A stretch of DNA of 64,000 bases from Octopus bimaculoides (lineage: Eukaryota): assembly GCF_001194135.2 (NCBI RefSeq), contig NC_068984.1, positions 141,415,518-141,479,517 of the forward strand, in the 5' to 3' direction. The first letter of the stretch is position 1. Every line of letters begins with the position of its first letter. Of this stretch, positions 1 to 64,000 are shown piece by piece. The notes beneath the pieces are model-generated. The model did not search any database. It saw only the letters and a program-made list of their open reading frames with translations, and was not told the DNA's origin. The translations under genes were made by a program, and so were the position numbers.

Positions 1-14441: not shown

Positions 14442-14825
14442 GTAAAGGTTGGACCTTGTAAAATTTGGATTCAAATTGGGATGGCAATGCAAAAAAAATA
14501 GGGGCGGGGATAGTTCCAAGTTCAGAGAAAGTGTTGTGTAATAAGTATCAGGGTAAAACTGGTTATTTATTGAAAATTTACACTGGATGGTGAGTGTTTA
14601 GTTGGCATTGACATCTGAAGATGAATACCGTAAAATAAAAGACTACAAAATTAGGGGTTTTTTTTGTTTGTTTCAATGAATCTAAATACTTTTCCAGACA
14701 TGATTTCCAAATTGTTTTTTTTTTTTGTATTTTGCCAATGTTTTTATTGTCAAGCTTTAACTCACATGTCTAAACACACAACTACACAATAGACTCATTT
14801 ATGTAAACACACACACATTTTCTCC

Positions 14826-14869
<44 letters not shown>

Positions 14870-15211
14870 ATACACATACGTACATACACACATGTATGTG
14901 CACACACACACATATACGCACTTGCACACACACACACACATTTTTTTTTCTTTCTACATTGGAATCTCTCACCAAAACAAGCCTTTCTATTTCAGCTTTA
15001 CCCAGGACTCTGTGCCTTATTATCATAATATACAATGCAACTATATGCTTAGAAGCAAAAAAAAAAAAAATATATATTTTATAATATACGTGTGTCTGTA
15101 AACCAAAAAGAAATGTTTTGAGTGGTTATTAGAGTTCAGCTTTCATCTTTGTTGATTCTTACTCAAGATCCCCCGTAGAGTGTCTCCAATTGCTTCATCT
15201 TTTCATTGTAG

Positions 15212-15259
15212 AAAAGCCCTTATAATGGCCACAAGCAAGGGATTGAAGATCCTGGCCAG
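15212..15259 (+). CDS. Candidate 48-nt exon (R-KALIMATSKGLKILA), phase 2-2
   Basis: Acceptor cttcatcttttcattgtag; donor CAG|gtatat at 15260; GC-rich coding-like composition. The exon is also open in phase 0. Confidence 0.6.
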
Positions 15260-15525
15260 GTATATATATACCCAAACCTTTCGCATGTTGCCTTTACTTC
15301 TTTCACATAGTTTTCTGTTGACTTAGTTGTTATTTATACGTATTCACACATGCATACATATGTTCATATATATATATGTATGTATGTATGTATGTATATA
15401 TATATATATATGTATGTATATGTACATACTGTTTTACTCCTTTTGTGTTTTTACATTATATTCTCTTCACAGCTGTTGTTGTGTGAGTGTTATATATACG
15501 TATATATATATATATGTGTATATGT

Positions 15526-15559
<34 letters not shown>

Positions 15560-15994
15560 CTGTTTACTCTAAGCATACACAACTATAAGTGACAGATGTA
15601 TACTTGTGTATACTTATAATTAAATATGCATGTCTTAATGTTGTAGAGTCATCTATTTCACTTGTTCTCCTCTCTCTCATCTATAACCTCGAAATAACAT
15701 TCTTTTCATTCCTTCTCTACCTACCTACCTACCTTCCTACCTACCTACCTTCCTTCCTTCCTTCCCTCCGTCCTTGCTTTCTCACCTTCCTAGTCTCTCC
15801 AAGACATACACTACATGCATTTTCTCGGTCGATTGTCTTAGCTTCCAGTTGTTTTTATCTACAAACCCCACTCAGTATTGCGTGTGTGTGTGTGTGTGTG
15901 TGTGTGAGGTGAGTGATATATATATAAATAAATAAACCCTTTACCATTTAAATGATATATGGTATTGAAATGCTAACCGAACTTCTGAATCATC

Positions 15995-16030
<36 letters not shown>

Positions 16031-16128
16031 ATGCATGTCATGTACATGCGTGCCTCTCTGTGTACATGTATGACTCTTTCTCTCTCTTTCGCTCTCTCTC
16101 TCTCTCTCTCTCTCTCTCNNNNNNNNNN

Positions 16129-16187
<59 letters not shown>

Positions 16188-17703
16188 TATGTATGTATTG
16201 ATGTATGCATCTCATACCTGTTTCTCAAGAGTGCCTTTTTCCTAACCATTCTAATCCAGCCTGTAGTCCTACACCCCCTCCTCTTCTTAATATTTTCAAT
16301 CTCTTTAGCCTTTGACATCCCCCACCCTTCCTTCATTGGAACCCCCGCCTCCTCCTCCCTGTTTAAGGTTCTGTTGGTTGGGTTTATGATGTAATAATGA
16401 TAGCTGCTCATCTCACATCCCTTCTGCTCCATCATGCATATGTGTATGTATATGTATATATATGTTATTTATTGTGTATATGTGTGTGTGTAGATGATCT
16501 TTCCTATCTCGTCTTTGTCCCCAGTTCCCCCCTCTAGCCCGTCCCTTATTTCCCTACTCTCTATAAGGGGTTTCACCCTGTACATTTAAACATCTGAAGA
16601 GAGGCAGGTGAGGAAGCAATTTCAAACCTTGTAATATGGTTTTTTTTCTTTTACCCCCCTCACAACAAAGAGGGATATGTTTTTTTTTTTTTTTTTTTTT
16701 TNNNNNNNNNNNNNNNNNNNNNNNNNNNNNNNNNNNNNNNNNNNNNNNNNNNNNNNNNNNNNNNNNNNNNNNNNNNNNNNNNNNNNNNNNNNNNNNNNNN
16801 NNNNNNNNNNNNNNNNNNNNNNNNNNNNNNNNNNNNNNNNNNNNNNNNNNNNNNNNNNNNNNNNNNNNNNNNNNNNNNNNNNNNNNNNNNNNNNNNNNNN
16901 NNNNNNNNNNNNNNNNNNNNNNNNNNNNNNNNNNNNNNNNNNNNNNNNNNNNNNNNNNNNNNNNNNNNNNNNNNNNNNNNNNNNNNNNNNNNNNNNNNNN
17001 NNNNNNNNNNNNNNNNNNNNNNNNNNNNNNNNNNNNNNNNNNNNNNNNNNNNNNNNNNNNNNNNNNNNNNNNNNNNNNNNNNNNNNNNNNNNNNNNNNNN
17101 NNNNNNNNNNNNNNNNNNNNNNNNNNNNNNNNNNNNNNNNNNNNNNNNNNNNNNNNNNNNNNNNNNNNNNNNNNNNNNNNNNNNNNNNNNNNNNNNNNNN
17201 NNNNNNNNNNNNNNNNNNNNNNNNNNNNNNNNNNNNNNNNNNNNNNNNNNNNNNNACATATTTTAAATAAGCATAATTAAAGGCTCACAAAAAAATAAAT
17301 CTACCAAAAATAATCTCCAAATAACCTTCATGGGTTTTTTTATATTTTTCCTTTTTTTTTTTTTAATTTAAAGTATCTAAATCAGAATTAATTCTTATCC
17401 CCGCATCTATTTCTGTTTCTTTCCTGGCCATTGTTACAGAGGTTATAGAAATCTTTATTTCATATCATATCTATATATCTATGTGTGTGTTCAGTGTTAT
17501 TGTACAGCAGCAGCTTTCAGAGGTGTCACCTATCTTTGGTTGTTTAACAACACTTGCAGCCGAACAGTCAGTCACTCATTCCAGTCAGCACTTGTCTCTC
17601 TCTTCCTTCTTTCATTGTGTTTTATTTATTTATTATTTTCCTTGTGTTCAGCTTTTAGTTTCTCTTGTCTTTTCCGTTTCTTTTCCTGTGTTTTTAATTT
17701 CAG

Positions 17704-17728
17704 TGACCTGTTGGACATTTCCATAGAA
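17704..17728 (+). CDS. Candidate 25-nt microexon (S-DLLDISIE), phase 2-0
   Basis: Long tract ...ttttcctgtgtttttaatttcag; donor GAA|gtagga at 17729; open only in phase 2. Confidence 0.55.
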
Positions 17729-18360
17729 GTAGGATTTGTTGCAGGAACTGAAGCCTTGGTTGTGAGATACATAAAAACGGATTGTGTACGTTCAGGTGTT
17801 GAATTGTATCAAATCGATAAGCGTTCTATATATGTTACGGTGTATATGGTTTATTGAGGCTGTATGTTTAATCTTGTGATTCTAGTTTCATGTCACTGCA
17901 ATCGTCACATGAGAACAGTGAGATAATGGCATGGAACTTTAGCAACGTATGCATGTATGTTTACATACATACAAACACATATACCTGTGTATATATATAT
18001 ATATATATATATAAAGATAATAATAATAATAAAAAGTAACATCAAAAGAATGGGACCTCGATATTAGATAAACAGAGGATTATACATATATATATATATA
18101 TATCATCATCATTTAACGTCTGCTTTCCATGCTAGCATTTGACTGAGGACTGGCGAACTGGATGGCTGCACCAGGCTCCAATCTGATCTGGCAGAGTTTC
18201 TACAGCTGGATGCCCTTCCTAATGCCAACCACTCCAAGAGTGTAGTGGGTGCTTTTTACGTGCCACCGGCACGAGGGCCAGTCCAGCGGTACTGGCAACA
18301 GCCATGCTCAAATGGTGTTTTATATATATATATATATATATGTTATAATTTAGAACAAAC

Positions 18361-18501
18361 ATTAAAACGTTGTCATTATAGTACTCGGAGTTTGAAATGT
18401 CGGAGCGAAGAGCTACAATACAGTGATAGCCGACGAGAATGTATCGTAGCTCTTTGCTCCGACATTTGAATCTCCGAGTACTATAATGACAACCTTTTAA
18501 T
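18361..18501. repeat. Foldback hairpin, 62-bp arms and 17-nt loop (probable palindromic MITE)
   Basis: 18361-18422 is the reverse complement of 18440-18501 with 5 mismatches. Confidence 0.9.
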
Positions 18502-19830
18502 ACTCATTCTAAATGATAAAATATATAAATAATTCTCTATTTCTCTAATAATGAGGTCTCATTCTTTTGTTATTATATTTTATTATTATTTATATATATA
18601 TATGTATGTATATGTGTGTGTGTATGTATGTATGTATGTATGTATGTATGTATGTATGAATGAATGTATGTGTGTTTGTATGACAAACACTGTTTTCATG
18701 CAAAGGAAAAGTTTTGTGTGATTAAAAAAAAAAAAGGAATAAAAAAAATATTTCCTTTCTTTCCAGAACATATTTGATGGGAAAGACTGATATAAAAAGT
18801 GAAATTTTGCCATCGTTGTTGTCATAGTTTAGTCCTATGTATTATCATTTTCATACTCTGTTTTAATTCATCGTATATATTATTATCTTATAATATTCTC
18901 TAGTCCTCAAATTATCTTCTTGTCCTATGTTAGCTAACCTAGATGTTATAGACTATATATGATGTAGGTCAACTTTTTCTTTGATCTTTTTGGAGTTGAT
19001 TGAAAAGAAAAAAAACAAATGCAGAGAAGTTTATTATCAGAACTGCCAGTGCTGGAATGGATGTGTTTTGGGAGTGTAGGATGTTTGTGTCATAGTATTA
19101 TGTTGTTCCTGTGACTGAGACAATTTAACTCTTGAGACCTGAGCAACAACACGCCTCGCTGTAAAAAGGTGCTCCTCATTTAAATAGGTGGCACCAGCTA
19201 CTCATCAGTTGAGTACATCAGTACTTTGAAGTTGTAATTGAGTTCAGATTTGTTTTCGAAGTTTGACCTGGAAAAAATGTAGTTTGCCCTACATAGCACC
19301 GTCAAGATAAATCGTGCTTGAAAAATGAAGAAAATGAAAAAGAACAAAACCCACAACTCGAGATTTTTATTTATCGATGGTACATTTGCTGACATAGTAC
19401 CAGTTGCTCGGGAGATGCAGAGGTGAAATACTTGAATTGTTGAAGTATGAATTACCTGACCCATGGATCGCTTGGGTTCACATAACCAACCCCACAGCTG
19501 ATCCTTGCATCAAATGAAACTTTGAAAGTTAGAAATAAATATTTACTTTGTCTGGTTTATCAATCTGTGCCATGAAGGAATTATCCCTGCCTCCCCACAA
19601 CTTTCCACATTCATCTTATTTTAGTTTGGGTGGGGTACAATTTTCACAGGGATTTCACATAAATATACATATATGTATATAAATTAAACATATGTAAAAG
19701 ATATGCAGATATATATATATATATATATATAGCATATAGTTGAATAGGAATTGTTGTTTTTACAATTTTTGTCCTTGACATCAGAAAGTTGAACACTTTT
19801 CCCCCCTCTAACATTAAAGCACTCTATCAA

Positions 19831-19872
<42 letters not shown>

Positions 19873-20219
19873 CAGCATTGAAACCAATAAATGGAAGTAT
19901 ATCAGTCTTTCTGGTGTAGTAGCTTTCAAGTGTGCATGTGTAAACTTAGAAGTTGGTAATGCTGTAAACAGTTGTATCAGGACAATTCCCCCCCGACGAC
20001 AACTACCCCCTACGGTAATTATCCCCCCTTGGTTAATTACCCCCCTCTCTTATATATTAAGAAGCTTTAAATTATCATCTGTTGTCCTCAGTAGGGGGTG
20101 GGTGGGTTATTGTCCATGGTGGGTAAATGTCCTAGAATCGTAAACAGCAATGTAGAAAATATTGTGTAAACGTACCCCTTAAAATGAAGGTGACCAGAAT
20201 CCCCAACCACCATCTCAAC

Positions 20220-20475
20220 CAGTGGTTCTCAACTGGAGTCCATATAAGATTTTTGGGGTCCATACAGCAAAATAATAAATAGTATTTCAAGGGCCCCTGA
20301 AAAAAATTTTGCTTTAGATGTATGGCTTGGTATTTATATTGCAAGAAATAGGTTTCTTTTCCATAGATCGACTTACACAAATTAATGTGTGAAAAACAAA
20401 ATAGGAATTTTGAAAGAAGTTTCTATAAAACCAGTTTTTAAATATCGAATGACTATGGGGTCCACCAGAATAAAA
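20220..20475 (+). mobile_element. hAT/Charlie-like non-autonomous element fragment (related copy 63781-64000)
   Basis: Starts CAGTGGTTCTCAAC, a typical hAT terminus; internal similarity to the 63781 copy. Confidence 0.55.
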
Positions 20476-20487
20476 TAATAATCAATC

Positions 20488-20725
20488 TTGTTTGGATGAT
20501 GCTTTTTACTTGCTACTGGCACAGGAGCCAGTCAGGCGGACCTGGCATTGACCACATTCAGATGGAGCTTTTATGTGTGACTGGCATGGGAGCTAGTCAG
20601 GTAGGCCTGGCATTGACCACTTTAGATGATGATTTTTACGTGCCACTGGCATGGGAGCCACTCAGGCTGACCTGGCATTAACCATGCTCAGATGGAGCTT
20701 ATTATGTGCCACCGGCATGGGAACC
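20488..20725 (+). repeat. 65-nt minisatellite (about 3.6 units) related to SINE family D internal sequence
   Basis: ATT(G/A)ACCA recurs at 20547, 20612 and 20677; similar array at about 1300-1440. Confidence 0.75.
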
Positions 20726-22650
20726 ACATTCTGACTATATATACATAGACATGTATGCATACTTATTTGTATGTAAAATGTTTGTGTATATATGTGTGTG
20801 CGTGTGTGAGAGAGAGAGAGAGAGTAATGGGGTGAAGGGTTGCCCAATCTCAGCACTACAATTAAGAGACTACCCACATATTGCATTGATTGTGTTAATT
20901 GATTGATGGGTGCAGAAATGACCCCCACCACCAACAACAACAATTCAGCAGCCCTTTAAGGTGTGATGAATGGGCTGTCTTCTTTGATGTCATCACCACT
21001 GTCAGGTAAAAGACTAATCCCTGTCTTCCTAACGACAGACTGTGATGGTGCTGATAATTATCATAGAAGAAAGGTTGATTGTGTTGTAAGATAAGACGAG
21101 GAAGAGCAAAATGTTGTTTTAGGTGGGAATATAAAAAGTTTAAGAAATGCATTTTATTTCAATATTTATTTTTGTTTGTAATAGCCAGTTCTTTTGGTCA
21201 AACTTTCGTATCTCCAGCTGCTTCAGATGCCAAGATATCAAAAATTGTCAAAGTGTAGTACAACGGTTTTACTATAGAATGGTGGAACTGTTTTTTCGTT
21301 TTCTAAAAAAAACATCATTTTGTACTTATGACACTTTGGCATAATAGCAATGATATCTATGTCAGTCTGTCTGTCCAATCTTTGTTGTGTGTGTGTGTGT
21401 GTATAGTGATGGGATGACTGATTTATTGATATTGATTTCATGCAAACTGTAATCGTTGCCAAGAGGATGGTTATATTTTGATATAATGCTGTAGAGACTA
21501 GTGTTACCATTTTAAAGACCATTATTGTTGTCTATTATTAAGTCATCATCACTGAACACAACTACACCAGACCATTCTATCGGCAATATTAACATTTCAG
21601 TCAACCAATCCATAAAATACCAGTCACATACCATGGTCAATGCAACCCACTGCTGGCAGCCTTTCAAATTTATAGCATTGTATCTATGAGGAACCATAAT
21701 AATAATAATTATTATTATTATTATTATTATTATTATTTTTAGTTATGTTGTTGTCATTCTGGGGTTGAATTGGCAGATTTTATTTTATCAGAGTTCAAAG
21801 CATGCTGCAGTCAACTTCATTCTGGGTTTCATAAAACAAAACACCTCTCAAGCCCTGGGGTCACCTTGATCTATCGGTTGTATCCACCTTCATAATTGGC
21901 TGGAATCACTGTGATTGTCGACAATTGGATGGAAATCCAGTGGTCTGAATCCTGTATGAAATAGTTTTCCTGGGAAGTGGACCTGAAATTCAGTCCCCAA
22001 GCTTGCCAGCTGTTTACAATTACCCACAAGGCACTGTTGCTTATCTATGTTTACATTTAATTACAGCTAACTTAATTACCTCAGTTCATTATATAACTAC
22101 TCACTTCCTTTTGTTATTATACTGACCACTGGTTATTGTTTTTTAACCAATCTGGTCGATGTAGGACGAAAGGTGTTCCAGTCATAACTATTTTGGCCTA
22201 CATTACCTACTGGGATAAAACAGTAGACTGTAATTTACCAGATGTGGCTGCTATTTCTAGCAGGTTCACTGGCCACATAGAGGAAAATTTCATCATTGTA
22301 GTGTTGTTGGTGGTGGCAGTTTGCCACGGAAGTATTCATGCCATTTTATACTGAACTCTGTTGAAATATCTGATTATCCGATTCCCTCCAAGACAAATAA
22401 TACAATAGATGGATATCTCTGCTGCTGCTTTATCTCCTCAGAATTCTGTTGATTCTATCTTTACAAAGTTCTTCTGTAAACAAACTGCACGTTTTATTGG
22501 AATTAACTTTTACCCCAACGAACAGGCAGGGTTTTCTTTTTGCTTTTCATGACTTTATTTCGAACATGCACACACACACTCACATGTGTGTGCACATGGA
22601 CACACATGTGCACATGTGTGCATACACTCCTTCCCCCAGTATTCTTTTGT

Positions 22651-22857
22651 TCTTTTACTTGTTTCAGTCATTTGACTGTGGCCATGCTGGAGCACTGCCT
22701 TTAGTCGAAAAAAATCGATCACCCAGGATTTATTCTTTGTAAGCCTAGTACTTATTCCATCAGTCGCTTTTGCCGAACTGCTATGTTATGGGGACGTAGA
22801 CACACCAACATTGGTTGGCAAGCAATGGTGGTGGGGACAAACACAGACACACAAACT

Positions 22858-22889
<32 letters not shown>

Positions 22890-23050
22890 TATACGATGGG
22901 CTTCTTTCAGTTTCCATCTACCAGATCCACTCACAAGGCTTTGGTCGGCCCCAGGTTTTAGCAGAAGACACTTGGCCAAGGTGCCATGCAGTGGGACTGA
23001 ACCCGAAATCATGTGGTTGGTAAGCAAGCTACTTACCACACAGCCACTCC
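22651..23050 (-). mobile_element. SINE family C (tRNA head, CORE-like CACCTTGGGCAAGTG, internal (CA)n/(TA)n)
   Basis: Other copies at 882-1090 -, 1460-1648 +, 1800-2035 +, 8985-9115 -, 28660-28790 -, 30041-30410 -. Confidence 0.85.
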
Positions 23051-26000
23051 CATAACAAGCTGTTATTTAATGGTGTTTGTTTTGCAAATCAGTGCTGATG
23101 TTCACCTTTGTTATGAACCCTGAGCACAGCCAGTTCCAGAAACCACATCGCACCCTTGATTATCGTAAATGGCACTGCAGCAACAGTCTAAGAGGATACA
23201 CTTTGCTCAGGGACCCCTTATCAAGACCCCATCTGCAGTAGGGTTGTTGTGTGCTTTGAATTTAATTTGGTTTATTATTAAATGAAAAGACAAATGGGAT
23301 GACAGAGTCCCAGAGGGATGGATATCTGCCAAGAAGGACTGGTTCATATTTTTAATGGGGGGGGAGGGGGTAGGTGAGGGTAGTTGAGATAGGTAGGGTG
23401 TGATGGTGATAACCGCAAAGTTTCCTTCCAATTTCAAATAATAGAAGGTTCTAGACAAAAATGTTAAAAAAAAAGCGGGGTACCTTCAGGTAAAGTAATA
23501 CTGTTAGGATTCTAATTGTTCAGGTATCTTGTTTCTTTTATTAACCTCTCTCTGATTCTCTAAAATCCCTTCTCTCATGGTTCCCCCTCAGCTCTCCACC
23601 TCCCTTTCCATCCCTCTTTGTTTCCTCCCTCTCCTCCACTTACCCGCCTCTCTCTCCTTCCTCATTCATTACAGCCACTGCACACTTTGTTGCCAGTTGC
23701 AATTAAATAAATGCACCTCTGTAGCATCTAGTAAATGTTAACTGGTTTACCTTTCTAATCTTGCATCCTCTTAGCCAATCTCCCTCCATCCACACCCAGT
23801 CACTTTCTTAGCCTCCCCCACACCTCCTCCAACCAACCCTGCTCCACCATCACCTCACCCCCTCTGCATCACCACATTACCATTCCTGTTGTCAAGAAAT
23901 GGCAACCTCACAACCCATCAGTAACATGCTATTGTTACAAAATGTCACGTTTAGCTTCATTTAAAATGTATTGTTTTGGTTAATTCCTGCACTGGCATTG
24001 TTCTTGCACCAACATTGAGCATGTTTCACCACTTTGCCATTTTCTAGCAGTAATACATCTCACTTAGCTGCTTCCGTGCCTGGTAGAATTTAGAACTGTT
24101 GTCACATTTGTCCTTGGTGGATGACATGGAGACGGTATTTCAAACTAAACTGACACAACAGCTATCAACCTGCTCTTTACAACACAAATTAAAAGTATTT
24201 ACATCTTCACTCCATAGCAGCCATTTGGGTCTCTAGTAATCATCATCAACTGTTTATTTCTAGATATGTCTAGGCATGGGCGTAGTGTAAGTGCGGGGGT
24301 GGTTTGGGGGTCAGCCCCACTGCTCAGTTTAAGACTGATTGGTCTTGCGAATGGATTTGGTAGTTGGAACTGAAAGAAACTTATTGTGCATGTGCATCTG
24401 CACACGCACACATGCAATGAAAGCTCATGGCTTAGTTGTGCTTACAATTGTGAGTCTTGTGAGCTTCATTCCTGGACTGGGCTGTGTGTTGTGTTCTTGA
24501 GCAAGACACTTTATTTCACATTGCTCCAGTTTACTTGACTGTAGAAATGAGTTGTAACATCACTGGTGCCAAGCTGCATCAGCCCTTACGTTTCCCTTGG
24601 ATAAAATCAGTTGTGTGGAGAAGGGGAGGCTGGTATGCATGGACAACTGCTGGTCTTTCATAAACAACTCAGCTTGGACTTGTGTCCCTCATAGGGTAAC
24701 TTTTTGGACATAATTCCATGATCATTCATGACCGAAGTTTTTTAATTTTTTACCCTATATATATATATATATATATATNNNNNNNNNNNNNNNNNNNNNN
24801 NNNNNNNNNNNNNNNNNNNNNNNNNNNNNNNNNNNNNNNNNNNNNNNNNNNNNNNNNNNNNNNNNNNNNNNNNNNNNNNNNNNNNNNNNNNNNNNNNNNN
24901 NNNNNNNNNNNNNNNNNNNNNNNNNNNNNNNNNNNNNNNNNNNNNNNNNNNNNNNNNNNNNNNNNNNNNNNNNNNNNNNNNNNNNNNNNTATATATATAT
25001 ATATTGCGTGTGTGTTGGGGGTGTACCCTTGTCTTCACACCATGTGTTGCCTGTAAATGGGGATCACATCATACAAGCATTGTTGTTCATTTCTGGGGGA
25101 AATTAAAACCTTCCACTAAACATTAGTCACGATTTGTTCCTAACACTAGCTTCATGATAACTAAACTCAATAATTTCTTATCCCTTATTTGTTAAATGTT
25201 GCTTTTTGCAAGGATTTCAAGTTTTTATTTATTACCTTACTGAGTGACTTTTATGTACCTATTAATTATTTTTAGTGGGGATTTATTGTCAGTAAGAAAT
25301 AATACGTTAACAAATGAGGTGTGTGTGTGTGTATTTGTGATATTTTAATGGAGGCTGACTTGACATTGCCCCTTATTGTGATTATGTGTAGATATATTTG
25401 AAGGTTGCATCCTCAATACGGTGAAATATGAAGCGCTTTGGTTTAGGTTCCCTTTAATGACAAAAATATGGCAATTTGTTGGGTGAAAACCATGCCAAAG
25501 TGGACCTTACCAGTGCTGGTGCCACAAAGAAACACTGAATCCACTCTGTAAAGTGACTGACATCAGAAAGGCATTTAGCTGTAAAGACTATGCCAAAACA
25601 GACTGTGGAGCTTGGTGCCAGCTCCTGTCAAACCATCCAACCCATGCCAGCATGGAAAATGGATATTAAATGATGATGATTGTGTGTGTATGTGTATACT
25701 CACATATATACACACATGCATGCATGCATACATACATACATACATACACACATACGTATGTACATACATACATACGTATGTACATACATACATACATATT
25801 TCTGATGTTGAAGAGGATCTAAATGAAGACACTTCATATTTCACTATATCAAGGGAGCAACCTTCAAATTGCAATTTCACACTTCAGATACTGGATTGGG
25901 TGGCATGTTTACTTATTTATGTTTTCCAGCTTACCACTTGGTTTACTGATAGTAAAGAGAGACATAGAAATGTCTGTAACACACTGCAGAACAAATATCC

Positions 26001-26797
26001 CAAGGGAGTTCATATTTGTAAAGCACCATTTTTTTTTTTTTTTTCTTTGGACTTTTTAGCCACTGTTTATATATTTTGCCAATATGCATTGGTAAAAGAC
26101 ACACATNNNNNNNNNNNNNNNNNNNNNNNNNNNNNNNNNNNNNNNNNNNNNNNNNNNNNNNNNNNNNNNNNNNNNNNNNNNNNNNNNNNNNNNNNNNNNN
26201 NNNNNNNNNNNNNNNNNNNNNNNNNNNNNNNNNNNNNNNNNNNNNNNNNNNNNNNNNNNNNNNNNNNNNNNNNNNNNNNNNNNNNNNNNATATATATATA
26301 TATATAAAGCTATACATAGGCAGATATACACAGTATGTACTTACATTTATTTTCTACATTATTTCTATGTGAATGTCTATACAGAAAACAGGTCAGTTTT
26401 GGAAAAATCTCCATGTCTTTTCTGTAAGAATTGTTCTCTGTCTATTTTTTCTCCTTTCCAGATTTTCTCTGTTATCTGTTGTACTTTATTCCGATATTTG
26501 TGAACATTCTCCTGTAGTTGTAGTTGATTATTATTATTATTATTATCATTATTATTATTATTATTATTATTATTGTTATTATTATTACTTTTCTTGTTTC
26601 TTTTGTTGTTTCCTTTTGTCTGTACAGTTGTTTTTGCTGTTGCTTTTGTTGGCGTCTGTGGCCAGTATTGTGGTTTGTGGAGCTATCGGTAGCTTTTATT
26701 ATAGTCGTTAGTCCATTAGTAACTATTTGCTTCTGCTCTGTATTTGTATCGTCTCTTCTCTGCTGTTGAAATCTCATATTCAATCTCTGATTTACAG

Positions 26798-26833
26798 GAA
26801 CTGGGAAATCTCATATTATTGCCGTATTTACCA
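26798..26833 (+). CDS. Candidate 36-nt exon (ELGNLILLPYLP), phase 0-0
   Basis: Acceptor ctctgatttacag; donor CCA|gtaaat at 26834; frame fits both neighbouring exons. Confidence 0.4.
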
Positions 26834-29800
26834 GTAAATGGAATCATCATTAACATCAGTGTCGTGTTGTTTTCTTCTATATTTTTTTCTCCTCCTTGTA
26901 TCTATCGACTTTTTCTCCCTTGTTTATTTTCTTGAGATTTAATACAAATTGTAAAATTCTATTATCAGGGTCAATTTTCTTTCTTGTTTTGAACTTTAGG
27001 AAACTGAATTAAATTATAATTCTTAAAGGTAAAATTCATCACCAATTAAAAGTGGATGTTGTGTTGGAACACGCAATGCTGTTGTGATATTTGCCATAAG
27101 GGAATCTCTCATATGAACTTGTGGTGCGTGAAAGCACTCTTGGCTAATGGGTTCTGTGATTCTGTGTATATCGCTAGTGGGACTGTTACTGCTATTTTCA
27201 GCAGTCAGTTATCCATCATTGACAAGCCCAAAGAAGGCCAAAATCACATGATCTAGTAGTCTTGGCAGTGGGGATTAGTGTTACAAATCAGAGTGCTTAT
27301 AAATACCACAAACCATAGAGGTTCTCTCTTGGTAAATATTGCAGAATTGTGTGTTCTAACACAACATCCACTTTTAAATGGGAATAAATATTTACCTTTT
27401 GGTATTAATACTGCTTCTATCATTTTATTTTCTAATTCTTAAAGTTAAATTTCAGAGAAATATTTTATATTTTATTAATCACACTGAGTTTGTATACTTC
27501 GTTATTGAACCTGAGTTTGTGTATATTAATTATGAGTGTATATGTTTCATTATGAAACTGGGTTTTATGTGTATTTAATTATTAAACTGGGTTATATCCT
27601 ATTGAAATACGATTTATCAAGAATAGAATATCTTTGCTTATGGAGGTGTGTCTGCTCAGCTGTACAACTTAACTCCTAAATTTCTGTTAATATTGAATTG
27701 TTAACGAGCATTTGTATTCCATTCAAAAGTCTATTTACTAAAACTGCCATGTTATTTATTTTTCAGAAATGCCATTGTATAGGTGTGTGTGTGTGTGTGT
27801 GTCTATGAGTGTTTGTATGTGTAATAGTTTACTGCGTAGTAAGCTCTGTAATCTGGTACCATCTCAACAACCGAGAGAATGAACATGTGGTCTTCAGTGT
27901 TTGACATAAAGCATCCTCATCACCACAATGTAACTCATCATCATCATCATCATCATCATCATTATTATCATCATCATCATCATCATAATCATCAGCATCA
28001 TTTAACGTCCATTGTCCATGCTGGCATGGGTTGGATGGTTTGACCAGGGCTGCCAAGCTGGAAGGCTGCACCAGACTCCTCCAGTCATGTGTTTCGGCAT
28101 GATCTCTATGGTTGGATGCCCTTCCTAATGCTAACCACTTTGCAGGTGTGCATGCATGCATACATGTGCACACACACACACACAGATTAATGTCTGAAGA
28201 AGGCAACTGAAAGAAGAACGGCCTCTAAACTCATAAACCATCTGTATTTCTATAAAATGAGAAGTGAAATGGAATTTTTATGAACTCGTATTGAGCTTTA
28301 CGTCTCTTCCCCACTTCTGTCCCACCTTAGTGTAGGTACCAAAGTCTGCATTGTTTTAGCATCTCATGGCATGAAGAATTTTAGAATACATGGTTTTTAT
28401 CTTGAACTAATTCAAATGTGCGAAAAAATAAGTCGTATATCTTCACCACCATCATCATCATCATTTGATTATCATTTAGTGTCCACTCTTCTATATTTCT
28501 GTGGGTCAGATAGAATTTATTGAGGTAGATTTTCTATGACCAGATGCCCTTCCTGTCACCAACCCTCACCTGTTTCCAAGCAAAGTAATATTTCCCCATG
28601 GCCAGACATGTTTTATTTTTACAGAAGACTTGAAATAAGCAACCTTGTTTATGCGTCTGCCGAATCCATTCACAAGGCTTTACTCGAACTGTTGCTATAG
28701 TAGAAGAACTTGCCTAAGGTGCTGCACAGTGGCACTGAACCCAACACCACATGGTTGGGGAGCGAGCTGTTTAACCACACAGCCATGTCAGTGCTAGCTG
28801 AGCATTGCGTTCTTGAGCAAGACACTTCATTTCACACTTCTCCAGCCCACTCAGCTGTAAATGGGTCACTTCTGCAACGGAATAGCCTTCTGATCAGGGG
28901 ACAATGTTGTCCCTGCTCACACCTAGCCAGCAGAGTGGCATCATTCGAAAGCTAAAACCATGTGAAGCACATTGTAACCAGTGATGTATAACATCTGATA
29001 TTCTGGTCAATATTGTCACACGCACACGCGTTTTCTCACTCCCCCCCACACCCACACACCCCCTCTCTCTAAATTTAAATGAAGTTTGCAGCAACCATCC
29101 CCCAATTCATGTTAAAAATAATTCCCAGGTGGCGGAAATAGTAGAAGGTTGACCTTTAATGTTTTACAGTTTCGTTTTATCTCTCTGGATTCAAATCTGG
29201 CTGGGTCCAGTTTTTCCCAGTGCAATTTGTCTGACCCTCTTCTTTACATTCTCCGTGACATTAAGAAGCAAAAACAGTAGGCCCTTTCATTCAGGTGACA
29301 TATATGGAACCTTTGTCCACTTTGAACACCTGCTGGAAAATAAAGGCAAAGAAGGAACTAAGGGCCAGATCTGAATGTTCAGTACAGATTGAACTCTGCT
29401 AAAATTATCCAAGAACTAGAGTATGGTATTAAAGCTGGGTAATGTGTGTGTGGGTGAGAAACTCACTACTCTTCCCTCGAAACTGGTCTTGTACTCACTG
29501 CAAAGAAGTCAGTGTAAATACTTTCTAGTTTTTCTTTTTCGTTAGCCACAATTTGTTTGCTAATTATTAATGAAGTGTTAAAATAAATAATGTTATCATT
29601 AAAAAATGGAAGAAAGATAAACATTACTGTTTCCTCTTTTATTTTGAAACAAAGGTGTAGACATCTTATTAAATGGTTAAAAGTACATCTTGTACTTCTA
29701 TAGGTGTGTTATATAAACATACCTGCACAGTTATTAATTAGTCTCTCTGGGATTCCTTCTTTAATAACAAGGACAGTTTTTTTTAAAACAGGAATTCTCC

Positions 29801-30211
29801 TTTCCTGATGTAATTTGGAAGCAGCCATCTTCGTTAGAATCTAACGAAGTTGCCTTCTACTCGTTACAGACATCTTTCACATCATTACACTCTTGCTTCA
29901 CTGGGTTAATTTAATTAGCAGACTTTGCATCCTTAACTAATTTTCACGAATGAATCCAGACATCAACCAGATGTGTCTAAGATATGTGATTCTGGTGGAA
30001 GGAAAATGGATAAAAAATCGGTGGAACATCTACGACTGGAATTTACTAAATATGGTTAGAAATGCTAATGAGGCTGATAAAAATTGACCCCAGGACTTAT
30101 TCTTTGTAAGCCTAGTACTTATTCTATTGATCCCTTTTGCCGAACTGTTAAGTGACGGGGACGTAAACACACCAGCATCAGTTGTCAAGCGATGTTGGAG
30201 GGAGAAACACA

Positions 30212-30254
<43 letters not shown>

Positions 30255-32040
30255 GACAGGCTTCTTTCAGTTTCCGTCTACAAAATCTACTCACAAGGCT
30301 TTGGTCAGCCCGAGGCTATAGTAGAAGACACTTGCCCAAGGTGCCACGCAGTTGGACTGAATCCGGAACCATGTGGTTGGTAAGCAAGCTACTTACCACA
30401 CAGCCACTCATTAATTTAGTTTTATTTAATTGTTTTTATAAGTTTATCTGGGAAGAAGGGGCAATCTCCCATCACCCTGTAGGACCTGAGTAAACTTCAA
30501 GCGAGGGTCTCCAACAAAGGAATCCAGTGTGTGGGGTGGTATGTGTGGCCTAAATGTTTGTAACAGGCTTAGTCGGTTAGTCCACATTAAGGTGCATAGG
30601 GGTAGTTTTCTGGTTTATCTCACATTTATATTCCTCCCAGGATGGGACACCAGTCTGTCACAGGTTACTCCTTTTCATCAGCTGAGTGGATGGACTGGAG
30701 CAATGTGAAATGGAGTGGTTTGCTTGAGAACACAACACATTGCCTGGTTCAGGAATTGAAACTACAATCTTACAATCACAAGTCCAACACCCTAACCACT
30801 GAGCCATGTGCCTATTGTGACAGAGTGAACCTCAATAATGTACTCAAGGGCCAAGTAATAGTATTAAACTGGGTGGTGTGTCCCTCCTGCTGCTACCCAG
30901 ACTAACTGTTGAATAAGTGAATAAATAAATAACATAAAATTAATACTTACACTCTGACAAAATGGGTCCAAATAGATGAGTGGGGTTTTGCTGCTCTCCC
31001 AGCTAACCAGGTCGGCAGAATCTTGATAAAGGGGACATTTTGTATCTTACTACCAGAAGCAGCCCGTTATCCCCTGCTGATCCACTTATGTCTCAACAGA
31101 CTAATCCACCTCGGAATATATATGGAATTGTGCAAAATGCAAGAAATTACTACTGAATCTAAGCTGAACTAGCTGTATGTAGAGGCCATAAAAGACACAC
31201 ACACATACACACACACTATGCATTAAGGTATACCCCCCCCCCCATCGCCCACCTCCCTTTCCTCTACAGACTTACCACAAACAGGTGAATGCTTGAAGCA
31301 AATGCTAAAAACTCAATCTGAAAGAGAAATTGTATCGGATCCCTGCACGTACATACATCCACAATGAAGAATGTGAACCCATTTCAGTGTTAATTACCTT
31401 CATCTCCTAATTATAATCCCTTTAGGCCTTTAGGATGCAACATGGAATAGACATTCCTGTGTGTATCCATGTATTATTTTCCGTGTTCTTTTGCCAGTTT
31501 ATAATATGATTCATGCTAGTTTCCCTCATATTCCTTGAACCTGTTTACCTGTTCATAATAAAGACAATAAATAAGTTTTAAAATAAAAACAGTAAGTAAA
31601 ATTATTAAAATAATAACAACGGTAATGATTTATAACGATATTAATTTATCAGGCGTTTAGGTTGTTTAGAATTTCTGTGTCTGTTGCAAGTTGACTTCGG
31701 CGTAGCATGTTTTTCTTTTGCTAATGTGGAGTTCTGGAATCGGAATTCTTGCTAAGAGGATTAAGAGAATTCTTTATAGATTAGTAAACTTTTTTCTTAG
31801 AAGGAAGGAAGGGGATCGAGTGTTTGGTTCCTTCAACTTTGTGTTTGACTTTAGGTATTGTTACCCCTGCCAACCACCACCCCTTTATCTACGGTTTTGT
31901 TATTTATTTATTTCCAAGACCAATTTTTTTTTTTTATATCTGGGATTGAGAAAATTGTAAGCAATCTAACTGTAAACAAAATAACTAATTATTATTATTA
32001 TTATTATTGTTATTATTATTATTATAGTAGTTGGAGGTAT

Positions 32041-32252
32041 AATTTTGTGTAGGTGTTAAGAGTAGGGGCCGGTATGCTTGTGTGTAGGGGTTAAGATTAG
32101 GGGCTGGTATGGTTGTGTGTAGGGGTTGAGAATAGGGGCTGGCATAGACAGTTTTGTGTAGGGGCTGAGAATAGGAGCTGATGTGTGTACGGGTTAAGAA
32201 TAGGGGCTGGTATCGGTGCATGTAGGAGTTAAGAATAGAGGCTGGTATAGCT
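32041..32252 (+). repeat. G-rich minisatellite of about 33-36 nt, about 6 units
   Basis: Recurrent TGTGTAGGGGTTAAGAATAGGGGCTGGTAT-like unit. Confidence 0.8.
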
Positions 32253-33194
32253 GTGTGTGTGTGCGTGTGTATTTAAGAAGTTTGGTTTGAAATCACAAGG
32301 CTTAGGAATCGGTCTCATTGTATATCACTAATATCTTCTAGTATAGCTTAGAACGTAGCAATATTTTTGTGAGCGAAATTGCGTTTTAGTTTTCCAAATT
32401 GTATTGATGTGAATGAGACCCATCTTTACAGATCTTCTTATTTAAGTTTTCTTCTACTATTGAGAAACCCTTATCCTGTGGCTTATTCTACTTAAGAGCT
32501 GCCCTTTACTTTCCTGTCACACTCTATGTGCTTCGTTCATTCATAGCAGATTTTTTAATTAGCCAAAAATTGTGAATATGAAGATTGTGTTGATAGCTAT
32601 GGGGTGCTAGACTTTTGTTCTGGTCTTTCATATCTTTCATGCCAAAGTGTAGGGGATAGCAGGCTCTCTTGTCTCATACCCTTGCACCAGACCAAACTGT
32701 CAGCTGACTACCCATGACCCCTGTACACTTGGCATTATCATACCTTTCTCAGGAGTTTCACCTATTGTCATCATCATCTATGCTAGATTGTGTGAATCCT
32801 TTAGCATTTAAACTGGCCATATCTGGCCCAGATATTCTACCTTGTTTTATGATCAAATTAGCCAGATCCAGCCTCTCATACGTACCCTATTATGTCATTC
32901 TAAGAATAATTCTATCATGCTTTTAGTATTGTGTCCTTCATAGTATCACAACCCAACTAAGACTCTTATAATTCCAATATCTCACAAGAGAGAAGCTGCT
33001 TAGAATATTCTGACAAGACCTGTCTCCACTTGGAATGTAAGAACATGTAACATTGAATATTGGCTGGAATTACTCTCAGTGGAATGATGAATTTCAAAAT
33101 TTTTAGTGTCTCTGGTGATATTGGAACACAAGTATACCAGACGCAAATGAAGTGAAAAACTGTATCATTATCCATTCACGTGTACCATTTCGAG

Positions 33195-33428
33195 CGTGGC
33201 CGTTGCCAGTATCGCCTGACTGGCCTTCGTGCGGGTGACACGTAAAAGCACCTACTACACTCTCTGAGTGGTTGGCGTTAGGAAGGGCATCCAGCTGTAG
33301 AAACTCTGCCAAATTTAGATTGGAGCCTGATGTTGCCATCCGGTTTCACCAGTCCTCAGTCAAATTGTCCAACCCATGCTAGCATGGAAAGCAGACGTTA
33401 AACGATGATGATGATGATGATGATGATG
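33195..33428 (+). mobile_element. SINE family D 3' portion (AGGAAGGGCATCCAGCTG ... (GAT)n tail)
   Basis: Other copies at 18104-18325 -, 25485-25680 +, 27990-28150 -, 50650-50810 +, 57668-57865 -, 62078-62198 -. Confidence 0.85.
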
Positions 33429-34514
33429 TAGATGAAGTAACATTGAAAGACAAGGAATGGTTTTGATAGAAGAGAAAGAATTTGCGGGAAAAAAAAAAGC
33501 ATCATATCCTTTGATTGTTTAAAGTGCTTAACGAGGGCTTATTTTAATGCGAATGTTATAGTAAACATTTTCCATGTCTATGTCCCAAAACTCAAGTTAC
33601 AAAGATGAATTCTTTGACGACCTGCAAACCAAAGTAAACCAGTTTCTGCAAAACAGCTCTTGCAAAATCATTGGAGTTTTCAATGCTAAAATAAAAGAAG
33701 ACCAATGCTAAAACTGGTGAAATGTTAGACACAAATATGGTTTTGTGGGGCAACTAGTGCTGCAATTTTGTGTGCAATGAATGGATTTTCAGAGCAGCAT
33801 AGGTCTCATCCAGTAAACAACCAGACCCTTAATCAAACATTATCATCCAGAAGAAAAAAAAAAAAAAGCTGGAAGCTCAAACTAAAACCTAGCAGAACTT
33901 AGAAAAGTGTTGAGATTGGTTCTGTTGATTTTCTGTTCTTGGGAAGTTTTGTTATCTACAAAGTAAACGAAAATACAGATTTTGTTGAAATGATAGGATG
34001 TGTATGAAATTGTTAGTAAAGACCTGGTTGGAAAATTTGAAACGTTGGGTGGGGAGGATGCTTTTGTGGGCAGGGGTGGTCGTGGTGCTGTGGCTCAAGA
34101 TGGGTGGCATAGGGTGAAGCATGTGTTTGGAAGAGACAACAAATAAAATAACAGAAAGAACCACTGTGTGTGTGTGTGCGTAGAGAGAGAGAGAGCATAC
34201 AATTATGTGTGTGTGTATGTTGATATTTTTAGATGTATATATGTCTGTGTAAATGTGTATATGTGTGTGTGTATATATGTATAAATTCATGGTGTAAAAA
34301 GATATGGACGTGTGTTGTAACATCGTTTTGTACATTTGTGTTTATATATACAAGAGATTATGAGAATTGCTTGACAAACTGCTGGTCACATATATGTCTA
34401 TGCACAGAAACACTTATATACACATGCTCATACATACGCAGCCACGCTTTAACATACAAATCCATACTTGAACACACACGTACCTACACTTGTATATGCA
34501 CACACACACAGTTG

Positions 34515-34555
<41 letters not shown>

Positions 34556-34772
34556 ACAAACACACACACCTGTACACACCTTGATACTTGTGCAGAGAAC
34601 CATTTCCATGTGTATACCATTTGATCTTGTTTGTTAATTTAATCTGCTCCAATTTAAAATTGAGAATCCATATTGAATCAGGTCAGTTGTTTGATCATCC
34701 AGAATATTCTAGAATCTTATCCTTCTCTTATTTTTTTTTCTCTCTCTCTCTCTCTCTCTCCTCGTTATTTAG

Positions 34773-35170
34773 GAACTTCAGCGGCAGAAATCTAATTATG
34801 AGCGGCAGAAGAAGCATGCAGTGCACCTTCGGATGCAGCAAGAAGAGGCTGAGAGAGAGCTGAAGCAACCAAAGAGTATTGACAGCCAGCGAGAGGAGAT
34901 GCGGCGGTTGAACATGATTGTCAAAGAGAAGCAAGACCAGGAGATGATACGACAGCGTCTGCAAGGGGACCAGGACGAAGGAAAAGTTGAAAGCCAGCAG
35001 CTGCCAGATGCAGTGCAACAACAACAACAACAACAGTTGGCAGAAGTGCAGAAATCTGAAGAGCTGAGAAGGGTTGAACCTGTCAGTCGAGTGCCGCTAC
35101 AGGAGAAAGAGAAAGCAACGGTGAGAAAGGACAAAACGGAGGAGACACTGAAGACCAAAGTAGACAATAA
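34773..35170 (+). CDS. Coding exon, Q/E/K-rich coiled coil (ELQRQKSNYERQKK...KTKVDN), phase 0-2; possible alternative donor at 35121
   Basis: (CT)n tract + ttatttag acceptor; 132 open codons; donor AA|gtatgt at 35171; internal ACG|gtgaga at 35121. Confidence 0.85.
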
Positions 35171-35654
35171 GTATGTTCTTTGGGTTTTTCCCCCTTCACC
35201 AATTTCTTCTCACAAAACTTTCATCTCCATTGCCCCAAATCTTTGCCTTTATTACTGTTTTTTTTTCTTTTTTNNNNNNNNNNNNNNNNNNNNNNNNNNN
35301 NNNNNNNNNNNNNNNNNNNNNNNNNNNNNNNNNNNNNNNNNNNNNNNNNNNNNNNNNNNNNNNNNNNNNNNNNNNNNNNNNNNNNNNNNNNNNNNNNNNN
35401 NNNNNNNNNNNNNNNNNNNNNNNNNNNNNNNNNNNNNNNNNNNNNNNNNNNNNNNNNNNNNNNNNNNNNNNNNNNNNNNNNNNNNNNNNNCCCCCCCCCC
35501 CCATTTATGAACTCTTTTATTTGTTCTTCAGAATTATTTGTGAAGATTTTTTTTCTCCCCTACTTTTATTCTCATCTCTGTGTTTCTCTCTCTATCTTTC
35601 TACTGGACTCTATTCATTTTTCATCTCTCTCTCTCTTCTCAGTTGTTCCCTTAA

Positions 35655-35875
35655 CCCTTTCGTTACCGTATTTCTGTTGAGATGCTCTGTGTTTCTTTCA
35701 ATTACTTTGAATATAACAAAGAATTTAGTAAAATAACTTAGTTATCATTCAGCTAGTGTTAGGAACTTAAATTGTGACTAAGGTTTGGTGAAAGATATTA
35801 ATTCAAAACTTATGAAAACAAGACATTTGTACTACAGAGCCAGAGCCGGTTTCATCCAGGTTGTTATCGAAAGGG
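35655..35875 (-). mobile_element. piggyBac-like MITE, family 1, opposite orientation
   Basis: TTAA at 35651-35654 and 35876-35879; the body is the reverse complement of 8606-8823. Confidence 0.8.
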
Positions 35876-36086
35876 TTAAGAATTGTTTCTCTATTATATA
35901 TTTTAAATCAATATCTCTCAACGTTTTTACCCTTATGGGCTCCTTTCATTCCTATTTTCCTTTACTGGACCTTCCATAGCCATTCATAGTATATTAAACT
36001 ACATCCTGCTGTATTTTCATTATGAAATATCATGAGGAGTTGCATAAATAAAAAAAAAAGTGTAGTTCAGAAATATAATCAATTTA

Positions 36087-36246
36087 CAGTTCTATATTTA
36101 ATAACATCGAAAAATACCTTAGGAATGAGAACCCAGGTTTGAAATTTCCCCAAGACACCTGATGACGGCTGGAGGGTATATCAGCCAAAACGTTGTGTTA
36201 ACAACAAAAAAGATGAGCACAAATATCCGTCAAATGTAAATAATGT
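36087..36246 (+). mobile_element. 5'-truncated copy of the same hammerhead-bearing element (motif 36154-36199, G12 to A)
   Basis: Near-identical to 47.39-47.52 kb; 14-nt direct repeat ATATAATCAATTTA at 36073-36086 and 36247-36260. Confidence 0.85.
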
Positions 36247-36674
36247 ATATAATCAATTTATTGGAGATAAAAACTTTAACAACAAAATCTTATTTGGATC
36301 CCAAAGGGCCACATGAGACCTGATTGAGAACCTTTGACTTAAATATTTCACTTTCTCTGATCCCTTGATCTTCTCTACCTCTCTGTCTCTCTCTCTCTCT
36401 CATAGGACTCCTCATTGCTATTCTACTTCCTCTTCATTTCTCTCTTTCTCACTTGTTTCACTGAAATCCCTTTGATTCCCTCCTCATCATCCATCTGTCC
36501 TCCATGTATCTCCAGAGAAATTTCACCAACCTTCACTTTTATAAATTCCTCCTCCATGTTTTTCCAGATTTTGTTTTTCTTCATTTCTTCCTTTCTGGAA
36601 ACCCTGGCAACATCTTTTTTTTTTAACATCACCTGAGGTCACATCTTTCTGTATCAGTTTTTCACTTTGCAGCA

Positions 36675-36724
<50 letters not shown>

Positions 36725-36852
36725 ATATACGTGTGCATGTTTGTTCATATACACCTATTCTTTACAGTATTGTCACTCCACGGGGTTCATCAAAGTTCCA
36801 TCGAAGAAGTTCCTTGCAAAAACACACCTTAATTTAAGTGTGTGTGTGTGAA

Positions 36853-37064
36853 GGCACATGGCTTAGTGGTTGGGATATTTGGCTCATGATCGTAAGGTCA
36901 TGAGTTCAGTTCCCGGCGACGTGTTGTGTCCTTGAGCAAGACACTTTATTTCACGTTGCTCCAGTCCACTCAGCTGGCAAAGAGGAGTTGTACCAGTAAT
37001 TACAAAGGGGCCAGCCTTGCCACATTCTGTGTCATGCTGAATCTCCTTGAGAACTGTGTTAAGG
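36853..37064 (+). mobile_element. SINE family A (tRNA head GGCACATGGCTTAGTGG, CORE-like GTGTCCTTGAGCAAGACACTT)
   Basis: Related copies at 24420-24705 +, 30640-30822 -, 47750-47905 -, and a variant at 54785-55092 +. Confidence 0.8.
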
Positions 37065-38478
37065 NNNNNNNNNNNNNNNNNNNNNNNNNNNNNNNNNNNN
37101 NNNNNNNNNNNNNNNNNNNNNNNNNNNNNNNNNNNNNNNNNNNNNNNNNNNNNNNNNNNNNNNNNNNNNNNNNNNNNNNNNNNNNNNNNNNNNNNNNNNN
37201 NNNNNNNNNNNNNNNNNNNNNNNNNNNNNNNNNNNNNNNNNNNNNNNNNNNNNNNNNNNNNNNNNNNNNNNNNNNNNNNNNNNNNNNNNNNNNNNNNNNN
37301 NNNNNNNNNNNNNNNNNNNNNNNNNNNNNNNNNNNNNNNNNNNNNNNNNNNNNNNNNNNNNNNNNNNNNNNNNNNNNNNNNNNNNNNNNNNNNNNNNNNN
37401 NNNNNNNNNNNNNNNNNNNNNNNNNNNNNNNNNNNNNNNNNNNNNNNNNNNNNNNNNNNNNNNNNNNNNNNNNNNNNNNNNNGAAGTGGTGTACAGATAT
37501 TGTATATTGAAAAAAAGGTGGCAGTCAGAATTTTGGATAATTCTTTATTAGCACTTTTGTTGATTTAATTTCTATCTTGAAGAGTTCGGTTAAAAGAATG
37601 AAAGCGGTAATAAAGAATTATCCAGAATTCTGACTTCCTCCTTTTTATATATATATATATACACATTTGCCTGGTGTATCTTGACACTTTCAATTGAATA
37701 ATGCAGAATGTTCATGAGTGCATATGTGCGTGTGTGCATGTTAAATGTGAGGAGAGAGTGGAGTGCTCAGTTTGTTGTTTCTAGTTTGTGGGTGTAAAAA
37801 AAAAAAAAAGAGAAATGTCAGTGTTGTAATGGAGTGATCCTCCAACTCTGAATACATGGGTGTGTGGGTTTGAGTAAGAAGGATAGTTTATGTGCAATAT
37901 AGGAAGCAAACGTCCGACCAACCAACCAACCCCAAAAAAAACCAAATGGGCTAGAATTTAATTGAATTACTCCTGTTTTCCTTCTCCAAGAATCAATAAA
38001 GAAAGACTGAAGAAGAATGCTGTAGATAATTGCCTCAGGTATATTTCTCATCTACTAACTCTGTAGAAGAATCTTGGCTTTTTAGATCTAATTCCAACCT
38101 TGAAGTATGTTGCTCTCCACCTTTTTTCCCCACACTGATTAATGCAGGATTTGAAACCCTACCCACTCTCTCTTTTCCTATCATTTCCTCGTCCATGGCA
38201 ATCTTTTATGATGTTTGTGATACTTCATTTTTTAACACTCAACTTCTACTATGTATTTGTTTTTGCCAATAAAACATTATTATTATTATTATTATTAGGC
38301 GGTGAGCTGGCTGAATGGTTTGCATGCCGTGCGAAATGCTTAGCGTAGTGCTAACCACACCACAAAATGTACTGGGTGCTCTTAACGTGGCACCAGCGCC
38401 AGTATCAGAATGTGAAGATGGAAGAAATACCGTCAAGCATTCTTCTGGGCATGCTAGCAATTCTTTCAGCTTGCTGCC

Positions 38479-38516
<38 letters not shown>

Positions 38517-38726
38517 CCTTTCTACTGGAGGCACAAGGTCTCAAAATTGGTGGAAAGGGACTAGTCAATTACATCGACCCCACTGTTTCACTGGTGCTTA
38601 ATTTATCGACCCAGAAAGGATGAAAGGCAAAGTTGACCTTGGTGGAATTTGATCTCAGAATTTAGCAACGGGCGAAATACTGCTAAATTTTGCCTGGCAT
38701 GCTAATGATTCTGCCAACTTGCCAGC

Positions 38727-38759
<33 letters not shown>

Positions 38760-39238
38760 TTTTCAAATTTTTGCACAAGGCCAGCAAGTTTAGGGGGAGT
38801 GGACTAGTCAATTTCATTTGACCTCAGGACCTAACTTATTGACCTCAACCCCAAAGAGATGAAAGGCAAAGTTGCCCTTAGCAGAATTTAAATGATAATG
38901 ATGATATAATAATACTACTACTAATAATAATAATTGATAATTCCTAATTAAAACATCATGAAGATGGCCAGGAATTGGAAATTACTTCTAATTCTTCTTG
39001 TTTCCCTTTCTTTTCTAAATCTAATTTTATCTCTTTATACACAGAGATAAAATTAGAAGAATCTTTACAAAACTGCTTGACATAGATTTGTTTTGTTTTT
39101 TTTAACCTCTTCCGTTTTTATTTCAGCCATTATTATCTTATCATTTATTCTCCTTTTAACAATAATTTTAATACAATCGCCCATGTAAAAAAAAAAAAAA
39201 AAGAAACCTATTAGAGCTTTGTCTCTTTTCCTTTACAG

Positions 39239-39277
39239 CCAACCCACTGTAGATCAATGCTATATGAGTGTTCCTAG
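39239..39277 (+). CDS. 39-nt exon (QPTVDQCYMSVP), phase 2-2
   Basis: Acceptor tgtctcttttcctttacag; donor AG|gtagtg at 39278; phase matches the 35170 donor. Confidence 0.65.
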   Translation, partial: PTHCRSMLYECS

Positions 39278-39738
39278 GTAGTGCCATTTAACCATGTTCT
39301 TGAACAAACGGGTTCAATCTATGACACCAGTATTGATTCCTCTTGCTCTATTTCACATGAAGTTTTGGAGAACCTATCAATAATTTTAGTGAGTGACTAG
39401 GAAGAAAGAGGTAAAGGTGCTTGGAGAGGGGCAAGTGGATCCAATCACGTGATTTCTCTTTAGTTTCCTACTTGAAGTTTTATCTAATTAAGAGTGAGAT
39501 AGGTTTTCGTTTGTGTTAGTATTCTTATTCTTTATTGGCTGACGGGGTTGATATCCAGTGGCTTGCCCAAGTAGACTGTGTCTGCCTGAGTAGACACAAT
39601 CTGTTGTGCACATGACAGTTTATCTGAGGGTTTTAGTTTATTTATTAATCACTAAATTTAATGAAGTTCTTTTTCTCTTTATTTTGAAAAATAATTTTTA
39701 ACTTTAGACTATCAATAGCAGAAATGATGATGATGATA

Positions 39739-39777
<39 letters not shown>

Positions 39778-40605
39778 GTCCTTTCTACTATAGGCACAAG
39801 GTCTGAAATTTCGGGGGAAGGAGCAAGTCGATCACATTGACCCCAGTACACAACTGGTACTTAATTTATCATCCTCAAAAAGGATGAAAGGCAAAGTTGA
39901 CCTCGGTGGAATTTGAACTCACAACGTAGCGGCAGATGAAATTCCACTAAGCATTTCACCTGGCATGCTACCGATTCTGCCAGCTTGCTGCCTTCAATAA
40001 TAACGGTTTCAAATTTTGCCACAAGACCAGCCATTTTGAGGGAGGGCATAAGTCAGATACATCAACCCCAGTGTTTCACTGGTACTTAATTTATTGACCC
40101 TGAAAAAAAATCGAAGGCAAAGTCAACCACAGCGGAATTTAAGCTCAGAACATAGCAACAGACAAAATACCGATAAGCAATTTGCCTGGCATGCCAACGA
40201 TTCTGTCCGCTCACCACCTTTAAAAAATGATGATGATGATAATAATAATAATAAGAAGAAGAAGAATCATAATGCCTGTGAATGAAATCAGTTGGCAGGA
40301 ACTGAGGGGAAGTTTGTCATGCACGCGCACACACATGAATGCACATATGCACGTGTATGTGTGTGGCTGTAATTCTTAGCTCACCTTGCAGTCATTAGCA
40401 CTGTCAGAGTAAAAGACAGGGTCAGTTATTTAACCTTCAGTGACCAGTACTCTATAGTTGAGCAGATGTGATGACCGATAGAATGGAAAAAATACCTTAC
40501 TTGGAAAGAGAAGTAAGGGTTACTTCATGGGTTTAGTGTAGGCCCATTTAGTCATAAACCAGTTTTGCCATTCTCACCTACCTTTCGCATCCCTTGCTCT
40601 CTCTT

Positions 40606-40644
<39 letters not shown>

Positions 40645-41193
40645 GAACCCTCTCTTCAAATACTTGAAAAAGTTGATGACTGTTTTCCCTAAAGAAGCAA
40701 ACCTTTGTCCTCAGTTCTTTCAACAGCATCCGCAGTCCAACCCCCGTCGCCATAGTTACCCAATACCACTAGCTCCACAAGCTCTGCTTTGCCAATGGTT
40801 ATGCTTTGATCCTAACAGTAGACTTGACTGGTAGATTAGATCTGTCCCACGCATAAGAATGTTTCTGGTTGTTTTTTTTTTTTGTGTGTGTAGTTTTGTT
40901 ACTCTGAGTTCTGCTTTTTATATACTCTCACGTTATTAGAAGGTGGAATGTTAGAAATTCTAATGTTTCCTAAAGAGCTATAAACCCTGAAGTTTGGAGG
41001 AGGGATAAGTCAATTATACTGACCCCCAACAGTTAACTGGTACTTTATTTTATCGGCCCTGAAAGGATGAAAGACAAAGTTGATCTTGATGGAATTTGAA
41101 CTCTGAACTTAAAGAGACAGAAGAAATGTTACTAAGCATTTGGTCCGATGCACTAATGATTCTTCTAGTTGCTGCCAGAATAATAATAATAAT

Positions 41194-41915
41194 GAGACCA
41201 AGAGCGCTATACTGGCTGTGCAAGACAAAGCTTTGACCATGAACTGGAAGATCGACCTAAGGAATGAGCAAGTGTCTTCGCTGTGATAATATAGTGGATA
41301 ATACTATTGCTTATATCATGGACAAATGCCCTAGACTTGTCCAAAACCACTACAAGTTGTGGGGGCATGACTAAGTAGCGGAAGTGCTACATTGGTAGCT
41401 ACCAAGTAGTGAAGTGCTACATAGTTGGAGACTAGCAAAATCCTCTGGGATTTCACAATCCAAACAGATGAGGTGCTAGAGCATAACAGACCGGACCTAG
41501 TGGTGGTGGTAGACGAGGTGCACCACATATGCTGTGTAGTTGATGTTGCATGACCCTTTGACCCACGAATAGTCAAGAAGGAAGGCGAAAAGATAGAGAG
41601 ATACAATCCTCTTAAGTACGAAATAGCCTGGCTATGGAAAATGAAGAAGGTGAAGATAGTGCCAATTATTGTTGGGTCCTTGGGGACAGTATCAGAAGGC
41701 ATCAAGAGGAATATTAAGAAAATTGGAATAGGGTGTCCAGTGGAACTGTTACAAAAGGTTTGCCTCTTTGGCAGTGCCAGAGTAATCAGGAAAGTATTAG
41801 AGAGCTGAAAAAAACGAAAAGCATGGTACCATAGGCTGCAGGTAGCAAGCCTGCTACACATGCAAGACTTGAAGAATTCCTACAAAACCTGTGATAAAGA
41901 GAAAATAATAATGAT
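41194..41915 (+). mobile_element. 5'-truncated, decayed non-LTR retrotransposon with restriction-like endonuclease (R4/Dong/HERO-like)
   Basis: 41428-41808 translates ILWDFTIQTDEVLEHNRPDLVVV...VVDVA*PFD...KEGEKIERY..LKYEI..LW...VPIIVGSLG (PD-(D/E)xK-type RLE domain); in-frame stop at 41551; flanked by (AAT)n. Confidence 0.85.
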
Positions 41916-42797
41916 GACGATGATTTCTCCTGTTGCTGATGAAATATGAGTGCTCAGTAACAAAAGAAAAAAGGGTACTTTGTTATTAGTGAACTCAAAG
42001 AATTTAGGTAGAGTAAGGTTCGTACAGAGCTTAGCTGGCTCTTCGTTGCTAATTGTGGCCACTTGATCTGCTGCACAGTGTGCCATGTAATTGCTACATG
42101 TTAGGGAAGATAGACATGTAAAACTCAAACAATGAGTTCTGAACCCCTTCATCATCACAGTCCACATCATATGTGAAGTTCATCTTGTTGAGGTTTATCT
42201 AATAATTACAACCGACACATACCTCAGTGAATTGCAGGTACAAACTAAAATACACAATAACTGCAAATGTAATGTATCAAACTTGCTGCTGCTACAGTTG
42301 AGATATTTATGGGGTCCACCTTCCCCCCTAAAACAAACTACTAGCACACTTAACTAGCACGTGTACCACTGGTGGTGATTCAATACAAATGTCACAGAAC
42401 CCCTAGTAACAGGCAGTAGCAGTTAACATTAAAACTAGAGTGAAGTGTAGCTACTGACAGGTTGGGAACTAATTCCTTGCTTACCCTTTTTCTTAAATCC
42501 TCATCCTTGCATATCTTAATGCCTTTGTGGTCTAACTGAAGAGAAACCGCTTCTTCCAAATTCTACCTGCTGACCTCATTAAATCTCCAACTAACTACTA
42601 CTGCTATTATTATTATTATTACTACCCTTACCATTTTTGGTTCCCTGGAGCATTGGTCTGTTTGTTTCCTCTTGTATTTGAATTTTAACCCTTCAACCCC
42701 AACCACTTTTTTTTTTCCAGTGACTGACAATTTGTTTTTGTTTCTCTAAGATTCTAAGATTGTTGCATGAAGTTCCTTTGCGTCCGTTTTCTTCCAG

Positions 42798-42881
42798 CTT
42801 TCTGCCTCTCGCTGACTCCTATGACAACTGTTCTGAAAATGACTACGAAAGCATGGACACGTCCGCCGGCATGCTTTATAG
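42798..42881 (+). CDS. 84-nt exon (FLPLADSYDNCSENDYESMDTSAGMLY), phase 2-2
   Basis: Acceptor cgtccgttttcttccag; donor AG|gtacag at 42882; CpG-rich coding-like sequence; phases consistent. Confidence 0.75.
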
Positions 42882-44075
42882 GTACAGTAACTAATAACTC
42901 CAGAAAAAACCGCTGTGGTATACTCCAGTTATTTCACCAATTGGTTTATCATAGCATGCCACACTGTGTTGTCGTCGTCTTAGTAGTAGCGACTCACCCT
43001 GGTAGCATTATCTCACCTCTCACCAATCATCATTAATCATATATTTTTTTTTTGTGTGTGCGTTTAATGTCTGTCTTATAGCTTCTTAGTTTTAGAACTT
43101 ACCATAGTTTGTTTATTTTGATGTTGTGTACAAATTCTAGAATTAATCTTTTCTTTCAGTTTCACTCAGAATTAAAACCAATTTTTAAAAAAAAAATTTG
43201 TTTTTTATTTTAATCCCATTCAGCGATTTTAACTGCTGGACAATTTCAATGCTTGGCTTGAAATTATTTACACAGCCCCACCTTCCCCCAATTAAAAGCC
43301 ATTCTAATATTTATGGTGTGGAATCTTGTGATTTTTATTTGTAGTATTTAGAGATGTAACCTCCTTGTAATTTGTCTTTCTGTTCCACTTTATTGCATCT
43401 CTTTTGTGTCTGTTTTTATTTTGTTGCTTTATTTTTCCAAGAAAACAATGTTTTGTGTTTAAGTTTAATTGTAAAATAAAACTGATTTGTGTTTTTTTTT
43501 TTGTGTGCGTTTCTAAGTTTAACATGTTTTATCTTCTGTTGTGTAATCTTTCATCTCTTTAATATTTGTCTATTGTGTGTGTGTGTGTATAAATATATAT
43601 ATACTTCCATATGTGTGTGATGGCTATTTTGAATGCAGTGTTACAGCAAGAGAACCAAGGAGATCCTGGAATGGTATTTTCTTCAGCAAAGGTCGTATCT
43701 GGAAGGGCATCTAGCTATAGAATATTACTATCTAAAGAAGAAGTCTCATCCAACACATGCCAGCATGGAAAATACAGATGTAAAAAAAATATGGATTGAT
43801 TGAGTCTGAGAGAGAAAAAAGAAAAATCAAGCCAGATAATTTTTTTATATCATACAAAAAACGAGCTGGAGGAGAAGAGGTAAACTGTGTGACCTTTGCA
43901 ATCTTTCTTCTATGATGTGATTGTTCTGGTAAAAAACCCAATATTAACAATTGCAGGTCAGTGTTAATGGTGGTGGTGGGGGTAGGGGGTCATCTGATTG
44001 GAATACTATAATGTAGTGAACCCTGCTCAAGGTAGCACATGGTCCATATTTCATGAATAATTATGGAAGTGCTAA

Positions 44076-44293
44076 GGCGGTGAGCTGGCAGAAACGTTAG
44101 CATGCCGGGTGAAATGCTTAACGGTATTTCGTCTGTCTTTACGTTCTGAGTTCAAATTCAGCCGAGGTCAACTTTGCCTTTCATCCTTTCAGGATCGATA
44201 AGTTAAGTACCAGTTGCATACTGGGTCGATCTAATCAACTGCCCCACCTCCCCCAAAATTTCGGGCCTTGTGCCTAGAGTAGAAAAGAATATT
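44076..44293 (+). mobile_element. SINE family B (tRNA-like head; central GCCTTTCATCCTTTC..GTCGATAA domain), best copy
   Basis: GGCGGTGAGCTGGCAGAA head and GAGTTCAAATTC B-box-like motif. More than 10 copies in the window, e.g. 8197-8420 +, 13642-13868 -, 13905-14118 +, 38517-38727 -, 39778-40222 - (two copies), 40945-41178 -. Confidence 0.85.
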
Positions 44294-44396
44294 AGTTAGC
44301 TATTAATTAACTCTACCATCCAATGTGTAGATTAACTACGGTAGTTAACCAATACCATTGCTTTGACAAATCAGACCATGCTAGAGCATTTTTTGA

Positions 44397-44474
<78 letters not shown>

Positions 44475-46572
44475 ATGAGTGTGTGTGTGTAACTTAGCAG
44501 TTCTATATTTCTCCTCCCCCATCTGCATAACGATGATGATGCTGTACTCCCCCCTCCTCTAAGCAAGCCTTTTCAAGTTCTAATCTATTTTTACCATATC
44601 TCTCCAAAGACTCCACTTTGCGCGTGCATGTGTAACTCTCTAACAATTACTATCAGTGCCCCACCCCCATTCACATTTAAGTCTTATTCCTCACTCACGG
44701 GGCCCCTCCTACCTCTTCCACCCTCCCCAGTTTTTTTTTCACATTTTTCTTCCTGTTTTTCTTTTTTTAAATCTATTTTTATTTCTCTTGTATTTATATT
44801 TTTAAATACATTTCTATATTTTTCGTTTTTTTCCCCTTTTTCTCTGTCTAGATCTTTGCGTGTGTGCTTGTGTAGGGGGGGTGAGGATGTTGCCTGTGTG
44901 CATGTTTGTATGTCTGTCAAGCCCTCCCTCTCTTTCATTGCTACTGCAAAATGTACATACACACACACGCGCGCGCGCGCATACACATGCATGCACACGT
45001 ACACACATGTGCATACACGTGNNNNNNNNNNNNNNNNNNNNNNNNNNNNNNNNNNNNNNNNNNNNNNNNNNNNNNNNNNNNNNNNNNNNNNNNNNNNNNN
45101 NNNNNNNNNNNNNNNNNNNNNNNNNNNNNNNNNNNNNNNNNNNNNNNNNNNNNNNNNNNNNNNNNNNNNNNNNNNNNNNNNNNNNNNNNNNNNNNNNNNN
45201 NNNNNNNNNNNNNNNNNNNNNNNNNNNNNCCTCTCTTTCATTGCTACTGCAAAATGTACATACACACACACGCGCGCGCGCGCATACACATGCATGCACA
45301 CGTACACACATGTGCATACACGTGCACACATATTCAAGCATATATTTATATATGCATATACATATGTATATATGCATGTATATATGTGTGCATATATGCA
45401 TGTAAATGTGTGCATATATTTGCCTGTATATATGTGTATATATGCATATATATGTGTGTATGTATATATATATATATATATATATATAGATGCATATATT
45501 TGTATAATAAATATGTATACGCATGCACACACACACACACACACGCACACCCTTATATATTAGCAACTATACTACCTTTGTCAAATATTACATGGTAAAT
45601 CTTAAACTTGCATCCATTTCTCTGAGACTATTTCTGCCTCCATTTTCTCTTCTCTACACAAACACTTCTCCCCTCTCTCTCCCCATACACCTCCCTTTAT
45701 ATTCATTGTGTGTGTGTGTGTGTGTGTGTTTCACTCTGATGATTAACTTATGGTACAATCTAGAGACACACTTTTGTCTCTCTGTGCTCCCCCCACTGCA
45801 ACATACATTTTACATGTGCCTTCACACAGACTCACACATGCCTGTGCAAGCACACACACACACACACACCTCTGTACATACACAGGACTATATTTTTATA
45901 TCATTTCTCTCCTAACCTGTCTTATTGCCATTCACTATCCCTCCTCCTCTTCCTCTCTTCTTCCCACCCTGATTCCACCCCTATGTATTATCAGCTACCT
46001 TACTAGGATGCTATCATTATATATATATACATATTTATATATGTGTGTGTGTGCTCATTCTGAATTATCTTATTTTTAAAGATTTTTTTTCTTATTTGAA
46101 ACTGTGATTTCAATCTAACCTGCTTTTATTTTTCATTTTGTTTCTAGTTGAAGATGACTGATACCCCACCCCGCTGCCAAAATGACCCCCTCTTCTCCCT
46201 ATTATGAAATATAACAGTTTTTCTAATATGTGTGTGTGTGCGCGTTGTGTTAGTCACAGAAATGGATTTTGGTTGCAAATCTTACTAAAACCTAAAGTCT
46301 TTTACTAAAGTGTTATGGAATTCAAATATATACTCTGTGTGTGTGTGTGTTTGTTTGAGGTTGTTAATATATATGTATGCACACACACTCCCATGTCTGT
46401 GTATGTATGTGTGCTGTATGTGTTTTGTATATTATACATGCACACACTGGAAGCCACTTATTGTGATCATTTTCTGGATGGAGCCTTTTAGATAACAATA
46501 ACTGCTTGATAACATTGTTCAGGGTTACGATAAGTGGATTCCTCCTCCTCTCTCTCTCTTTCTCTATGTATG

Positions 46573-46615
<43 letters not shown>

Positions 46616-47130
46616 AATCCTATTTTTATTCTTTATGTTTATTGTTTTTAGCTTTTGTAATTTTTGAAATGAGAATGTTTCCCACTCTTTTCAGTTTTCT
46701 CACTTCTCTTTCATACACAAGCACATACGTCCCATACACACACACACACACACACACACACGTATCTATATGCACAAACACACTACGCAACCACTTCCTT
46801 TGAGGCCCACATACAACAGACACTATGGCCATTCCATTTCTCTGATATTGTTTCTCATTAACTAAAGATTATAACTCCACCTGCTAATTCTTATAGAATC
46901 TATTTGCCTAGGGCAAAGGGCAAACTATGTCTTGAGGTTTAAAATTAATTAATTATTAGCTTAATGATGTATAATCATTAGTATATCGGTAGTATAGAAC
47001 TGGTGATTATATCAGTGATAAATTTGTTGTAAATAATATTACTAGGTAATACGGTTCTATATCTAAGAGATGAGGAATTATGTACATTATTTGCATTTGA
47101 CAGATATTTGTCCTCATCTTGTTTGTTGTT

Positions 47131-47176
47131 AACACAACATTTCGGCTGATATAGCCTCCAGCCTTCATCAGGTGTG
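47131..47176 (-). ncRNA. Minimal type I hammerhead ribozyme motif (inverted arm)
   Basis: Reverse complement CACAC-CTGATGA-A-GGCTG..CAGCC-GAAA-TG-TT-GTGTT; the ACGT palindrome is altered to ATGT. Confidence 0.8.
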
Positions 47177-47429
47177 TTGGGGAAATTTCAAACCTGGGTT
47201 TTCATTCCTAAGGTATTTTTCGATGTTTTTATTATCATTATTCAGCTTACTGCCTGGAATTGAACTGAGAATCTTGGGGTTAATAGCCCGCACTCTTAAC
47301 CACTACACCCATAGTGGTTAAGAGTGCGGGCTACTAACCCCAAGATTCCGAGTTTGATTCCAGGCAGTAACCTGAATAATAATAATAATGATAACATTGA
47401 ACGAGAACCCAGGTTCGAAATTTCCCCAA

Positions 47430-47475
47430 GACACCTGATGAAGGCTGGAGGGTATATCAGCCGAAACGTTATGTT
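47430..47475 (+). ncRNA. Minimal type I hammerhead ribozyme motif (Penelope-type)
   Basis: GACAC-CTGATGA-A-GGCTG(10-nt loop)CAGCC-GAAA-CG-TT-ATGTT; all core nucleotides present; stem I mismatch at position 1.1. Confidence 0.8.
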
Positions 47476-49748
47476 AACAACAAACAGGATGAGGACAAAT
47501 ATCCGTCAAATGTAAATAATGTAAATATTACTAGGGTCCAGAGTCTTGAATTGTTTTTCTTTTCTCACATCTAAAATTGGCCATTGAGTTCCTGAATAAA
47601 ATTGGTAGGTGGGGTGGCCAGGAAGGAATTTATACATACATGTGTGATCACATGACTGACCAAACTTTCAGATGTTGTCACACATTGCTTGTCACAGTGT
47701 GCTTTGCATTGTTTTCACCTTCAAATGACACCATCCTTCTGGCCATGCAAGCTGGCCAACATGCTCCACTAATCGAAATGGGGGCTGGAACACCAAGAAA
47801 TGAAGTGTTTTGTTCAAGAATGCAGCGCTGCCTGGCCTAGGAACTGAACCCTCAATCTAGCAACCATGAATACAACAGCCTAACCACTAGGCCATGCACC
47901 TTCACATACATATGTATTTATGTATTAATTAAATATATATAAATCACTTTTTAAAATTCTCTCTACAGATTTTCTATAGAAATTAGAGCCAGTACTGAAA
48001 GTTACACTATTTCATACACAAATATGTCTATGTAAACAATGTGACCAAGGATAGTAAAATAGGTAAAGGGTGTACATACATATTTCAAGTGTTATTGCTC
48101 TTTCTTCAGTGCCACATCTAACCCATTAACTATTTGCAAACACATTGCTTAACTAACCACTAAATTTAGCAGTCTAACACAATTGGATCTACCAATTTTA
48201 CATATTAAGCACATTCCTAGCAATTAGTACATACATATTAATTACTGATAGTGACACCATATGTACTAGCAGCAATTAATATGTAAATAAATGTTTGTGT
48301 GTATGTCTATGCACACACATAAAGACCCAGAGGCCCTTTTATATGTAGTGTACCTTATGAATTGAATTGTGTTTCACGAATTTGCATTTTGTTGCTTAAC
48401 GAACTTTTTTTGAAACTTGCAGCAACAGAAAATACGGCTTAGGAACACGTGCTGTGAAAGATGAGAAGAAGACTACAATCACCACAACAACCTCATCAAC
48501 TAGTCAATACCGAAGAATTGGATCTGCAGAACCAAGCAAAATCAAAAAACAGACCTCAGACTCGGCATCAGCTTCGAATCATCTTCAGAAAAAGTAAATG
48601 CATTGGCAGCATATTTAGAAATGGTGGAGATGTGTGAGGCGGAGTGGTGGTGTAGGATATGAATGAATAGTGTATGGTGGCAATGACATGGGATACCCAC
48701 AATCACCACCACCACCACCACCACCACCACCATCATAATGTGTGTATATGTATGTCATCATCATCATCATCCAGTGTTTTAAATCCGGGTTTTGTCCCTG
48801 TTAATGAGGGTTGCCGGATCTACTTCAATGCCATAGCAACTGAAGTAGGCAGGTAGGCTCACCCCAACCTTTGGGCTGGCTGGTGCCCATTCCCCTTTGC
48901 TATCATGAGGCTTTTTTGGAGCTGGATTTTCTACAGGGAGCATGCCCTTGCTTACCCCCAACCTCAGTTTCTAGACATGAGTGATCCTGAGACGAAGGCC
49001 TCTACCATGATTTTTAAGAAATATGGTGGGAAACTAGCTTAGGAAGGCAGGGACGCTACTCCCTGAGATCCCTTTTGGAGACCCCCCCACTACCTATATA
49101 TGTATGTTTGTGTGTGTATGTATATATATATATATATGTATCTGTGTATACAATGGAAGAAGTGATCAAGACAATAGAACAGTATTTCCACTCACTACTC
49201 TGCAGTATCAAATTATTCCATCCTTAGTTCTTTCTCCGGTTAGCATTGTATTTCATCCTGCTCTTGGTCATTATACTAATTATGCAGAGACATTGGTCCA
49301 ATTTTTGTCAGATTCTGTGAAACTAACCAACCTGTTCTAGAATGGCAGTTAGACACTAAAAGGTGATCACACACAAACACACACGATCAGATAGTGTGAT
49401 GTACATCTCTTCCTCTCATTACTTTAGAAAAGTTTTTGTGTTTAATTAAGAAATCATTACATAATTAGATAATCGCTTAAGTAATTTTATACGGAGTAAT
49501 ATTAGATGAGCTGTTATCTCTATTGGCAACACAGACCAATGAAATCTTCTCCATGTGGTTGCATGACATGCTAAAAATAGTAGCCAAATCTCCATGTCAC
49601 ATTCAACCATCTTGAAATACTTGATTGCATAGTATTAGATATTTTGTCTGACACGAAGGTGAGATAGTCATGGCTGGAACCCCTTTGTTCATAGGTTCTC
49701 TTGAGCAGGGATCAGCTGGAGTGAACAGATATATTATAGGCATTTTAA

Positions 49749-49949
49749 CCCATTCACATTATTCCGTCAAAAGTAATATTTATTTATTCACTTTTTGAAT
49801 TAATCATGCACCATCTTGCGGCTTTGAGATTCTGATGAAGTGACTAATAAATTTTGGAATGGTATTGTAGGGTTGGTGTGAGACGCCAAATCGGGACAGT
49901 GTGACCATAAAGCAGGTAGAATATTTTGGCCAGTTTAAATGCTAAAGGG
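49749..49949. mobile_element. piggyBac-like MITE, family 2 (partial copies near 12390 and 32795)
   Basis: TTAA-CCC...GGG-TTAA ends; segment TAGCATTTAAACTGGCCATATCTGG shared, with variation, by the other copies. Confidence 0.6.
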
Positions 49950-50458
49950 TTAATTATTTCGTAAAATATATGTATACTTGTCTGTCCACCTGACCAGTGG
50001 AAACGAAAACAGTGTGAAGTGCATTGTGGCAAGTGATGTATAACATCTGAATGTCTGGTTGATGCCATGATGTATGTGTGCGCGCACGTGCATGTGTGTA
50101 TGCTTGTGTGTGTGTATAGTAGTATGCAAGACAACCAAAGAGCTTGTACATAATCTTTTGATCTTGTAGGAATAGTAATTGTACCATCTTTTAAAAAAGA
50201 GGACACATTGGTTAATGTAGAAAAGCAGAGAAAAAAAAGGGAAAATAATATGGTTATCCAGAACATGTTTAATGCCAGTTGAGATCTGACCCAGTGGACT
50301 TATGGTCAAACAGCAACAATATAATATCATTCTTTTCCCAATCAGAAGAATTATACCACATGAAGTATGTTGATAGGAGTGTGACAGTGACATGCCCATC
50401 TAACCCCTGCTAGCATGGAAAAATGAATGTGAATCTAACAAATGAGTATGAAAAGATG

Positions 50459-50489
<31 letters not shown>

Positions 50490-51058
50490 CATACATACAT
50501 ACATACAGGGTGTCCACAAAGTCTGGGTACATGGGGATTAACACATACTTTAAGAAATTATTATTTCTTATATTTAATTGTTTATGTTATGATTTTATTT
50601 ACTCCATGTACCCAGACCTTGTGGACACCCTGTATAATGTGTGTGTGTGTGTTTGGTTGGTGTTAGGAAGGGCATCCAGCCATAAAAGCCATGCCAAAAC
50701 AGACACAGAAGCCTGGTGCAGGCTCCAGCCTGGTCAGCTCCTGTCAAACCATCCCACCCATGCCAGCATAGAAGGAGCACGTTAAACAATGATGATGATG
50801 ATGATTGATATAGGGATTGTTTGAAGTCGTCTACAGATTAAGAAAGACGAGGTAGAATTTTGGATTACTATGAATAATTCTCCAAAATTCTGACTTCCTT
50901 ATTTTTCTTAGCACATATATTTAAGTTTGACACAGGAAGTCAGTCATATGAATGGTATTGTATTTGTAATTAGAGTTGTGTACTCTAGGTTTAAATGTGA
51001 CTCCATCTGTGTGTGCGTACAACTCCTTAAAAGAAATCTGTTATGTTCCTTTCTCCAG

Positions 51059-51365
51059 CGGTGTTCCGGATGAAAATATGAACCCGTCTCCTGCTTCGTC
51101 AAACGCTCCCAGTCGCAGTTCTTCAACCAGTTCGATACACAGCAGCACCAATGACAAAACAGTTAGCAAAACGCTGTCTGGCAGCCGTCTACGGTTAGAC
51201 AAGAGTGCAACCTCTACGTCTTCAGCTTCTTCAAATGTCGTCCGCCGTACGAAACCAGGAGAGAAGTCGGGCAGCAGCCAGGTGTCGAGCACCAATTCCA
51301 AAATTGCTGTGACGACTTCAAGTCGGTTACATATGTCAGGAACCAAATCAAACCATGTAACGCCG
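51059..51365 (+). CDS. Ser/Thr-rich exon (S-GVPDENMNPSPASS...NHVTP), phase 2-0
   Basis: Acceptor ttatgttcctttctccag; long open frame (ORF track 50976-51383); donor CCG|gttagt at 51366. Confidence 0.8.
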
Positions 51366-51769
51366 GTTAGTATTATCAACTGACCGCCAGATGGTCACCA
51401 GTTCTGGTTGTTGACATTTAAGTGGCATTATTGTTATTGTTATTGTTTTGTTTGTTTGTTGTTATTGGGACTTTCAGATCTTGATTGTGGTTAAATTCTA
51501 TTTTCTTCAGCCACTAATTCATTCTTAACTTAATTAATCACTTGTTTAAACTTAATTAATTTGTGTTAAACTTTCATCTTTTCTTCTATTCTCTTCTCTT
51601 ATTTTGTTTCTTTTTTTTTTTTTTTGGTTTATTTCTTCACTGTCAAAAGAAGAATGTTATGAAATATTTATTTATTTATTTATATTGTTTAATCTGTCCA
51701 TCGTCTTTCTTCCTACTATCTGGTCTCTTTTGTATTTCATTTCCTGATGTTGAGGTTATTTAAACAAGT

Positions 51770-51800
<31 letters not shown>

Positions 51801-54800
51801 GTTTGTGTGTATGTCTGTGAATGTGCATCATTACAACATTTTAGTTTTTCTGCTTCAACATTTCCAATACTCATTGGTTACAAGCTTTAAAGATCAATGC
51901 TGCAGTTGTTATTGATTACAAATATTGACTTCAGAACGCTACTGCAACAGAGCACATCGCTCTCCAAGTTCTCTCACAAAAATGTTTCTATATTCTCTTC
52001 CTTATAAACATAGTGTTTGTTTCCAAACGGTATAATATTTCCGCTTGATGGTTCTGTGGTTTCGAGGTTTCATGTTCAATCTCAAAGTGTCTGCTATGAT
52101 ATCGTTAGGTCGTTGAGCACTTTTATGAGTGCAGTTTGGTAGATGGAAACTCTCTGGCAAGACTGTTCAAGGGATTGTGTTTGTTTTTGCGTGGTAGACC
52201 TAATTGGTTGTTTGGTGTAACATCACCACCTGGGTCATAAATACCTTTATTAGAGCCCACCCTGTTGTAAGTTCATTTGGGACAACTAACCTCTAAGCAA
52301 AACTACCCCAGCTGATAATTGTGTATCTACTCATGTAGCTTTACAGGTGTCTACAAAACGTTTAATTTACTACTTCCATGCTGCAGAGCTGACTCGATAG
52401 TAGCGCTTTGATGCTACATGTCACATTCTGAATTACATGTGGCAGACTAGCTTCACTTCTCTCAGTCCCATGTGTTACATAAACTAAAATATCCCCTTTT
52501 CTGTTGGGTACCTTGTCACACCATACCCCAGTTCCATGTAATACATTATCACAACTTACCTCTGTTCTCTGTGATACACTATTGTAACTTACTCCAGTTC
52601 TCTAGGGCTACTTATCCCTCACCGGTATTTGCCTTTCCACTGTTTGAAGGCTACCTGTTCTTGGTTTCGGTTCTCTCTAACGCTAACTCACCTCAGTTTT
52701 ATCCCTCATTCTACAACTGTTCTTATTAGAGGGACATCACCTCTACATACATTGACACTGTCTCGCATACAAAAGGATCTCATCTATGTAAAACAGTGAA
52801 TTGAAATATTTCAGAGATTATCTACGCAATTAATATACAAAATTCCCCCTCTGGGGATGGTCAGAATTCTAAAACAGTCATGTGGGGCTTTCTCAATGGC
52901 ATGCCAATGTAAAATTATGTTAAAGTGTTTCCTTGGTGGAGCCTGACTGATGATGAGTCGTGTCTCATGTGGTTTGTTTCTTGGAACAAAAAAGAAAATG
53001 TTACCTCTGCCAAGGGAGATAATTCGGTAATGTTAGATAATCAAAATGATTGGAAAATAATGACTCAAAGCAGATAGTAGTGGATCTTGCCTTTAAATCC
53101 AACTATGAAAGTAACAAACATGTTTCAGCTTTATTAAAACTCTTCAGTGAAATATATTCAACTCAGTTTGCAAAACTTAGAAGTGATCAGTATTACAGAA
53201 GTAGAAAGAGCCATTATTAATGAATATTACTAGAAATATCCACTTGGCCAAACTTCTATAATCCATAATCACCTGAAAACCCTCTGATTCTGTTTTTATG
53301 GTTTGCTTTGGTTTTTGAGGTACTCCGAGTGAAGCTAGAGTCACCAACTATTATATGCGAGAGCAGTAATTCAGTGATCTACCGTTAAATTGTATAGGAA
53401 AGGAGTTTACCTAAAACCTTGCTCTAGCAGATTCACACTAAAAGTATTTAGATACCATTGCATACTGTACACACACACACACACATAAAGATAGATAGAT
53501 AGATACAAGCACCTTACAACCATGAAGAATTGATACTGAGGATGTGCGGAGGTGTTGATTTTCAGGTCAGAAGTCTTTGTCGGCGTGGAAGTAGTCAACA
53601 GCTTTAACATACTTGTCTCCTTGTCTGTCTGTCTGTCCCGTTTGTGTGTCTCCACTCCATCAATACATTAACAGCAGTATAAAACACAGCATCAGCTGCT
53701 GCAAGGAACCATACTTAATCTCTGTGTTAGTGGTGTGTCCTGCAGAATGGTTACAATTCTCAGCAGATGATTTTACAGTTAATTTGAAAGTTTATTTAAA
53801 TCGAAACCATTACTTGGCCTGTGAATTGTCTCAATTAGTAGAGTCTTGTGGTATACAATTTCAACTCCTTATATTTTGATTTCATATCTTACCAAAGTCG
53901 GCTTTGCTTTTTGTTATTCTAGAGTTGATGAAATAATTTCCAGTCAAGATATGGGCTTGATTTTAAATCAACCAAACACTTCCCCAAAGTTTGAAGTCTT
54001 GAAAACCAGTCTCCAACTTCACTGTCCTATTTCTCGCACTTTAAAAAATTTAAGGTTTTATATCTCTATGCAGAATTTAGAAACGCCTACCCTGAACTTA
54101 TGTCTACACCTACCCACATCTACCCCTGACTGACCTGTTTTGTCCCTGACCCGAACATGTTCTTCCCTCAGACCTACATGTCATAACCAGCTTACATTTT
54201 GCCTCACTGACCTACGTGTACCACTGTGCTCAGCATGTTCCCTAACCAGACTACATGTGCTATCACTGAACTACATACAGTTTTACTTGACTCAAGTCCT
54301 GTCAACCTACAAATACTGAAACTGAGCCCCAGCCACCCCTTTCTCTGCAGTGTGATTGGGACTGGAAAGGTGTGCAAGGCTTGCCTCAACACCTTTGACT
54401 AGAACATTAAAAAAGAAAAAAAAAAAGACGTTGCTTTCTGGGATGCGAGTTCACAGTTCCAATGAAGGTTCGCATAAATTTACATGTAATGTTTCTTTTA
54501 GAATAGTTTTCACATTGTGGTTTTGAACTTTTAAAAGCTTATACCACATGTAGAATTGCATTCATGTTGTTAGCAGTCTACCAGGCAGCTGTCTTACATG
54601 TGACCCTTTGTGACTCTCATCAAAGTCTCAAAAATATTCCATTCCTTGCATAATTTCTTGAGTGACCAAAGATCACATTGTAAACAAAGTTAAACAGATA
54701 AGTTCTTGTTTGTGGTTGCCACCTCTAGACTGATCAAAAAGTTATATGGACAGGGAATAAAGATATAATGCTGTGGTGTAACATGGAGGCACATGGCCTA

Positions 54801-55857
54801 ATGGTTAGAGCAGCGGACTCGCAGTTGAGGAATCGTGGGTTTGAATCTCAGGCCTGGCGATGTGTGTGTGTTTATGAGCAAAACACCTAAGCCCCATGCG
54901 ACTCTGGCAGAAGGTAATGGCAAACTTCTGCTGACTCTTTCGCCACAACTTTCTCTCATTCTGTCCTCCTGCATCTAGCAACTCACCTGTGATGGACTGG
55001 TGATCCGTCCAGGTAGGGAACCTATACGCCAATGAAACTGGGAAACCAGCCCGTATGAGCCAGTCGTGGCTCGAGAAGGAACAAGCAACACTGGTGTAAC
55101 AGTAGTAAGGGAGGTAACTTTGTGATGATCATTATAACAAAATATGTTAAGTGTTGCACTTTACGAAAGTAATAGCCTTAATGATTATCAAAGTGTTATG
55201 AAATTCTTACAGCACCATATTATTAATAGAATGTGTTTACCTGTTATCTATGAAGGAGCAGTCTTAGTGAACATTGACTGATAAAAACGAATGTTTACAG
55301 AAGTTCCACTTTTAGTCTTTACATTTTACATCCAGCTCCGACATTCAACTCTATTTTAGTTTCCTGTAGAATGCCGTGTTTTTTCCTCTCTCAGCAAAGG
55401 AACTTGTCCTTTAAATCTGTTTAATTGAGCCATAGTTTGTATTTGAAACCCCAAGATACCACTTGTGACTTTACATGTGCAAGTGTCCAATATCATTCCC
55501 TTCCATAGGATGTAGATGTATTCTAAGGCAGAGTGTTTCCAAGAAATAGTTTCTGATGGTGTTTTCTGTTAATGTAGGTCATAAATTCTTTGGTGTGGGT
55601 TCTAATTGTTTCCAGTCCAGTGAAGTGTATTAAGGAGCACGAAGAAAGTGGAACCACCTTTCCTTTTTCAACCTGCATGTGTGTTGTTTACTCTTGTGTT
55701 TCTATGTTTTAACCCTTTAAATAATATTTTGGGTGTGTGTGTGTGTGAGTATGGAGATGGGACGGCATGCTTATGAAGAAATGTGCTGTGAATATTCATT
55801 TTGTCAGTTCTCCTCTACTAACCACCATCTGGCTGTTTTCACTAACCTTTTTCACAG

Positions 55858-55971
55858 GAAGAGGAGTTTAGACTAAAGCACGAAGCCTTGATGAATCAGC
55901 AGAAGCACGAGTCACAAATCTTGAAGCAACAACTCGAAGAGCAACGGACAAAAACTGCTTCAAAGGACTTG
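55858..55971 (+). CDS. Coiled-coil exon (EEEFRLKHEALMNQQKHESQILKQQLEEQRTKTASKDL), phase 0-0; alternative donor after 55986
   Basis: Branch-like actaac + ctttttcacag acceptor; donors TTG|gtaggc (55972) or AAG|gtgtgt (55987), both in frame. Confidence 0.85.
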
Positions 55972-57550
55972 GTAGGCATGACGAAGGTGTGTAAACTCGT
56001 GTGACAAACTGCTTCTTTCCCAGCACACAGCCATTCTTCTCTCAATTTTTTTTTCTTGCACCATTACCTGCCCTAGCTCTTTCTGAATCTGCTTTCGTCT
56101 GTCTTAGAGATATTCTTGTAGTTCAATTTGATTCTTATTCTCGTTGGTGAAATTACTTTATCTTGTTGTCTTCAGTTTCTCTTTCTTTTACTCACGCATG
56201 CTGTTGTTATTCTCTCTCACAATTCTGCATCATTTCTTTAAATAATTTGTATATTTCTGTTCAGTTTTTCAAAAAAGAATTCAGTGCTTTTTATTTTCTC
56301 TGTTTATTTCCACTAATTTTGTTGTGTTGTTGCTGTTGCTATTAAGTCATTCCAAATTTAAAGGTCTCTGATTTTTAAAAACAAACCTCAGATCTATCAT
56401 GTCAACTATGACGTTTATCTCTTATGTGATCTTACTGCACACACTCACACTGCACTCCAATGCCATATTTGGCATTGTGGAAGTGCACTGCAGCCTTTTA
56501 ACACCTTACTGTATCCATTGAAATGCCACAGTCTACCTGCACCCAGTGAGAATCACTGACAAGTTTTCATTTCTCTTATTTTTAACCAATCTCAAGAAGT
56601 TCTGTTTGTCCTCAATTATCTATATAACTGTTGTGTGTATTGACCAAATCTCTCTTTCTTCGTCAACACAGGTAAGACATGTAAGCATCTTTTATTTCCT
56701 GTCGTTCATTTCCATCAGTTTGTAGCTGAAAGCAAAGCAGGGTGGGGGAGTAAATTTCAATAAAAATTGCCAAAAAAGGGTGTGTGGGGGGATTCTTGTT
56801 TGTATATAGATTTTTTTATTCCACATATTTTGAGATTAAGGTAATCCAAATAATCTAATTATTAATATCTCTAATATCATAATTACTGGTTTATGCAAGG
56901 TTTGTAGAAGACTACAAATATTTAATGTATCACCAGTTGTTCATAGTAAAGTATTGTGTCCTATAATAATAATAATAATGTTCTGATATAGTACCAGGCA
57001 GTGGCTCTCATGTCTTCTGATCTTAGCTGATTGGTAGTGTTATCATGTTTTGTCTTAGTCTAAAAAATGGGTTACAGCAAATATTCTGATCAATACTGCA
57101 AATTTGCTTGTCAGTTGCTTGACCATAATCAGTTGAACATGTCTTTTAGTGGCTGATGATATGTGCAATTCTGACCATGAGCAAGAGTAGTGGGGTAGCA
57201 TCATAGCTATGTGTTGAGAGGAATTCTTTGGGGTCTGACTAATTCACCTCTGGAAACACAGGTGTTTTGTTCATCATCCTTAAATAACTCTTGTTCAGGA
57301 GGGACCTATTGAATGGAATCAGCTACTTGACCTGCAGAAAATTCTGATCCCCACCTGTAAGGTCATGTCCTCTTTATCTTGATACAAGGTCACCGTGTCG
57401 TGCACATGTGTGTGGTTGTGATCCATACGCCTCTTCTACCCTTATCAGACGGGTATGTTGATGGATATATTGGGCTTTGTATATTTGTACCCTAACATCA
57501 CTTTGATGGCCTGTGCTACTCTCTCACTAATAATTATCATAATGATGATG

Positions 57551-57599
<49 letters not shown>

Positions 57600-58368
57600 T
57601 AGTGTAAGAGCAGAGGATCAGGTTGTATTTTGGCATTATTTGACACTTAATGTTGTTGTCCGTAATCGTCATCATCATCCTAGCATGGGTTGGACGATTT
57701 GACTGGGGACTGGTGAACTGGATGGCAACACCAGGCTCCAATCTGATCTGGCAGAGTTTCTACAGCTGGATGCCCTTCCTAACACCAACCACTCCGAGAC
57801 TGTAGTGGGTGCTTTTTATGTGCCACCGGCACGAGGGCCAGTCAGGCGGTACTAGCAACGGCATATATGTATTCCCTTTTCTTTTACTTGCAGTTAGTCT
57901 CTCTCTCTCTCTCACACACACACACATCACATTTCTTCTTGCTAGAGAAATTATTTACCCTTTTATTCTATTCTCTCTTGCCTTTGCCTGCCACACTCTC
58001 TCTCTCTCTGCCACGNNNNNNNNNNNNNNNNNNNNNNNNNNNNNNNNNNNNNNNNNNNNNNNNNNNNNNNNNNNNNNNNNNNNNNNNNNNNNNNNNNNNN
58101 NNNNNNNNNNNNNNNNNNNNNNNNNNNNNNNNNNNNNNNNNNNNNNNNNNNNNNNNNNNNNNNNNNNNNNNNNNNNNNNNNNNNNNNNNNNNNNNNNNNN
58201 NNNNNNNNNNNNNNNNNNNNNNNNNNNNNNNNNNNNNNNNNNNNNNNNNNNNNNNNNNNNNNNNNNNNNNNNNNNNNNNNNNNNNNNNNNNNNNNNNNNN
58301 NNNNNNNNNNTGTGTCCTTATATTTTCGAACAAGGGAATCTAGCACCCCCACTCAGCCCAAAACAATA

Positions 58369-58413
58369 TCTGTGTATCGTGATTTCCAGGTTATTTCCCT
58401 TCATCAGCACAGA
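58369..58413 (-). ncRNA. Hammerhead-like motif of a second, unrelated family
   Basis: Reverse complement TCTGTG-CTGATGA-AGG(GAAATAA)CCT-G-GAAA-TC-AC-GA-TA-CACAGA; 6-bp stem I, stem II, near-palindromic helix III. Confidence 0.6.
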
Positions 58414-58505
58414 ATAATTGTTCGACTAGAGGTGGCGCTGCCAAATTCCCATTCGAAATATATAGTTTTCAAAGTGACAACTAGTCACTGATCTATGAAT
58501 TAGAA

Positions 58506-58757
58506 AATTACTATTTTTAAATCTCACAACGAGAGATATTCAGCAACAGTACTTTGGAGTAAAGATCGTTTGCCAACATAACATGGCAGTCCTGGTTTAG
58601 GACGAATGTTGCTGTAATTTAGCCCCAGGAGACATCATCTGCAGCTGGCTATACAATGTGATCTAAACCAGGACTGCGATGTTATGTTGGCAAACGACCT
58701 TTACTCCAAGGTACTGTTGCTGAATATCTGTCGTTTTGAGATTTGAAAATAGAAATT
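58506..58757. repeat. Foldback element, arms about 95 bp, spacer 62 nt
   Basis: 58506-58600 is the reverse complement of 58663-58757 with about 8 mismatches. Confidence 0.9.
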
Positions 58758-59411
58758 TCCAATATATTTATATATATTTAGTAAATGAGCATGTGGCTGT
58801 TTTCTTTCTTTGGATATGAACAAGCAATGTCATCTCTCATTCTATATATGGTTATGTTAATCCTCATTACTCTGCGAGGAGCTTAGGCCTGTGACTATTT
58901 CATGTCAGTGGATGTGATCTTTGGCAACCTCTTTGCTTTTAAACAGAGTGAGACCAATTGCTTGCGCTTCATTCTCCATGCATCCTTTTCAGGTCTTCTT
59001 TGGTTGTCCAACTTTTCCCTATATGGTTATGTGATAACGTCTAAATTTTTATTTCAAGCGTCAAACGTAAAGTTAATTCTATTTGAAGTATTAAAAAAAA
59101 AAAATGAAGCATTATATGTCTTTTTTGAACCTAACCCTAAACAATAAAATGGCTTTTGCTGATCTTTATTAGAAGAGAATCCTTGTGTTTTGAAAACGAA
59201 CCCTTGGAAACTAGGTACTTTTGCAAGGGAACCAGTTTGTTTTATTTATAGTGTTATGTTTGATAGGTTTTCTAAAAAGTGTAGAGCAATGTGGAGTATT
59301 TCTTGAGGTAAATAATAATTGTTTAAAATCTGTTGCTGATTGTTTGGAATTGGTTTCCTTGCTTTGATTTGGAACTAAATATGTATTTCTCTCTGTCTTG
59401 TGTGTCAACAG

Positions 59412-59481
59412 CGATCTCCTGGAGATTCTTCTATCAGTTACAGTAGCAGTACAGCAGGGACTAAAACGGCTACAAAAACAG
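59412..59481 (+). CDS. 70-nt exon (RSPGDSSISYSSSTAGTKTATKT-G), phase 0-1
   Basis: Acceptor ttctctctgtcttgtgtgtcaacag; donor CAG|gtaagc at 59482. Confidence 0.8.
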
Positions 59482-61404
59482 GTAAGCTGACACCTATGGC
59501 CCTTCGCGTCATTAAACCTTGCTGGGTCCCACTCCCTTTTGTTTTGGGGTTTGTAAAAGCTCACTGATTCTTTTAGGATAGTGTATTGTCTTAGGATTGA
59601 ATAAGAAAACAAGTTAATAAAATTTCTTTATTTAGGCCAATTGGTGAAGTAAATATAATCTATATTTAATCATTATATTTTGTTTTTTTTTTAATTTTTT
59701 TAAAATTTTTATTTGTGTGAGTGTAAGTGTTAGGTGTGTTATTTCCTCATCGTCTGTAATGTATCAAAATGTCCTGCTGTTGTAGTTTATGTTTAGACGA
59801 CAATATTGTAATGTCAAAGCACACATGTAGCTCACTGCATTCTGTCCTGTTGCACCAACATCTGTTTCGTTATTGTTGATGACCTTGGGTGTTTAGGTAG
59901 AGCAGCTACACTGTCATAACTACTGTCATCCCTCCCACTTAATGTGTCCTCCTGGACACATTTCATTAATAAGGATACGAACATTTTACACACGCAACCA
60001 TTTACTGCAGTTTGTCTATCAAGCTATAATGGTATATAATTAAAATATAATGGTAGGCAGAGAGTAACCCACACTAAAAGTCAAGTGTGTGTTTCAAATC
60101 ATACAATGTAACTTACCCATCATTTCTTTCTTACATAAGATTGAAGACTGTTACATAAAAGGAACATACAGCTCTAAGTACTCTCATGTTATGTTGATCT
60201 GCTCAAATGAAACAAACAAAAAAAAAAAGACATCATAATGAAGGAATACCCAATGTCAACTTGACCTTAGATGTTCTGCTTAAAGGGTTTATTTATGGTG
60301 CTATAAAGCTAAAACTAAGCTTCTCAATCATGTGCCAGATTAACTTCAAAGCCTTTCAAAGTAAGTTTCAATCAACATCTGTACACTTTTCACCAGCATC
60401 TTAGAAATGTGATGGCAGTTTCTCACAATTTATCTTGAGATTTAGATCTAATAGCAGAAACATATGAGTTAGGGAAAATAGTTAGCATGGGGGCCTGGTG
60501 GGAGATGGGAGGTAAGATGAATGAGGGGAGATAAATGGTGGGAGGTTCGGTTGCTCTGTGAATGTGTTGACATACTGGAATTGGTAACATATTTGTAAGT
60601 GTGTGTGTGTGTGTGTGTCAGTCAGTTGGATGACTTCCTTTGGTGATGCAGTCTAGATTGCATATATGTGCAGCTGCAGCAGCAAGAGGACTCCTCTGGA
60701 TGTGGACCGGGGCGAATGACCATCATTATCATTTAATGTCCGTTGTCCATGCTGGAATGGGTTTGACAGTTTGTCCAGGGCTGCTAAGCTGGGAACGCTG
60801 CACCAATCACCAGGCTACATGGAGAAAAATCAGGGCGGAGATTGCTGCCAAAGTAGCTTGTGGTTTGAAGGCACGTAAATAAAGTCATTCATATCTTGGC
60901 TTGCAATGGGATACCACTGACAGATTGTTCAATTCTTAACACGTGTTGTCATGACCTCTCAATCACCACTAGCATGAAAAAAAAGGGGTAACTTCTTCTC
61001 ACTTTCCGACATGACATCATCTCTTTCCCCTTCTGGTCTTCCCTCCACCACATTCACTAATCTCTATGGTAACTCTCAAACACTTGTGTATCTCCGTACC
61101 AGAACAAGAGAAACTGTAATCTCTCAAGTACTTAGACATCAAGTGAGTCTTCTCCAGTTGTTCGCCTTGCATCACACCATAACTTGACAGTCTTTGCTCT
61201 ACCTATTGCTTTCAGGGTCATAAACTAATTAAAGCAACAACCTCAATTTGTTCCTTCTCACACTTTATATAATTAGCGTGTGTATGTGTGTATGTGATTA
61301 TATTGTACTTTATTTCAAAAATCTGTTGTTAGTTTATTCCATTCAGTTTTAATTGTGTTGCCTGTGTAATTATTTATTATTAGTAGTAGTACTCTTATTA
61401 TAAC

Positions 61405-61435
<31 letters not shown>

Positions 61436-61571
61436 GTGTTGCTTTTCAATTTGCAGTCTTTGTTTTATCATTAAATCACTCATTTCATCATACCACCGTC
61501 TTCTTACTGTCATTTCTGCTATTACGGCATATACATGGATGTCTGTCTGTATGTATGTATGTAAGTATGTA

Positions 61572-61621
<50 letters not shown>

Positions 61622-61806
61622 TATACACCCACGCACATATGCACACGTACAGACATGTACACATGTTCACAAGCATGGAACATTCATGCAGCTAGCACAT
61701 TATACATGTGCATTCATACATGATTATACATATATTTATTAAGTTTTTTTTTTTTGTATTAAACTGAAGCTGGCCATTTGTCTTCTGATTCAAATTTCAT
61801 GCCACT

Positions 61807-61881
61807 GTGATCTTTAGACAAAACTCTTCATGTGATCTTTAGACAAAACTCTTCAGGTGATCTTTAGACAAAACTCTTCAG
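61807..61881 (+). repeat. Tandem repeat 3 x 25 nt
   Basis: GTGATCTTTAGACAAAACTCTTCA(T/G) three times with no spacers. Confidence 0.9.
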
Positions 61882-62044
61882 GTGTTCTGCCTGAAGTTCA
61901 CAGTGTCATGAAACATGGATTGTGGGACAATCTCTCAGTTTCAGTTTTAATTAAATAAACCATATCCTCTACATGTAATTAGCACCCCTGTATCATTTAT
62001 TCAACAATAAGCAACATACACACATACACACAGATAACACTCCA

Positions 62045-62077
<33 letters not shown>

Positions 62078-62720
62078 CATCATCATCATCGTTTAACATC
62101 CACTTTCCATGCTAGCATGGGTTGGACGATTTGACTGAGGACTAGTCAACCAGATGGCTGCACCAGGCTCCTGCCAGATCAGATTGGAGCCTGGTGTANN
62201 NNNNNNNNNNNNNNNNNNNNNNNNNNNNNNNNNNNNNNNNNNNNNNNNNNNNNNNNNNNNNNNNNNNNNNNNNNNNNNNNNNNNNNNNNNNNNNNNNNNN
62301 NNNNNNNNNNNNNNNNNNNNNNNNNNNNNNNNNNNNNNNNNNNNNNNNNNNNNNNNNNNNNNNNNNNNNNNNNNNNNNNNNNNNNNNNNNNNNNNNNNNN
62401 NNNNNNNNNNNNNNNNNNNNNNNNNNNNNNNNNNNNNNNNNNNNNNNNNNNNNNNNNNNNNNNNNNNNNNNNNNNNNNNNNNNNNNNNNNNNNNNNNNNN
62501 NNNNNNNNNNNNNNNNNNNNNNNNNNNNNNNNNNNNNNNNNNNNNNNNNNNNNNNNNNNNNNNNNNNNNNNNNNNNNNNNNNNNNNNNNNNNNNNNNNNN
62601 NNNNNNNNNNNNNNNNNNNNNNNNNNNNNNNNNNNNNNNNNNNNNNNNNNNNNNNNNNNNNNNNNNNNNNNNNNNNNNNNNNNNNNNNNNNNNNNNNNNN
62701 NNNNNNNNTGTTGCTAGTAG

Positions 62721-62879
62721 CGTACAATGTCCGGCCCTTTGTACTTGATAAAGGAAAGTCTCTTGGAAGCGGCAACAAAATCACTCCTACTGGCAACCGA
62801 AGAACCACAAAGCTAGGGCTTTCATCACCATCATCTCCTTCATCAGCAGCACCCCCTCCTCCTCATCAAAATGACAAAG
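62721..62879 (+). CDS. Ser/Pro-rich exon (AYNVRPFVLDKGKSLGSGNKITPTG...PPPPHQNDK), phase 1-1; start 62718 or 62721
   Basis: Tandem acceptor ctag|tag| just after an N-gap; open frame; donor AAG|gtatgt at 62880; phase matches the 59481 donor. Confidence 0.75.
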
Positions 62880-63178
62880 GTATGTATGTTCCGTCAGTAT
62901 GTTTGTATGCTGTGGTTGGGTTCTACAACTCCAAGCAGTCACCCGTTGTTTGCTCCCTTGTTTTTTTTTTTTCTTCTTTCTTCTTTTTCTTTTGATTCAG
63001 TAGTGGTGGTCACCTACCTATTACCAGGAATTACTCTTCCTCCTCTTCCTTCTCCTCCTTTGGCTTTTACTCCTATTCATAATCTATTTGCAGCTTCTAC
63101 CACTTCCACTTTTACTACTACCTCTACCACTACTAATTACTGAATTACTGTTATTACTACTCTTACTACTACATCTGT

Positions 63179-63214
<36 letters not shown>

Positions 63215-64000
63215 ACTACTTTTGTTTGCTGTGATGCCTTCTCCTCTTCTTTCCTTCCTTCCACCTTTCTCTTGCTACCTCATCTTCTCTGTTATCATCC
63301 TCTTTCTCAAGGACCCTTCCCCCTCCCTATACAAAACCTAAACTAATCCACATCGTTTTCATTACTAACATATGTACACCATACACTGCTACCAGTCCCC
63401 CCCCCCGCCAAGCACATTATTTATTTAATACAATGAGGGTGCAATTAGGAGTTTTAGCTGCTATTTTTAACGAGTTGAGCTACCACATTGGTATGTCTAT
63501 CAATTCTCAGGAGTAACAGTTTCCAAACATGGAGTTTTGACCCCGTTATCTTCCTGTTTTGTCCTTAAAAAAAGTGTAGAGAGAGACAACTGTTGTTTAG
63601 CTGTAGGCTAACAATTACTCAAACCGATCTATGATGGAAAGCATTTTTGCCATGACCACCCCATCTGTTTTATTTAGGCACAGTGAATAATATAAGTCCT
63701 CTTTCTTAGGATTAGGATAGTAATAAGATCCAAAGTGCTTATGGTTGCTATTTCTAGCAATGTTGATCAACCATGTAGAGCAGTGTCTCTCAACTGGAGT
63801 CCACATGTGCCTTGGGGAGGGGGGGAGTCCATATAAGATTTTGCTGTTAAGATTTTTGTGCAATAAATTGCTTAAACTTCTACGATACACAAAATATTTA
63901 AATATTTTTTTTTATACAGTTCCTAATAATATTTAATGAAAAATAGAGTAAGATTTTTTTAATATACCTCGAATGGCTGTGGAGGTCTTGTGGAGTAAAA

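What the first reader, a model, noticed from the sequence alone, without database searches (positions are those of the whole stretch)
47035..47535. tRNA-promoter short element carrying a Penelope-type hammerhead ribozyme, inserted as a head-to-head dimer
Seen: each arm reads tRNA-like head (A box, 7-nt anticodon-like loop CTA(T/C)TAA, B box GTTC(A/G)ATTCC), then an (AAT)n-like linker, then hammerhead GACAC-CUGAUGA-A-GGCUG/CAGCC-GAAA-CG-UU-GUGUU (consensus of three copies), then an AT-rich end. The arms are fused head to head and flanked by a 12-nt direct repeat. The minus arm carries a 36-nt 3' extension (47047-47082) that the plus arm lacks. Established: Penelope-like elements carry minimal type I hammerheads whose helix III is a short palindrome (here ACGU) needing dimerisation. 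They often have inverted 5' repeats and an optional short 3' tail. An extra A after A9 is tolerated in natural hammerheads, and Schistosoma Sm-alpha is a precedent for a hammerhead-containing repeat. Inference: this is a pol III SINE that parasitises Penelope RT/GIY-YIG machinery rather than a LINE, possibly using self-cleavage to define its RNA ends. I know of no description of this in cephalopods but cannot search.
Basis: partly seen in the sequence, partly recalled or inferred. Interest (0 to 1): 0.9.

Follow-up and report, generated by a model that had tools for sequence, protein, structure and literature searches.

The report
tRNA-headed retroposon with Penelope-type hammerhead
A short mobile element with a tRNA-like front end and the ribozyme-bearing tail typical of Penelope-like retrotransposons is inserted here as a head-to-head double copy; the insertion is real and is probably a Penelope-dependent SINE, an architecture otherwise described mainly for the schistosome Sm-alpha repeats.

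Summary
Positions 47047-47523 are two inverted arms (85% identical overall, about 91% in ungapped blocks) flanked by a perfect 12-nt target-site duplication (TSD). Each arm reads tRNA-like head, (AAT)n linker, about 125-145 nt module with a minimal type I hammerhead. Only the minus arm has a 36-nt tail.

A third, 5'-truncated copy (36087-36246) has a 14-nt TSD. A related-species contig shows the orthologous empty site, so the family is mobile.

The hammerhead has all four published signatures of Penelope-like-element (PLE) minimal hammerheads. A full descriptor hits once here and never in 300 simulated windows. Rfam's hammerhead models do not hit.

The head is not called by ARAGORN or Rfam. 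It still fits the tRNA register as well as three conventional SINE heads in the window (16/16 and 15/16 invariants).

The inverted 5' copy, the one-sided tail and the palindromic junction match published PLE insertion anatomy.

Not shown: pol III transcription, ribozyme activity, the PLE partner, the true 5' end.

Main rival: a truncated inverted pseudo-LTR pair of a longer PLE.

"Self-cleavage defines the RNA ends" is not supported, because all copies run 48-53 nt past the cleavage site.

Verdict: new variant of a known kind, moderate interest.

The parts
47035..47046 (.). Left target-site duplication AATATTACTAGG of the dimer insertion
   Evidence: Perfect 12-nt direct repeat exactly at the outer edges of the arms (D6).
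47047..47082 (-). 36-nt 'tail' at the 3' end of the inverted (minus) arm; sense reading CATAATTCCTCATCTCTTAGATATAGAACCGTATTA
   Evidence: Present in the minus arm only. Its distal 14 nt recur, inverted, at the left end of copy 3 (12/14, p about 4e-4). Matches the PLE 'tail' of 30-40 bp found at one end or on one inverted pLTR.
47083..47226 (-). Minus-arm 3' module (PLE pLTR-like), ending ...AAATAATGTA
   Evidence: nhmmer profile of the three copies, E=4.6e-49; alignment.
47131..47176 (-). Minus-arm minimal hammerhead CACAC-CUGAUGA-A-GGCUGG..UCAGCC-GAAA-UG-UU-GUGUU (C15.2>U breaks the ACGU palindrome)
   Evidence: one substitution short of the full descriptor.
47227..47245 (-). Minus-arm (AAT)n-like linker
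47246..47311 (-). Minus-arm tRNA-like head (tRNA positions ~7-72, or ~4-72 if the first 3 bp of the central palindrome are counted), including the 6-nt junction loop
   Evidence: 16/16 tRNA invariants in canonical register, rank 1 of 38,081 positions. A box GGGTGTAGTGG 8/9, B box AGTTCAATTCC 7/9.
47312..47371 (+). Plus-arm tRNA-like head (tRNA positions 13-72; A14=47313, anticodon-like loop 47331-47337, T loop 47353-47359)
   Evidence: 15/16 invariants; colinear with three resident SINE heads. Not called by ARAGORN or Rfam.
47372..47398 (+). Plus-arm (AAT)5 linker; it has an 11-nt deletion relative to the other two copies
47399..47523 (+). Plus-arm 3' module, ending ...AAATAATGTA, without a tail
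   Evidence: nhmmer E=7.6e-44.
47430..47475 (+). Plus-arm minimal type I hammerhead. Helix I 47430-34/47471-75, core CUGAUGA 47435-41, bulge A 47442, helix II 47443-62, GAAA 47463-66, C15.2 G16.2 47467-68, U16.1 47469, U17 47470. Predicted cut between 47470 and 47471.
   Evidence: The only full descriptor hit in the window, 0/300 simulated windows; exact pattern. Helix II recovered by MFE folding.
47524..47535 (.). Right target-site duplication of the dimer
   Evidence: D6.
36073..36086 (.). Left TSD ATATAATCAATTTA of copy 3
   Evidence: Present once in the related-species contig L002.
36087..36100 (-). Inverted remnant of the tail at the left end of copy 3
   Evidence: 12/14 match to tail positions 18-31. 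It is part of the inserted DNA, because it is absent from the empty site.
36101..36246 (+). Copy 3: 5'-truncated direct copy (end of linker plus 3' module). Hammerhead at 36154-36199, with G12>A and a C bulge.
   Evidence: BLAST 93.6%; nhmmer E=1.8e-49.
36247..36260 (.). Right TSD of copy 3

Best explanation
A non-autonomous retroposon integrated by the RT/GIY-YIG machinery of a Penelope-like element (PLE).

Structure of the unit:
- a tRNA-derived head with A and B boxes;
- an (AAT)n tract that looks like the old tail of a simple tRNA-SINE;
- a pLTR-like 3' module of about 145 nt carrying a PLE-type minimal hammerhead, plus an optional 36-nt tail.

Shown:
- The element is mobile. It has TSDs of 12 and 14 nt, and an orthologous empty site exists for copy 3.
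- Head and hammerhead module move as one unit.
- The hammerhead motif is non-random and of the PLE type.
- The insertion architecture is the one described for PLEs.

Inferred life cycle:
1. A master copy is transcribed from the internal pol III promoter. There is no T4 terminator anywhere in the 215-265 nt sense strand.
2. The PLE RT recognises the 3' module in trans, as pLTRs alone suffice to mobilise foreign cargo in Adineta vaga.
3. The endonuclease makes nicks 12-14 bp apart, and first-strand cDNA is primed on the RNA 3' end including the tail. This gives the minus arm.
4. At or near the RNA 5' end (about tRNA position 4) the cDNA 3' end ...CTA-CACCCA-TAG snaps back on itself (3-bp stem, 6-nt loop) and copies itself. 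This gives the plus arm and a head-to-head palindrome.
5. Resolution leaves the tail on one side only.

Copy 3 is either the same structure after deletion of the unstable palindrome centre, or a template-switch product.

The hammerhead, which needs two sense copies to form helix III, is most likely kept as part of the PLE-recognised or processed 3' module. It did not set the ends of these copies.
For: - TSDs and arms.
- Empty site in L002...CAGAAAT-TCAATCAATCCA-TTGCAGTTAGAAGCTTTAAA against the window ...CAGAA[ATATAATCAATTTA]{insert}[ATATAATCAATTTA]TTGGAGATAAAAACTTTAAC.
- Hammerhead: exact pattern 1 vs 0 in shuffles; descriptor 1 vs 0/300. All four PLE min-HHR signatures of PMC4209133 are present.
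- PLE anatomy. PMC8557442 describes an inverted 5'-truncated copy at the 5' end and a 30-40 bp tail at one end. PMC3846280 describes a tail on one inverted pLTR, pLTRs of 181-218 bp, palindromic junctions read as self-priming, and trans-mobilisation by pLTRs alone. Here the arms are 215 nt, the tail is 36 nt, and the same tail sequence recurs at a second independent insertion.
- tRNA head: top-ranked register score, equal to three bona fide SINE heads. It is as similar to those heads (24-33/52) as they are to each other (25-35/52). A box 8/9 and B box 7/9.
- No TTTT in any copy.
- The only 5' end available lies within about 4-13 nt of the expected pol III start.
- (AAT)n is a native retroposon tail in this genome.
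- The three copies are 91.5-93% identical pairwise, which fits one burst.
Against: - Only three copies from two insertions, so there is a single independent 5' end. A sharp SINE 5' boundary is not demonstrated.
- Rfam tRNA and all Rfam hammerhead models fail even at E<=10 on short stretches, and ARAGORN finds nothing.
- The anticodon and T stems keep only 3/5 pairs each.
- There is no compensatory covariation, and folding is no better than shuffles (z about 0).
- There is no PLE RT/EN in the window, and no partner 3' end to compare with.
- No external copies were found in any searchable collection.
- Metazoan min-HHRs have only weak in vitro activity (PMC4209133).
- Simple snap-back does not by itself explain copy 3.
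Confidence: 0.55

Rival explanations
1. The arms are just a severely 5'-truncated insertion (an inverted pLTR plus a direct pLTR) of a longer PLE, either autonomous or carrying cargo. Its roughly 200-nt pLTR/3' region happens to contain an old tRNA-SINE insertion with its (AAT)n tail. On this reading there is no pol III-driven SINE family.
For: - PMC4209133 reports that most min-HHRs are dispersed single motifs 'probably related to truncated PLEs', and describes dual min-HHRs 100-700 bp apart on opposite strands. Here the two are about 300 bp apart.
- The arm length of 215 nt equals typical pLTR lengths of 181-218 bp.
- If the junction arose by snap-back, the two inner ends are one event, so the coincidence of both arms ending in the head carries little weight.
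- Copy 3 shows that the module moves without the head.
Against: - The single truncation point falls within about 4-13 nt of the start of the tRNA-like unit, which is unlikely for a random break in a kb-scale template.
- The head sits exactly where a SINE head sits, keeps A and B boxes as good as the resident SINEs, and the unit has no T4 run.
- There is no PLE coding sequence anywhere in the 64 kb.
Confidence: 0.3
2. A conventional LINE-dependent tRNA-SINE whose body contains a hammerhead-like motif of no relevance to mobilisation. The inverted dimer arose by twin priming or template switching during LINE-type target-primed reverse transcription (TPRT).
For: - TSDs of 12-14 nt and 5' truncation are also typical of LINE-mediated insertion.
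- The genome holds abundant conventional SINEs.
- No PLE partner was identified.
Against: - L1-type twin priming inverts a more 5' segment; it does not duplicate the same segment head to head.
- The one-sided templated 36-nt tail, recurring in two insertions, is described for PLEs and, according to PMC8557442, is not seen in non-LTR TPRT.
- The 3' end has no poly(A) and none of the (AAT)n tail that resident retroposons carry.
- The motif carries four PLE-specific min-HHR signatures.
Confidence: 0.07
3. A foldback or MITE-like DNA transposon with long terminal inverted repeats. Copy 3 would be an internal-deletion derivative that keeps both termini.
For: - The 477-bp unit has about 215-bp inverted arms and folds as a hairpin.
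- Copy 3 keeps sequence from both ends of the dimer.
Against: - The TSD length differs (12 vs 14 nt), and both lengths are long for cut-and-paste families.
- The inverted repeat does not reach the left terminus (36-nt asymmetric tail).
- The left ends of the two insertions are offset by 5 nt.
- The arms are 5'-truncated copies of a polar unit (head to tail), as in retroposition.
Confidence: 0.03
4. Chance motif or palindromic assembly artefact.
For: Rfam and ARAGORN are silent. The assembly is a draft with 3,052 Ns.
Against: - The descriptor is absent from 300 simulated windows.
- There are three copies with TSDs and an empty site.
- The arms differ by 15% including an indel, which an artefactual palindrome would not show.
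Confidence: 0.01

Closest known systems
Sm-alpha / Sj-alpha SINE-like repeats of Schistosoma (Ferbeyre et al. 1998; Laha et al. 2000; as summarised in PMC6765202)
   Same: A short non-coding retroposon with a pol III-type promoter followed by a type I hammerhead. The ribozyme is thought to act on multimeric transcripts.
   Different: Sm-alpha carries a canonical hammerhead, whereas this one is the helix-III-less PLE minimal variant. Sm-alpha is largely tandem or satellite-like, whereas these copies are dispersed, single or head to head, with PLE-type tail and TSDs.
[quoted passage not shown] 2017)
   Same: The same motif architecture (extra nucleotide after A9, G10.1-C11.1, palindromic 15.2-16.2, short helix I, longer helix II); occurrence as pairs on opposite strands a few hundred bp apart; dimer-dependent catalysis expected.
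   Different: Here the motif is joined to a tRNA-derived head rather than to an RT/EN ORF. There is no tandem pLTR arrangement in the window.
PLE insertion architecture and pLTR-mediated trans-mobilisation (Arkhipova et al. 2013, PMC3846280; Craig et al. 2021, PMC8557442)
   Same: An inverted 5'-truncated copy next to a direct copy, a palindromic junction, a 30-40 bp tail on one inverted arm, TSDs, and cargo mobilised by pLTR sequences alone.
   Different: TSDs are 12-14 nt here against 8-10 nt in the A. vaga examples. The cargo is a tRNA-like pol III unit, not a host gene. No microsatellite target; both targets are merely AT-rich.
Metazoan non-LTR retrozymes (Cervera & de la Pena 2020, PMC7229834; Li et al. 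2026 preprint 10.64898/2026.07.22.740005)
   Same: [quoted passage not shown]
   Different: Retrozymes are head-to-tail tandem arrays with classical type I hammerheads, expressed as circRNAs, and no tRNA-like head is described. Here there are no tandem copies, and the insertion ends do not coincide with the cleavage site.
Conventional tRNA-derived SINEs, e.g. the resident family GGCACATGGCTCAGTGGTTAGG... in this window
   Same: A tRNA-register head with A and B boxes of equal quality, short length, TSDs, 5' truncation.
   Different: The 3' part is a PLE-type hammerhead module with a tail instead of a LINE-derived tail or simple repeat. It inserts as an inverted dimer.

Membership tests
Hammerhead ribozyme, PLE-type minimal type I (min-HHR) | Catalytic core C3-A9 (CUGAUGA) and G12-A14 plus A15.1 (GAAA) | tested here: met
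   CUGAUGA is intact in all three copies. GAAA is intact in both arms; copy 3 has G12>A.
Hammerhead ribozyme, PLE-type minimal type I (min-HHR) | Helix II closed by G10.1-C11.1 and preceded by one unpaired nucleotide after A9 | tested here: met
   A (or C in copy 3) followed by GGCUGG...UCAGCC, 5-6 bp. Feature list from PMC4209133.
Hammerhead ribozyme, PLE-type minimal type I (min-HHR) | No helix III loop; palindromic 15.2-16.2 so that two motifs form helix III; U16.1-H17 cleavage site | tested here: met
   A-CG-U then U17 in the plus arm and copy 3. The minus arm has UG, a CpG decay.
Hammerhead ribozyme, PLE-type minimal type I (min-HHR) | Helix I of 4-5 bp, open (type I topology) | tested here: met
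   Consensus GACAC/GUGUU; 4 contiguous pairs in each of the plus and minus arms, 5 in copy 3.
Hammerhead ribozyme, PLE-type minimal type I (min-HHR) | Compensatory covariation in helices I and II across copies | tested here: inconclusive
   Three copies, 91.5-93% identical; only single-sided changes, none compensatory.
Hammerhead ribozyme, PLE-type minimal type I (min-HHR) | Self-cleavage, as a dimer | not testable with these tools
   Needs in vitro transcription of monomer and tandem dimer.
Rfam hammerhead families (Hammerhead_1 and relatives; canonical hammerheads) | Match to the covariance model | tested here: not met
   No hit at gathering score over 64 kb or at E<=10 over 801 nt. This is expected for a motif without helix III, but it means the motif is not a canonical type I hammerhead.
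Penelope-like element-type insertion (PLE-dependent) | Inverted 5'-truncated copy adjoining the 5' end of a direct copy, with a palindromic junction | tested here: met
   definition.
Penelope-like element-type insertion (PLE-dependent) | 30-40 bp tail at one end or on one inverted arm only | tested here: met
   36 nt at 47047-47082 only. A 14-nt remnant is at the same (left, inverted) side of copy 3.
Penelope-like element-type insertion (PLE-dependent) | Hammerhead in the terminal repeat | tested here: met
Penelope-like element-type insertion (PLE-dependent) | RT plus GIY-YIG ORF, or 3' sequence shared with an autonomous PLE of the same genome | not testable with these tools
   No RT/EN ORF in the window. 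The source genome is not searchable (searches returned nothing).
Penelope-like element-type insertion (PLE-dependent) | Direct pseudo-LTRs / partial tandem copies | tested here: not met
   No head-to-tail copies in the window. This is not required of 5'-truncated or non-autonomous insertions.
tRNA-derived SINE | tRNA-related head with internal A and B boxes | tested here: met
   16/16 and 15/16 invariants in canonical register, ranks 1-2 of 38,081 and equal to three resident SINE heads. A box 8/9 (minus arm), B box 7/9.
tRNA-derived SINE | Recognition as tRNA-like by a tRNA model | tested here: not met
   ARAGORN none. Rfam tRNA none, even with truncated-end scoring. The stems keep only 3/5 pairs each.
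tRNA-derived SINE | Defined 5' end at the pol III start, shared by many copies | tested here: inconclusive
   A single independent 5' end, at about tRNA position 4-13.
tRNA-derived SINE | Short, non-coding, TSD-flanked, demonstrably inserted | tested here: met
   215-265 nt per arm; TSDs of 12 and 14 nt; empty site.
tRNA-derived SINE | Pol III transcription; high copy number | not testable with these tools
   Only the absence of T4 runs could be checked. Three copies in 64 kb.
Metazoan non-LTR retrozyme | Head-to-tail tandem repeats of 170-400 nt with a classical type I hammerhead; circRNA | tested here: not met
   No tandem arrangement. The hammerhead is the minimal variant. circRNA is not testable.

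The most novel reading that the evidence does not exclude
This is a bona fide pol III-transcribed, tRNA-derived SINE family whose retrotransposition partner is a Penelope-like element rather than a LINE. The min-HHR-containing pLTR-like module would be the cis element the PLE RT recognises. If so, it is a compact (<500 bp) natural reporter showing the whole PLE integration product: templated one-sided tail, snap-back head-to-head junction, TSD.
Probability: 0.4. Interest if true: 0.7.

Novelty: new variant of a known kind. Interest (0 to 1): 0.5.

Why it matters
PLEs are the least understood major class of retrotransposons. Their integration mechanism (inverted and tandem copies, the "tail"), the role of their hammerheads, and whether they support SINE-like parasites are all open questions (PMC8557442, PMC4209133, PMC8969392).

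A tRNA-headed element with a PLE-type 3' module would extend the SINE concept to a second class of autonomous partner.

It would also link the long-isolated Sm-alpha case and the "retrozymes" to ordinary tRNA-SINEs.

And it would offer a very short substrate for dissecting PLE target-primed reverse transcription.

Two small mechanistic points already follow from these copies. First, the tail is templated by the element, because the same sequence occurs at two independent insertions. Second, the templates were not cut at the hammerhead site.

If the main rival is right, the locus is an ordinary truncated PLE insertion.

Tried and rejected
- Rfam at gathering score over the whole window, and at E<=10 on 801, 171 and 76 nt. 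No hammerhead and no tRNA. The only hits were sub-threshold miRNA-hairpin matches (MIR869, MIR4414, mir-609...), caused by the palindrome itself and rejected as generic.
- ARAGORN: nothing.
- External copies. Exact and degenerate DNA patterns in viral, metagenome (2 scans) and prokaryotic genome collections all returned zero. The 63-aa open frame across the plus arm, used as a protein handle, found no homologue. Exact-ORF look-ups for the plus-arm ORF and the right-flank ORF were not on record.
- Literal-sequence search of the literature: no relevant hit.
- Thermodynamic folding of the hammerhead region and of the monomer: z about 0, uninformative.
- Organism identification from three exon peptides: only two unnamed Logan proteins. 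One of them, however, led to the empty-site contig.
- A search for a PLE RT/EN in the window: none.
- Sm-alpha (PMC108972), Lunse 2017 (PMC5785218) and Pyatkov 2004 (PMC522041) are not held.
- Considered and rejected: MITE/foldback transposon, LINE twin priming, assembly artefact (see rivals).
Full report
**1. The observation**

- The repeat finder gives two inverted-repeat blocks: 47079-47207/47399-47527 (129 nt, 91%) and 47229-47305/47312-47388 (77 nt, 91%). They meet head to head around a 6-nt spacer CACCCA.
- A perfect 12-nt direct repeat AATATTACTAGG sits at 47035-47046 and 47524-47535, exactly at the outer edges.
- The two arms align at 85% identity with one 11-nt indel. The minus arm carries 36 extra nt at its 3' end (47047-47082).
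- A third copy at 36087-36246 (+) covers only the end of the linker and the 3' module, and has its own 14-nt duplication ATATAATCAATTTA.
- A three-copy profile finds no further copies in the window.
- The 15% divergence between the arms rules out a palindromic assembly artefact.

**2. Is it mobile?**

Yes. A peptide search with putative exons returned an unnamed ORF from a related species. Its 1,052-nt contig L002 (Logan SRR11869390) aligns to window 34550-36083 at 86%, 77% and 70% identity in successive blocks.

At its end, L002 carries a single copy of the target and then runs straight into the sequence that follows the second duplication in the window:
- L002: ...CAGAAAT-TCAATCAATCCA-TTGCAGTTAGAAGCTTTAAA
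- window: ...CAGAA[ATATAATCAATTTA]{160-nt insert}[ATATAATCAATTTA]TTGGAGATAAAAACTTTAAC

This is an orthologous empty site. It fixes the insert as 36087-36246 and shows that the 14 nt at its left end are inserted DNA.

**3. The hammerhead**

Rfam finds no hammerhead at gathering score or at E<=10 on 801 nt, so this is not a canonical hammerhead.

The motif is nevertheless non-random. The exact string occurs once against none in 100 shuffles. A full structural descriptor hits once, on the plus arm, and in 0 of 300 first-order Markov simulations of the window. The other two copies each miss the descriptor by one substitution.

Cervera & de la Pena (PMC4209133) list features of PLE minimal hammerheads that were not in their search descriptor:
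- a conserved G10.1-C11.1 pair;
- palindromic 15.2-16.2 with no helix III;
- a short helix I (4-5 bp) and a long helix II.

All are present here: CUGAUGA-A-GGCUGG...UCAGCC-GAAA-CG-U-U | GUGUU. The predicted cut in the plus arm lies between 47470 and 47471.

With three copies that are 91.5-93% identical there is no compensatory change to count. MFE folding recovers helix II but is no better than shuffles. Activity is therefore untested, and published metazoan min-HHRs cleave only weakly and only as dimers.

**4. The tRNA-like head**

ARAGORN and Rfam's tRNA model find nothing. That includes a run in which the stretch began at the fusion point so that a 5'-truncated match could score.

I therefore scored every A in the window, on both strands, for 16 universal tRNA invariants plus anticodon- and T-stem pairing. 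D-loop and variable-loop lengths were left free.
- The minus-arm head ranks first of 38,081 positions (16/16 invariants). The plus arm has 15/16.
- The other top scorers with many invariants (14-15 of 16) are three copies of a conventional tRNA-derived SINE (GGCACATGGCTCAGTGGTTAGG...) at 54788(+), 36853(+) and 30812(-). They serve as positive controls. Chance hits in the top eight reach 13/16; one lower-ranked chance hit reaches 14/16.
- The heads are colinear with those SINE heads. They are as similar to them (24-33/52) as those are to each other (25-35/52).
- The B box is equally good (7/9). If the 6-nt loop is assigned to the minus arm, its A box scores 8/9.
- The stems are decayed (3/5 pairs each), which explains why the tRNA models are silent.
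- No copy contains TTTT in the sense strand.

**5. Insertion anatomy**

Published PLE insertions show the following (PMC8557442; PMC3846280):
- 5' truncation;
- an inverted 5'-truncated copy next to the 5' end;
- pLTRs of about 180-220 bp;
- palindromic head-to-head junctions interpreted as self-priming;
- trans-mobilisation of unrelated cargo by pLTR sequences alone.

The dimer matches point for point: 215-nt arms, a 36-nt tail on one inverted arm, and a CTA-CACCCA-TAG junction.

The 14 nt at the left end of copy 3 are the reverse complement of tail positions 18-31 (12/14). Random window 14-mers reach that level at a rate of 3.9e-4. So the tail is a templated part of the element, and in both independent insertions it lies on the same, inverted side.

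**6. Mechanism (inferred)**

The most economical reading runs as follows.
- First-strand cDNA is primed on an RNA that ends with the tail. This gives the minus arm.
- Synthesis reaches about tRNA position 4.
- The cDNA 3' end snaps back (3-bp stem, 6-nt loop) and self-copies. This gives the plus arm.
- Endonuclease resolution removes the tail from that side.

Copy 3 needs either a later deletion of the palindrome centre or a template switch, with TAA microhomology at the junction.

All three copies continue 48-53 nt past the hammerhead cut to the same end ...AAATAATGT(A), and none begins at GUGUU. So self-cleavage did not define the ends of these templates.

The genomic head-to-head dimer cannot supply two sense ribozymes either. 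As one RNA it is a hairpin with a stem of about 215 bp (-322 kcal/mol, z = -31).

**7. What it is, and the main rival**

Head and module share one TSD, so they moved together by a PLE-type event.

What remains open is whether the template began at the tRNA-like head (a pol III SINE) or further upstream (a truncated PLE whose pLTR had captured a SINE). Under snap-back there is only one independent 5' end. Its position within about 4-13 nt of the tRNA start favours the SINE reading but does not prove it.

The window has no RT/EN ORF. No external copies could be obtained from any collection.

(AAT)n is the native 3' tail of another resident repeat family at seven or more loci. This suggests that the "linker" is the former tail of a simple tRNA-SINE onto which the PLE module was joined.

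**8. Comparison with the literature**

The closest precedents are:
- the schistosome Sm-alpha/Sj-alpha SINE-like elements, which combine a pol III promoter with a hammerhead (PMC6765202);
- PLE pLTR min-HHRs, including opposite-strand pairs 100-700 bp apart;

None of the papers found describes a tRNA-register head fused to a PLE minimal hammerhead module. Octopus repeat surveys list PLEs and hundreds of unclassified SINE families without mentioning ribozymes.

Repbase and Dfam could not be searched. The organism could not be named.

**9. Verdict**

I rate it a new variant of a known kind, of moderate interest mainly to transposon and ribozyme specialists.

Noticed in passing
window 54788-~55050 (+), 36853-~37060 (+), 30812-~30560 (-): Three copies of a conventional tRNA-derived SINE (5' GGCACATGGC(T/C)(T/C)AGTGGTTAG..., body ...CTTGAGCAAGACAC...CACGTTGCTCCAGTCCACTCAGCTGG...). 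ARAGORN and Rfam call none of them, yet they score 14-15/16 tRNA invariants.
   Followed up: partly
window (AAT)n tracts at 38481-38516(+), 38729-38758(+), 40241(+), 41179(+), 38276-38296(-), 13870-13887(-), 8137-8196(-): A resident repeat family ending ...GGAATTTGAACTCAGAAC...GCTAATGATTCTGCCAGCTCACCGCCT is followed by (AAT)n at seven or more loci. Several tracts are followed by CCTTTCTACTATAGGCACAAGGCCTGAAATTT. So (AAT)n is a native retroposon tail here, which may explain the (AAT)5 linker of the hammerhead element.
   Followed up: partly
window 47412-47420 (+); 47187-47195 (-); 36136-36144 (+): A second B-box-like motif GGTTCGAAA (GGTTTGAAA in the other two copies, a CpG decay) lies about 15 nt upstream of the hammerhead and about 100 nt downstream of the A box. 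It could be a vestige of a second tRNA-like unit or a functional TFIIIC site.
   Followed up: no
window 47028-47044 vs 47511-47527; 36070-36080 vs 36238-36246: Both target sites resemble the element's own 3' end. TGTAAATAATATTACTA upstream of or within the TSD compares with TGTAAATAATGTAAATA at the element end (82% over 17 nt, D3), and AAATATAAT lies at the copy-3 target. This suggests microhomology between target and template at the tail-less junction. The sample is too small to test.
   Followed up: no
window 34821-35165 (+); also 2922-3169 (+): Conserved coding exons. The peptide QQEEAERELKQPKSI...TKVDNK is 69% identical over the full 143-aa BLASTP alignment, and visibly higher within the exon part, to an ORF on a related-species contig (P0001/L002). 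A second exon matches L001 at 80% nt identity. If the S-rich ORF at 50976-51383 belongs to the same + strand gene, the dimer is intronic. It would then be transcribed as a long dsRNA hairpin, a potential Dicer or ADAR substrate.
   Followed up: partly
window 47229-47388: Rfam E-value scans give sub-threshold hits to many unrelated miRNA precursor families (MIR869 54 bits, MIR4414 53 bits, mir-609 49 bits, all far below gathering score). These are generic hairpin matches to the central palindrome, not evidence of a miRNA gene.
   Followed up: yes
window, whole: Draft-quality sequence: 3,052 Ns in many gaps, 35% GC, and dense (CA)n, (TA)n, (TC)n and (AAT)n microsatellites. No RT, endonuclease or transposase ORF of at least 75 aa anywhere.
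   Followed up: yes
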